From: a virus
Virus record (IMG/VR): IMGVR_UViG_3300032397_000003
Coordinates: 64,001-128,000 of that record
Length of the DNA stretch: 64,000 bases
Strand: one strand, 5' to 3'
The translations under genes were made by a program, and so were the position numbers. The stretch's first letter is position 1. Every line of letters begins with the position of its first letter. Shown in pieces: positions 1-64,000 of this stretch. A model generated the notes under the pieces. The model was not told the DNA's origin. It ran no database searches and saw only the letters and a program-made list of their open reading frames with translations.

Positions 1-303
1 ACTAATAAAGTTGTATTAGGTGGAGCAGATTTTCTATACAGAGAAAATATAGACTTTACAAGACAGTTTATAAAAAGTTATGGTAATGTATATAAGATAT
101 GTTTATATACGGGGTATACTGCTGATCAGGTAAAAGCTAAAGATATTAAAGGATTTACATTTTTAAAGTGTGGAGCATATACGGAGAAGTTCAAACAAGA
201 ACCAATAAAGACAGATAACTATATTCAACTAGCATCAACCAATCAGGAAATATATGATTCAAGATTTAATTGCCTATCCAGAAATGGAAGGATGCAGTTT
301 TAA
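1..303 (+). CDS. nrdG: Anaerobic ribonucleotide reductase activating protein, 5'-truncated by the window
   Basis: Frame 1 reads ..VVLGGAD..CLYTGY..KCGAY..ASTNQ..* (NrdG C-terminal motifs), directly upstream of nrdD. Confidence 0.8.
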   Translation, partial: TNKVVLGGADFLYRENIDFTRQFIKSYGNVYKICLYTGYTADQVKAKDIKGFTFLKCGAYTEKFKQEPIKTDNYIQLASTNQEIYDSRFNCLSRNGRMQF

Positions 304-330
304 TTAAAATAATAAATGAGGAAGTAATAA

Positions 331-2349
331 ATGTTTGAAAAATCAAGCATCAATCAGGCTGTTAATAGCGTCTACAAAACTCTTCAAAATCAGCTTATAA
401 AAACATATGGGATTGAAGTAGAAGAGAGTGAAATAATTACAGATCAGATTCTTAAAGTACATGGTATGAGTAAAGAAGATTTTTCTGTTATAGATAAAAT
501 AGAAAAGTTGATTTCAAATAAATTAAATGATGAATCAATTGACGATAATAGTAACAAAAATGAAAAAACTATAAAAGGGATAATGAAGGAGTCAATTGCT
601 CCATTTGAAAAGATGACTGGATATAGATTTCTTTATAGAAAGATGGCAGAAATTTATGGAAAGAAAGAGGCTAAGCATCTTACATCTCTTATGTATGACT
701 TTACTCTTGGATTATCCGATTCTACAAATATACTTGTACCGTATTGTTGGGCATTTGATGCTAGTAAACTTGTTACTCTTGGTAAACCCTTTGGACAGTT
801 ACCTTCAAGTCCTACAAAAAGATTTGAATCATATACTTCATTATTAAATGAAGTAATACACCAGATGTCAAACCACGCTGCTGGAGCAATTGCTATAGGA
901 ACTTTCTTTTTAGATATAGCTCATTTACTTTTAATGAAAGAGGGTAAGTGCTTAGAAGATTTGAAAGAACCTAAATATAGAAAAGTTATAATTAACCAGT
1001 ATCAAAAAGTTGTGCATGGTTTTAATTCTCTAAGTAGAAGTGGGGGAACAGAATCCCCCTTTACAAATATATCTTTATTCGATAGAGAGAAATTAAACAA
1101 ACTGGTTGTGGAAGAATACTCTTGGTATTATATGAATGAGGATGGAACATTCCCTATTGACTTAAATGATGTAATAGAATTTATTATGGAACTTCAGATT
1201 ATCTTTATGGAATTTTTTGATAAAGGTGATCCAATGAATGATGGAATGCCTTACAGATTTCCTGTTGCTACCCTCAATATATCAAAGAAGAAAGATAAAG
1301 ATGATAAATGGGTTATAGAAGATAAACATTTTCTTAAACAAGCCTGTAAGAAAGATATTTATAGATATAACATATTTGTAAGTGAGGGGAATAAAATAGC
1401 AAGTTGCTGTAGGCTTCTGAGCTGCCTAGATATGATTGATTTAGCATCACAAGCAAATAGTTTTGGCGCAGGAGGTTCTATTTCACTAGGGAGTCATAGA
1501 GTAATAACAATTAACTTTTCTAGACTTGCTTTAATATCCAAAACACCTGAAGAATTTTTAGAACTTATTAAGTTACATACAAATAATTGTAAAAAAATTC
1601 TAAAGTCTCATAAACAACTTTTACAGGATTCAAAAAAATCACATCAGTTTATTCAAATAGGTTGGATGCAATTAGAAAGAATGTTTTCAACATTAGGAAT
1701 TATGGGTTATATAGAAGCGCAAGATATTATGAAATCTAAATTTAAAGAATTAAAGAATGTTGATTATATGAAAGTATTCTTAGATTATTTTAATAATGAA
1801 GTTAACTCAAATAATGAAAATTTTATGGGGTGCCAATTCAATGTGGAGCAAATTCCAGGAGAGTCAATGTCACACAGATTACCAAGAGTTGACAAACTTA
1901 TCTTTGGAGAAAAGAGTGTTCCTTATGATATCTATGCAAATCAATTTGTATCACTAACTGATCAAAATCATACTTTATGGGAAAAGATGGAAATAGATGG
2001 TAAATATCTTACCGGACTTACCGGGGGTGGAATTTCACATATCAATACAGGTGAACATATTACAGCAAAACAAGCTGAGAGGATTATTAACTATGCAGTA
2101 GAGTGCAATTGTGAGCACTTCGCCATAACAGGAACATTCTGTCAGTGTGAAGATGGACATGTACTTATAGGGAATAGGGAGACTTGTGCCAAATGCGGAA
2201 AACCCATAAAAAGAAAAATTGCTAGGGTTGTTGGATTTTTTGTTCCTGTGGATGATATGAGCACTTATAAAAAAATATATGATCATGACAGAAGAAAAGA
2301 ATTTACAAATGGAGATTTTGATTATGATAATATTCAGAAAGTTCAGTGA
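331..2349 (+). CDS. nrdD: Anaerobic (class III) ribonucleoside-triphosphate reductase
   Basis: SPFTNIS, ASCCRL active-site loop, EQIPGES, C-terminal Zn-site cysteines and RVVGF glycyl-radical motif. Confidence 0.93.
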   Translation: MFEKSSINQAVNSVYKTLQNQLIKTYGIEVEESEIITDQILKVHGMSKEDFSVIDKIEKLISNKLNDESIDDNSNKNEKTIKGIMKESIAPFEKMTGYRFLYRKMAEIYGKKEAKHLTSLMYDFTLGLSDSTNILVPYCWAFDASKLVTLGKPFGQLPSSPTKRFESYTSLLNEVIHQMSNHAAGAIAIGTFFLDIAHLLLMKEGKCLEDLKEPKYRKVIINQYQKVVHGFNSLSRSGGTESPFTNISLFDREKLNKLVVEEYSWYYMNEDGTFPIDLNDVIEFIMELQIIFMEFFDKGDPMNDGMPYRFPVATLNISKKKDKDDKWVIEDKHFLKQACKKDIYRYNIFVSEGNKIASCCRLLSCLDMIDLASQANSFGAGGSISLGSHRVITINFSRLALISKTPEEFLELIKLHTNNCKKILKSHKQLLQDSKKSHQFIQIGWMQLERMFSTLGIMGYIEAQDIMKSKFKELKNVDYMKVFLDYFNNEVNSNNENFMGCQFNVEQIPGESMSHRLPRVDKLIFGEKSVPYDIYANQFVSLTDQNHTLWEKMEIDGKYLTGLTGGGISHINTGEHITAKQAERIINYAVECNCEHFAITGTFCQCEDGHVLIGNRETCAKCGKPIKRKIARVVGFFVPVDDMSTYKKIYDHDRRKEFTNGDFDYDNIQKVQ

Positions 2350-2397
2350 TATTAAATTCTCAGATATACTAATAATTATACAGGAATTGATAAGTAG

Positions 2398-2586
2398 ATG
2401 CAAAAAGAATTAAAAGGTAAAATAGTAAAAGTTTATATTGATCCAGAAACAAAAAGAGAGTATGAAGGGGATGGTAGAATAGAAAGGGTTATAAAACAAT
2501 TCACAGATGATTTATTTTATTGTGATATTAGTTTTCCCGATGATTATTTTTCTACCACTATTGATGTAAATGATGTACTTTACTAA
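2398..2586 (+). CDS. Hypothetical protein
   Basis: 62-aa ORF downstream of TACTAATA at 2367. Confidence 0.55.
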   Translation: MQKELKGKIVKVYIDPETKREYEGDGRIERVIKQFTDDLFYCDISFPDDYFSTTIDVNDVLY

Positions 2587-2607
2587 AATAAAAAAGGAGT
2601 TAAGAAA

Positions 2608-3210
2608 ATGGACAATAGTTTGTTACATAATTTTATAGAAAATTATATGGCTGATCATAATCTTCCAATGGATGAAATTACTTTAGTTGGAATTAGAGAT
2701 TCAAAAGATCAGGATAAAGATGCTATCAATGATCAACTTGGATTTATTACTAAAACAGAATTGTTTCTTTGTAAAGGTACAACAGAACCCGGAGTATATT
2801 GGGTAAAGGATAAAGTAGAAAGAAATAAACAAGGTACTTTTCATTTGAACGAAGGATTTCATGAAGCTATTTGGAGTATAGGAATTCATAAAGGATATGA
2901 AGCACTTACAAATCAATATCCTCAATGTAAACCAACTAAAGGTTGGAGAGATGTCAATTATGATTTTACTAAAGATGCTAAAGATGTTCAAGTGTGTGAT
3001 TATTTTGGAATAAATTTTCATAGAATGCATCCTATATCAATAGTAGATAAGGTAGGGAAATACTCCGCTGGATGCCAAGTAGTACAGGATGCTAAAAATT
3101 TAAAATATATTTTAGATACAATAAAAAATACTCAGATGTATAAAGGAACATCTAAGAAAACTGTATTTAATTATTTATTGTTCACTATTGATCAATTACC
3201 AAAAATTTAG
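2608..3210 (+). CDS. Putative endolysin, L,D-transpeptidase (YkuD)-like fold
   Basis: LVGIR, TTEPG, GINFHR...YSAGCQV (H...SxGC catalytic motif); AAGGAG RBS; hairpin follows. Confidence 0.65.
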   Translation: MDNSLLHNFIENYMADHNLPMDEITLVGIRDSKDQDKDAINDQLGFITKTELFLCKGTTEPGVYWVKDKVERNKQGTFHLNEGFHEAIWSIGIHKGYEALTNQYPQCKPTKGWRDVNYDFTKDAKDVQVCDYFGINFHRMHPISIVDKVGKYSAGCQVVQDAKNLKYILDTIKNTQMYKGTSKKTVFNYLLFTIDQLPKI

Positions 3211-3216
3211 TTCACA

Positions 3217-3262
3217 TGTGGATATGGATACAAATATTATTCCCCCTCTGTATTCTATCCAC
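3217..3262 (+). terminator. Imperfect hairpin after the lysin-like gene
   Basis: tgtggatatggataca ... tgtattctatccaca inverted repeat. Confidence 0.45.
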
Positions 3263-3303
3263 AATAATTTATATAATTTTTTCTCAATTTGATATAAATA
3301 ATT

Positions 3304-3334
3304 TTTAATTATTGACATTTTTTCTATATATTAT
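3304..3334 (+). promoter_or_regulatory. Class-I phage promoter motif TTTAATT-N11-TTCTATATATTAT (first of about 14 copies)
   Basis: Intergenic copies start near 3304, 4438, 9353, 13681, 16554, 17431, 21319 (N10), 24219, 25643, 30290, 31053, 32680, 51662, 52536; partial copy near 54020. Confidence 0.85.
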
Positions 3335-3368
3335 ACTTGTAAGATAAATTTAAATAAGGATATCAAAT

Positions 3369-3725
3369 ATGAATATATCAGTAACTGGTTCACGTTCTAT
3401 CGAAAATTATAACTGGTTTAAATTAGAATTAGAATCTATCATAAAAGAATATAATGAAATTACTTTTATATCTGGGGGAGCGAGAGGTATTGATTCTTTT
3501 ATTAAAAAATATTGCATAGATAATAATTTTAAAATAAATGAAATTCTACCTGATTGGGATAAATTTGGTAAATCCGCTGGGATTATTAGAAACAAAAAAA
3601 TTATAGAAGATTCTGATTTTAATATAATTTTTTGGGATGGAAAAAGTAAAGGCTCAAAGTTTAATATTGATTATTGTATTAAAAATAATAAGAAACACAA
3701 GGTAATTATATATGAAAAGATATAA
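3369..3725 (+). CDS. SLOG-superfamily (YspA/DUF2493-like) protein
   Basis: VTGSR, ISGGARGID, PDWDKFGKSAGIIRN, FWDGKSKGS. Confidence 0.85.
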   Translation: MNISVTGSRSIENYNWFKLELESIIKEYNEITFISGGARGIDSFIKKYCIDNNFKINEILPDWDKFGKSAGIIRNKKIIEDSDFNIIFWDGKSKGSKFNIDYCIKNNKKHKVIIYEKI

Positions 3726-4431
3726 AAGAAATTTAGATGAAGGTTTATCTATAATAGATGATAAACTAGTTTTTGATTATTCTAATGATTCTGGACTTAG
3801 AGTAGCTTTAGGAACTAAACAGTTTAAATTTAAACCCTATAAAACTAAAGTGGATGATTATTCTATAATATCTTTATATCAAGTAACATCAGAGGATAAA
3901 GTTATTTTAAGAACATTAAAAAATGAAACATCTATTCAAGTAGATAAAAAAGACTTAGATTATTTTGCAAATCGTAGTGCTTTATATGCTTTTCAACAAA
4001 TCCCAGAAGAAATTGATATAATATTATTTAGTGAAAACAGTTACTATTTATTTGATAGTTTTATTAAAAAGTTAGAATCTAGGTTCTCTTCAAAAGTTAT
4101 TGCTATATCTCAAAGTATTTATAAAACAACTACAGATAATTTAAAAATTAAAGACGATGCGCCCATTAAGTATTTAAAGGATTTACAAATACTTTTAACT
4201 TCATTAAAAAAGAAAGATACTATTAAATTGAGAAATGATATTCCTTTAAAATTTAGAAAGTATTTTACAGGATTTATTTCTATAAGAAATGGTGTTCAAT
4301 TTGAAAATAAAAATATTCTAATTGTAGATGATATATTAACTACTGGAAGTACGTTTTTAGAATTATTTGAAGTTTTAAAAATAAGAGGTGCATCTAATAT
4401 TTATGGATTAACTTTATTTAAATTTAGGTAA
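3712..4431 (+). CDS. Type I phosphoribosyltransferase-like protein
   Basis: PRPP-binding loop ILIVDDILTTGST; N-terminal MKRYKR..E tag. Confidence 0.75.
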   Translation: MKRYKRNLDEGLSIIDDKLVFDYSNDSGLRVALGTKQFKFKPYKTKVDDYSIISLYQVTSEDKVILRTLKNETSIQVDKKDLDYFANRSALYAFQQIPEEIDIILFSENSYYLFDSFIKKLESRFSSKVIAISQSIYKTTTDNLKIKDDAPIKYLKDLQILLTSLKKKDTIKLRNDIPLKFRKYFTGFISIRNGVQFENKNILIVDDILTTGSTFLELFEVLKIRGASNIYGLTLFKFR

Positions 4432-4504
4432 AAAATATTTAATTTTATCGAAAATTTCTATATATTATAGGTATAGAAAAGAAAAATAACTAAGGAGAAA
4501 TAAT

Positions 4505-4942
4505 ATGTCAGTAGAATTAAAAGTTTTATCAGAAAAGGAAATTGGTCTTGAACTTGTAAGATTAAACTCTATTATAAAAGAGTTGGAAGATACCTATACT
4601 ACTTATATAGGAGAATTAAAATCAAGGGGATTGAAGGAAGCATTATACTTTCCTGATTTTGAAATGAAAGTATCTCCTACAGATGGTAAAGCATCTTCTG
4701 ATTATGATGTTGTAGAGATTCATAATGAGATGGCGAAAGAAGGAATGAATATTCTAATGCAGTTTCCAAAGATTGTAAAGATCAATAAGAAACAGGCAGA
4801 AGAACTTGAACCAGTAGAAGTAAGAAATACTGTTCTTTCAATACTTTTAAAAAATGTAAAAGTAACTCCTGGTACCCCAAGTATTAGTGTTTCTAAAATG
4901 AATCTTAAAGAACAAAAAGAACACCCGAAAGAGGTAATTTAA
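4505..4942 (+). CDS. Hypothetical protein
   Basis: 145-aa ORF with AAGGAG RBS after a class-I promoter. Confidence 0.7.
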   Translation: MSVELKVLSEKEIGLELVRLNSIIKELEDTYTTYIGELKSRGLKEALYFPDFEMKVSPTDGKASSDYDVVEIHNEMAKEGMNILMQFPKIVKINKKQAEELEPVEVRNTVLSILLKNVKVTPGTPSISVSKMNLKEQKEHPKEVI

Positions 4943-5295
4943 TGCAAAGGAAAAAGAAAGGATTTAGTATTGAATTGTATACGAAACATGATACTGAAGA
5001 GTATGTAATTTATTTTGAAGAAAAATGTTATCCGAGGAGTAAAAAGGAAATTGTATTTTGTTACATTCAAGATTCTTTTTTAGATGATTTTACTTTTAAA
5101 GGTAAAGCTGTATGTCATAAGGATGATACCTACAGTTTGTCTACTGGAAGAGATATTGCTTTTCATAGAGCTTTAGAAAAAAGAGATGAGTATTATAGAA
5201 AAATGCAACTTCGTATTTCTAAAGTTATAAATGATGCTATGAAACATAATGTAAGTATTGAGAAGACATTTAACGCTTTCAATAGAAAAAACTAA
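4942..5295 (+). CDS. Conserved-type phage hypothetical protein
   Basis: GKAVCHKDDTYSLSTGRDIAFHRA pattern, common in phage proteins. Confidence 0.65.
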   Translation: MQRKKKGFSIELYTKHDTEEYVIYFEEKCYPRSKKEIVFCYIQDSFLDDFTFKGKAVCHKDDTYSLSTGRDIAFHRALEKRDEYYRKMQLRISKVINDAMKHNVSIEKTFNAFNRKN

Positions 5296-5301
5296 TAAAC
5301 A

Positions 5302-5379
5302 GGGAGGGTGCTGGAAGGTGGTTAGACAGCGTCCGATACAAAGGATGGAGTATTATTGGTTCGAATCCAATCCCTCCCA
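5302..5379 (+). tRNA. tRNA-like gene with irregular anticodon arm (identity undetermined)
   Basis: Acceptor GGGAGGG/CCCTCCC; T arm ATTGG-TTCGAAT-CCAAT; D arm CTG/CAG; anticodon arm CGTCC-GATACAAA-GGATG with 8-nt loop. Confidence 0.7.
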
Positions 5380-5402
5380 AATCAAAATAATAAAGAGGTA
5401 AT

Positions 5403-5615
5403 ATGGCTATTACAAACAAAGCAGGTGAAAAAGTATCAGCACAAAGTTACGCCAAAGAAATTCTTAAGGAGTATTTAGATAATTTCAAACTTGAATCAAC
5501 AGAAAAATTTTCAGAACTCAAAAGAACAGAACCAATGAAAGTGCAAGCATTTGTAGATAAGCTTAAAATAAGAATTGATAAGATTCTTATGGAAAAAGTT
5601 AAGGAGAATAAATAA
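5403..5615 (+). CDS. Hypothetical protein
   Basis: 70-aa ORF with GAGGT RBS between the two tRNAs. Confidence 0.65.
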   Translation: MAITNKAGEKVSAQSYAKEILKEYLDNFKLESTEKFSELKRTEPMKVQAFVDKLKIRIDKILMEKVKENK

Positions 5616-5620
5616 TAGAT

Positions 5621-5696
5621 CGCGGGACAAACAGTATTAGTGCTGTAACGGTTTCATAAGTCGTAATTGGTGAAGGTGCAGTTCCTTCTCCCGCTA
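5621..5696 (+). tRNA. tRNA-Met(CAT), initiator-like, atypical
   Basis: CGCGGGA/TCCCGCT with 1:72 mismatch; anticodon arm ACGGT-TTCATAA-GTCGT; T arm GAAGG-TGCAGTT-CCTTC. Confidence 0.75.
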
Positions 5697-5718
5697 ATTT
5701 TAAAAATAGGAGAATTAA

Positions 5719-6150
5719 ATGCTTGAGATAAAAATTAAATATCATGTAGAAGATTTAGTTAAGCTAGAAAAGATAGACAAAGGAGATTGGATAGATTTAA
5801 GAGCTTCAAGGGATTATAATTTATTTAAAGGTAATTTTGAACTAATTGATCTTGGGGTATCCATTAAAATACCCAAAGGATATGAAGCTCATCTTGTACC
5901 AAGAAGTTCTACTTTAAAAAACTTTGGAGTAATTCAGTCGAATAGTATGGGTATAATTGATGAAAGCTATTCAGGTGAGAATGATCGCTGGATGATGCCA
6001 GTAGAAGTAAAAAGAGATACTATAATTAAAAAAAATGATAGGGTATGTCAGTTTAGAATTATAGAAAAGATGCCTGAAGTTACTTTTGTTGAAGTAGATA
6101 ACATGGAAGATGAATCAAGAGGTGGTTTTGGATCAACAGGTACTAACTAA
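5719..6150 (+). CDS. dut: dUTPase (trimeric)
   Basis: [29 protein letters not shown]. Confidence 0.93.
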
Positions 6151-6303
6151 ATGGAGAATGGAATGGAACTATCAGATAAAGAAGCTAATAAGATTTATTG
6201 GGAAGATAAACATGAAAAGTGTAAACAATGTACAAATAAATGTAAACAAAGTTCAAAAGTAATTCAAATAATATGTCCAAGATTTGAAAAGAAAGGAGAA
6301 TAA
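6151..6303 (+). CDS. Small Cys-rich hypothetical protein
   Basis: Read by eye: MENGMELSD..KCKQCTNKCKQ..ICPRF..*; fills the gap between genes. Confidence 0.5.
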   Translation: MENGMELSDKEANKIYWEDKHEKCKQCTNKCKQSSKVIQIICPRFEKKGE

Positions 6304-6306
6304 TAA

Positions 6307-6723
6307 TTGCAAGAATATAAAATTATAAAACAAGTTCTACTTGATTATGTAGATGAAGAAACAATATTTTATGAAGAAGAGGAAAATTGTTTTTATTTTC
6401 TTTTTGGGGTATTAGGAGAATATGATGAAGTATGGTCGATATCTTTTGACTTGACTTTACTACCAACTTCAAGGGAAATGTTAATAGCATGTAATCTTAT
6501 TATAGATTTAATGAACCGTCAAATTATGTGCCAGATGGATAGTCCCTTCTATTCTATATTTACCTCAGATGGTGTATGTAAAGATTTACTATGGGATTCT
6601 GATATATACAAAGAAATGCAAGAATCTAAAGAGAATTATGAAGTAGTAAAAGAAAGACTAACTAAAAAAATATTAGATGTTATATCAGAAGAGGTTAAAC
6701 CTGATATATCAAATGCTCATTAA
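6307..6723 (+). CDS. Hypothetical acidic protein
   Basis: TTG start with AAGGAG RBS. Confidence 0.6.
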   Translation: MQEYKIIKQVLLDYVDEETIFYEEEENCFYFLFGVLGEYDEVWSISFDLTLLPTSREMLIACNLIIDLMNRQIMCQMDSPFYSIFTSDGVCKDLLWDSDIYKEMQESKENYEVVKERLTKKILDVISEEVKPDISNAH

Positions 6724-6734
6724 GGATAAGAATT

Positions 6735-7016
6735 ATGGAAGAAAATACTCAAGCAAAAATAGATAGACTTATGTTTAACTTTGGAGAATTTCTAAAGGAG
6801 AAAAATAGAAGATATGGAGATGCTGCAATTTCCCCTATTCAAATATTTTCTAAGACAGAAGCGGATAATCAAATATGTTCTCGTATAGATGATAAGCTAA
6901 ATAGAATTAAAAATGCTTCTGAAATAAAGAAAAACGATTTGAGCGATCTTTTTGGATACTGCGCCCTTTTACTTATTCAAAAAGATTGGATAACATTTGA
7001 GGAGTTTTTAGATTGA
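6735..7016 (+). CDS. Nucleotide-modification-associated domain (Nmad1/DUF1599-like) protein
   Basis: LKEKNRRYGD...RIDDKLNRI...DLFGY pattern. Confidence 0.7.
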   Translation: MEENTQAKIDRLMFNFGEFLKEKNRRYGDAAISPIQIFSKTEADNQICSRIDDKLNRIKNASEIKKNDLSDLFGYCALLLIQKDWITFEEFLD

Positions 7017-7687
7017 TTAAAATAATAAATATCACAAATAACCCTCTTTCTCTAATGGGAGAGGTTGCTTCAACTTGTTGGGGTAGTAAAGGATCAAAAC
7101 AAATCGGAATAGATTGTATAACAAGTGGACATCATAGAGTAATGGAATATCCAGATATGACTATTGAGATATCTGGATACAGTGCTAGAATGATTCGTGA
7201 GCTGTATACTCATATAGTTGGGACTACGAGGTTACAAGAATCAACAAGATATATTGATTGTGAAAATTTTGGATATTATCTACCAGATTCAATATTAAAC
7301 TATAAAGATAATGGTACTGCAAATAATCCTTTAACCATATATAATGGACTTATGAAAGTTATAAGAGAAAGCTACAAAGAACTTATTGATTATGGAATTC
7401 CAAAACAGGATGTAGCAAATATTCTTCCTCTTGGTATGCATAGCAAAATCGTACTCAAAATCAATTTAAGAGCGTTACTTCATATGGCTGAACTGAGACT
7501 ATGTAAAAGAGCATTACCAGAATTTCAAGATTTTATGAATGAACTTTTTCATATATTAAAGCGTGTAGATTCTGAATGGGATTATATAATGTTCAATTAT
7601 TATAAACCTAAGTGTGAAGTGATTGGTTATTGCATAGAAAAAAATAGTTGTGGAATTATACCAATGAAAGAGGATATAATAAGTTGA
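7013..7687 (+). CDS. thyX: Flavin-dependent thymidylate synthase
   Basis: GHHRVMEY, ELYTH..QESTRY, ANILPLG, NLRALLHMAELRLC. Confidence 0.88.
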   Translation: MIKIINITNNPLSLMGEVASTCWGSKGSKQIGIDCITSGHHRVMEYPDMTIEISGYSARMIRELYTHIVGTTRLQESTRYIDCENFGYYLPDSILNYKDNGTANNPLTIYNGLMKVIRESYKELIDYGIPKQDVANILPLGMHSKIVLKINLRALLHMAELRLCKRALPEFQDFMNELFHILKRVDSEWDYIMFNYYKPKCEVIGYCIEKNSCGIIPMKEDIIS

Positions 7688-9357
7688 TAATAAATGACAA
7701 TATATTTACAGTTTTACCAACGATAGAGGAGTGTTCACAGAATCTAATATTTTCTGACCCGCCTTATAATCTTTCATCTAAATGGAAATTACAAAATGAT
7801 AGAGTAGTCCTTGATGGTAAAGGTCGAGACTTTATGAATAAATGGGATGGGCTTTCTGATATAGATTTAGAAACTATGTTTGAAGAATTTTATAGAATTC
7901 TTAAACATGGTGGATTTTGTTGTATGTGGTCACTTTCAAGACAGCACTTGCCCTTCTTATATTATAGTAATAAAGCAGGATTTGAAAACTTACAATCTAT
8001 TTCATCTTATTTTATTTCATCTTTTCCTAAAGCTATGGATTTAAGTAAAATGTTAGATAAACATTATGGAGAAGAAAGAGAAGTTATAGGTAAAAGATTT
8101 AATGGTAAAGGTTCTGATAGTAACAGTGGTATTTATGCTATGAATAATGGTGATAGCCAACTAACAAAAGATATAGATATAGCATCTAGTCATCTAGCTA
8201 AAAAATATGATGGTTATAAATCTTCAATTTGTCCCTTGAAGGAAGTTTCGGAAACTCTTCTTGTATTTAGGAAACCTTTTAAGTATAAGTCAATCATTAC
8301 TGATATTGTAGCGAAAGAAGAAAATAATGAAACTGATATACATGGAGTTGGAATAAATATAGATGGGAATAGAGTGGGGTTTACGAGTAATGATGATTCA
8401 AGGGTAGACAAAAATTATAACCATAAAGCAAAAGCGGGATTAGAATTTGAAAAAGATAATTATAAAGGAGAAGAACAAACTTTATATTCTCAAAATGGAA
8501 GATACCCTTCAAATTTATATCTTATAGATGGATTTAATTATGCACCAGAACAGATAAAAGAAATACTTACAAATAAACAATTTAACATATTAGAAAATAT
8601 AGGGATAGATATAGAACCTCTTCAATATATGTTAGAAGAAAAACAGATAGAATATGTATGTAACTATCTCGATAAGTTTGAAATAAGTAAAGTGCTAGAT
8701 GAACAAAGTGGTATTTTACGAAGTGGTTCTATGGAGGATACTAGTGGATATAGTTCATTTTATTTTAGAGAAGTTGAAAATAGAGATAGGACTACTATAC
8801 ATGCTAATCATTATGAAGGGTGTTCACGAATTTTACATAAGTGTAAATACGAATTGAATGAATTTAATATTTTTAACTATACTACTAAGGTTTCAAGTTT
8901 TGAGAGAAATGCAGGGTGTGACAAGTTAGATGATTTAAAAATAGAACAATCCAATGCTAATGTTATAGGATTAAAAAATAATATTAATACTTCTTCTGGA
9001 AAAGAAAGATTAGTTAAAGAGTTTGTAAAAAATAATCATCCGACACTAAAAAACATGAATTTACAGTACAAGCTTATGAATTTATTTCTATGTCCCAAAG
9101 AAGATATAAAAGATTTTAAAATACTTATCCCTTTTTGTGGTGTTCAATCTGAATATATTCCGGCTATAGCTTTAGGAATACTAGAAGAAAATATAACAGG
9201 TATAGAAATATCAAAAAAGTATTGTGAAATAGGCGATGCAAGAAAAGAATATTGGATTAAACATAATTTTTATTTTAAAGAAGATAAAAAAGAAAAAGAA
9301 GAACTAAAGAATGAAGCTATAAAGAAAGATTCTGGTTTAAATAAAAAATTATTTTAA
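7648..9357 (+). CDS. DNA N4/N6 methyltransferase (beta class) with large insert; true start probably TTG 7684
   Basis: SDPPY, FPKAMDLSK, GRYPSN, NHPTLK; degenerate SAM motif IPFCGVQS. Confidence 0.8.
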   Translation: MWNYTNERGYNKLIINDNIFTVLPTIEECSQNLIFSDPPYNLSSKWKLQNDRVVLDGKGRDFMNKWDGLSDIDLETMFEEFYRILKHGGFCCMWSLSRQHLPFLYYSNKAGFENLQSISSYFISSFPKAMDLSKMLDKHYGEEREVIGKRFNGKGSDSNSGIYAMNNGDSQLTKDIDIASSHLAKKYDGYKSSICPLKEVSETLLVFRKPFKYKSIITDIVAKEENNETDIHGVGINIDGNRVGFTSNDDSRVDKNYNHKAKAGLEFEKDNYKGEEQTLYSQNGRYPSNLYLIDGFNYAPEQIKEILTNKQFNILENIGIDIEPLQYMLEEKQIEYVCNYLDKFEISKVLDEQSGILRSGSMEDTSGYSSFYFREVENRDRTTIHANHYEGCSRILHKCKYELNEFNIFNYTTKVSSFERNAGCDKLDDLKIEQSNANVIGLKNNINTSSGKERLVKEFVKNNHPTLKNMNLQYKLMNLFLCPKEDIKDFKILIPFCGVQSEYIPAIALGILEENITGIEISKKYCEIGDARKEYWIKHNFYFKEDKKEKEELKNEAIKKDSGLNKKLF

Positions 9358-9404
9358 TTTTGGTTAAATTTTCTATATATTATAAATAATAAAACTAAGG
9401 AGAA

Positions 9405-9692
9405 ATGAATTTGAATACACAAGAATACACCGGAACAGATATTATTGATAGTCTTCGTTTTTACTATATGCTAAGTACCTATCTCATCTCAAGAGAGAAT
9501 ACTGAATATGAATCATCTCAGAGTCTTAATTCATTTATTCGAGAATGTTTATCTAAAATTGATAATAAAACATTTAGTCATTATACTGAAGTAGCTTATA
9601 CTACCCTTCCAGCTGAGTTCTTATCTTTTATGGAAATATCCTCAAAAGGTGATAGAGACCAAGTAATGTTCAAGGAAGTTAAAGTTATATGA
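9405..9692 (+). CDS. Hypothetical protein
   Basis: AAGGAG RBS after a class-I promoter. Confidence 0.6.
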   Translation: MNLNTQEYTGTDIIDSLRFYYMLSTYLISRENTEYESSQSLNSFIRECLSKIDNKTFSHYTEVAYTTLPAEFLSFMEISSKGDRDQVMFKEVKVI

Positions 9693-9898
9693 TTTTAAAG
9701 GAGCAAGAAAAATTTGTTAGAAAATTTAATAAGTTATTAAAGAGTAGTGAAAAAAATATTATATCTATAAGTATAGATAAAGATCAATATACTATTAAAT
9801 TTATAAATGGACAAATTTTTAAATTTAAGTTTTATTTGCCTATAGACATGATACCTTTTATACCCATACATAAAACTTACAAAAAATTATTATTTTAG
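9689..9898 (+). CDS. Hypothetical protein
   Basis: ATGA-coupled to the upstream ORF. Confidence 0.5.
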   Translation: MILKEQEKFVRKFNKLLKSSEKNIISISIDKDQYTIKFINGQIFKFKFYLPIDMIPFIPIHKTYKKLLF

Positions 9899-9907
9899 GA
9901 TTATACA

Positions 9908-12520
9908 ATGACAGAATCTTTTCTAAAGAAAAGGGATAAGTGTGATTCTTGTCCACTTGAGATAGATATAAAAAAAGGTACTTTTATAAGAGCATCTAAA
10001 AAAAATGAAATTCAAGTTAAAAGTGATTTACAAGATTATTCTAATGTAGATTATCTTTTTCTTACTGATTGTATAGAGCAAGATAAAGATTTAGATAAAC
10101 TATATAATCTAATAAAAGTTAAAGGCATTAAAAACTTTGCTATTACATCTGCAATAGGGTGTAGAACAATAAGTTATGAAGTATCTACTCCTTTATATTC
10201 AACTTATAATTATTGTAAATCATTTGATATTAAAAAATTCAATCCAAAAGTTGTATTTACATTTGGTAAAGCAATTTATTATTTTACAAGAGGATCAGTA
10301 TTTTCCTCTTGGAGAGATTTTAGAGAATTTGTATTTAATGAAACATATTTTTATCCTCATATAAAAGAAGAATGGAAAGGTAGAATTTATCCTTGTTCAT
10401 TTATTCATGACTTATTTCAATTTGATACTTTTGAACATTTACATTTTACTAAGAATCTTGGGTTTGCTCAATTACATATTAACAATTATGTAAATGAAAA
10501 ATTTATTATGCCTGATTATAAAATAGAAAAAGTTTCCGATCTATCCTTATTTATAGATGAGCATAGAGATGAAAAGAAAGGGGCTTTTGATACAGAAACA
10601 AATAGTCTTAATGTATTTGTAGATGACTTTAAAATGGGGTGTATGCAGTGTTCCTTTGATGGAGTTAATGCTTATTATATACCATCATCTACAATAACAA
10701 ATAAAAGAAAACTTTCTATATGGCTTAATAATATATTTCAGATTTGGGCAAATGGGAAGTACGATTGCAAAGTATTGAATAGAAGTGGTATAAAAGGTTA
10801 TCATGTCGATGAAGATATACCCCTTATATTCCATATTATGAATACTGAAAGAGATTCAAATTCAATCAAAGTTCTATCTTGGTTCATTGGTTTTGGTGGA
10901 TATGAAGATGAACTTGATGAATATAAAAAGAAACACAAAATTAAAAACTATTTAGATATACCTGAAAATATAATGATAAATTATTCAGGATTAGATGCTA
11001 TAGTTACTTATAGATTGGATGAATTTTTACATAAATATTTAGTTCCAAGACAACAAGAAACATATAATTTATATAGAAATGATATAATACCGGTAATACC
11101 TGTATTCCAAGAAATAGAGGAGAATGGATTACTGGTTGATAAAGAGTATATAAAAAATTATCATAATGAATTAATGATTAAAAAAGAAATTGTTGAAAAA
11201 GAAATTTATGAATTAGCGGGTAAAAAATTTAATATAGGTTCTAATGATGAATTAGGTTTATTATTAAAAGAATCTGGTTTACCGAATTATGGTGTAACTA
11301 AAAAAGGTTTATATCAAACTAATGAGGAGATTTTATTAAAATGGAAAAAAGATGGTTTTAAAATAGTTGAAAAAATTCTAGAGTATAGGAAGATAACAAA
11401 ATTAGACTCCACTTATATAGGTAATAAAGACGAGGAAGCTGAATTTAATTTCTTCGATAATTCAAAGAAAGAAAAGGAAAGCGTAGGCTTATATCAATAT
11501 ATAATGTCAGATAATAAGGTGCATGGAAATATCATGCCGGCACTGACTGACTCAATCAGATCGTTATCGTTTCAGCCCAACCTACAAAATTTTCCGAAAA
11601 GGGGGGATGAAGGTAAAGCTTTTAGAAAAGTATTTATAGCTCCAGAAGATTATTATTTTTGTGAAGCAGACTATGCAGGATTTCAATTAAGACTTATGGG
11701 TATATATTCTAAAGATGAAACTATGATAGATGCTTTTATAAATCAGGGAGGAGATTTGCACTCCGTAACGGGATGCGAGGTATTTTCTCAAGGTACTGAA
11801 TTATCTTATTTTATGGAGCATAAAAAAGAGGATCCATACAAGACAGCAAGATTTAATGGGAAAGTTGTAAATCTATCTTTTGTTTTTATGGTTAGTCCAT
11901 TCTCTTTTCAAAATTCTATCAGAGAAGAATGGACACCTGAACAAATAGATGATTACATTAAAAAGAATAAATTAGAAATAATTAAAGACAGCAAAACAGG
12001 ATTTCAAAATAAAAATCTTACTATAGCCACTGATATACATAAAAAGTTTTTTATTAAGTATCCTAAACTACCTGAATATGCGGCTAATATGCAAAAGTTT
12101 GCAAGAGAAAATGGTTATGTAGATTGTCCTATATTTCCTGGATTAAGACGACATATACCTGAACTACTAAAACAAGGAAGTAATCTTAATAAAGAAAAAA
12201 TGTCACATTATTCAAATCTTAATAATATAACAGTGAATACTGGGGCACAGGGTGGAGAGGCTTTAATTATATATAGAGCTTTGATAAAAATACATAAAAA
12301 GATTAAAGAACTAAATCTTAAAAGTATGCTAGTTGGGTGCGTGCATGACTCAATTGTGCTGTACATACATAAAACTGAAACAGAGCAAATGTATTATATA
12401 CTAAAAGAAAGTATGGAAGTATTTGATTATAGTATTCCCATATTAGCTGAAGTTGAATATGGGGATATTTGGGGATTTGGTACTGAGGTAGATAAAAATA
12501 ATATTGGAGAATTCAAATGA
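9908..12520 (+). CDS. polA: Family A DNA polymerase with N-terminal UDG-like (Fe-S) domain and 3'-5' exonuclease
   Basis: CDSCPL/GCR/NPKVVFTFG N-domain; FDTET, NGKYD, YSGLD exonuclease motifs; PNLQN, ADYAGFQLR, DLH, RxxxKxxN, CVHDS polymerase motifs. Confidence 0.92.
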   Translation: MTESFLKKRDKCDSCPLEIDIKKGTFIRASKKNEIQVKSDLQDYSNVDYLFLTDCIEQDKDLDKLYNLIKVKGIKNFAITSAIGCRTISYEVSTPLYSTYNYCKSFDIKKFNPKVVFTFGKAIYYFTRGSVFSSWRDFREFVFNETYFYPHIKEEWKGRIYPCSFIHDLFQFDTFEHLHFTKNLGFAQLHINNYVNEKFIMPDYKIEKVSDLSLFIDEHRDEKKGAFDTETNSLNVFVDDFKMGCMQCSFDGVNAYYIPSSTITNKRKLSIWLNNIFQIWANGKYDCKVLNRSGIKGYHVDEDIPLIFHIMNTERDSNSIKVLSWFIGFGGYEDELDEYKKKHKIKNYLDIPENIMINYSGLDAIVTYRLDEFLHKYLVPRQQETYNLYRNDIIPVIPVFQEIEENGLLVDKEYIKNYHNELMIKKEIVEKEIYELAGKKFNIGSNDELGLLLKESGLPNYGVTKKGLYQTNEEILLKWKKDGFKIVEKILEYRKITKLDSTYIGNKDEEAEFNFFDNSKKEKESVGLYQYIMSDNKVHGNIMPALTDSIRSLSFQPNLQNFPKRGDEGKAFRKVFIAPEDYYFCEADYAGFQLRLMGIYSKDETMIDAFINQGGDLHSVTGCEVFSQGTELSYFMEHKKEDPYKTARFNGKVVNLSFVFMVSPFSFQNSIREEWTPEQIDDYIKKNKLEIIKDSKTGFQNKNLTIATDIHKKFFIKYPKLPEYAANMQKFARENGYVDCPIFPGLRRHIPELLKQGSNLNKEKMSHYSNLNNITVNTGAQGGEALIIYRALIKIHKKIKELNLKSMLVGCVHDSIVLYIHKTETEQMYYILKESMEVFDYSIPILAEVEYGDIWGFGTEVDKNNIGEFK

Positions 12521-12777
12521 ATGATTTTTTAAAAAGAAAACCACTGCATAATAGAAATGAAGAATGGAAAGAACACTGGCAAGACATGCCTGAATTTATA
12601 TGTAATGATTTAGGTCCACATTCTCAAATTATAATTTCATTTAAAACTAAAGAGGATAGAAAAGCTTTTTCTAAACTTATAAATCAACCAATATCAGAGA
12701 GAACAAAATCTTTATGGTATCCTAAAGAAGACATTGATTTTGTAGAACATTTGAGGTATGTCGATGATAAAAAATAA
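12517..12777 (+). CDS. Small partner protein of phage DNA-glycosyltransferase loci
   Basis: HWQDMPEF...F....I.Q.I..RTKSLWYP pattern, overlapping the downstream GT. Confidence 0.6.
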   Translation: MNDFLKRKPLHNRNEEWKEHWQDMPEFICNDLGPHSQIIISFKTKEDRKAFSKLINQPISERTKSLWYPKEDIDFVEHLRYVDDKK

Positions 12778-13651
12778 GCCTCAATTCCCTATATACCTAC
12801 CATCTAAAGGAAGACATGATATAAAAGGTTATACAAGTGATAATCTCAGTGAAATGGAAATACCTCATTATATTGTTATAGAAGAACAACAGTATGATCT
12901 ATACTATGAGAATCATAAGGATAATAAATTTGTTACTCTACTTATTCTTGATAAAAAATATCAAGATGAATATAACACTTTTGATGATTTAGGTAGTACC
13001 AAAAGCAAAGGACCAGGTGCGGCTAGAAATTTTGCATGGGATCATTCTATTAAAATGGGATTTGATTGGCATTGGGTAATGGATGATAATATTATGTCAT
13101 TTAAAATCTTTAATAATAATAGACAGATTAAAACTACATCCGGTGTAATGTTTAAAGCTATGGAAGATTTTTGTTTAAGATATAAGAATATAGGAATGGC
13201 TGGTCCTCAGTATTATATGTTTGTACCAAGAAAAGCTATATTACCTCCTTATGTAACTAATACTCGTATATACTCGTGTAATCTCATTAGGAATGATGTT
13301 CCATATAGATGGAGAGGTCGTTATAATGAAGATACAGATTTATCTTTATGTATGTTAAAAGATGGATGGTGTACAGTTCAATTTAATGCATTTCTGCAAG
13401 AAAAACTTACAACTCAAGTGCTTGGTGGCGGTAATACAGAAGCTTTCTATGCACATGAGGGTACTCTTCCTAAATCTCAAATGTTAAAAGATATGCATCC
13501 AGATGTAACAGAGGTAGTGTGGAAATTTAATAGATGGCATCATTATGTAGATTATGGTCCATTTAAGAAAGTTAAACTTATTTTTAAAGATGATTATATA
13601 GTTAAAGAGGGTATAAATAATTATGGTATGGCATTAAAACAAGTTAAATAA
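12758..13651 (+). CDS. TAGT/GREB1-like GT-A glycosyltransferase, putative DNA base modifier
   Basis: PIYLPSKGR, GPGAARNFAWDHS, WVMDDN, NTRIYSCNLI, RYNEDTDLSL, GGNT. Confidence 0.8.
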   Translation: MSMIKNKPQFPIYLPSKGRHDIKGYTSDNLSEMEIPHYIVIEEQQYDLYYENHKDNKFVTLLILDKKYQDEYNTFDDLGSTKSKGPGAARNFAWDHSIKMGFDWHWVMDDNIMSFKIFNNNRQIKTTSGVMFKAMEDFCLRYKNIGMAGPQYYMFVPRKAILPPYVTNTRIYSCNLIRNDVPYRWRGRYNEDTDLSLCMLKDGWCTVQFNAFLQEKLTTQVLGGGNTEAFYAHEGTLPKSQMLKDMHPDVTEVVWKFNRWHHYVDYGPFKKVKLIFKDDYIVKEGINNYGMALKQVK

Positions 13652-13759
13652 TTATCATTTTTACTAATACATAAAAATAATTTAATTTTAATGATTATTT
13701 CTATATATTATAGTTAAAGTTATGGATCAAATAGATATTAAACTAGTTGGAGATAAATT

Positions 13760-13984
13760 TTGAAAAAGAAGGAACCAAAGTCTTCAAGAAATACTAAGAA
13801 TCAAAAGTTATTATCACCAAAAGAATCTAAAGAACAGGTTCAAATTGAAAAAGAGGAAATTATTCAAGTTGAACTTAAAAGAAGTTATAATTGTAAATGT
13901 GGTTGTAAAGTAATTCTTGAGGGAGAAACATATAAAAGAAAAGTGAAAGATGGTTTTGAACTTTGTAGTGGCTGTTCTAAATAA
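13760..13984 (+). CDS. Small Zn-finger-like hypothetical protein
   Basis: CKCGC ... CSGC; follows a class-I promoter. Confidence 0.55.
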   Translation: MKKKEPKSSRNTKNQKLLSPKESKEQVQIEKEEIIQVELKRSYNCKCGCKVILEGETYKRKVKDGFELCSGCSK

Positions 13985-14143
13985 TTTTTAAAAAATAATA
14001 AAAAGTTGTTTACATTTTTTTACATACATTGCCAGAAAGATACACCCTCTTTAGAGGTGTGTATGAATGGCAAAAATAATGAATTTTTTTGATAAAAATA
14101 AAAAAAGTAGTGTACTTTTCTATAATATTGTAATATATTATAT

Positions 14144-14344
14144 ATGATAATACTAATAAACAAGAGGTTTAACATGGAATATGAAAAGATAATATTTAAT
14201 TTTCCAAAGCAATATAAAAGAAAACTTGAAAAAATAGTTTCTATGGGGAATGTAGAAAATGAAAAAAGCACAACTTTAAGTGGGTTAATTTCTGAAACTT
14301 TAATTAGGGAATTTGATTTAGAAAATGAAAAAACATCATTATAA
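14144..14344 (+). CDS. Ribbon-helix-helix-like protein inside the IS (start possibly 14174)
   Basis: IIFNFPKQYKRKLEKI...TLSGLISETL beta-helix-helix pattern; overlaps the tnpA start. Confidence 0.5.
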   Translation: MIILINKRFNMEYEKIIFNFPKQYKRKLEKIVSMGNVENEKSTTLSGLISETLIREFDLENEKTSL

Positions 14345-14723
14345 ATCTGATTGTAATTATCATCTTATTATATGTCCTAAATATAGACATAAGGTATTGC
14401 ATGATGAAGTCAAGAATTTTTTAAAGAATAAATTTAAAGAAATTTGTATTAATTATGATTATGAATTATTAGATTTTTCAATAGAAATAGACCATATTCA
14501 CTTTGCATTAAAATTACAACCAACGTATTCTATTGGTTCTGTTGTTAGAAATTTAAAATCAATAACTGGATATTATTTGTTTAAGGAATTTCCAGAATTA
14601 AGAAAGAAATATTTTTGGAATAGCGGATTTTGGACTCATGGTTATTTTGTTTCGACTGTCGGTCGAGTTTCAAAAGAAAAAATTATGGAATACATTAAGT
14701 CACAAGAAAATTATGATAACTAA
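14325..14723 (+). CDS. tnpA: IS200/IS605 Y1 HUH transposase
   Basis: YHLIICPKYR, DHIH (HUH), LKS, FWTHGYFVSTVG, YIKSQ catalytic Tyr. Confidence 0.95.
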   Translation: MKKHHYKSDCNYHLIICPKYRHKVLHDEVKNFLKNKFKEICINYDYELLDFSIEIDHIHFALKLQPTYSIGSVVRNLKSITGYYLFKEFPELRKKYFWNSGFWTHGYFVSTVGRVSKEKIMEYIKSQENYDN

Positions 14724-15957
14724 AAATCAACAAATAAAATATTCTCTTTCCGCTACAGGAGAAAAAAGAAAAACTCAAACTTGTAAAGTTTATGAATTAA
14801 AGCTTTGTGAAAACAAACTTAATAAAATACAAATTGATTTTTTGCATAGGATTTTCCTTGAGGCAAAATGGATATATAATGATATTTTAAGCTTTAATGA
14901 TTTAAAAAACTATGATTGCAAAAAGAAAGAATTAGAAATCCTAAATAAAGAGAAAGAAAAGGAAATAAGAGAATTAAAAGTTTTAGGTAGTCAAATTAAA
15001 CAAGAACTATTACAAAGAACCTGGGGCTCTATTAAATCTCTTTCTACTAAAAAGAAAAAGGGCAAAACAAAGCAAGTAGGTAGACTTAAATTTAAAAGTC
15101 AAATAAATTCAATTCCTTTAAAACAATATGGAATTACATATAAGTTTCAGAAAGGTAATTTAAAAATACAAAACTGTAAATCATTGTTTCAAATTAAAGG
15201 ATTAAAACAAATTCCTGAGAATGCTGAATTTGCAAATGCTAATTTAATTAGAAAACCTTCAGGCTATTATCTTAAAGTAACTTGCTTTCTTCCAATTGAA
15301 AGTAAAAATATAAGTAAAGAAATAGTTGGTATTGATTTTGGAATTAAAGATGATTTGGTTTTAAGCAATGGAATTAAATTTCAAACTAAATTTCCAACAT
15401 CTTTTCAAATTAAAAGAGAGCAAAGAAAATTATCTAAAAAGAAAAAAGGTAGTCATAATTATTGGAAACAAAAAAATAAAGTTGCATTAGCTTATGAAAA
15501 ACAGAATAATAAAAAACAAGATACAAAAAATAAAATCATAAGTTATTTAAAAAATAATTATTCTCATATAGCAATTCAAAATGAAAATATAAAAGGATGG
15601 CACGCAGGATTATTTGGAAAACAAGTACAACAATCAATTTTAGGTGGTATAATTTCGGAATTGAAGAAACTTCCGCAGACACATATTGTTGATAGATTTT
15701 TTCCAAGTACAAAACTTTGTCCTGAATGTGGTCAATTAAATATTTTAACATTAGCAGATAGAATGTACAATTGTTCTTGTGGTTATTCTCAGGATAGAGA
15801 TATTCATAGTGCAAAAAATATTCTTTTAGAAACAATACCTATGGAATATAGGAATTTTAAGCCTGTGGAGTTTAATACCTCTGCGATAGATTATTTAAAG
15901 TCTTTCGTAAGTGTGAACTATGAAGCAGGAAGATACAACTCTTTAGAGTTGTGTTAG
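14713..15957 (+). CDS. tnpB: RNA-guided endonuclease TnpB
   Basis: RuvC-I GIDFG; RuvC-II region IAIQNENIKGW; Zn finger STKLCPECG..CSCG; RuvC-III DRDIHSAKNI; ATG 14713 overlaps the tnpA end. Confidence 0.92.
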   Translation: MITKNQQIKYSLSATGEKRKTQTCKVYELKLCENKLNKIQIDFLHRIFLEAKWIYNDILSFNDLKNYDCKKKELEILNKEKEKEIRELKVLGSQIKQELLQRTWGSIKSLSTKKKKGKTKQVGRLKFKSQINSIPLKQYGITYKFQKGNLKIQNCKSLFQIKGLKQIPENAEFANANLIRKPSGYYLKVTCFLPIESKNISKEIVGIDFGIKDDLVLSNGIKFQTKFPTSFQIKREQRKLSKKKKGSHNYWKQKNKVALAYEKQNNKKQDTKNKIISYLKNNYSHIAIQNENIKGWHAGLFGKQVQQSILGGIISELKKLPQTHIVDRFFPSTKLCPECGQLNILTLADRMYNCSCGYSQDRDIHSAKNILLETIPMEYRNFKPVEFNTSAIDYLKSFVSVNYEAGRYNSLELC

Positions 15958-15994
15958 TTCACTAATAGAAATAATATAAAATTGAGGTAAATAA

Positions 15995-16186
15995 ATGAAA
16001 AGATATGCACCATTTAAGTTTAAAGAAGCAAATAAAAAAGATTTAAATGAACTTATAGGAGAACTTAAAGCTCAATATGGATCATTCAAGGATGTAAAGA
16101 AAGATAAAGACTTTAAAAAACTTTCAGATGGGGATCAAGAGTATGTACTTGATGAATTAAAAGCAGAAGGGACTTTTAAGGACTAA
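15995..16186 (+). CDS. Small protein with MKRY..E tag (putative virion-internal protein)
   Basis: GAGGT RBS; MKRYAPFKFKE. Confidence 0.65.
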   Translation: MKRYAPFKFKEANKKDLNELIGELKAQYGSFKDVKKDKDFKKLSDGDQEYVLDELKAEGTFKD

Positions 16187-16188
16187 TA

Positions 16189-16551
16189 ATGATGGTAGAA
16201 AGATATAAACAATTTTTTGAAGATTCTAAGTATATAGATTTCTCTAAAGATAGGGATTATATAGAATTATTAGGTAATCTTAAAGGAAAAGATTATTCTA
16301 TCACTATGCAATGGAGTGGTCCAAAACAAGGGTTTAATGTTGAATGTTCTATAGTTACATCTCAAGGAAGTGAATTTATATACGGTAAAAATTCTAATAT
16401 ACATGGTGGGAGTGTAGAGCAAACTTTAACACCCATCTTTATAAATATATTTAAAATATCCGTTCCTAAAATAGAAAATGGTGGATCTGGATTAGATGTT
16501 AATCATATGATTGAAACATTGATTAAAAAATATAAATTTAAAGTGAAATAA
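16189..16551 (+). CDS. Hypothetical protein with ERYK..FE tag
   Basis: MMVERYKQFFE N-terminus. Confidence 0.65.
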   Translation: MMVERYKQFFEDSKYIDFSKDRDYIELLGNLKGKDYSITMQWSGPKQGFNVECSIVTSQGSEFIYGKNSNIHGGSVEQTLTPIFINIFKISVPKIENGGSGLDVNHMIETLIKKYKFKVK

Positions 16552-16626
16552 TTTTTAATTCTCATCTAATTTTCTATATATTATAAAGGTAGATAAGAAA
16601 AAATAATTTAAACTAGGGGTTCTATA

Positions 16627-17427
16627 GTGAACATAATAAAATTAACAAAAGAGGAGATTAAAAAGTCAGCTCCAGCAGTATATGCAACTCAACCAAAGAA
16701 GTCTATGACAGATAGATATTCTTTTGTATCAACAGACAAAATAATTACAGGATTTAATCAAGCAGGTTGGGAAGTTACAAAAGCTTTTCAAAGTAAAACT
16801 AAGAAAGACGATATAGCAGAAAGAAAGCATGTAGTAAGATTATCTAATCCTGATTTTCAACCAATGATGAAAGAGGTAGGCTCACTTACACCAGAGATAA
16901 TTTTAATCAATTCCCACAACGGTACCTCGGCAGTGCGCATAGAACTGGGATTATTTAGACTCGTTTGCGGTAACGGATTAGTGATTGCCAACAGCAGATT
17001 TGCACAAGTAAAAAGAAGACACTTTGGAATAGATCAAGATGAAATATTCCAAGTAATATATGATGCTACAAATGAGTTTCAAGACGTTTGGGGAAAAATA
17101 GACGAGTATAAGTCTATTAAACTTACAAATGGACAAAGACTTGATTTTGCTTCTAAAGTAATAGAGGAAAATTGGGGAACAAGCTCAGTAATAACTCCAG
17201 ATGCTTTATTACTACCAAGGAGAACAGAAGATAAAAATGATGATCTTTTCTCTGTAATGAACGTTGTTCAGGAGAATGTTATCAAAGGAGGAGCTAACTA
17301 TTTACACCCTCATAGAAATACATTAAGAAGAACAAAAGCAATTAAAAATGCTGATAGGGATATAAAAGTAAATGCTCTTCTGTGGCAAATGATAGAATCT
17401 TTTAGATTATCAAAAAAATTCAGATAA
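16627..17427 (+). CDS. DUF932/DUF945-family protein
   Basis: RYSFVST, HVVRL, LINSHNGTS, GLFRLVCGNGL, NVVQENVIKGG. Confidence 0.85.
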   Translation: MNIIKLTKEEIKKSAPAVYATQPKKSMTDRYSFVSTDKIITGFNQAGWEVTKAFQSKTKKDDIAERKHVVRLSNPDFQPMMKEVGSLTPEIILINSHNGTSAVRIELGLFRLVCGNGLVIANSRFAQVKRRHFGIDQDEIFQVIYDATNEFQDVWGKIDEYKSIKLTNGQRLDFASKVIEENWGTSSVITPDALLLPRRTEDKNDDLFSVMNVVQENVIKGGANYLHPHRNTLRRTKAIKNADRDIKVNALLWQMIESFRLSKKFR

Positions 17428-17497
17428 CAGTTTAATTATCGATAAATTATCTATATATTATATGTATAGATAATTTGATATTTCAAGGAGATTTAAA

Positions 17498-18076
17498 ATG
17501 GTAAAAAGGTATAAAAGAATAGAATCACAATTTATGGAAACTTTTGTTAGAGATTTATGGAAGTCTTTAATAAATTTGTCAAATATCTTAAAAAAACTAG
17601 ATATAAATTTTACAGTGATTGGGGGAGCTGCTAGAAATCAATATGGAGCAATAAAAATCACGGAGGATATAGATATACTTGTTGATATAAAGGATAAGGA
17701 TAAGATGTTACATCTTCCTATTGGTTTTATAAGAGAACTTTCTAATGGAAGAGGTAAAGTATATACTTTACATGATCCTAAAACTAAGATAGAAGTAATA
17801 TATACTGGGGAGGAAGCTGGAAGAGAGGGTAGTGATGTACCATATATAAATCCTAAAAAGATTTCAAATAATATTAAAAATATTCCCTTTTTAACTTTAG
17901 AAAACTTAATAAGATATAAACTTGCCTCTGGTCTTTATGGTAAAGGTAGGCTAAAGGATTTTGCTGATATCCAGTTTCTGATCGAAATGAATGATCTTGA
18001 AAGAAATTATGCAGATTCTTTTAGAAAGGATTTAAAAAATAAATATATTGAAATATGGATTGACACAATGGAATAG
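17498..18076 (+). CDS. Nucleotidyltransferase (Pol-beta superfamily, DUF6036/AbiEii-like)
   Basis: VIGGAA..YG....TEDIDILV, LENLIRYK, R.KDFADI; MVKRYKR tag. Confidence 0.75.
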   Translation: MVKRYKRIESQFMETFVRDLWKSLINLSNILKKLDINFTVIGGAARNQYGAIKITEDIDILVDIKDKDKMLHLPIGFIRELSNGRGKVYTLHDPKTKIEVIYTGEEAGREGSDVPYINPKKISNNIKNIPFLTLENLIRYKLASGLYGKGRLKDFADIQFLIEMNDLERNYADSFRKDLKNKYIEIWIDTME

Positions 18077-18126
18077 AATATTTCCTACTACTGTAGGTTA
18101 ATATAATTAAAAATTAGGAGACTTAA

Positions 18127-18306
18127 ATGTCAAAACCTCAAACAGTTACTCTAAAGAAAAATGAGCAAAAAGCGGTTCTGCGAGAATGGAAGACAACAAA
18201 GAATGCGAGAAAGATTGCAGAAAAACTTGGACTTCCAAGGCACCATGTGATGTATTTCATGGAAATGCAGAATCTTTGTTCATTTTCCGAGAGCAGTTAC
18301 AGGTAA
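18127..18306 (+). CDS. Small HTH-like DNA-binding protein
   Basis: Read by eye: MSKPQTV..NARKIAEKLGLPRHHV..*; AGGAG RBS. Confidence 0.6.
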   Translation: MSKPQTVTLKKNEQKAVLREWKTTKNARKIAEKLGLPRHHVMYFMEMQNLCSFSESSYR

Positions 18307-18391
18307 GTTTTAAAATTTTTACTTTATAAAATCTCTTGGTACTTTATACCGCCAAGAGATTTTTGTATGAATTATTACAGAGGAATAAATT

Positions 18392-19387
18392 ATGATTGAA
18401 ACAGAAACTATAGAAGAAATAGAAATTTTAAATATTGAACCAGAATCGGAAACTAAAAAAACAGAAAATCGTGGCAAACCTATAGTATGTAAGTATTGCA
18501 AACATACATTTAAGATTGCTGATATTGAACTGAAACAACAATGGCAGAATAATAATTGTCATTGTCCACGATGTAATGAAGAGTGGGCTGTACTCCCACC
18601 AACTGAAAGGAAACTAAAATATCTACAAGCTGATTATTTGAATAATAGATGTGAAGAAACCATTGTACCTTTTATAAGATTACTTGATATATATTGTCAG
18701 TCGATTATTAAAAAAACATATAAGATATATTTAACTTATGAAGGATCGCTTGAGTATTATAGTTATAATGCAGTTACAGCTTTAATCGAAGAATATTTGT
18801 CAAGAGAAGATTTTAGGATAGATATTTCTTTTGGTGGGTATATGATATGGAAAATTAAACAGGCTATTTTCCACCCCTCGGAATTAGAATCTGTTCATGT
18901 ATCTCTTGACTTTGAATTTGAAGATGGGAATAACTTACATCAAATGATTCCTTGTGATAAAGGTGTACTAGACAAAATAGAGAATGAACAGTACAACAAT
19001 AGTCTATATAATAAAATAATAGGTATTATAGAGGGTGTTGAAGAATACTGTAAAAATTCATATGAAGATTATATAAGAACTATTTCTATAAATTTATATT
19101 TTAAAGAAGGGGAGACTGCATTTGATAAATTATTTCAGGCTTTTGGGCGAGAAGGAAAAATGATAGCAATGCAAACTATAGATTTACTCCGTAAAGAGCT
19201 TTGTTGTGGCGCTGAATTGGCTAGCAATGAATTACATAATTTAATTACAATAGATAGTAAGGCTGATAGTAAAGTTAAGAAATCAAAATATTCTAATCTA
19301 GATAAAATGAAAAAATTAACTGCAAAAATTATACCTGATTTGAAAATTAAAGGACAAGGGATTAAATATTTTTGTGAAGAATCATAA
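18392..19387 (+). CDS. Zn-ribbon plus sigma-70-like protein (putative phage sigma factor)
   Basis: CKYC/CPRC ribbon; SFGGYMIWKIKQAI (region-2-like) followed by VSLD. Confidence 0.55.
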   Translation: MIETETIEEIEILNIEPESETKKTENRGKPIVCKYCKHTFKIADIELKQQWQNNNCHCPRCNEEWAVLPPTERKLKYLQADYLNNRCEETIVPFIRLLDIYCQSIIKKTYKIYLTYEGSLEYYSYNAVTALIEEYLSREDFRIDISFGGYMIWKIKQAIFHPSELESVHVSLDFEFEDGNNLHQMIPCDKGVLDKIENEQYNNSLYNKIIGIIEGVEEYCKNSYEDYIRTISINLYFKEGETAFDKLFQAFGREGKMIAMQTIDLLRKELCCGAELASNELHNLITIDSKADSKVKKSKYSNLDKMKKLTAKIIPDLKIKGQGIKYFCEES

Positions 19388-19421
19388 ATATCTAATCCAC
19401 TACTAATATAAAAAATCAGTA

Positions 19422-19928
19422 GTGGATAAAAGGTATTATATGCAAGCATTTTTACGACAGACCTTGGAAAATTATTTTTCTCAAGAGGACACATTAAATC
19501 ATCAAATATTTAATGAACTATCTTTATATATTTACTCATTAGATCACAGGATGAATGATTTGTTCATGCTTGCCAAAATTCTTGATCAAGAAAGCCTACA
19601 AAGACTGATTGCATATTATGATGGGGACATATTAAGACTCCCTTCAAGAGAAGCATATAAGACAAGTGTACTAACTGCATTATGTTTTTGGTTAAAAGTA
19701 TTTAAAGGTTATACATGGCAGGATATAAAAGATTATTTAGATATACCAGATACTCACAAAGATTTATTAAGTTCAATAAGCATAGGAGGAAAGATAAATA
19801 AAATCAAAGATACATTAGGTGCTGATATAGTTGAGATGTTAGGAACTATTGAAGAAAAAGATTTTGTAGATTTTTATAACGCATTAAACAGTAAAAAAGA
19901 GGAAGCAAACAATGACAGATCAGAATAA
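19422..19928 (+). CDS. Mor-like/HTH protein (start may be ATG 19440)
   Basis: LIAYYDGDILRLPS resembles the Mor-family motif; TWQDIKDYL HTH-like; follows TACTAATA at 19401. Confidence 0.45.
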   Translation: MDKRYYMQAFLRQTLENYFSQEDTLNHQIFNELSLYIYSLDHRMNDLFMLAKILDQESLQRLIAYYDGDILRLPSREAYKTSVLTALCFWLKVFKGYTWQDIKDYLDIPDTHKDLLSSISIGGKINKIKDTLGADIVEMLGTIEEKDFVDFYNALNSKKEEANNDRSE

Positions 19929-20379
19929 TTTAATTTCAAAAATAGAAAACATAACATCCGAAGTGGAATCAAATTCTATTGTAGATAGAAATAAAATAAA
20001 AGAAGAATCTTTTAAAAATCTAATGGGGTTTTTAAATGGTTATATAAAGAGATCAGCAAGTAAGTCTAACCTAAAAGAAAAAGTAGAACAAATGTTATTT
20101 GATAAATTAGAATCAGAAGAAGAAGATGTTCCTTATGGAGTACTTATAAAATTAATTGAAGTACTTTCTAAATCTGAAACAGATGCTTCTCTTCCTATAT
20201 TAAGAATCATTGAGTCAGCTACAAAAGTTGATAAAGAATTAGAAGCTCCTCCTGTTAATCAACCAGGATTTATAGAAGGCTCATCTGTAACTACTGAAGA
20301 TATAAAAGGATTTAAACAATTATTAGAGCTTGTAAATGGTTTAAAGAGTTCTGAATTTACTGAAGGAGAAAAAGTGTGA
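19912..20379 (+). CDS. Hypothetical helical protein
   Basis: 155-aa ORF with GAGG RBS. Confidence 0.6.
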   Translation: MTDQNNLISKIENITSEVESNSIVDRNKIKEESFKNLMGFLNGYIKRSASKSNLKEKVEQMLFDKLESEEEDVPYGVLIKLIEVLSKSETDASLPILRIIESATKVDKELEAPPVNQPGFIEGSSVTTEDIKGFKQLLELVNGLKSSEFTEGEKV

Positions 20380-21323
20380 AGTACTCATCAATTATAATTG
20401 ATATGAATAATGCCTATTGGCGTTCTGTCGCATCTTGTATTAAAAAAATAGTTGAACAAGAAAATGAAGATGCTTTCTATTCTATAACTATACAGGACTC
20501 ACTTGAAAGAATAAAACAAATAAGAGATACTTATGGTAATCAGGAAACTTCTGTTTATATTCTTCATGATAATCCTTTCTCTAAAATAAATGAAAGAGAG
20601 ATGATCGATTCATCATATAAACATGCGAGAAAGAATAAAAATATTCCACAAGTATTTTACAAATCTCTTGAAAAACTTTTAGAGATATTAAAATCTTATG
20701 ATAATAATTTTTATATTATATCACATCCTAAGTGTGAAGCCGACGACTTGGTACTTCCTGTATTACAGGATATTAAAGGATCAACCTTACTTGTAAGTGC
20801 TGATCTTGATTGGGCAAGGAGTATTGAAGATAATGGTGATCAAAAAATTCATTGGTTTAACTATTTAAAAGTTTATGATGTAGAAAATTTTACCACTGAA
20901 TATGGTTTTAATCCTTCCGGTAATGGAGTAAAAATATATAAAGCAATACATGGAGATAAGAGTGATTGTGTAGAAAACGCTGTTCCTTATTTACCTAAAG
21001 CAGTATTGTATTCTATAGTAAATAATTATGATAGTATATATGATCTACTTGCTAATATGTGGAAGGATGATACTATACCTAAACAATGGAAACTTAAAAT
21101 TCAAGAAGCTCAGGTACAACTTAAAATAAATTATCAACTTGTAGATTTTTTAAATCTTGATTTAGGATTTGATGATATAGCTTATAAATGTATAGAGGAT
21201 AAAGAAAAATTACGCTCATGGTTTTTATTGCTTGATATCCCCCTTCCAAATAATTTAAGGGATTCAAGAGATTCACATAATTTTTTAGAAAGGAAAAAGT
21301 ATAAAAGAACTCTGAGTATTTAA
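20376..21323 (+). CDS. 5'-3' exonuclease / flap endonuclease (T4 RNase H-like)
   Basis: IIDMNN, YKHAR, EADD, SADLDW, GDKSD. Confidence 0.88.
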   Translation: MKYSSIIIDMNNAYWRSVASCIKKIVEQENEDAFYSITIQDSLERIKQIRDTYGNQETSVYILHDNPFSKINEREMIDSSYKHARKNKNIPQVFYKSLEKLLEILKSYDNNFYIISHPKCEADDLVLPVLQDIKGSTLLVSADLDWARSIEDNGDQKIHWFNYLKVYDVENFTTEYGFNPSGNGVKIYKAIHGDKSDCVENAVPYLPKAVLYSIVNNYDSIYDLLANMWKDDTIPKQWKLKIQEAQVQLKINYQLVDFLNLDLGFDDIAYKCIEDKEKLRSWFLLLDIPLPNNLRDSRDSHNFLERKKYKRTLSI

Positions 21324-21366
21324 TTTTTTAAAAATTTCTATATATTATAATAGTTAAGGAGAAATT

Positions 21367-22134
21367 ATGTCAAATATTTTATTATACCATAATGATTGTC
21401 TACAAGAAATGAAAAATATATCAGATAAATCTATCGATATGATTCTGTGCGATTTACCTTATGGGACAACAGCGTGTAAGTGGGATGTAATAATTCCATT
21501 TGAACCGTTATGGAAAGAGTATAAAAGAATTATAAAAGATCGGGGATGTATTGTATTATTCGGTAGTGAACCTTTTTCAAGTTATTTGAGAATGAGTAAT
21601 ATAAAGAATTATAAGTATGATTGGATTTGGAATAAGAATAAGGGAAGTAATATTATGTTGGCAAAGAAACAACCATTGAAAATACACGAAAATATAATTG
21701 TGTTTAATTGTTCAAATTATTTTCCACAAAAAACAAGTGTTATAGGAAAAATACGAGATCAAAGAAAAGAGAAGGAAAAAATAAATCGTATAGATGGAGC
21801 GGTAACTCCGAAAGGGCCAATTAAATATTCAACGGATTATGATCCATCAAAGAAATATCCTGTATCAATCCAGTATTTTTCAAATCACAGAGAGAAAGAA
21901 TATGTACTGCACCCCACTCAAAAACCCGTAGCACTTTTAGAATACCTGATAAAAACATACACCCTTGAAAATGAAACCGTTCTTGATAATTGCATGGGTT
22001 CAGGCAGTACGGGAGTAGCTTGCGTAAATACAAATAGAAATTTTATCGGAATAGAAAAAGATGAAATATATTTTGGTGTAGCTCAAAAAAGAATAGAAGA
22101 TACATTAAAAGCAGAAAAACGAAGATTATTTTAA
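21367..22134 (+). CDS. DNA N4/N6 methyltransferase (beta class)
   Basis: CDLPYG, HPTQKP, VLDNCMGSGST. Confidence 0.92.
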   Translation: MSNILLYHNDCLQEMKNISDKSIDMILCDLPYGTTACKWDVIIPFEPLWKEYKRIIKDRGCIVLFGSEPFSSYLRMSNIKNYKYDWIWNKNKGSNIMLAKKQPLKIHENIIVFNCSNYFPQKTSVIGKIRDQRKEKEKINRIDGAVTPKGPIKYSTDYDPSKKYPVSIQYFSNHREKEYVLHPTQKPVALLEYLIKTYTLENETVLDNCMGSGSTGVACVNTNRNFIGIEKDEIYFGVAQKRIEDTLKAEKRRLF

Positions 22135-22148
22135 ATTAAGGAGAAATT

Positions 22149-23531
22149 ATGTCGGAGTTTGAAAAATTTATCCCTTCCGTGGAAGAGGATGAAAAATATG
22201 TATTACATTATATTTTAAAAAATCCAAAAGAACATTTTATAATAGATAAAGAAGATTTTATTTCAAACAATGGAAAGAAAGTTTATAATACTTTCTTTGA
22301 TTGTTTTAATAATTTAGGTATACAAACATTTGATAGAAGAGTTATACAAAAGAATTGTCCTTCTATAGATATTGAATATCTTAATAGTATTTTTGATAAA
22401 CAGAATCAAGATTTAAATCTTATAAAATCTTGTATTAAAAATATTAAAGATTATAAAGTAAAACTTCATATAGGTGAGACCGTAGAAAAATTCCTTGTAT
22501 CTACTACATCTAAAGGAGAGTTGAATTATGATACTATAAGAGGATTAGCTGATGGTATATTATATAATTCTATAAAACTAGATGATGATAAAACTGTTAG
22601 AACTTTTGAAGATTTATGTGACACCTATGAGGAGACTTTAGAGAAAAGAGAAAATGGTTTAAATAAAAGAACATATGGTTTTAATGTTATAGATAAGATG
22701 CTTATGAGACCAGCAGCTGCTGGAGAGATGACCACAGTATTTGGTATGAAAGGATCAGGAAAATCACTTCTTGTAAAGTGTATGGAAAATGTTTTAGTCA
22801 ATAAAGGTGTATGTGTTATATCAGTAAATCTTGAAATGGTAGAGGAAAGTAATATGGATAGATTGATGTCTATGGAAACTAATCTTTCACTTGAAGAACT
22901 TCTATCTGATAATAAATCAGAGGAGACAAAACAAATTATAAAAGATAATATAGAAACAAAAAGAAAAAGAAAAAACTATGCTTATTATGCAGAACCAATA
23001 ATGACTCTAAGTGACTTAGATGCATTCATATACAAGTGCAAACAGAAGTTCAAAGAAGCAGGAGTTTTACCTGAAGATGGTTATTGTGTACTTACAACAG
23101 ATTTAACAGAACAGATTGAGGAACTGTCAGGTAAGGCAGGAACAGAATTAAAACCCGGAGTGAATAGATTATTACAAATAACAAAGAAACATAATATTCA
23201 TACTATATGTACACTACAATCAAATGAAAATATTTTTAGATCCGGAAAATCTTTTGCCTCCCCTGAGGCTTGTGATAGTTTTACTTTACAACCGGAAGCG
23301 GTGGAAGGTGGTAGTGTCTACGCTGCTCGTAGTAGGATTGTAATGGCAATAAATAGACCACTAACTTTAAAGAGACGCTTCTTTCCGGCGAGAGAGGAGG
23401 AGTGGAATTTGGAGACGGACATCGTATTTTGTAGTATCGTGAAGCAGAACGATTCCCAATACCTCTCAAGGACGCCGTTCATCTTTGGGGGATCATCATT
23501 CAGATTGTTCCCTTATAAGAAGACAGACTAA
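22149..23531 (+). CDS. DnaB-like (SF4) replicative helicase
   Basis: Walker A GMKGSGKS, NLEM, KQN. Confidence 0.8.
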   Translation: MSEFEKFIPSVEEDEKYVLHYILKNPKEHFIIDKEDFISNNGKKVYNTFFDCFNNLGIQTFDRRVIQKNCPSIDIEYLNSIFDKQNQDLNLIKSCIKNIKDYKVKLHIGETVEKFLVSTTSKGELNYDTIRGLADGILYNSIKLDDDKTVRTFEDLCDTYEETLEKRENGLNKRTYGFNVIDKMLMRPAAAGEMTTVFGMKGSGKSLLVKCMENVLVNKGVCVISVNLEMVEESNMDRLMSMETNLSLEELLSDNKSEETKQIIKDNIETKRKRKNYAYYAEPIMTLSDLDAFIYKCKQKFKEAGVLPEDGYCVLTTDLTEQIEELSGKAGTELKPGVNRLLQITKKHNIHTICTLQSNENIFRSGKSFASPEACDSFTLQPEAVEGGSVYAARSRIVMAINRPLTLKRRFFPAREEEWNLETDIVFCSIVKQNDSQYLSRTPFIFGGSSFRLFPYKKTD

Positions 23532-23558
23532 TACTAATTAGAAAATAGGGGGAGTATA

Positions 23559-23720
23559 ATGGATAAGGATTATTACTGTAATAAAAGATGTATAAGAATA
23601 GATTCAGATTTTGAGATATGTAAGGATTGTACTAAAAGAAAGTTGTCTGGATTTGAAGACATACAAATGTGTAAAGAGTTTAATATAACCTATATCAGTG
23701 AGGATAAAGAATGTCAGTAG
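23559..23720 (+). CDS. Small Cys-rich hypothetical protein
   Basis: Read by eye: MDKDYYCNKRC..ICKDC..*; GGGGAG RBS; TACTAATT upstream. Confidence 0.5.
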   Translation: MDKDYYCNKRCIRIDSDFEICKDCTKRKLSGFEDIQMCKEFNITYISEDKECQ

Positions 23721-23974
23721 CGTGTAATTTCAAGTGTGAGAAGTGTAATCAAATATTCGAGGTACATAAAGAAACGGCAACAGAAAACTTCGGGAGTTCT
23801 AGTAAATGTCCTTATTGTGGAGCGATTGAAACTTATAGAGTTTGGGGAATAGCGGATTTCTCCGTATCAGGAGGGATGTTGGGTAATAGTCTAAATGGTT
23901 ATGACTCGAATATAACCTACCATCCTTCAAACTATGGTAGATTTAAAGGAACTAAAATAAGAGGTATTAAATGA
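23711..23974 (+). CDS. FmdB-like zinc-ribbon protein
   Basis: FKCEKCNQIFE...CPYCG. Confidence 0.7.
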   Translation: MSVACNFKCEKCNQIFEVHKETATENFGSSSKCPYCGAIETYRVWGIADFSVSGGMLGNSLNGYDSNITYHPSNYGRFKGTKIRGIK

Positions 23975-24201
23975 TTATTTTTAAAGACTTGCCAAAAATA
24001 TCTGAAAAATTATTAGATGAACTTAAAGTAGGTGATATATTAAAACGTAAATCAGATGGTTGTTTTTATGAATTAAATAATATTACTGAGCATTCTGAAA
24101 CTCATAATTTTGTTTATAGTTTTTACGGATTTGCTGTTAAGATGTCTAAAAATCTTAAAGTTCATTTTGAAACAAATAACAGTTTATTTTTAGTTCACTA
24201 G
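23971..24201 (+). CDS. Hypothetical protein
   Basis: ATGA-coupled ORF. Confidence 0.5.
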   Translation: MIIFKDLPKISEKLLDELKVGDILKRKSDGCFYELNNITEHSETHNFVYSFYGFAVKMSKNLKVHFETNNSLFLVH

Positions 24202-24289
24202 AAATATAACAGAAATTTTTTAATTATAACGAAAAATTCTATATATTATAGATATAGAAATAATTTAAATAAGGATAATAGGGATAACA

Positions 24290-24502
24290 ATGGTAATACA
24301 ATTAGATAGATTAAATTGTTTAGTTTGTGACAATAAATTAGAAATGATATCTTTAGATGGTAAGTGTTTTCCTAAAGGAACTATATATTTGCAATCTGTA
24401 AAAATTCCTTTAGAGAATACTCCTCTAAGATATCATAGTTTCTTTTGTGATAAATGTGAGAGTATAACTAAATGCTTAACAATAGTATCTGAAGATAATT
24501 AA
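24290..24502 (+). CDS. Zn-finger-like hypothetical protein
   Basis: CLVC...CDKC; after a class-I promoter. Confidence 0.55.
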   Translation: MVIQLDRLNCLVCDNKLEMISLDGKCFPKGTIYLQSVKIPLENTPLRYHSFFCDKCESITKCLTIVSEDN

Positions 24503-24621
24503 GGAGAAATAAAAATGAAAGAAGTTACGGCTTTAAGTATTGGAATAATGGTAGGTGTGATAGATTGTTTATTTATTATTTATTTGATTGCTAAAGTATC
24601 TTTTCTACATGTGTTAATTAT

Positions 24622-25011
24622 ATGAGTTACAAAAGATTAGTCTTAAACAGAATTAAAACGCCTGATGGCACCCTACTTACTTCATATCATCAACATGATT
24701 ATGTAACGTATGTTGATGATAATGGATTAGAATATATGGTAGATGGGGGTTCTTTTTATGCAAGAAGAAATGTTCATGATGATTTTCCTTATGAAGAACT
24801 TTCTATCTATGAATGTGCCCCGTTTGAAATAATTAGAAAGGTCCTATCTTGGGGAACAAGAGGACAAAAAGTAGATAAGCCTCTTATATGGATTGTACTA
24901 GAGGATATGGAAACAGATCATATTGAAAAATGTTTAGAAATTCCTAACATTGATAAGATGTATAAAGATTTCTTTGAGAAAGAATTAAAGTATAGGGGTA
25001 TGGTTAGGTGA
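24622..25011 (+). CDS. Conserved phage protein
   Basis: TPDGTLLTSYHQHDY, MVDGG, WGTRG, METDHI pattern. Confidence 0.7.
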   Translation: MSYKRLVLNRIKTPDGTLLTSYHQHDYVTYVDDNGLEYMVDGGSFYARRNVHDDFPYEELSIYECAPFEIIRKVLSWGTRGQKVDKPLIWIVLEDMETDHIEKCLEIPNIDKMYKDFFEKELKYRGMVR

Positions 25012-25493
25012 GACAGAATGTTGATGTGTATAAAGAAATGAGGGTAGATGATGAGAGAAGATTCTACCCTTCTTATTATCCAGTTGCAAAACATGAACCA
25101 TTGAATAGTAATTTTACAATACTAGAGAGTCCAGAAGATATTGGATATGGTTTGATAAGTTTAGTTTCTTTTGAACCCACTGATTTAATTGCTCAATGTA
25201 TGGGAGTTGCTATTGATTTTCAAACTTTACATTCTTTAGAGCACAAAGAAAATATTTTTTACCATGATCCATTCTTTAGTGGGTATCTCCTTCATTCATG
25301 TCAACCAAATGCAAAATTAGATATGTCTAATTTTACTTTACACGCTGTAGAGCATATATCTGCTTTTTCATTGATTACAATTGATTATAATGCTACAGAG
25401 AAAAAATTATATCAAGGTTTCGATTGTCTGTGTGGACATGATTGTTGTAAAGGATGGATTGGGGGGTATTCTTATAAGGAGGAAAGTAGATGA
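25008..25493 (+). CDS. SET-domain (lysine methyltransferase-like) protein with post-SET Zn motif
   Basis: GYGL, LHSCQPN, LITIDY, FDCLCGHDCCKG. Confidence 0.85.
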   Translation: MRQNVDVYKEMRVDDERRFYPSYYPVAKHEPLNSNFTILESPEDIGYGLISLVSFEPTDLIAQCMGVAIDFQTLHSLEHKENIFYHDPFFSGYLLHSCQPNAKLDMSNFTLHAVEHISAFSLITIDYNATEKKLYQGFDCLCGHDCCKGWIGGYSYKEESR

Positions 25494-25752
25494 TAAATGG
25501 AATAGCAATAATTGTAAGTATACTTGCAATGGCTATATGTGCTTTGAAGGGTAATGATACTCTTGTAATAATGAATGGCTTCTTGCTTATCTTTAATGTG
25601 ATATTATTAGTTATGAGGGATAAATAATATTTCAAATTTAAATTTAATTTTTAATGGAATTTCTATATATTGTAAGTATAAAAATAATTTAGGGTTGTAG
25701 CACAAGTAAATTGTTGTGACAACAATAAACCAATATATTAAAGGAGGTAAAA

Positions 25753-26223
25753 ATGCAATATCTAAAGAGTCACATGGATCAAAAATGTCGTCCTTATGCA
25801 TCTAAAGCTATAAGGGAAGGTTGTAATATATTAGAAATAGATTTACAAATGGCACAAGGAGAAATAGTTTTAGGACATAATTTTAGACCTCCATTAAAGA
25901 TGCTTTTTGACTGTACTCTTGATGAATATCTACATAGAATAGCAGAATCACATCCTGGAGTAAAAGTAATAGTTCAATTAGATATTAAAGAAATATGTAT
26001 TACTTCTAAGGGTATGAAAAACTTTTCTAAAAAATTGGCAGATCAACTTATTCCATATTTTAATGGCAACATTGAAATAATTGTTTCAGCTAATTCGGGT
26101 TTTAATCGTTTAAAAACTCTTGAATATGTAAGGTCATATCTAAATACTTCTGGTTGGCCAGCCCCTATATGGTACGAATGGAGAGAAGGAAAGGATATTA
26201 AAACGGTTGATTTATGGAGATGA
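25753..26223 (+). CDS. PLC/GDPD-like phosphodiesterase, partial TIM barrel
   Basis: SH.D, AIREGCNILEIDL, IVLGH, QLDIK. Confidence 0.55.
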   Translation: MQYLKSHMDQKCRPYASKAIREGCNILEIDLQMAQGEIVLGHNFRPPLKMLFDCTLDEYLHRIAESHPGVKVIVQLDIKEICITSKGMKNFSKKLADQLIPYFNGNIEIIVSANSGFNRLKTLEYVRSYLNTSGWPAPIWYEWREGKDIKTVDLWR

Positions 26224-26368
26224 AACGTGAAGACTATAGTAAGGCATTTGATAGATATCGGATAGTCCTTGCACAGCATAAGATACATGGTAGAGATAAG
26301 ATTATAGGCTTAATGTTTTATGGATATTCTGAAGAGGTGTCAAAAAAAATCATAGAAAAATGGAATGA

Positions 26369-26611
26369 GTGTTACTCAGGGGGGAGTCTATGAACAAAGC
26401 AAGAAATAACTTTTATAATATTTTTATAAAACCAAAAGAATTAACAAGTGAAGATTTAGTGAATATTCATAATTATATATCTGAACTTGAAGCAGATAAA
26501 GCGGAGTTAATAGAATTTGTGGAGGAGATTCAAAATAGTTTTTCTATTTATACATATGACGAATTTAAGGATTGGAATGATAGAGTAAACAAATTCAAGG
26601 AGGAAAGATGA
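26369..26611 (+). CDS. Hypothetical protein (start likely ATG 26390)
   Basis: GGGGGAG RBS before MNKARN. Confidence 0.5.
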   Translation: MLLRGESMNKARNNFYNIFIKPKELTSEDLVNIHNYISELEADKAELIEFVEEIQNSFSIYTYDEFKDWNDRVNKFKEER

Positions 26612-26931
26612 AATGTGAAGATTGTAATTGTTTCTATCATAGAAGACAAAAGGAGAAAGAAATGGAAAAACAAAAGTTTCAGTTTGAGAGTGTTGAAGCA
26701 TTTCAAATATATGATAATCAAATAAATAGCAGTACATATAATGAAAGATTAAAACGAGCTATTCAGTATGGTTACATCCGCAAATCAGAACTTGAAACAC
26801 TGGTTGAGGAAGCGGAAGAGATTTATGATGAAGCGTTTGATGATAAAAGTACAAAATATACAGCATTGGAAATGAAGCAATATCACGCAATTCAAGCCTT
26901 AAAAAAAGATCATCCGGAGTTTAAGAAATGA
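26608..26931 (+). CDS. Hypothetical protein
   Basis: Coupled ORF; AAGGAG before MEKQKF. Confidence 0.55.
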   Translation: MKCEDCNCFYHRRQKEKEMEKQKFQFESVEAFQIYDNQINSSTYNERLKRAIQYGYIRKSELETLVEEAEEIYDEAFDDKSTKYTALEMKQYHAIQALKKDHPEFKK

Positions 26932-27097
26932 TAACTGAATGTAAAAACTGTGTACTACAAAGAAACTTTGAATGCCCTCAGTATTTGGGAGAAGCTGTTG
27001 GATGGCGATGGTTCACAAGAACAGATGATTCTTGGAAAGATTGTTATAAGAATTATTTAGCTAAGAAAGAATTAGATTAAAATTTAGGAGAAGTAAA

Positions 27098-27454
27098 ATG
27101 AAAAAATACATAGCAATAGTAATAATATTAGCGATATCAATAGGAATCAATATATGGTTCTTTGCGGGTAAAGGGATTCAGATTTATAATTATACCAGAA
27201 ATATAAATCATCAGGAACAATATCAACAGCAATGGCAGGGGATGCTATCTATCAATCAGTTTATGACTCAGGGAAATACTCTCGAGTGGAAACTTGTTAA
27301 ATGCTTGTTAGAAGATGTACCTGCAGAACTAAATAAATTGCACCCAATATCTAGTCTATATTGTAAGATTACTCTACATTCTAATTCAGCATGGGTTGAT
27401 CTAATTTATCCAGATATTTTTACTAAAACAAAAGATGTAGAGGTTAAGAAATAA
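27098..27454 (+). CDS. Membrane-anchored hypothetical protein
   Basis: N-terminal hydrophobic helix; AGGAG RBS. Confidence 0.65.
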   Translation: MKKYIAIVIILAISIGINIWFFAGKGIQIYNYTRNINHQEQYQQQWQGMLSINQFMTQGNTLEWKLVKCLLEDVPAELNKLHPISSLYCKITLHSNSAWVDLIYPDIFTKTKDVEVKK

Positions 27455-27703
27455 ATGTTTTACGAAGGTGATGAAGTTAGAACTTGTTCTAAAGTCACTC
27501 AGAAGACTAAAGATATTCTAGTTGCTAATGGTATTAAACCCGGACAGAAAGGAATAGTTATATCTGAAGTAACCATAGTAACTGTTAATTTCGGTGGTAA
27601 AATAGTAACCTTAGATGAAAATGCTATAGAGTCTATTCTTGAGTATAAACCTAATAATAACTTTGATCTAGATGATTTAAAAGGATTATTTGGAATGAAA
27701 TAA
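27455..27703 (+). CDS. Hypothetical protein (SH3/KOW-like)
   Basis: GDEVR...GQKGIV pattern. Confidence 0.55.
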   Translation: MFYEGDEVRTCSKVTQKTKDILVANGIKPGQKGIVISEVTIVTVNFGGKIVTLDENAIESILEYKPNNNFDLDDLKGLFGMK

Positions 27704-27715
27704 TAAGGAGGAAGA

Positions 27716-28039
27716 ATGAATAAAAAATATTTAATAGTAATACTATCTTTAATTATGTTTTCAATAATTCTTGGTTTATGTATAGCGTTTTATACGCACG
27801 ATAAAATAAATAAATTTGAAGCAAAACTTAAAGAAACTTATTCTGAAGTAGTATATATTAAAAATAGTCAATTTATAGTCTCAGATAAAAAAGGAGATAT
27901 TCATTTAATAAATATGTCAGGTAAAACTCAAATCTTACTTTCTCTACAGGACATCGAAAGTGGATTAAATAGAGATTTCACTCTAAAGGATATTAGTAAA
28001 CCAGATTTAAAATTAAAGCATAATTTTACTAATAAATAA
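27716..28039 (+). CDS. Membrane-anchored hypothetical protein
   Basis: N-terminal TM helix; AAGGAGG RBS. Confidence 0.65.
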   Translation: MNKKYLIVILSLIMFSIILGLCIAFYTHDKINKFEAKLKETYSEVVYIKNSQFIVSDKKGDIHLINMSGKTQILLSLQDIESGLNRDFTLKDISKPDLKLKHNFTNK

Positions 28040-28053
28040 TAAAGAGGGTAAAG

Positions 28054-28860
28054 ATGAAAAAATGGTTATGGATTTTTAGTGGATTACTGTTATGCTATAC
28101 TGTATTATGTATTAGTCTTGCTAATAAGGGATTTGGAGCAGAATATGAAGAAAGTGTAACTAAATATAAAGATAACTATTTTTTGTTTGGTGATAAAGAA
28201 GCTCAAACAAAAGTACAGGTTTCGGTAAAATATAATATTCTTTATCCTTCTGAAACAGGATTTAATTTAGGATATACCCAAACAAGTAACTGGATTGTTT
28301 ATAGTGGAAGAGATACCTTTTATACAATGTATCAACCGGAAGCATTTTTTAATTTTGAATCAGGTAAAAATATATTTAAAGATTATATTATTCCTTATGT
28401 GGATTATATTCAAGTATCTCCTATATGTCATAATAGTACTGGAGTAGAAGGGGATAATCATAGAAGTATAAATATATATTATGCACAAGTACAAGCATCG
28501 ATTGGTGATGTATATAACTTTGGATTAAATCTAAAAGGTTTTGGTTATTATACAATAGCAGATAAAAATAAAGATATAAGAGACTACAAAGGATACTACG
28601 AGGCAAAGTTATTTTTTAAGTTAAAAAGTAAAACAGTTGAATACTTAGATAAAGAAGAATTAGCATTTTCATTTGGTGGTTATGATAAATCGGATTATGA
28701 TCATACAAGAAAAGGTTGGTTTTGTATAGAGGCTAGATTTAGAATCATAACAACGTATGTACAACCAAAACTATTTTGCCAATTTTATCGGGGGTATAAT
28801 GAGTTCATGGTCCAGTACAACAAAAAAACAAACTCTGTTCGTGTAGGTTTAGTATTTTAA
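28054..28860 (+). CDS. pldA: Outer-membrane phospholipase A (OMPLA/PldA family)
   Basis: Signal peptide; NYFL, KVQVSVKY, GYTQTSNW, YQPE, HNSTG...RSIN (cf. HxSNG...RSWN), GYNEFMVQYN, C-terminal RVGLVF beta-signal. Confidence 0.85.
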   Translation: MKKWLWIFSGLLLCYTVLCISLANKGFGAEYEESVTKYKDNYFLFGDKEAQTKVQVSVKYNILYPSETGFNLGYTQTSNWIVYSGRDTFYTMYQPEAFFNFESGKNIFKDYIIPYVDYIQVSPICHNSTGVEGDNHRSINIYYAQVQASIGDVYNFGLNLKGFGYYTIADKNKDIRDYKGYYEAKLFFKLKSKTVEYLDKEELAFSFGGYDKSDYDHTRKGWFCIEARFRIITTYVQPKLFCQFYRGYNEFMVQYNKKTNSVRVGLVF

Positions 28861-28873
28861 AGAGGTAGATTAA

Positions 28874-38623: not shown

Positions 38624-39637
38624 TTATAGTACCGTCCTTTTCCATAGTTTCATAAGTCTGTTTCTTGGTTCTGTAGTTGTTCCAGTTCTGGCAACGAGAG
38701 CCGAATTAAGTGTAATTGTATCAGCGTTGTAAGTCCCACCAGATGCACCACCAGAAGATGTTGACGATCGAGTAAACGCCCCAGTCGCTACATTTGCAGC
38801 CGTCATATATGTCCCAACCGTACCATTTATAACTTGACCCTGGTCAGCACTTAATCCAGTTGACCTTGCTTGTTGAGTTGTTCCATCCGTTCCCCCTGCT
38901 GTTCTGAAGTAGACATATTCCGTGTTAAACTGTTCAACCCAAGTACCACCGAATAGTGTCGCTGGTCTTGAAGCTGTAGGAAATGCTGTTGCATCTGTGT
39001 TACTTGCTGCATCCGGGTATTGAACGTAGAATGAACCTACGGGATACATAAAATCAGAAACAGCTTTAGATGTAGGAACTTTTGTTGTACTTGTTGAAAA
39101 TACTGTTTCTACGTCACACCCATCTACTTGGTCAACATTTAAATTTGCTACTTTTGTGGTTGATGTAACATAAAAAGGAGTTGTACCAACAGGTACATCA
39201 TTAGTTGTTTGTCTACCCCATGTTTTATTAGCATAAGTAACTGATGTTATTGCCCCTAAAGTAAATATACATTCTCCTAAACATACTTCATAAGGTAATG
39301 CTCCTGACCCAGATGCTCTTTGATTAAAGTCTAACCAATTTTCAGATACATCATCCCATGTATAAGTAAGTGCTATTACTGGGGTTGATGCGTTTACTGA
39401 TATAGTAGTTGCTGATCTTGTCTCTACTCTTACAAGTTTATTAGAGCTAACTTCATCTGTTTTTATATAAGCAACAAAAGGGGCTATTGTTGCCTGAGTT
39501 CCTGCATAAGTAATAGTACCACCACTATATACCCCTGGATTTATAGCTTCTCGTAAAAGAGTATTAAATTCTTTTGCTTGAGCTGGATGGTGATAATCAA
39601 ATGTTATATATTGGTCACCTAAATTCGTTATTGACAT
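38624..39637 (-). CDS. Tail fibre protein
   Basis: STTKVANLNVDQVDG, YPVGSFYVQYP..PATLFGGTW, TEPRNRLMKLWKR. Confidence 0.75.
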   Translation of the reverse strand: MSITNLGDQYITFDYHHPAQAKEFNTLLREAINPGVYSGGTITYAGTQATIAPFVAYIKTDEVSSNKLVRVETRSATTISVNASTPVIALTYTWDDVSENWLDFNQRASGSGALPYEVCLGECIFTLGAITSVTYANKTWGRQTTNDVPVGTTPFYVTSTTKVANLNVDQVDGCDVETVFSTSTTKVPTSKAVSDFMYPVGSFYVQYPDAASNTDATAFPTASRPATLFGGTWVEQFNTEYVYFRTAGGTDGTTQQARSTGLSADQGQVINGTVGTYMTAANVATGAFTRSSTSSGGASGGTYNADTITLNSALVARTGTTTEPRNRLMKLWKRTVL

Positions 39638-39648
39638 CTTTACCTCTC

Positions 39649-40815
39649 TTAAATAATTTGAAAATCAAACTTGATATTTGAATAAGTACTATTATCCCAT
39701 TGAACTTTTGGAAATGTACTATATAATAAACAACCACTGAATGAGTCTAGTATTGCAACTTCTGTAAATCCTGAAAAATGTTGTTGCTCTTTTATTAGTG
39801 TTCTAAAATTAAGGTGATCTAATTCTTCTGTTATCTTAGATACCCCACTTGTATAACTTATTTGAAATATAAAATCATGTACATCTGTAATACCAGAATG
39901 TATAATTGAATGAGTTCCTGATCCAAAATTGATATACTTCATATTTGTGAAATCAGTTGAAGTTAGAACACTCTTTTGTAAAGTTGGAGTTAATCCTTGA
40001 TAATCAGTCCATGTTTTATTAGTAACTGTATTATTACTATTCAATTCAATCTGTAAATATGGTTCATAATAGCATCTATCTGTTACTCGTTTAAATTGAT
40101 CTATATCATTTTTTAACACTTTGAGAGTTTCTAATGATTGAAATTCAGTAGCTGATTCTATAAATTTATGGGTGTAGTTGAATATCATATTTCTCGTTAA
40201 AGAAAATAATATAGCAGAGCCATCTAAGCTTGGAAATTCTACAAAGTCTAGATAAGATGGATTAAGCTCGGAATACGTTCCTGTTGATACCCTCTCAGTT
40301 GTATCTAAAGCAAATGGTGGGGTATAGTCTAATGATATATATGCATCAAGACGTACTAAACTACCTCTATAAGTATACCCCCTATCTTCTCTGTCCAGAT
40401 GGGTTGTACCTGCTTGTGATGATCCTAGTAAAGTTTCATCCCCAATATAAACATCATATATAGTATCATAAACAACTGAATATCCATTAGATATTAAATT
40501 AAAAGGTATTCCTTGTATTTGATAACAAGATGGGGTAGTTTTAGATTTAAGCCTCGGTATTAAAAATAGTAATTCTTTTTTTATGAAATCAAGGGTTGAA
40601 GTATATCCATTTAGAGTTCTTAAATTATAACCTAACATTACAGCCAAGTCTCTTAATTCTTGTTCGGTAGCATTATCAAAGTCATATTGATTAAATATAG
40701 CTTTTACTTTATCATCTCTAATATCTGTATATATAGATTGCCATACTTCAGTGAGTGATCCCCACTTAGTATCCTGCATTGCTTTTGGAATAAATCTCTT
40801 AAAGGAAAAATTCAT
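39649..40815 (-). CDS. Baseplate wedge subunit (P2 gpI / T4 gp7-like)
   Basis: Between the baseplate-J gene and the fibres; D.ATEQELRDLA..LG. Confidence 0.55.
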   Translation of the reverse strand: MNFSFKRFIPKAMQDTKWGSLTEVWQSIYTDIRDDKVKAIFNQYDFDNATEQELRDLAVMLGYNLRTLNGYTSTLDFIKKELLFLIPRLKSKTTPSCYQIQGIPFNLISNGYSVVYDTIYDVYIGDETLLGSSQAGTTHLDREDRGYTYRGSLVRLDAYISLDYTPPFALDTTERVSTGTYSELNPSYLDFVEFPSLDGSAILFSLTRNMIFNYTHKFIESATEFQSLETLKVLKNDIDQFKRVTDRCYYEPYLQIELNSNNTVTNKTWTDYQGLTPTLQKSVLTSTDFTNMKYINFGSGTHSIIHSGITDVHDFIFQISYTSGVSKITEELDHLNFRTLIKEQQHFSGFTEVAILDSFSGCLLYSTFPKVQWDNSTYSNIKFDFQII

Positions 40816-40827
40816 CTAAAAATCCTC

Positions 40828-42672
40828 TTATGATATATAAGACAAATCAGTGTTGATAAAGTCTTGGTCTATGTCAGTTATTTGGTAGAACCAGGGCAAT
40901 CTTATACTATTCCGCTGTCCAGGTGTTGTATTACCATCTTCCATCTTGTAACTGAGATATAAAACATATCCATCAGCATCAGCAGTACCTGGATTCTGTA
41001 TTCCATAAATAGCATGAGTTACATCAGCTACTATTTCAACAATTAAAAACGAATACTGATTAGTACTGTAATTAACAAATCCACCTGAAACTGTGTAACC
41101 GTTCATCCCCGATATAACCACACCTGTAGTAGATGCTATTTGTAAAGGGGCTTGCCATACATCAGCTATTTTTCTTTTAATCCATATTTCAAAACTATTT
41201 AATAGCAACCAATTTTGCTTATCTAGATCACTGGTTTGGGGTGGTATAAAACTAGAGAGTAATCTTACATTACTCATTGTAGGATTTATATCTTTTTCTA
41301 AGTAATAAATCTCTGAACTATGGTACACTATATCAGTTATAGCATCTATAACTCTATAAAAATTAGATTCATAAATATTTTGCTGAAAGTCTGCATTAAG
41401 AATATCATATTGGGTATTAAGAGCATCCTTAATATCTAAGTCCACAACTGAAAATGTTTTATTAGCTGAAATTTTTGCAGTTACATCAAATCTCGCATAA
41501 ACTTTTTGAAGTGTTTCAAAAGATACAATCTCTGTTAAACATTTTTTTGGTAAAATATAATCAGTTTCTAAACTTGTTTTTTGAGTTGCAGTTAAATCTT
41601 CTCCAGTATTAGATACTGCAGTTACATAAACTAAATTTTGATCTGAGACATTAGTTGAACCCCCTAGACTTTCTATAGTCCATACTTTAGATTTATTTAC
41701 GTAAGGAGCTGCATCAATTGCTGCCATCCAATTTTCTACTGAAGATAGTATACCACCTATTTGAAATAGATTAGGTGCATTATTTCTTATTGATTCAATA
41801 TCTTCAATCTCTGTTCCTCCAACTATACCATCCGCATGAGTACAATATAAAGTAGCTACTGTATTATCTTCATCTGTTAAAGCTGTTTTAATTACTATTA
41901 TAGCATCACTTGATGTAATATCACCAAGACTTCCCTTTGTATCAGCATATTTAATAAGTATCCTTTCTCCATTAGAAAGTTTTTTAGAGTTTATACCATC
42001 ACCAAATATAATCTTTATATAATCGTATGCAGGAGAGTTTTCTATTTGACAGTAATAATCAGTGGTATTATTTATAAGATAAAGATTAGAGGTAATATTC
42101 ACATCGTATAAGAATCCATTTGCTGAGTCTACTACCCATATTTGCAATTCATCATTATCAGTAGAATCAGAATATAAAGATATAGTTTCATTTACTATTC
42201 CAGTTGCTATATAAAGAAATTCTTTCGGAGTACCTTCTTTAACAGCAACATCTATATCTCCTACTGTACCTGTATAATAAAATACATTATCAGTAGCATA
42301 CACACTAAGAGTATTATCTACATCTATAAATGTAGCCCAACGGGGTATTCTAATTTCCTTTCCTGCATAGGTGTAGGCGGGGTTGAAGGTAGAATCAGCA
42401 CTTATCTGTAAAGTACCAATAGCCCCTGTTTTTCTATAAGGAATATATCCAAGCCATTTAGCAAGTTTGACAAGTGAGTCTCTTTTTTCTGCTGTAATCC
42501 ATTTAGCTTCTCTATATAAGAATTCAGCGAGATAAACTAATTTTTCTCCTGTATAAGCAAGCATATCAACAATTCGTTGATATACTCCATAATATAATAT
42601 TTTATTCCAATCAGATAAAAGCGAAAGTCTTGATTGTATTTCTGTTACGAGTCCGTTATACGTATAAATCAT
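40828..42672 (-). CDS. Baseplate wedge protein (T4 gp6 / baseplate J-like)
   Basis: LAKWLGYIP, IIFGDG, GGTEIEDIESIRNNAP. Confidence 0.85.
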   Translation of the reverse strand: MIYTYNGLVTEIQSRLSLLSDWNKILYYGVYQRIVDMLAYTGEKLVYLAEFLYREAKWITAEKRDSLVKLAKWLGYIPYRKTGAIGTLQISADSTFNPAYTYAGKEIRIPRWATFIDVDNTLSVYATDNVFYYTGTVGDIDVAVKEGTPKEFLYIATGIVNETISLYSDSTDNDELQIWVVDSANGFLYDVNITSNLYLINNTTDYYCQIENSPAYDYIKIIFGDGINSKKLSNGERILIKYADTKGSLGDITSSDAIIVIKTALTDEDNTVATLYCTHADGIVGGTEIEDIESIRNNAPNLFQIGGILSSVENWMAAIDAAPYVNKSKVWTIESLGGSTNVSDQNLVYVTAVSNTGEDLTATQKTSLETDYILPKKCLTEIVSFETLQKVYARFDVTAKISANKTFSVVDLDIKDALNTQYDILNADFQQNIYESNFYRVIDAITDIVYHSSEIYYLEKDINPTMSNVRLLSSFIPPQTSDLDKQNWLLLNSFEIWIKRKIADVWQAPLQIASTTGVVISGMNGYTVSGGFVNYSTNQYSFLIVEIVADVTHAIYGIQNPGTADADGYVLYLSYKMEDGNTTPGQRNSIRLPWFYQITDIDQDFINTDLSYIS

Positions 42673-42681
42673 TTTAAACCT

Positions 42682-43269
42682 CTAGCTTCCATTACAGACG
42701 ATTAGTATGTCTGTAAATTTTGAATCAGTAGGAAGAAGGTTGACGAGTTTGTATTTATTCCACTTCCAACTGTTTAAATCATAATCATAAATCAATCTAC
42801 TAGAACTTATAGAAGGTTTTTTAATTGTTACAAATTCTAATAGATTATCTTCTATATATAGTACTTCTTCATATTCAAAACTATTAGTGCTAAATTTTGT
42901 ATTAAGAAATAATGATAAGGCATCTGTTGTTCCTTCGTTTGGAATTGAGTATACAACTTCAATTTCAGTTATTCTATTTTCATAATCAGGAATTATATTT
43001 AACGCTTGTATAGTCACTTCAGGGGAGAATTCATTCATTAAAGCTGTCATCAATCTCATTTTTAAAGTCATAAAGTTTTCTGGATTTAATGTCTTAAAAG
43101 CAAAATTATCTAATGCCCCTCCTGCAAAAGGATTCATTAAGTATTCTCCTCTCTTGGAGTTTATCCATTGGTTCATTGCATTCTTAATAGCACTGGCTGC
43201 ATAATAAGTTACAGGTGTACCATCTTTATTATCCCTACTGTATAAATCTATATCTTGGTAAGTTGACAT
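42682..43269 (-). CDS. Baseplate wedge gp25-like protein
   Basis: AIKNAMNQWINSKRGEYLMNPFAGG. Confidence 0.8.
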   Translation of the reverse strand: MSTYQDIDLYSRDNKDGTPVTYYAASAIKNAMNQWINSKRGEYLMNPFAGGALDNFAFKTLNPENFMTLKMRLMTALMNEFSPEVTIQALNIIPDYENRITEIEVVYSIPNEGTTDALSLFLNTKFSTNSFEYEEVLYIEDNLLEFVTIKKPSISSSRLIYDYDLNSWKWNKYKLVNLLPTDSKFTDILIVCNGS

Positions 43270-43288
43270 TTTCCCTCTTTATATTATT

Positions 43289-43296
43289 TATTAGTA
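43289..43296 (-). promoter_or_regulatory. Class-II (late-type) promoter motif TACTAATA (representative copy)
   Basis: Minus-strand copies at 43289, 46637, 48013, 49228 and 51474 lie 20-57 nt upstream of tail genes; plus-strand copies at 2367, 13662, 19401, 23532, 28027, 29293, 51504. Confidence 0.75.
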
Positions 43297-43302
43297 AAGA
43301 AT

Positions 43303-43998
43303 TTAATTATTTTTATTCTTAGCTGATAGGATAGTAGGTAGCTGAACTGTCTTAATCAAAGTAAATGCAGCTGCATTAACAGGAACAGATGAAGGACTAC
43401 CAGGTGCAGTACATGTTACAGTAATGGCTGCAATAGCGTCAAGAATAGCTCCCAAAGTATCACTTAAAGTTTTACCTAGAACCATTTTCTCAGATGGTAC
43501 TGTTCCCCCTAATAATTCTATCTCAGTAGCTTTTATTTTAACTTTTCCATTTTTATCTATAAATATACTTGCAGTAGGGTGATATATAAATATTTCAGCA
43601 TTACTAGAATTACTATCTACTCCTATACAAATTCCATTAGGATAATAAGTATATTTAGCATTAGGGTAAACCGAAGCTGATCCTATACTTGATTTTACAT
43701 TGTCTTGAAATAAAGTATGAGGATGAAAGTCACTAAAATTTATATCTGATATATAATAAGGTTGTCTTTGAAATTCATCTATATCTTCAAACCACACCCA
43801 TACAAAAGAATTAACTTCTGGTATAAAAGAGGAACCGTGTAGATTACTTCCACCACATCCACCTGAATTACTTTGAATTGCCCATGGAAGTTCTTTGTCA
43901 GCTATACCATAATGAAGGTGCTCTATTTTTACTTGAACTCTTCCTTTCTTTTTTGTATCATTGTTTTTTATGACTTTAGCTGGAAAATATCCTTGCAT
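43303..43998 (-). CDS. Baseplate central spike (gp5/gpV OB-fold)
   Basis: KVIKNND..KGRVQVKI..LPWA..PEVNSFVWVWFE; PGSPSSVPVN tip. Confidence 0.85.
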   Translation of the reverse strand: MQGYFPAKVIKNNDTKKKGRVQVKIEHLHYGIADKELPWAIQSNSGGCGGSNLHGSSFIPEVNSFVWVWFEDIDEFQRQPYYISDINFSDFHPHTLFQDNVKSSIGSASVYPNAKYTYYPNGICIGVDSNSSNAEIFIYHPTASIFIDKNGKVKIKATEIELLGGTVPSEKMVLGKTLSDTLGAILDAIAAITVTCTAPGSPSSVPVNAAAFTLIKTVQLPTILSAKNKNN

Positions 43999-44298
43999 CT
44001 ATTGTCTCCATTTTAGGATAAAACTTTTTATATCTTCAATCTTCGGAATATATATCTCAGTCATAGGAATTATTTCAAATATATCTTCTATATTATTTAC
44101 AAGTAATATTATATCCCAATATTCAACTGATTGATAATATGTTTGAGATATAAGATAAGGTCTTTCTATTTCAATCTTAGATATCTTATGAGTAAAGTAT
44201 CCATTAGTCCATTCAAAATTTCTCCATAATACTGAAGAAGAATCTCTTATTATATTACCATCTGTATCACTTAATATTGATTGTACTTTTTCTCTCAT
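43999..44298 (-). CDS. Baseplate wedge gp53/LysM-like protein
   Basis: ERPYLISQTYY....WDIILLVNNI. Confidence 0.75.
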   Translation of the reverse strand: MREKVQSILSDTDGNIIRDSSSVLWRNFEWTNGYFTHKISKIEIERPYLISQTYYQSVEYWDIILLVNNIEDIFEIIPMTEIYIPKIEDIKSFILKWRQ

Positions 44299-44303
44299 TT
44301 GTA

Positions 44304-45044
44304 TTATCTCATTCTAGGATTTGTTTTTACTGGGGCTGCAGGTGCTTCTGGTCCATAATAATTACCATTAGTGTCAAATAATCTCCCCATTTTAAAGAAT
44401 TCTATGAAAGCAGGAACAAGACTTTGTATTTGTACATTAGCACTAGCCCACAAAGGGTAACCGTTCTCAGTGACATGTTTAGAGTAGGTTGGAGAAACAG
44501 AAAAAACAAATGCTGCTGGGAGATATATAACTCCAGGGATAACAACTGAAAAAATAGAATCCTGTTGTTGATCTATAATTTTTTGCATTTCTTTTTTTTG
44601 TTGGTCTGTAATTTCTTCTCCACCTTTATCTTTTATGTCTTTTATTTCTTGATCTATTGATCTAACATTTTTTGCATTTAACCCAGGAACCAAAACTTGT
44701 TTTTTATCCCCTGTTCTAAGTATATGAGAACCTATAAGTAAGGTCATAGGGTCAAGAACATCAGTTAAAGGATCAGTTTTTGTATAAAAAAACATATCAA
44801 CTGTAATTTTTACAGGATTTGTTTTTGTCCATCTAGGAGCATCAAGTATTGATCTTAATCCTAATCCTGTCGATCCAACTGTTCCACCCGAACTACTTAA
44901 CATATTACCAACATCTACTAGAGAAGATATAGTGGGGCATAGATCACCAAAAGTACTAAACTCAGTAGCTGTTTCTATTTGAAAATCTTCTGTTATTGGA
45001 AGATCAATTTGACCACTTGCAAATTGCATTATTATTCTATTCAT
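44304..45044 (-). CDS. Tail tube initiator / baseplate protein
   Basis: Follows the tape measure gene; GYPLWASANV. Confidence 0.5.
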   Translation of the reverse strand: MNRIIMQFASGQIDLPITEDFQIETATEFSTFGDLCPTISSLVDVGNMLSSSGGTVGSTGLGLRSILDAPRWTKTNPVKITVDMFFYTKTDPLTDVLDPMTLLIGSHILRTGDKKQVLVPGLNAKNVRSIDQEIKDIKDKGGEEITDQQKKEMQKIIDQQQDSIFSVVIPGVIYLPAAFVFSVSPTYSKHVTENGYPLWASANVQIQSLVPAFIEFFKMGRLFDTNGNYYGPEAPAAPVKTNPRMR

Positions 45045-46603
45045 TTAGACCCCAGTACAAATGTTCCTTTTCTATTCATATCAAAATCCATAGCTTTTGC
45101 TCTTCCTGCATCTCTTCCAGACTCATATTTATCTAATTTTTCTAATAAGCCAGCTTGTTTCGCTTCGGCATATCTTTGAGTGGATACTCCCATTGTTTGT
45201 GCAGCCTCTCTTAATTGCTTAACATCTTCATAATCTGCAGCATTTAGTTGTTTTTTCAATTGCTCATCCGTAGCTGAAGAGGATGCCGCTTGAACTATGT
45301 AAGACTGAGATGCTGTCTTTCCCGCTTCTTGAATTTTTTCGGTATTTCTCATATAATCTACAGCGCCATAATCCCAAATAGCACCTAACCAATTGAGTAA
45401 ATCCCCTATAACTTTTTGCACTGTATTTATAGCTGATGTTATACCACTAGTAATTTTATTAAAGAGATTACCAAAAAAATCTAATACAGGTCCAAGTTTT
45501 TTTAATACTGGTGCAGCCATTTTAGATAATTTAGAAAATAAATTTTTTATAGGTTTTATAAATATAGAATCAAATAATGTACTTAGTATTGTATATCCTG
45601 ATTTGAAAACTCTAATAGCTCCCATAACAAAATTGTATATTCCCGTTATAAGTTTAATAGGGAGTAATATAATAAATTTCCATATTTTAAATTGAAGTAT
45701 AAGAAATTTACCTAAAGCTTTAAATAAAAAACTACCTATTTTTTTAATGATAGGTAAAGCGGGAACTATGTAATCAGTAAAAAATACTTTTAATGTATTA
45801 AAAAGATCAGATATAAGAGGTTCTATTTCTTTCCAGTTATCATAAATTAAATAGGCTATAAGAGCTGCTGCTGCAACTGCTGCAACTAGAGGCCAACTTA
45901 ATACCGCCATTGCAGCACCTAAAGAACTTATTATTGGACCTAGAAATCCAACTGCCCAAACTATAGCAAGAAGTAGTGGAAGAAATTGAGCTATGAAATC
46001 AGTTATCTTTCCCCATATAGGGTCTTTTAACCCAAGCATATCAAGTATAGCTCTAAATATTTGTTTTAATACTTTTGGTATTACATTCCATAAAAGATTC
46101 CAGAACATTTTTAAAAGTGTTGGTAAGAATTTTATAAGACTTACAATAGCACTACCAATAATGCCTAAAATCCAAGGTAAGAACTTTTGTATGATTCCCA
46201 TTCTAAGTAGAACAAGAAATACAATAAGTTCAGTTATAAAACTAACTGAAGCAAGTCCTTTTAAAAATCCTAAAGTCTTTTGAAAGAAATTTGATTTAAT
46301 TACTTTTTGCCATTTTTCAGTAATCCAATGGCTTTTCTTTTTATCCCCATCTGAAGGTTCATTTTTTTTATCTTGTTTATTCCCATCTATTGATGCGCCA
46401 TATACTTTTTCTACTATTTCTATAAGTCTAGTAAATCTAGTGATAAGCATATTATGAAGTCCTTTAATGGCTAAAGTAAACATACCATTATTACCAAGAA
46501 ATTTCATAAGAAAAGGAGTATATATTTTATCAACTTTAGTTTGTTCTTTTTTTAATTCTTTACTAAGAGGTTTATTAAAATCTGGTAAAACCATTCCATC
46601 CAT
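45041..46603 (-). CDS. Tape-measure-like protein
   Basis: Long amphipathic W/F-periodic helices; LIYDNWKEI; position after the chaperone gene. Confidence 0.65.
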   Translation of the reverse strand: MDGMVLPDFNKPLSKELKKEQTKVDKIYTPFLMKFLGNNGMFTLAIKGLHNMLITRFTRLIEIVEKVYGASIDGNKQDKKNEPSDGDKKKSHWITEKWQKVIKSNFFQKTLGFLKGLASVSFITELIVFLVLLRMGIIQKFLPWILGIIGSAIVSLIKFLPTLLKMFWNLLWNVIPKVLKQIFRAILDMLGLKDPIWGKITDFIAQFLPLLLAIVWAVGFLGPIISSLGAAMAVLSWPLVAAVAAAALIAYLIYDNWKEIEPLISDLFNTLKVFFTDYIVPALPIIKKIGSFLFKALGKFLILQFKIWKFIILLPIKLITGIYNFVMGAIRVFKSGYTILSTLFDSIFIKPIKNLFSKLSKMAAPVLKKLGPVLDFFGNLFNKITSGITSAINTVQKVIGDLLNWLGAIWDYGAVDYMRNTEKIQEAGKTASQSYIVQAASSSATDEQLKKQLNAADYEDVKQLREAAQTMGVSTQRYAEAKQAGLLEKLDKYESGRDAGRAKAMDFDMNRKGTFVLGSK

Positions 46604-46656
46604 CTATGATAAACCCCCTTTTAAAAATTTTATAATTATTAGTAAGAAATTTCTTA

Positions 46657-46866
46657 TTATCTTCTCATTGAAGAACTTGAAGGCATCTTACTTGTTTCTT
46701 TTTTCATCTCAGCTTGTTTAGCTTTTTGATAAGTCTCATATTGACTATATCGTTTCTTAGCAATCCATCTAGGCATTGCTAAGACTTCATTTTCAGATAA
46801 ACCTACCTTATATACCAAAATAAATATCAAGTCCTGAATTGAATTTAGGTTTTCTCTCGGTAACAT
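46657..46866 (-). CDS. Small baseplate hub assembly protein (T4 gp51-like); start uncertain
   Basis: IFILVYKVGLSENEVLAMPRW pattern; overlaps the 3' end of the upstream gene. Confidence 0.55.
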   Translation of the reverse strand: MLPRENLNSIQDLIFILVYKVGLSENEVLAMPRWIAKKRYSQYETYQKAKQAEMKKETSKMPSSSSMRR

Positions 46867-47980
46867 CTCCCGTATGTTGTTTACGATAGTTGAGTGGGAG
46901 AAGTTGCCTTGGATCGATGACATCCCTAAGTAACCTCTTGTCTGATTCACCACACAAAGGACAAACTAATTCTGCCTCTGAGTTTAAACCAAACTCTATA
47001 TTTTCAAATAAATCCTCTATGTTGCGCATTGTCTTTCTTTTAATGCCATTTTTAAATTCTTCATATTTCTGGTCATCTGAAAGAACAACATTATTTTTAG
47101 TTATAAGCATCATCGATTTTGCATATAATACTAAATCTTTTCCTTGCGCCTCTTTAAGAGCATTTATTTCATCTTCTTTCTTTTGTTTTAATTCGTGTAG
47201 AGGAACATTAGCTTCTCTTCTATTCTGAATATTCTTAATTTTTGAACCATATAACTTATCAGAAAACTTTTTAGCTTTAAGTACATCTTCAAGTCTTGGA
47301 TATCTAATTGTATACAAAGCACCATCAGCCAATATAGTAAAAGGTTCTTTAACTTTTATCGTAGCTACTTCCACTTCTCTTGTATGTAAATCAATATCAT
47401 CTAATGGGTTATTTTTATATTTTCTTAATAGAAATTGTTTGAATTCATCATCAGACATTTCAGCAAATCTACTCGCCATATAAGCTCTCATTTCTTCATC
47501 AACTTGCTCCATAGACTTAAAAGTTAAATCAGAAAGTTCTATTATGTATTCATTTACTACTCTGTCTTTATCACTTTTTTCAGATTGACATTGACATATC
47601 CAATAATGAATATGAGTATTACCTTCATATTGTTGTTTGATAGCTATTAGAGTTTCAAGTATATCTTCTGCTGTCATATCTTTAATATTGAAATCCGGTT
47701 CATTTCTTTTTAAATCATTAAGAATGACTACAAGATTTTCTAGAAGGTTATCTTGAGTTGATAATTCAATATCATTAATATGTTTACCATTAAAGTCATC
47801 AAAATATAAAGTAGGAGGAGTAGCAAATCTTCCCTGTGATTCATAATCTATTTTTACAAACCCCGCAGTATTTTGAAATTCATCTTCTTTTTCCATATCA
47901 GCTTCTAGATTCTTTTTTTCTAAAGTCTGACTTCTTCTTCTTGCAACTTCTTCTGGTTTGAGAATAAGTGGTTCTGTCAT
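46808..47980 (-). CDS. Baseplate hub / tail assembly chaperone (T4 gp26-like)
   Basis: CQC and CPLCG Zn motifs; IRYPR; position after the tube genes. Confidence 0.65.
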   Translation of the reverse strand: MTEPLILKPEEVARRRSQTLEKKNLEADMEKEDEFQNTAGFVKIDYESQGRFATPPTLYFDDFNGKHINDIELSTQDNLLENLVVILNDLKRNEPDFNIKDMTAEDILETLIAIKQQYEGNTHIHYWICQCQSEKSDKDRVVNEYIIELSDLTFKSMEQVDEEMRAYMASRFAEMSDDEFKQFLLRKYKNNPLDDIDLHTREVEVATIKVKEPFTILADGALYTIRYPRLEDVLKAKKFSDKLYGSKIKNIQNRREANVPLHELKQKKEDEINALKEAQGKDLVLYAKSMMLITKNNVVLSDDQKYEEFKNGIKRKTMRNIEDLFENIEFGLNSEAELVCPLCGESDKRLLRDVIDPRQLLPLNYRKQHTGDVTERKPKFNSGLDIYFGI

Positions 47981-48027
47981 TAGTCTTCTCCTGTAAGTTT
48001 ATAAAAACTTTTTATTAGTATGTAAAG

Positions 48028-48672
48028 TTAAAGAGCAGATGTACCCTGGGATAATCTAATATTATCACAAGTAAACTCAGCAGTAATTATTTCATTTTCT
48101 CCTGAAGCATGGTCATATCCTATGCCTGTTACATTTTTAAACTTCATTCCATCTATTTTTATCCATTCAGGAGAAGGTAACATATCAGGTTGCATTGGAA
48201 TTATAATAGCAGTTTTTTTACTAGCGTCTTGATCATCTTTAAATAAATAATCACCCCTTAAATTTTTAAATCCAAGTGAGCTTCCTTTAGAAAATGTTAC
48301 AATCTCTTCTTCCCATTTTCTAAAATATCCTTTAACGTTACCAAAACTATTTTCTAGAAAAGTACAACTAAAAGTATCAGTATAAACTAAATCTTTTAGA
48401 AATTGTCTACCACCACTTCTTTGATATTCAAATCCAGTTAATGGGATATCATTTATAGCATATAGATTAACTCTCATCATAATGGTATCTAAAACTGATA
48501 AAGCTATACCACCCGGAGTTTTTGGAAATGTTTCTGGATAAATAAGCATTTCAAATAAACATTTATGTTGAAGTGAGAAAGTAGATGCTAAAGCTATATC
48601 AGCTTCATTTAGAATAGCTGCAGCATCTACTACAGACTTATAACCATTTATAACACTATTAGCAATAGCCAT
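48028..48672 (-). CDS. Tail tube-like protein 2
   Basis: FSCTFLEN...YFRKW; follows the tube gene. Confidence 0.55.
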   Translation of the reverse strand: MAIANSVINGYKSVVDAAAILNEADIALASTFSLQHKCLFEMLIYPETFPKTPGGIALSVLDTIMMRVNLYAINDIPLTGFEYQRSGGRQFLKDLVYTDTFSCTFLENSFGNVKGYFRKWEEEIVTFSKGSSLGFKNLRGDYLFKDDQDASKKTAIIIPMQPDMLPSPEWIKIDGMKFKNVTGIGYDHASGENEIITAEFTCDNIRLSQGTSAL

Positions 48673-48679
48673 ATTATAA

Positions 48680-49192
48680 TTACTCTACAGTCATTACAAC
48701 ATATATGAATATAACAGTTATTCTTAATGGATCACCTGATTGGTTATCAAATGTTTGAATCTTAACAGATTTAGGTTTAGCATATTTAAAACTAATAGTT
48801 TTTACACCTGATTGAGTTCTATCTTCTGCTTGTACTATCACTGTTGATCTTGCCATTATTTCTGGAAGAGCTGTACCATTAGAATGATCGTAAGACATAT
48901 CAGACCATTTTCTAATATCATCATATACTTTCCATGCTTGATCAAGTCTTATATCAATTGTAAATTCTTTTGTAGTTTCTTGTAACATACCTGTCTTAGG
49001 AATTTTAAATCCTTTTCTGAATATCTCATATACGTTTACTACATCTTCAGGTGGATCGAAAGTTTGATCACATCTTAAAGATATTGCATTAGCATCACCA
49101 CCACCTGGAATACCATTTGGAAATATAATTGAGAACTGCGATGCTAGGGCGTCGTCTCCAAGAGAGAGTATTTGATCTGTTGAAATCGCCAT
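48680..49192 (-). CDS. Tail tube protein
   Basis: 170 aa, immediately after the sheath gene; gp19-like beta pattern. Confidence 0.75.
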   Translation of the reverse strand: MAISTDQILSLGDDALASQFSIIFPNGIPGGGDANAISLRCDQTFDPPEDVVNVYEIFRKGFKIPKTGMLQETTKEFTIDIRLDQAWKVYDDIRKWSDMSYDHSNGTALPEIMARSTVIVQAEDRTQSGVKTISFKYAKPKSVKIQTFDNQSGDPLRITVIFIYVVMTVE

Positions 49193-49229
49193 TTATTTTA
49201 CCTCTTTATTTATCTAAATTATTCTAATA

Positions 49230-49259
49230 TTAGTAAGGGAATATTTCATCCCTTACTAA
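49230..49259 (-). terminator. Hairpin between the sheath and tube genes, overlapping a late motif
   Basis: ttagtaaggga-atatttca-tcccttactaa. Confidence 0.6.
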
Positions 49260-49266
49260 AATTTTA

Positions 49267-51417
49267 TTAAGCCGTTAAACTTTCAATTGAAATATTTTGC
49301 CCTATTCTAGTAAGTCTTAAAATAACCCACTGAGAATTTGGGGTGATCTGGCAATAAAAATCTAGGACGAACTGACGATTATTTAAAACAGTATTGGTAT
49401 TATTTGTAGCGTCGCAAATAATTTTGTAGGCTCTAATCCATCCATTTGCCTTGATAGGTTCTACAAATTCTTCTGTTTGAACCTTAGCCATCATTCTATG
49501 AAGAGGATCGTTGATTTTAAATTCTTGTTTTCTAAGTATTTGCTTTGTAATAACTTCTATCATATACTTATAAACTCTTCTTGTACCAACAAAACTTGTA
49601 TCACTATTTGTTACTTGTAGAGTTTGATCTCCATAACACATAAGACCATAAGCCTGATCTAGTATAATAGGGTTGATTTGATTATTGTAGAATGAATCAA
49701 GCTCTGCTTGGGTATAATCAATTTCAACTTCTTTAACTACCCAATCATTTAACTGACCACCATGATTACTTTCATCTAATCCTGCTGGAGATGCAGCATC
49801 ATAAACATCTGACATATAAGCAAACTTTTTACCAACTGAACCAACATTTGAAATCCATGCAAAACTATTATTATAATCATCTTGAATTTTTGCCCAGTTG
49901 TGATAAAGTCCTACATCATCAGTATCAAGAGCTAAACTTGATCTAAACGCTAATGCTTGAGAAGCACTTGCTCCAAGAGGAACACATGTAATACCTTGAC
50001 CCCATACTTGATAAGTTTGAATAAGGGTATTTATAGTATTTGCATGAGTACCATAACAATCCATAAATATTTTAGCTTTATACTTATTAGCATATTGGAA
50101 TTGATTCCATGCCGTAGTAAAATCACCTGTTACAGGATCATTACCTCTAGAACCACCTGTAAATGCTATTACTGCTGAATTAACTGTATAAGGAGTTGCT
50201 GTATAAGCAGGATTTAATTTAAAAGTTACATAAGGATTTTCATCAAATACATCTACATAATAAAGAGACTTTCCAAACGCATCTTTCTCATTTATAAGTG
50301 AATAATTATATGCTTGTATAAGTGAATTACCCGTTGATCCCACTTTGTAAAGAGTAAGAGTAAATTTACTTCCTGATACATAAGCAACTGAAGCTGCTAG
50401 ATCATCTGTATAAGGAGAAGTGGTAAAGAAACTATGGGATACGGTGGTTGAAGTATCTGCTGTATAACGATAATCAAAAGTTACTGCTCGTCCATATTGA
50501 GGAATAGATAAAGTTGGATTTGTTCCTGTACTTGCAAGACTTGTACCACCAGAACTAAATACTGCTGTTAATGCAGAATCTCCTGTAGCTGGATCACTTA
50601 CTGTTATATTACCAGATGTACTTCCATTTCTTCCTACTATGTTTATAAAGTTCCCCGAAACTGAAGCTGCAGTATAACCAAATGCTACATTTATAGCTGA
50701 TATAACTGCTGTTCTTAAAGTTGTTGCAGATTGCCCTAGATTAAGAGTTTGTATTGAACCATCTATAATAATTTTAATATACTTATCTGTTGATCCAACA
50801 CTTAAATTATAACTTGATGCTCCATTTACATCTGTAGTTACTGTAGCATAACTTCCAGCTACTCCTGCAAAAGTAAGAGAGAATACCCCTGTTGCTAAAG
50901 TTACTGAACCTGCTGTAATATCTGCTCCAGACAATGCACCACCTGTAGCCATAGTAACTGTTTTTTCAATTCCATTAACTTTTACTTTAAAGTTAGGTTC
51001 ATCTGATACTGGAATATTTGTTATTGTTCCTGAGAATGTAGCGGTTACTCCATTTCCTGTTCCTACTGCATGAGTAGCTCCTTTAGCAGTTGATCCATAG
51101 CTAAAAGTAGAAGGGGTTCTTCCTACTCCAAAAGCAGTTACTGTTGCTTTCCCTACATCAATTCCACCATAGGCTGAATTTGTTCCTATTGCAGAAGCTA
51201 CCCATAAAGGTGCTCTTCTTGTAAATGCAATAGCTTCAAAAACACCTGGATAGGATGCTGAAGGTGTTCCAAGCTCTCTTAAACAATCCTCTTCAGATTG
51301 AAGATACATTGGAGTTGATTTTCCTTTAGCCGAATTTAAAACCATAGCCCCTGTCTCATCAACAAGAGTATTTATAAATCCACTCAAATCGCGCTCTAAA
51401 ACTTGCGTTCTACTCAT
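49267..51417 (-). CDS. Contractile tail sheath protein
   Basis: ERDLS N-terminus; INPII..G...YGDQT...VGTRR; CDATNNT..V. Confidence 0.92.
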   Translation of the reverse strand: MSRTQVLERDLSGFINTLVDETGAMVLNSAKGKSTPMYLQSEEDCLRELGTPSASYPGVFEAIAFTRRAPLWVASAIGTNSAYGGIDVGKATVTAFGVGRTPSTFSYGSTAKGATHAVGTGNGVTATFSGTITNIPVSDEPNFKVKVNGIEKTVTMATGGALSGADITAGSVTLATGVFSLTFAGVAGSYATVTTDVNGASSYNLSVGSTDKYIKIIIDGSIQTLNLGQSATTLRTAVISAINVAFGYTAASVSGNFINIVGRNGSTSGNITVSDPATGDSALTAVFSSGGTSLASTGTNPTLSIPQYGRAVTFDYRYTADTSTTVSHSFFTTSPYTDDLAASVAYVSGSKFTLTLYKVGSTGNSLIQAYNYSLINEKDAFGKSLYYVDVFDENPYVTFKLNPAYTATPYTVNSAVIAFTGGSRGNDPVTGDFTTAWNQFQYANKYKAKIFMDCYGTHANTINTLIQTYQVWGQGITCVPLGASASQALAFRSSLALDTDDVGLYHNWAKIQDDYNNSFAWISNVGSVGKKFAYMSDVYDAASPAGLDESNHGGQLNDWVVKEVEIDYTQAELDSFYNNQINPIILDQAYGLMCYGDQTLQVTNSDTSFVGTRRVYKYMIEVITKQILRKQEFKINDPLHRMMAKVQTEEFVEPIKANGWIRAYKIICDATNNTNTVLNNRQFVLDFYCQITPNSQWVILRLTRIGQNISIESLTA

Positions 51418-51463
51418 TATTTTGTATACCTCTGTGTAATCATAATTTCCCTTTTTCCATAAA

Positions 51464-51521
51464 TTTCATTTATTATTAGTAAAAAATTTTTAAAGAAAAT
51501 AATTACTAATAATAAATGAAA
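51464..51521. repeat. Perfect 19-bp inverted repeat containing two back-to-back late motifs
   Basis: tttcatttattattagtaa (51464-51482) and ttactaataataaatgaaa (51503-51521). Confidence 0.85.
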
Positions 51522-51539
51522 ATAAAGGAGTTGTGTATT

Positions 51540-51674
51540 ATGGGAGTATTTTTAATAAGTTTAGCTATTTCTGCATTTATAACCTATATAAAGGAAGAAA
51601 TGAGAGAGGATTTTTATTGTCGATTTTTTTACACTTTTTTAGTAATTTTTTTAATAAAAAGTTTAACTTTTTAA
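51540..51674 (+). CDS. Small membrane protein with two hydrophobic segments (44 aa)
   Basis: Read by eye: MGVFLISLAISAFITYIKEEMREDFYCRFFYTFLVIFLIKSLTF*; AAGGAG RBS; late motif upstream. Confidence 0.55.
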   Translation: MGVFLISLAISAFITYIKEEMREDFYCRFFYTFLVIFLIKSLTF

Positions 51675-51725
51675 GTTTTTTCTATATATTATAATTATAG
51701 AAAGAAATTAAAAAAGGAGTAAATT

Positions 51726-52101
51726 GTGACTAAAGAGCATAAATCAGTATTTGACTATGGAAGATTGTATGAGATGTCTAATCTCTTTCCAGAAGATACT
51801 GGTTTAAAATTTAAAATTTAAAGTTTGGATTTCAACTAAATCTGGTAGAGAGGGATATAATGCTAGAATTAAAATCTCTAATGCAGAGGGTACAGCATCA
51901 GTTATGATATGGGGAACCCCTAAAATTAAAGATACAAAAGGTAAGATAACTATTACAGGAAATGACTTGAAAGATATAGTTAAATTTGTAGAATTAAATA
52001 GGGAAGAACTTTTAAAGCATTGGGGAGGGGAAACAAGCAGTAAACAATTTACAAATGCAATTAAGTCTATTAAAAAAAATAAAAAAGGAGAAATAAGATG
52101 A
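51726..52101 (+). pseudogene. Frameshifted phage gene of the EMxNL..TGL..W family, split by a 7-bp duplication
   Basis: GTG ORF ..LYEMSNLFPEDTGLKFKI* stops at 51821; removing one TTTAAAA joins it in frame to 51904..52101. Confidence 0.7.
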
Positions 52102-52499
52102 AAAAATTAGTAATGAGTACAGTATTGATGTTTATAGTAGTAGTTGGTTATGCAAAAGAAGTAAGTATATTAGATGTAGATTACATAACAAGTTGGAAAT
52201 TGTTGGGGATGTCTACATGGGGTAGTGATGAATATACAAATGGAGATATGAGAATAGCGGCAGTAATAGAAGCCGATCAAATTACTCTTGTAGGTATTGA
52301 TGATATACCCCAAAAGATTAAAGAAGTGACTACAGCCATTGATGAAGAGGGTCTTAAAGTAACAACTATTAAAATGGAAGGTAATAAATTCTATTATACT
52401 ATTAAGCGAATCAGCTCAAATTCCATTATGTTTAAATTGATATTTGTTAAAAGTGGTAACGAGAGATTAAGATATATTCTGGGTAATGAAGAGCAGTAA
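52098..52499 (+). CDS. Secreted hypothetical protein
   Basis: Sec signal MKKLVMSTVLMFIVVVGYA. Confidence 0.65.
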   Translation: MKKLVMSTVLMFIVVVGYAKEVSILDVDYITSWKLLGMSTWGSDEYTNGDMRIAAVIEADQITLVGIDDIPQKIKEVTTAIDEEGLKVTTIKMEGNKFYYTIKRISSNSIMFKLIFVKSGNERLRYILGNEEQ

Positions 52500-52598
52500 T
52501 CGAATATGAAATAGAAAAATCTGAGAGAAAAATAGTTTAATTCTCTCAGATATTTCTATTTTATGATACATAAAAAATTTAAAAAACGGAGGATTTAA

Positions 52599-53969
52599 AT
52601 GAACAGTTTAAAAAGTTTAATTTGTATGGTTATTCTATCTGCATTTGTAGCATGTTCAGGAGGAGGTTCTGGGGAATCAACAGTAACTTATGTAAATAAT
52701 ACCCCAATAGTAGATACCGGTACTCCGGTAACTTTTCAAGGTACAATCGAAAAAGGGGCATTGCAAAGAGGGTCTAGAGTTATTGCATCAGAATGGAATG
52801 TATTAACTGGTTATTCGGGACTATGCTTTAAAACATATACCACTGATGATAAAGGAAGTTACACAATTAAAAGTTCTAAAATAAAGGATATGATAGATGT
52901 TGAAGCAGAGGGATATTTTTTTAACGAAAACGATGCTTCTACGAACAATAAAATTATATTATATGGTTTACTAGACAGTAATAAAGCAACTTGGAATATC
53001 AATATTTTAACTCATATTATAAGATATAGAGTTATAAAACTTTTAGAGGATGATGTTGATTTTGATGATGCAGTTACAAGTGCTGTTACCTCACTTTATA
53101 ATAATTTAGGATGGGGAGTTGTAGATCCCTCTTTAATAAATGCAGTTGACAATCCACAATTATTATTTCTATCTAGTGCTATATGTAAAAATAGAACAGC
53201 TTCAGAAGTATCTAAACTATTAACTGATTTATCTTTAGACTTAGAGGATGGAAATATAGATATATCTATGCTTAATTCTTCTTTCGCTCTAGTGAATACA
53301 GCAACAGTAACTTCTAATATCATTGCAAAATATGGTAGTTGTCCTAATCTTGCAAATGTTAAATCTCAAGTATTAGCTCAAAGAGGATTAGTGGATATAA
53401 CCATTAAAATATTTACTGCTTCACCTATACCTTACTCTGGGGTAGATTGGTATATAAGAAATGCATCGAGTATAATGTATATGAAAGATAATAAATTAGA
53501 TAGTTTAGCCTCACTCCAGGTATCTATGTCTCATCTTGGAGTAACTACGAATAATATATCTAATAATATTCTAGAATTTTTTAGTATTACGGTTGATGGA
53601 GTAAAAACACTTTATTTTTCTCTGGGTTTTGAATCTAATAATATTATTAAACACTATAAGCAAGTAAATGGTATTGTTACCGAGATATCTAGTTTACCTA
53701 CAAAGCCTGTACCGGTTATTCAAACCCTTAATAATGGATTTTATAATTATTCAAATCCTAATCTATTAGATAGTAATTCCCATAGTTGGAACATAGGTAC
53801 TTTATATGGATATAAGATATGTGAGGACTTTATTGAAGGTACGCTTCATAGAGGAAAAACAATATTTGTAGAACAAGGAGCTGCGGGTATAAAAATATTA
53901 GGTTCTTATTGTGACTATACAGCAGATGGGGGATTTTTATATGGCACCTCTAACGCTAGATTTTGGTAA
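52599..53969 (+). CDS. Lipoprotein
   Basis: Lipobox FVA-C, SGGGSG linker, GTIEKG..GSRV, NINILTH. Confidence 0.75.
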   Translation: MNSLKSLICMVILSAFVACSGGGSGESTVTYVNNTPIVDTGTPVTFQGTIEKGALQRGSRVIASEWNVLTGYSGLCFKTYTTDDKGSYTIKSSKIKDMIDVEAEGYFFNENDASTNNKIILYGLLDSNKATWNINILTHIIRYRVIKLLEDDVDFDDAVTSAVTSLYNNLGWGVVDPSLINAVDNPQLLFLSSAICKNRTASEVSKLLTDLSLDLEDGNIDISMLNSSFALVNTATVTSNIIAKYGSCPNLANVKSQVLAQRGLVDITIKIFTASPIPYSGVDWYIRNASSIMYMKDNKLDSLASLQVSMSHLGVTTNNISNNILEFFSITVDGVKTLYFSLGFESNNIIKHYKQVNGIVTEISSLPTKPVPVIQTLNNGFYNYSNPNLLDSNSHSWNIGTLYGYKICEDFIEGTLHRGKTIFVEQGAAGIKILGSYCDYTADGGFLYGTSNARFW

Positions 53970-53982
53970 TAATTTTTAAAAC

Positions 53983-54023
53983 AGAAAGTTTGGAAGAATT
54001 AAATTATTCTTCCAAACTTTTCT
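53983..54023 (+). terminator. Hairpin after the lipoprotein gene, overlapping a partial class-I promoter
   Basis: aaagtttggaagaat-taaatt-attcttccaaacttt. Confidence 0.65.
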
Positions 54024-54149
54024 ATATAATTAAATAAGGAGAAATAGAATGACAAGACAGGAAAGAATTCAAGAGATTAAGAAACAAATTCCTAATACTA
54101 TTAAAAATCCTGAAGTGATTGAAAAAGTAGCTGAAATAATAATGAAGCA

Positions 54150-54740
54150 ATGGGGAATGTAATGAAGTATATTTTTCAAGATATAAGGGACTGGTTACTT
54201 ATAGAACCTTTTAAATTAAGTTATTTTACTTATATTTTCAGAAGACCTTATTACAGATGGCAATTATTTAAAAGATTCTGTAAAACTCCTTATTATGGAT
54301 GTTGGGAATTATGTAATCCTATATTTGATTATTCATTTGAAATACTCTGCGAGTTCTACGAAAACTACGAAGATAAAATTAAGTACCGTTGGAATATAGA
54401 TGAAGCTAATGAGTATGAAAAAGAAATGATTATATATCAGAATAAAGCTAATGAGGAACTAGAATATCTTTATAATTGGTATACAGTAACAAGACCAAGA
54501 AGAGAAGAAGAAATAGAGTACTTACTACATACATGGTGTGAACACCATGTTAGTTGGTGGGATAGATGCCAAGATGAAACAGATAACGAAAAAGGTATGA
54601 GACAGTACTATTCTAATCCTAATAACAAGTATGCTGATTATTTACATAAAATGATGAATGAGGAAGAAACTCAGTTTGAACAAGAAAAAGAAGATAATCT
54701 AATCAGATTGATAAAATTAAGAAATAGGTTATGGGATTAA
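54150..54740 (+). CDS. Hypothetical phage protein
   Basis: W/Y-rich; ends LIRLIKLRNRLWD. Confidence 0.65.
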   Translation: MGNVMKYIFQDIRDWLLIEPFKLSYFTYIFRRPYYRWQLFKRFCKTPYYGCWELCNPIFDYSFEILCEFYENYEDKIKYRWNIDEANEYEKEMIIYQNKANEELEYLYNWYTVTRPRREEEIEYLLHTWCEHHVSWWDRCQDETDNEKGMRQYYSNPNNKYADYLHKMMNEEETQFEQEKEDNLIRLIKLRNRLWD

Positions 54741-54770
54741 GAATTTTAAATTTATAAGGAGAGAATAAAT

Positions 54771-56114
54771 ATGAAGCTATCGGTGCAAGGAAATCCAAAC
54801 TACTGTGCTACTATTGTAGCAATAGATAATGTAATAGAACTTGAGAATTGTCAAAATATTCAAGGAACTATTATACAAGGTTGTCATGTAATTGTAAGTA
54901 AGGAAGTAAAGGTTGGTGATGTGGGGGTTTTCTTCCCTACAGAATGTTCTATCAAAGATATTTTTCTTAAAGCTAATAATCTTTACAGAGATAAAGAATT
55001 AAATACTGATAAAGAGAAAGCAGGGTTCTTTGAGTTAAATGGTAGAGTTCGTTGTATGAAGCTTAGAGGATTTAAGTCTGATGGATTCTTTATGCCTATG
55101 CATAGTTTAGCTAGCATTCCCGATATTAAAAATAATTTTGAGAAATATGTAGCCTCTGCTTCTATACCTATTGGAACAGACTTTGATCATATTGATGGAC
55201 AAATGATTTGTGAGAAGTATATAATTAAATCTAAAACTCAAGGAGCACCAAATTCTAAAAAAGATAAAAAGAGTCTTAAAGTAAAAAGATTTAATAAACT
55301 CCGAGATGACATCTTTCGCTTCCACATCGATACTGCCCAGCTTGCAAAGAATATGCTTATGATAAATCCTGATGACATAATTTCCATAACAGAAAAAGTT
55401 CATGGTACCTCGGCCATCGCATCTTATATTCTATGTAATAGAAAACTTACATGGAAAGATAAACTCGCTAAACTTATTGGAGCTAAAGTAAATGAATTTG
55501 AATACGACCACATCTGGAGTTCCAGAAGAGTCATAAAAAATCAGTATTTATACGAAGATAAGTTGACTCATTTCTACTCAGAAGATATTTGGAAAACTGG
55601 AATGGACGAGCTTAAACCCTTTATCCAAAAAGATATGACAATCTATTATGAAATCGTTGGGTACTTATCAGAAGGGAAAATGATTCAAGGTCAATTTGAT
55701 TATGGATGTCAAGTAGGCAAGCATGAGAAATATGTATACCGTATCACAACGACCAATGAAAGTGGGGTAGCTTTTGAATGGAGTATGAAGCAAGTTCAGG
55801 ATTGGTGTAAACAGAATGGATTAAAAGCTGTTCCTCTTCATTACTATGGATATGCTAAAGACTTGTTTAAGGATATTAGTGTTGAGAATCACTGGCATGA
55901 GAATTTTCTATCTAAACTACAGGACACTTATCTTGAAAAGAAATGTACTATGTGTCGTAATGATGTACCGGCAGAGGGAATCTGTTTAAGAAAGGAATCG
56001 CTCGACATTGAAGTCTGGAAATTAAAATCGTTTGCTTTCAGAGCTATGGAGACAAAAGAGATGGATTCTGGTAATGAGAATATAGAAGACTCTCAAGAAA
56101 TAGATGCTGTATAA
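54771..56114 (+). CDS. RNA ligase (Rnl2/DRB0094-like, N-terminal OB domain)
   Basis: KLRGFKSDG, motif I TEKVHGTS, YYEIVG, EGICL, KLKS. Confidence 0.85.
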   Translation: MKLSVQGNPNYCATIVAIDNVIELENCQNIQGTIIQGCHVIVSKEVKVGDVGVFFPTECSIKDIFLKANNLYRDKELNTDKEKAGFFELNGRVRCMKLRGFKSDGFFMPMHSLASIPDIKNNFEKYVASASIPIGTDFDHIDGQMICEKYIIKSKTQGAPNSKKDKKSLKVKRFNKLRDDIFRFHIDTAQLAKNMLMINPDDIISITEKVHGTSAIASYILCNRKLTWKDKLAKLIGAKVNEFEYDHIWSSRRVIKNQYLYEDKLTHFYSEDIWKTGMDELKPFIQKDMTIYYEIVGYLSEGKMIQGQFDYGCQVGKHEKYVYRITTTNESGVAFEWSMKQVQDWCKQNGLKAVPLHYYGYAKDLFKDISVENHWHENFLSKLQDTYLEKKCTMCRNDVPAEGICLRKESLDIEVWKLKSFAFRAMETKEMDSGNENIEDSQEIDAV

Positions 56115-56243
56115 GACTTCTTACTAAAAATAATAATTCGCTCTGGTTATGAAAGAAATAAACAATATCGGCGTTGAGTCTACTGATTGCATTCATGACT
56201 CTTTTCCGAAGCGGATTATTAAAAAATTTAAAGGATAAAATAA

Positions 56244-57374
56244 ATGAAAAAAATATTATACATATCCCCTTATGAAGAATTTGTAGTAGCTCAGAATGGG
56301 GGGTATGGAGTTGTAGCTGAATCATTTAAAAGAATGTTTGATAATATGAGTAGTATAGAAGTTGAATATGTCAATATAAATATTCTTGCTTCAGGAAATT
56401 TAAATAGAATAAATCAAAGATTTGATGTGTGCATACTACTCGTACATCCATCCTCTTTTGAAAATAAAATATTTAAACAAAATATGGAGTATGTTTCATC
56501 TATATGTGATAAAACATATATTCATATCTTTTGGGAAACAAGCCCTACGCCCTCTAAATGGAAATGGTTATGGCAATCTGATATCTTTACAGGATTTATT
56601 TCACCTTCAAAGTTTGTATTTGATATGATAAATTATGAAACTAAAAAATTCAATAAAGAAAATCATCTTATCTATTGTCCTGTGTTTGAAGAAGATTATG
56701 AAAAGTATAAAATTAGTATTTCTAAAAAAGAAACAGAAGATGTATTTAATGTTCTCTATATGGGACAGTATACAAAAAGAAAAGGAATGGAAGATGCTAT
56801 AATCGGATTTGTTCAAGCTCTATCTGAATATAAAGATTGTAGACTGGTATTAAAGTATCATCCTTTATCAGATAAAGAATTACCTGCATCTGATTTGATT
56901 TCAAATTTAGTAAGTACAAACACAAAAAAGATGAATGCTAAAATATATGAAGTCACGGGTAATCTCAGTAAGGATGATATCTATAGTTTATATAATGAAG
57001 CTTCTGTATTATTATTTCCTTCAAGAGGAGAAGGATATGGTCTTCCTTTAGTTGAAGCAGGTATGATTGGACTTCCCTGCATTTATACTGATTGGTCATC
57101 CACAAAAGAAACAGGAAAGTTTAGAGGTAATAAATCTATAGCTTATATATTGGATACTGCTCAAGGAATGGCTCAGTATGATTATGAAGGCAATTCTGTA
57201 TACGCAGTTCCATATATAAAAGACATTGTAAAGAATTTAAAAGAATGTTATGAAGCATGGAAGTATAGTAAAGAAGAATATTATGAATATACTAATAATA
57301 ACGATATTGATATAATTAAGAAATTTGGCCCTAAAGTATTTATGGAACAAATTTCAAAGTTGATAGGAGAATAA
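56244..57374 (+). CDS. GT-B (GT4-like) glycosyltransferase
   Basis: GGYG, FWET, RKG, PSRGEGYGLPLVEA. Confidence 0.88.
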   Translation: MKKILYISPYEEFVVAQNGGYGVVAESFKRMFDNMSSIEVEYVNINILASGNLNRINQRFDVCILLVHPSSFENKIFKQNMEYVSSICDKTYIHIFWETSPTPSKWKWLWQSDIFTGFISPSKFVFDMINYETKKFNKENHLIYCPVFEEDYEKYKISISKKETEDVFNVLYMGQYTKRKGMEDAIIGFVQALSEYKDCRLVLKYHPLSDKELPASDLISNLVSTNTKKMNAKIYEVTGNLSKDDIYSLYNEASVLLFPSRGEGYGLPLVEAGMIGLPCIYTDWSSTKETGKFRGNKSIAYILDTAQGMAQYDYEGNSVYAVPYIKDIVKNLKECYEAWKYSKEEYYEYTNNNDIDIIKKFGPKVFMEQISKLIGE

Positions 57375-57379
57375 ACAAT

Positions 57380-58396
57380 TTGAGTAATGAAATAATTTCT
57401 TTAATAACAGGTGATGGACAGGATACATTATGGCTTAGTAAATTTCTTTTAGAGAAAGGTCACACAGTTATAGTGGGTTCAAGAAGAAGTGGATCAAATA
57501 CTATCTGGAAGTATAAAGAACAAGGTATATATGATAATCCTAAATTAAAATTTGTACTTATGGATTTAAATGAATTCCATAATGTTAATAATGTAGTTAA
57601 AAAATATAAACCTGATTATATTTATAATCTAGGTGCTCAAAGTTTTGTAGCTGCTTCATGGGATAACCCTTTAATGACTATGCAAACAAATAGTTTAGGA
57701 GTTATATACTTACTGGACTCTATCAAAAATAATTATTTAAATACCAAATTTTATCAAGCAGGAACTTCAGAAATGTTTGGAAAGGTGCAAGAGATGCCAC
57801 AAACAGAAAAAACACCTTTCTATCCAAGATCAATGTATGGTGTATCAAAATTGGCAGCTTATTGGTCTATTGTTAATTATAGAGAATCTTATGGGATGTT
57901 TGCTTGTAATGGAATACTCTTTAATCATGAGAGTTGTTATAGAGGGTCAGAATTTTTAACCAAGAAAGTTGTTGAGAATGTGGTTTTAATAAAAAAAGGA
58001 AAACAAGATTTTTTTGAACTTGGAAATCTTAATGCTAAAAGAGATTGGGGATTTGCAGGTGACTACTGTGAAGCGATGTATTTAATGTTGAAGCAAGATA
58101 TACCCCAAGATTTTGTTATAGCAACAGGGAAGACTCATTCAGTAAAAGAGTTTGTTGAAAAATGTTTTCAATATGTTGGCATAGATATCTATTGGGAAGG
58201 TAGTGAAGAAAATGAAATTGGATTTGATGGAAGTGGGAAAACTTTAATAAAAGTTAATAAACAATTTTATAGACCAACAGAAGTTGATATATTACTGGGT
58301 AATCCCCAAAAAGCAAAAAACATATTGAATTGGAAACCTAAAATGTCATTTGATGATCTTGTTTCTCATATGATGGAATATGAGGTAAAAAAGTGA
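57380..58396 (+). CDS. gmd: GDP-mannose 4,6-dehydratase
   Basis: YNLGAQSFV, YQAGTSEMFG, YGVSK, GILFNHES, LGNLNAKRDWG. Confidence 0.93.
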   Translation: MSNEIISLITGDGQDTLWLSKFLLEKGHTVIVGSRRSGSNTIWKYKEQGIYDNPKLKFVLMDLNEFHNVNNVVKKYKPDYIYNLGAQSFVAASWDNPLMTMQTNSLGVIYLLDSIKNNYLNTKFYQAGTSEMFGKVQEMPQTEKTPFYPRSMYGVSKLAAYWSIVNYRESYGMFACNGILFNHESCYRGSEFLTKKVVENVVLIKKGKQDFFELGNLNAKRDWGFAGDYCEAMYLMLKQDIPQDFVIATGKTHSVKEFVEKCFQYVGIDIYWEGSEENEIGFDGSGKTLIKVNKQFYRPTEVDILLGNPQKAKNILNWKPKMSFDDLVSHMMEYEVKK

Positions 58397-59496
58397 TACT
58401 CTATGGTGCAGGGGAACTAGGAAAACTTGCCCATCAATTTTTAGACTTCTATAATATAGAACATATTGTATGTGATGACAACCCTGAAAATTATATGCAT
58501 GATAGTTTTTGGGTTGGTAAACCTATATTTAAATTAAGTAATTTATCTATTGATCTCCTTAATACTAGTTTACTGGTTTGTATTTCAACAGCTTCATACA
58601 ATACGATAAGACAGAAATTAAATAATAAAGGGTTTACAAATGTTAAACCTTTCTTTCAGGTAGCAGAGGAAATAAATAAAGCTAATGCATATAAACATCC
58701 TTGTACAAATGGATGGAAAATAAAAAATCATTCTGAATATACTTATGATGTGATTGAAAGTTCTTTTAAAGATACTTATTCCAAATATGCTTATGCACAA
58801 TTTTTTGATTGGCATAACGACTATACAGAATTTATAAATAATGATTTCCCAATTAATTGTAATGATAGATATTTTATTCCTGAAGTGTTAGATGTGTTAC
58901 ATGATAATGAAGTATTTATTGATGTTGGTGCTTATGACGGAAGAGTTACTAAAAAGTTTATAGAGATAGTTAGAGGTAAGTATGAACATATTTATATGTT
59001 TGAGCCTACCGATTCTATGTGTGTAAGTTATGAAAAGATATACAAATATAATTATGCTTTAGGTGATACTGAAGATAAATTTATTAATTTTAATAAAGAG
59101 CAAGGATATTTATGCAAGGTAGATAAACTCTCAAAAGAAAAAGTTGGGATACTTAGATTAGACAATCTTGAACTTACCCCAACATTCATTAAGTATCATC
59201 TTGAAGGGTATGAATTAAAAGCAATTAAAGGATCGATTAAAACTATTAAAAAACATAGACCAATTATTACAGTTACTACTTATCACACTGAAGAAGGATT
59301 ATATAAACTTCCTATGCATCTTATTAAAAATTTGAAAGATTATAATTTCTATTGGAGAAATCATAATTATCAAGGGCAGGGGGCTGTAATGTATTGTATA
59401 CCTAAAGAAAGATGGAGTATATCATTTTCAACAACTATCCATGTAAATGATAATTGGCAAGTATATCAAGATTTAAAAAAATGGGCAGGATTATGA
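58393..59496 (+). CDS. FkbM-family methyltransferase with N-terminal Rossmann-like domain
   Basis: ILYGAGELG; FIDVGAYDG; FEP; IKYHLEGYE. Confidence 0.8.
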   Translation: MILYGAGELGKLAHQFLDFYNIEHIVCDDNPENYMHDSFWVGKPIFKLSNLSIDLLNTSLLVCISTASYNTIRQKLNNKGFTNVKPFFQVAEEINKANAYKHPCTNGWKIKNHSEYTYDVIESSFKDTYSKYAYAQFFDWHNDYTEFINNDFPINCNDRYFIPEVLDVLHDNEVFIDVGAYDGRVTKKFIEIVRGKYEHIYMFEPTDSMCVSYEKIYKYNYALGDTEDKFINFNKEQGYLCKVDKLSKEKVGILRLDNLELTPTFIKYHLEGYELKAIKGSIKTIKKHRPIITVTTYHTEEGLYKLPMHLIKNLKDYNFYWRNHNYQGQGAVMYCIPKERWSISFSTTIHVNDNWQVYQDLKKWAGL

Positions 59497-60797
59497 ATAT
59501 AGTTCATATAACACCCCATCTTGGAGGAGGGGTAAAAACAGTTCTACTCGGTTGGGCAAAAGAAGATAAAGAAAATAAACATATTTTTTTATCCCTTGGT
59601 TATACTGATAATGAAGTAAAAGAAACCTTTTTAAAATTAAATATTGCTCTGTATGATAATCTATATAAAGATTATGATTTTATATCTGAATTAGTTTTTT
59701 TTGCTGATGTGGTGGTAATTCATTATTGGAACTTCCCGCCTCTTATTCACCTCTTATTAAATAGTAATATACCTGAATGTAGAGTTATTACATGGTGTCA
59801 TAATTCAGGATTCCATGCTCCGTATACTATACCAAAAGGAGTAGTAGAATATTCTGATAAATTTATATTTACTTCCCCTATAAGTTATAATTTAGGTATA
59901 TGCAAAGAATATCCTCCTGATAAATTTGATTGTATATGGTCAACAGGTGGTGTTGATAAATATCAGAAGATACAAAAGAAAAGGCATGAAGGATTTAATA
60001 TTCTTTATATAGGTACATTAGATTTTGCAAAACTTAGAAATGATTTTGTTTATATATGTTCTGAAATACTAGAGGAGATTCCTGAAGCAATTATCACTGT
60101 ATGTGGTAATGGTTCATCTATGAAAGAAATTGAATATTCTATTTCTGATTTAGAATTACAAGATAGAATTAAACTAGAAGGATTAGTAGAAGATATAAAA
60201 CCTTATCTTCAAGTAGCGGATGTATTTTTATATCCTTTAGACTCATATCATTATGGTACAGCAGAACAAATTCTAGGTGAAGTGATGGCTTGTGGATTAG
60301 TTCCTATTGTGTTTGATAATCCATGTGAAATGGAAATTGTAGAAGATGAGATGACAGGATTCGTAGTAAGTACAATTCAACAATGTATAGACAGGGTTAA
60401 AGAATTATATATTGATAATGAAGATGGAATCACTTGGAGTCAACTAACTTTAAATGCTTCTCTATCGGCTTTAGAAAAGTATTCTATAAGTAATATGATA
60501 GATGATTGGAATAAATTATTTAAAGAATCAACATCTCTTCCAAAGAAAAAAAGAGAATGGAATACTTGTTTTGAAGGGATGTATGGTATAGGTACAGTTA
60601 CTTTTTTAGAATCACTTAATGAACAGGAAGCAAATATATTCCATAATTATATTTCTTATGAAAGACAATTAAAGACTTTATTAAAATCTTCTCTTCAATG
60701 GAATTCAGAAAGTAAAGGATCAATAAAACAGTATCTAAAATATTTTCCTGAAGATGTATATTTAAATAGATTTAAAAAACTAATGGAGGAGAACTAA
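59454..60797 (+). CDS. GT-B (GT4-like) glycosyltransferase (start likely ATG 59493)
   Basis: HLGGGV, ADVFLYPL..YGTAEQILGEVMACG. Confidence 0.82.
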   Translation: MASISRFKKMGRIMNIVHITPHLGGGVKTVLLGWAKEDKENKHIFLSLGYTDNEVKETFLKLNIALYDNLYKDYDFISELVFFADVVVIHYWNFPPLIHLLLNSNIPECRVITWCHNSGFHAPYTIPKGVVEYSDKFIFTSPISYNLGICKEYPPDKFDCIWSTGGVDKYQKIQKKRHEGFNILYIGTLDFAKLRNDFVYICSEILEEIPEAIITVCGNGSSMKEIEYSISDLELQDRIKLEGLVEDIKPYLQVADVFLYPLDSYHYGTAEQILGEVMACGLVPIVFDNPCEMEIVEDEMTGFVVSTIQQCIDRVKELYIDNEDGITWSQLTLNASLSALEKYSISNMIDDWNKLFKESTSLPKKKREWNTCFEGMYGIGTVTFLESLNEQEANIFHNYISYERQLKTLLKSSLQWNSESKGSIKQYLKYFPEDVYLNRFKKLMEEN

Positions 60798-61825
60798 TGA
60801 CAATAGGTACAAGATATATACAAGAGGGAAGAGTTCCCTTACAAACATTACTTCCATTAGAAGCACCACTTGTTCTTTTTATTGACCCATCTGATAAATG
60901 TTGTTTAAAATGTTCCTTTTGCCCTACTGGAGATTTTAAATTAATGAAGGAAGTAAAAAGACCTCTTCAGTCTATAAATTTTAATCTATATAAGAAAATA
61001 ATTGATGACTTACAAAAATTTGAAACTAAAGTAAAAGTAATTCGTTTATATGGACATGGCGAACCACTATTGAATCCTCACTTTATAGATATGGTTAAGT
61101 ATGCTAAACAATCTGATAAAGTAGAGACAGTAGATACAACTACGAATGGAATGTGTTTATATCCTCAATTTAATATAGAGATTATAGAGTCAGGAATAGA
61201 TAGAATAAATATTTCAGTTAATGGATTAAGTGACGAACAATATTTTGAATTTACTAAAACAAAAGTAAATTTTAAAAGATATGTTGCTAATATAAAACAC
61301 CTTTATGAAAATAAAAAAAACACTTACATATTTATAAAAATAAATGGTGATACTATATCTAAAGACGATGAACAAAAGTTCTTAGATATTTTTGAACCTA
61401 TTGCTGATTCAGTTGCAATAGAAAAATCTATGGGATGTTGGCATGGATTCGATCCAAAAGGATTTATACGTTCAGATAATAATGTTGGTATCTATGGACA
61501 AGCTTTAGAAGAAGAAGCTTTAGTTTGTCCCTACATTACATATTCTATGATGATAAATTCAGATGGCATGGTTTCAGCTTGTTTTCTTGATTGGAATAGA
61601 AACCTCCAAGTAGGTAATATATTTGATAATTCTGTTTATGATATATGGAATGGAAAGCCTTTAAACAGTTTAAGAAAATTTATGTTAGAAGGAAAAAGAA
61701 GATTACATACTTATTGTAATACATGTGATCAACTTAAAAAAGGTATGCCTTCTAACATTGATAAATATGCAAAAGAACTTTACGGTAAATATAATTTTGA
61801 GGGTATAGAAGAGGATGGACAATAA
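60797..61825 (+). CDS. Radical SAM / SPASM-domain protein
   Basis: CCLKCSFC, GEPLL, TTNG, CPY..C..D, CNTC. Confidence 0.9.
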   Translation: MTIGTRYIQEGRVPLQTLLPLEAPLVLFIDPSDKCCLKCSFCPTGDFKLMKEVKRPLQSINFNLYKKIIDDLQKFETKVKVIRLYGHGEPLLNPHFIDMVKYAKQSDKVETVDTTTNGMCLYPQFNIEIIESGIDRINISVNGLSDEQYFEFTKTKVNFKRYVANIKHLYENKKNTYIFIKINGDTISKDDEQKFLDIFEPIADSVAIEKSMGCWHGFDPKGFIRSDNNVGIYGQALEEEALVCPYITYSMMINSDGMVSACFLDWNRNLQVGNIFDNSVYDIWNGKPLNSLRKFMLEGKRRLHTYCNTCDQLKKGMPSNIDKYAKELYGKYNFEGIEEDGQ

Positions 61826-62492
61826 TTTAATTTTTGATTTAGGTTTTTGTGATGGAACAGATACAACTTTTTATTTAGAAAAAGGATTTAAAGTTGTTGC
61901 AGTAGAAGGTAACCCCTCACTTGCTGAAATAGGTAGTAGAAGATTTAAAGATGAGATAGATTCCGGTCAATTGATCTTATTGAATAGGGTTGTTGCTGAA
62001 GGAGTATCTAAAATGGATTTCTACATACATCCAGAAAAAATAGAATGGAGTAGTATCTATAAGCATATAGCAGAACAAGATGAAAAAGAAAGTATAATGG
62101 TATCTGTTGATTCAATAAGTATATTTGAATTGTTCAAGACTTTTGATACTCCTCATTATATGAAAGTGGATATAGAAGGTTGTGATGTATTAACATCTTT
62201 TCATTTAAGTCAAGCTAAAGAAAAACCTAAGTTTGTTTCATTTGAACTTAATCGAAAAGATTATTTATCTTTATTCTATAATCTTCATAAAGCAGGGTAT
62301 ACTGAGTTTCAATTAATAAATCAAGCAAATAATAAACCACTTAGTTCAGGAAAATTTGGACAATTGCTTCCAGAGAACAATTGGATAAGTTTAGAAGAAG
62401 CATTATTTAGATACTGTAAATTTAATGAACTAAGAGCATTGGATTATGATAATCTAAGTTTTGGTTGGTTAGATTTACATGCTAGGAGATAA
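61815..62492 (+). CDS. FkbM-family methyltransferase
   Basis: IFDLG..G.DT.FYL..G..VVAVEGNP, MKVDIEGCD. Confidence 0.85.
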   Translation: MDNNLIFDLGFCDGTDTTFYLEKGFKVVAVEGNPSLAEIGSRRFKDEIDSGQLILLNRVVAEGVSKMDFYIHPEKIEWSSIYKHIAEQDEKESIMVSVDSISIFELFKTFDTPHYMKVDIEGCDVLTSFHLSQAKEKPKFVSFELNRKDYLSLFYNLHKAGYTEFQLINQANNKPLSSGKFGQLLPENNWISLEEALFRYCKFNELRALDYDNLSFGWLDLHARR

Positions 62493-62495
62493 ATA

Positions 62496-63062
62496 ATGAA
62501 AGAAAATAATTTTGAAAAAATATTTAAAAATTGTGATACAGATAAATGTGTGAATTACTCACAAGCTTACCATGATTCATTTGATGACATAAGACAAGAT
62601 ATAAATCTTATTTTTGAAGTGGGGGTTAATAGAGGTGGTAGCGTTAAAGGATGGAAAGAATATTTTCCTAATGCTCTTATAGTAGGAATTGATATTGACA
62701 GTACATGGTATTTTGAAGACCCCGATGGGAGAATTAAAATAGAAATAGGAAGTGCTAATCAAAAAGATTTTATAGAGTATCTAATAAGTAAATATGGATA
62801 CCCTGATATTGTTATAGATGATGGGTCACATTTAAGTAGTGATATTAAAGATACATATAATTTACTTTATGATTATACTAAACTATGTTATGTTATAGAA
62901 GACTATGGAGTACAGTTTAAAGAATTTGAGAATGGAATGTATATAAATGACGGAGTGTCTGCTACAAATATTTTACATAATCACGTAGATCATTTACTAT
63001 TACACAAAGACTCTATCAAGTCTATTAGAGTATATCATTCTATTTGTTTATTGTTCAAATGA
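62496..63062 (+). CDS. Class I SAM-dependent (sugar O-)methyltransferase
   Basis: TDK, FEVGVNRGGS..W..YFP, GIDI, DIVIDDGSH, YVIED. Confidence 0.85.
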   Translation: MKENNFEKIFKNCDTDKCVNYSQAYHDSFDDIRQDINLIFEVGVNRGGSVKGWKEYFPNALIVGIDIDSTWYFEDPDGRIKIEIGSANQKDFIEYLISKYGYPDIVIDDGSHLSSDIKDTYNLLYDYTKLCYVIEDYGVQFKEFENGMYINDGVSATNILHNHVDHLLLHKDSIKSIRVYHSICLLFK

Positions 63063-63712
63063 AGATACACTTAATATCGGCTTTTTATAGAAAACACTTA
63101 GTTCCTACTTTAATCAATTATTTTGAATCTATGGGAATAGAATGGTATCCTGTATGTGATTATAATGATATAGAAGTATTCAAAGATAATAAGAGGACAT
63201 GGATTCATCCTATATTGTGTCCCCCATTGAATCTACCAGGAGATCAAGCATTTAAAAAACTTAATGACTTCATAGATCAAAAAATAATAATAGATGAAGA
63301 TTATTATTGTTTCTGTGGAGACGATGATATGTATGAACAAGGATTCTTTGAGGAGATAAAAAAGCAGACAGCTAAAATAATATTTGTTTCTATTGCTTGT
63401 GGTGATACTATTCCATCAACTTCACCTCATAATATACATCCAATGATTATAAAAACTTTTGATGATGTTGCTGTATGTAGAATAGGACTTCCTCAATATA
63501 TAATTAAAGGAGAAATATTAAAACAGATTAGATTTAAGAATGAACAACCTTATGATGATGGAACATTTGCTGTAGAATTAAAAACTAGATTTCCTAATGA
63601 CTGTATATTTCTACCTGACTTATTTGCATTTGGAAATTATTTTGAATTGGGTAGATATACTAATGATAATTGGAAATTAAAACCACAATGGGAGTTACCA
63701 AAGATAATATGA
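63044..63712 (+). CDS. GT-A-like glycosyltransferase (start likely ATG 63059)
   Basis: YCFCGDDD DxD-like motif, DDG; position in the glycan cluster. Confidence 0.55.
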   Translation: MFIVQMKIHLISAFYRKHLVPTLINYFESMGIEWYPVCDYNDIEVFKDNKRTWIHPILCPPLNLPGDQAFKKLNDFIDQKIIIDEDYYCFCGDDDMYEQGFFEEIKKQTAKIIFVSIACGDTIPSTSPHNIHPMIIKTFDDVAVCRIGLPQYIIKGEILKQIRFKNEQPYDDGTFAVELKTRFPNDCIFLPDLFAFGNYFELGRYTNDNWKLKPQWELPKII

Positions 63713-64000
63713 TTAAACACTCAGATAAAAGATGGTATATTCTACAACCAGTCTATGGAGGTAAGTGGTCTATTCCAGATGCTTCTCTTCCTTGGACTAA
63801 TGATTGTAATATAGCATTAGGGAGATTACTACAAGCTCCTGCAAGTCACTTTTCAAATGAAGATATAGATTTAACTGCTGATATCTACTACATGATTATA
63901 TTTAATGTTGATCATTATGAAAAAGAGTTAGAACTTATAAAAAAATTAAAATCACTAAATAAAAAAGTTATACTTACTTTCTCTGCTGATATGAGATTCT
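63709..64000 (+). CDS. Partial ORF continuing the glycan cluster (3'-truncated)
   Basis: ATGA-coupled MIKHSDKRWYILQP..., open to the window end. Confidence 0.55.
   Translation, partial: MIKHSDKRWYILQPVYGGKWSIPDASLPWTNDCNIALGRLLQAPASHFSNEDIDLTADIYYMIIFNVDHYEKELELIKKLKSLNKKVILTFSADMRF

Follow-up and report, generated by a model that had tools for sequence, protein, structure and literature searches.

The window, by which we mean the whole analysed stretch of 64,000 nucleotides from the 155.6-kb genome of a sediment phage, contains a transposable element of the IS200/IS605 family at positions 14024-15962 (1,939 bp, + strand), which occurs as a single copy in this genome. We regard it as likely that the element is an ordinary, complete and selfish insertion at a TTAC target, probably active, and not an evolved switch. 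The first-pass annotation had placed the element exactly inside a late-promoter motif and had suggested that its precise excision would act as a switch restoring the promoter. The case is a natural one in which the TTAC target of the transposase TnpA overlaps what appears to be the main promoter box of the phage, and each such insertion would edit the promoter and make the guide of the nuclease TnpB begin with the promoter core. The current understanding of these elements is not overturned by it.

Anatomy, boundaries and genes of the element

From left to right the element consists of a left-end hairpin, an open reading frame (ORF) of 56 amino acids, tnpA, tnpB, an omegaRNA-like 3' region and a right-end hairpin. 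It is apparently complete, possessing both a transposase and the RNA-guided nuclease TnpB, and is predicted from its sequence to work. Its earlier identification as an IS605/TnpB element is borne out by Y1_Tnp and OrfB_IS605 domains and by the hairpin ends.

The left-end structure (14029-14073, + strand) is built of an outer stem, pairing 14029-14034 with 14068-14073, around the guide AAAG (14036-14039, + strand) and the TnpA-type hairpin (14040-14064) that directly follows it. The fold of this end as DNA was calculated at −10.4 kcal/mol (z −3.8), and both the hairpin and the outer stem covary in the copies of contigs L105 and L100. At the right end the guide tetranucleotide GAAG (15929-15932, + strand) directly precedes a hairpin at about 15933-15954, and the element terminates with the cleavage site TCAC (15959-15962, + strand), followed by the flank TAATAGAAATAATATAAAAT (15963-15982). 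What the first-pass annotation had stated on the two tetranucleotides, the TCAC terminus and the right flank proved correct on rechecking. As is characteristic of IS200/IS605 elements, both ends carry imperfect subterminal hairpins, which covary among copies, and terminal inverted repeats are absent. The insertion 3' of a fixed TTAC without target-site duplication is characteristic as well; the right flanks of the copies are unrelated to each other.

Barabas and colleagues are said to have described in 2008, for IS608, the rule that each cleavage site is determined by the tetranucleotide found 5' of the respective hairpin. The pairs AAAG:TTAC and GAAG:TCAC agree in sequence with this rule, and in a variant mini-element the guide is AAAA and the flank TTAT, the spacing between them being 12 nt as well.

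Both boundaries follow from comparison with other copies. On the right, the homology to nine other viral contigs ends precisely at ...TAGTTCAC|. On the left, seven other copies depart from the window just 5' of ...TTAC, which itself lies 11-13 nt before AAAG, and one metagenome contig adds a further left junction, ...GAAAAATTTTAC|, at the position corresponding to 14023/14024, the same site as in L104. Two copies of TTAC, at 14020-14023 and at 14010-14013, had been put forward as possible targets. Both are present, but since the other copies diverge just upstream of the former, the target is 14020-14023 (+ strand) and not the alternative. Eight diverged copies, found in contigs of other phages and of metagenomes and stemming from at least seven different sites, all follow ...TTAC, 11-13 nt before AAAG, which confirms TTAC as the target of TnpA. 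The exact left-end pattern gave no match in IMG/VR, the left end being too variable, and protein-anchored searches succeeded instead; a megablast comparison of window positions 12000-18000 with GenBank phages gave no match.

The transposase TnpA, a Y1 HUH enzyme of 132 aa (14325-14723, + strand), matches Pfam Y1_Tnp with an E-value of 2e-39 and 135 bits. Aligned to the TnpA structures of ISDra2 and IS608 (2XM3, 2VJV) it conserves the HUH motif (DHIH) and the C-terminal tyrosine (MEYIKSQ). The RNA-guided nuclease TnpB (14713-15957, + strand, 414 aa) contains OrfB_IS605 and Cas12f1-like TNB domains, and its start is called identically in the L105 copy. In the alignment to the structure of ISDra2 TnpB (8EXA) the RuvC D/E/D triad is kept (IDFG, QNE, DRD), and a cysteine cluster (CPEC...CSC) is present. 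The nearest tnpB in bacterial or archaeal genomes, a copy in a Babeliales MAG, is 49% identical, and as the sole match it gives no clue to the phage host.

The 56-aa accessory ORF (14174-14344, + strand) overlaps the start of tnpA and is conserved, with 16 protein clusters, all metagenomic, at 61-100% identity. It has no Pfam or PHROG match. Its AF2 model comprises three helices (pLDDT 83), for which Foldseek finds no PDB match. A ribbon-helix-helix protein was considered for this ORF and dropped, there being no Pfam match even at an E-value of 5 and no PDB counterpart of the model.

With IS608 (ISHp608, Helicobacter pylori) and ISDra2 (Deinococcus radiodurans) the element shares co-oriented tnpA (Y1 HUH) and tnpB genes, subterminal hairpins and the lack of target duplication, and with IS608 also the AAAG guide and TTAC target. 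The right end differs (GAAG/TCAC here, GAAT/TCAA in IS608), and the conserved 56-aa ORF before tnpA, the outer stem around the left guide and an internal TACTAATA box are additional to what is found in both relatives. In contrast to them the present element resides in phage genomes. IS200/IS605 elements named ISCaje1-4 occur at differing loci of the related virulent Campylobacter myoviruses CP220 and CPt10 (PMC2853527). The hosts of both groups are large virulent-type myoviruses, and tnpB-only as well as tnpA+tnpB forms are found in both, but the lineages are unrelated and neither a promoter-box insertion nor an internal promoter box was reported for ISCaje1-4.

The promoter-like box and the split site

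The raw count of TACTAATA in the window is unremarkable (14 compared to 9.1 expected), whereas its enrichment is far beyond chance once position is considered. In the whole genome there are 44 copies, of which 26 are followed at a distance of 8-60 nt by the start of a gene on the same strand, compared to 3.9% of all positions, and 28 of the 44 are intergenic, with intergenic DNA making up 6.5% of the genome. If the first base T of the box is replaced by another one, the share of copies upstream of genes drops to 4 of 31 (junction box left out). Among the 7-mers found upstream of genes TACTAAT ranks first, with a 9.7-fold enrichment (39 genes), ahead of the Shine-Dalgarno words.

As is the case for T4-like late promoters, the box is found in sense orientation at short distance upstream of genes. 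It directly precedes the tail sheath gene, the tape-measure gene, a gene adjoining the baseplate hub and an OMPLA-like gene, and also several small ORFs in the replication module. PHROG annotation of ten box-following genes in the first 40 kb yielded a single weak match, to a family of unknown function. The earlier reading as a late motif stands insofar as a real promoter-like box precedes tail genes; a “late” timing is, judged by these tail genes, plausible. The gene that had been called gp25 (42682-43269) owes this identity to its position between baseplate hub and wedge genes only, with no Pfam support.

The T4-type late promoters have a −10-like TATAAATA and no −35 element, and the box resembles them as a single AT-rich stretch of 8 bp located 13-37 nt before start codons and before tail genes. 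The sequence is a different one, however; in this phage TATAAATA shows no enrichment before genes (8 of 77 copies intergenic), and the phage has a family A polymerase. It encodes a clamp loader, and neither Sigma70_r2 nor Sigma70_r4 domains were found in its genome. A sigma70-like early promoter class (TTACA-N16-18-TATAWT) was tried and rejected, as it is not enriched and none of its seven matches in the genome lies upstream of a gene. A generic sigma70 scan of the insertion region returned no more matches than shuffled sequence. Full-text search found no promoter literature on TACTAATA among the papers listed, and the insertion stretch was absent from RNA runs in a sequencing-run search. A defined promoter-like motif is now at hand for an uncultured phage group.

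The target TTAC at 14020-14023 is the left flank of the element and the 5' part of a split TTACTAATA box. Joining both flanks gives TTAC|TAATAG and rebuilds TTACTAATAG, as had been claimed, and the donor joint (14023 to 15963) is predicted to read ...TTTTTTTAC|TAATAGAAAT.... The insertion would have converted TTACTAATAG to TCACTAATAG. The end of the element and the right flank together form a junction box, CACTAATA (15960-15967, + strand), which matches the promoter box at seven of eight positions, so that the near-copy described by the first-pass annotation is indeed present. Counted from this junction box, the ATG of a 63-aa gene (15995-16186, + strand, N-terminus MKRY...) follows 27 nt further on; homologues of the gene exist in contigs L004/L003, L092 and L095.

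Gene 15995 is probably still expressed, be it from the weakened CACTAATA or by read-through from boxes further upstream. An intact TTACTAATA box (13661-13669, + strand, with TACTAATA at 13662) about 350 nt upstream of the insertion is one possible source. Another is the TACTAATA box inside the element (14151-14158, + strand), which is followed after 15 nt by the start codon ATG of the small ORF; besides read-through, it is a candidate to drive the genes of the IS as their promoter. Reading through to the gene is probable because no + strand terminator was found between 13500 and 16700, and thus none between the boxes at 13662 and 14151 and the gene.

The location of the insertion can be explained by target choice and tolerance. 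TnpA (Y1) would insert the single-stranded element 3' of a TTAC selected through AAAG, the guide that adjoins the left hairpin, and an insertion of 2 kb would be tolerated almost only in intergenic DNA. Overall, 24 of the 1,756 TTAC sites (1.4%) lie inside a box. Among intergenic TTAC sites this proportion rises to 15 of 119 (12.6%), and the insertion therefore fits both target choice and tolerance. With about half of the (T/A)TACTAATA box copies in the phage including TTAC, and with tolerance restricted mostly to intergenic DNA, one insertion would thus have settled in the box before the 63-aa gene.

The internal TACTAATA box is invariant in six of eight diverged copies while the neighbouring bases vary. 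That an IS lineage carries its own conserved TACTAATA box is a new observation, and it hints at more phage adaptation than the term ordinary selfish insertion implies. The lineage could even be doubly phage-adapted. Its own box would then drive the small ORF-tnpA-tnpB operon on the late programme, when expression would coincide with many replicating, single-strand-rich genome copies, and the TCAC end would rebuild seven of eight positions of any TTACTAATA box, combining a low insertion cost with an RNA-guided homing drive between co-infecting phages. We consider this possible, but on the whole rather improbable. If the internal box is a phage-type promoter, the transposon would be tuned to the transcription programme of a virus.

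A related idea is that promoter boxes serve as a safe harbour, the lineage targeting TTAC in late boxes and the TCAC end having evolved to rebuild seven of eight positions. TCAC differs from TTAC by a single base, so that function downstream of the target would be nearly preserved, and the IS itself bears the same box. At the at least 14 other insertion sites of the lineage, however, the right flanks are unrelated and none starts with TAATA. Occupancy in a TAATA context is one of at least 15 sites, which lies inside the 1.4-12.6% expected from TTAC alone, and makes such a preference very unlikely.

Other copies, the empty site and excision

The lineage circulates in AT-rich myoviruses, as found in metagenomes from sediment and freshwater, and its derivatives include full-length, tnpA-less, mini and solo-hairpin forms. 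Judged from the copies in two contigs it has moved between phage loci. The relative L004 contains a tnpB copy of 89.5% identity about 1 kb from its empty orthologous site, where it splits another gene, and the contig L100 (147.5 kb), which is weakly homologous to the phage, has the IS at yet another locus. The IS is probably active in the present genome, too. A phage-borne IS605 lineage with full-length and reduced derivatives provides material for later work.

An IS-free relative of the site is given by L004, where TACTAATA is uninterrupted at the orthologous place. It reads ATAC|TAATAA instead of TTAC|TAATAG, though, and a different gene lies upstream. This is the only uninterrupted ortholog, and TTAC|TAATAG as the state before insertion is reconstructed. 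A search of IMG/VR for the exact 27-nt pattern of the empty site gave no match. No contig joining 14023 to 15963 occurs in four metagenome runs that contain the stretch in part; these are Logan contigs, which drop rare variants, so that an empty allele may have escaped notice.

These data bear on the proposed switch, in which the IS would silence or weaken the promoter of gene 15995, and the gene would be turned on once a regulated, precise excision has restored TTACTAATAG. Scarless excision, followed by TnpB cleavage of the donor joint, is established in the IS605 family (PMC10055086), and because excision is scarless the box would be rebuilt exactly. The strong preference for T at the first box position is also in agreement with a switch. 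Since the catalytic triad of TnpB is intact, however, a restored site is expected to be cut, and no empty allele was found in the four runs or in IMG/VR. With two TACTAATA boxes upstream and no + strand terminator before the gene an off state is unlikely in any case. The homologues in L092 and L095 manage with no TACTAATA upstream, and a promoter at this spot is therefore not universal. The other copies of the IS are located in unrelated contexts. A function of excision as a promoter-restoring switch is not supported by these observations, and we consider it very unlikely.

Predicted omegaRNA, guide and retention of the element

The predicted omegaRNA scaffold (15835-15962, + strand) comprises the 3' end of tnpB and the right end of the element. 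The fold of this region contains 40 conserved pairs, four of them with compensatory changes, and is kept in the gene-less mini-element L089. In the IS605 family the guide is the flank directly 3' of the right end, and the TAM corresponds to the TnpA target (Meers et al. 2023, PMC10055086). Following this rule, by which the 16-20 nt adjoining the right end on its 3' side act as the guide, the right flank (15963-15982, + strand) is the predicted TnpB guide and TTAC at 14020-14023 the predicted TAM. The omegaRNA would run from the tnpB 3' end and the right end into the flank, and the guide would therefore be TAATAGAAATAATATA....

For an ordinary selfish insertion this could have the effect of retention and homing. 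With TTAC as its TAM, TnpB would cleave the product of scarless excision or, in a co-infection, a sibling genome that lacks the IS. The element would afterwards be regained by recombination with copies that carry it, which is not switching. Geobacillus IS605 elements (Meers et al. 2023, PMC10055086) have the identity of TAM and TnpA target and of guide and 3' flank that is presumed here, and the gene-less PATE-like derivatives of the present lineage (L089) also keep the ends and the predicted omegaRNA region. In contrast to the Geobacillus case the mechanism is here deduced from sequence, and in a pool of replicating phages it would lead to homing from one co-infecting genome to another.

TnpB and its omegaRNA might instead bind TTACTAATA boxes in a TldR-like manner and modulate late transcription, to which we assign very little probability. 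TAM and guide seed had been noted to coincide with the phage's own box motifs. This is true, as 24 TTACTAATA sites match the TAM and the first five guide bases, but it is automatic because the element inserted inside such a box. Beyond TAATA, no other TTAC site has fewer than three mismatches to the guide (at best three in the first 12 nt and four in 16 nt). Transient TnpB binding with weak seed requirements was seen by ChIP-seq (PMC10055086). The guide, however, is merely the flank of whatever site the IS occupies, as at all other copies, and TnpB keeps all three catalytic positions of its RuvC D/E/D triad, whereas TldR proteins are nuclease-dead (PMC10705468).

That the IS was joined to the phage through repeat misassembly has next to no probability: many variant contigs make the IS family a repetitive one in these metagenomes, but a metagenome-run contig crosses the left junction (13561-14057) with zero mismatches, 92-99% of sampled words of 12000-18000 are present in five runs from different samples, and the flanks align to a single continuous intergenic region of L004.

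The core of the omegaRNA region (15862-15931) resembles RAGATH-18, the IS607 reRNA (RF03064), a resemblance of the guide-RNA region that is new here. In three copies the terminal helix and the conserved CCUGUGGAGU...AUGAAGCAGGAA core can be aligned to all 71 positions of the model. The score at this core is 33.4 bits, and 32-35 bits for the three copies, which is below the gathering score of 44.9; at gathering thresholds Rfam has no match within the window. RAGATH-18 was reported exclusively for IS607 TnpB, where it lies outside the coding sequence and the TAMs are rich in G (PMC11061315). In the present element, which is of the IS605 type with a Y1 TnpA, the motif instead lies within the coding sequence of tnpB; this may be a hint that RAGATH-18-type guide scaffolds occur beyond IS607 elements.

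Organization of the element and its target choice

The virus record, of which the window covers bases 64001-128000, comprises 155,573 bp with direct terminal repeats (29% G+C, approximately 93% coding). The phage encodes a family A DNA polymerase with just 23-27% identity to any GenBank phage, NrdD, a DnaB-like helicase, a clamp loader, and a myovirus tail module with sheath, tape measure, baseplate wedge and hub. DNA near-identical to it is found in many samples of sediment metagenomes. The gene just upstream of the element region (window 12758-13651) matches phrog_842 (beta-glucosyl-HMC-alpha-glucosyltransferase, E 7e-48); IMG/VR contains 270 or more relatives of it. If the phage modifies cytosines, modified TTAC would be the substrate that TnpA and TnpB face.

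The IS200/IS605 element spans 14024-15962 and is present as a single copy in the phage genome. Its assignment as an IS605/TnpB element in the first-pass annotation is borne out by the hairpin ends, by the HUH motif and catalytic Tyr of tnpA (14325-14723), and by the alignment of tnpB (14713-15957) to ISDra2 TnpB structures, in which all three RuvC catalytic positions are kept. The annotated guides were also recovered, AAAG (14036-14039) before the left hairpin (14040-14064) and GAAG (15929-15932) before the right one, which leads to the terminal TCAC (15959-15962). An outer stem (14029-14034 paired with 14068-14073, DNA fold z -3.8) encloses the left guide and hairpin. A leader of 110 nt follows the left end and precedes a 56-aa ORF (14174-14344), which occurs in 16 metagenomic protein clusters at 61-100% identity and matched no known entry in family and fold searches.

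The fold of the last ~130 nt of the element is kept in four other copies, four of its pairs showing compensatory changes, and is also preserved in the gene-less mini-element of contig L089. These are features expected of an omegaRNA scaffold. RAGATH-18 (RF03064) matches over the complete model (1-71/71) at 15862-15931, L105 4692-4761 and L098 3245-3314, with scores of 32-35 bits, below the gathering score of 44.9. RAGATH-18 was reported solely with IS607 TnpB and outside coding sequence (PMC11061315), whereas the sub-threshold match described here falls within the 3' part of the tnpB coding sequence in a Y1-TnpA element.

At the right boundary, homology with nine viral contigs stops precisely at ...TAGTTCAC|, after which each contig differs. 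Protein-anchored searches yielded seven more diverged copies (L098, L099, L100/L090, L102, L103, L104, L105; 76-98% identity to the window element), of which L103 and L104 may be neighbours at a single locus, separated by a few dozen bases; the L104 right flank resembles the L103 left flank. A metagenome contig junction ...GAAAAATTTTAC| at 14023/14024 is the L104 site again. In each of the seven copies ...TTAC is located 11-13 nt 5' of AAAG, and the DNA beyond is unrelated. As the corresponding spacing in the window is 12 nt, the target TTAC is placed at 14020-14023 and not at 14010-14013, the alternative that had also been considered. In the mini-elements L086, L088 and L089, AAAA replaces AAAG and TTAT replaces TTAC at unchanged spacing, which is the covariation expected under the IS608 guide rule. 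On L100 (2354-2420) a longer outer stem at the left end reaches into the flank and pairs with its TTTAC (DNA fold -21.5 kcal/mol, z -10), so that a long hairpin would sequester the target there.

A promoter-like box at the insertion site

By raw count, TACTAATA is not significantly enriched in the window (14 versus 9.1 expected). Genome-wide, 28 out of 44 copies are intergenic, while intergenic DNA makes up 6.5% of the genome, and 26 out of 44 lie 8-60 nt before a same-strand start, compared to 3.9% of all positions. An unbiased 7-mer scan upstream of genes returned TACTAAT and ACTAATA as the top two words, above ribosome-binding words; such placement enrichment is absent for the T4 box TATAAATA in the phage genome. 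The box directly precedes the sheath, tape-measure and baseplate hub-wedge intervening genes, other tail-module genes and an OMPLA-like gene, and none stands directly in front of the polymerase, helicase and clamp-loader genes. Given this placement and the genes preceded, it is reasonable to call it a “late-type promoter box”. A search of the phage for sigma-like factors (Sigma70_r2 or Sigma70_r4 domains) found none. A second promoter class may be represented by the 7-mer CTATATA, which shows upstream enrichment as well (29 genes, 4.7-fold, whole genome).

The joined flanks read ...CATTTTTTTAC|TAATAGAAATAATATAAAATTGAGG...ATG. They align over the junction with one unbroken intergenic stretch of a related phage (contigs L004/L003), ...TAATTTTTATACTAATAATTAAAAATA...ATG, ahead of a homologous 63-aa gene, and the junction maps within the TACTAATA of that phage. 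This is good evidence that the box stood at the site before insertion, and it favors the proposal that the joined flanks rebuild the late motif, although the L092 and L095 homologues of the 63-aa gene have no box upstream. The L004/L003 site is uninterrupted but is not the empty allele itself: it reads ATAC instead of TTAC, and another gene lies upstream. A search of IMG/VR for an IS-free sibling carrying the exact empty site found no match, and none of the contigs of four metagenome runs (X6-X9) joins the two flanks.

The reconstructed empty site also holds TTTACA (14009-14014) 18 nt before TAATAT (15972-15977), a sigma70-like pair likewise split by the insertion, which may be chance in AT-rich DNA. 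The 63-aa gene and its neighbour (15995-16551) start with MKRYAPFKF... and MMVERYKQFF..., and homologues on L092 and L004 with MKRYTPHKF and MKRYKPYKF.

Among TTAC sites, 24 out of 1,756 (1.4%) in the genome and 15 out of 119 (12.6%) in intergenic DNA lie within TTACTAATA, and at 14 or more other insertion sites of the lineage the right flanks are unrelated to TAATA. One hit in about 15 sites is the expectation from target choice combined with the survival of insertions in non-coding DNA, and we read the insertion into the box as a coincidence.

Potential consequences for transcription and excision

The insertion leaves CACTAATA as the junction box. Boxes lacking the first T lie upstream of genes in only 4 out of 31 cases (the junction itself left out) versus 26 out of 44 with it, which argues that the junction box is probably weakened. 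Transcription may still reach the 63-aa gene at 15995: with an intact TTACTAATA upstream of the element (13661-13669), a TACTAATA inside it (14151-14158) and no terminator-like site on the + strand between 13500 and 16700, read-through is likely.

The first-pass annotation had regarded precise excision as a promoter switch. The mechanism known for the family, TnpB cleavage of the restored donor joint (PMC10055086), predicts otherwise, and the likely read-through also speaks against it. The predicted guide, the flank directly 3' of the right end, has a single genome occurrence, at the junction, where the position of the target-adjacent motif (TAM) is TCAC. Even the best other TTAC sites depart from the guide at 3 of its first 12 positions and at 4 or more of 16. 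Acting by the family mechanism, TnpB would be limited to cutting the restored donor joint or an IS-free sibling of identical sequence, which argues against a free-running switch as well as against cleavage of other promoters. The suggested overlap of TAM and seed with other late motifs holds for TTAC+TAATA, which does occur in other boxes, but does not extend to the rest of the guide. A TldR-like regulator role is unlikely since the RuvC triad is intact.

The internal TACTAATA lies 15-21 nt before the ATG of the small ORF and is invariant in 6 out of 8 diverged copies, while adjacent bases vary. Estimated from its non-promoter frequency (18 copies per 311,146 strand positions), the chance of one such box in a 150-nt leader is about 1%. 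This points to a transcription signal shared by the IS and its phage hosts. Upstream of it, block ATATTATTGTAATA (14120-14140, with counterparts in each of the 8 copies) is the best-conserved leader part and a candidate promoter or protein-binding site. Leader positions 14084-14172 resemble genome positions 141290-141374 (L002 1501-1585, intergenic; 74% over 85 nt, E 1.4e-4), a similarity that may reflect chance in AT-rich DNA, a relic or a common promoter region.

Lineage and derivatives

The lineage seems to be phage-borne, with copies at different loci in several related phages. Contig L004 (from the phage also represented by L003, L085 and L091) carries an 89.5%-identical tnpB and right end at another locus (8856-10189), with the last ~40 nt of tnpA kept and the left end absent; this copy interrupts a homologue of window gene 16627-17427 (phrog_12094), of which ~360 nt are lost. 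The 147.5-kb contig L100, weakly homologous to the phage, has the IS at a different locus. A pattern search of 185,579 species genomes, tuned to close relatives, returned only one TnpB relative (49% identity). Large virulent-type phages with IS200/IS605 elements at different sites in related phages were described earlier, namely the Campylobacter phages CP220/CPt10 (PMC2853527). New are the internal phage-type box, the seemingly phage-borne lineage and the RAGATH-18-like omegaRNA region.

Solo hairpins of ~47 nt, in which the left guide and hairpin (window 14024-14062) are fused directly to the tail TAGTTCAC, occur on contigs of runs X6 and X8, at L086 ~12485-12537 and at L088 ~2412-2464. The X6/X8 form, with a high depth of 66.9 in X8, shares identical flanks with the full-length copy L104 and therefore looks like a deletion between two similar hairpins; in the L086/L088 form the guide is AAAA and the flank TTAT. 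The mini-element L089 1500-1867 (~360 bp) is PATE-like and consists of a left hairpin with AAAA guide, an omegaRNA-like region and a right end. Metagenomes further contain tnpA-less derivatives (L103 2327-3009; joint 14077->14673), in which the leader or a truncated small ORF runs into the tnpA 3' end and tnpB.
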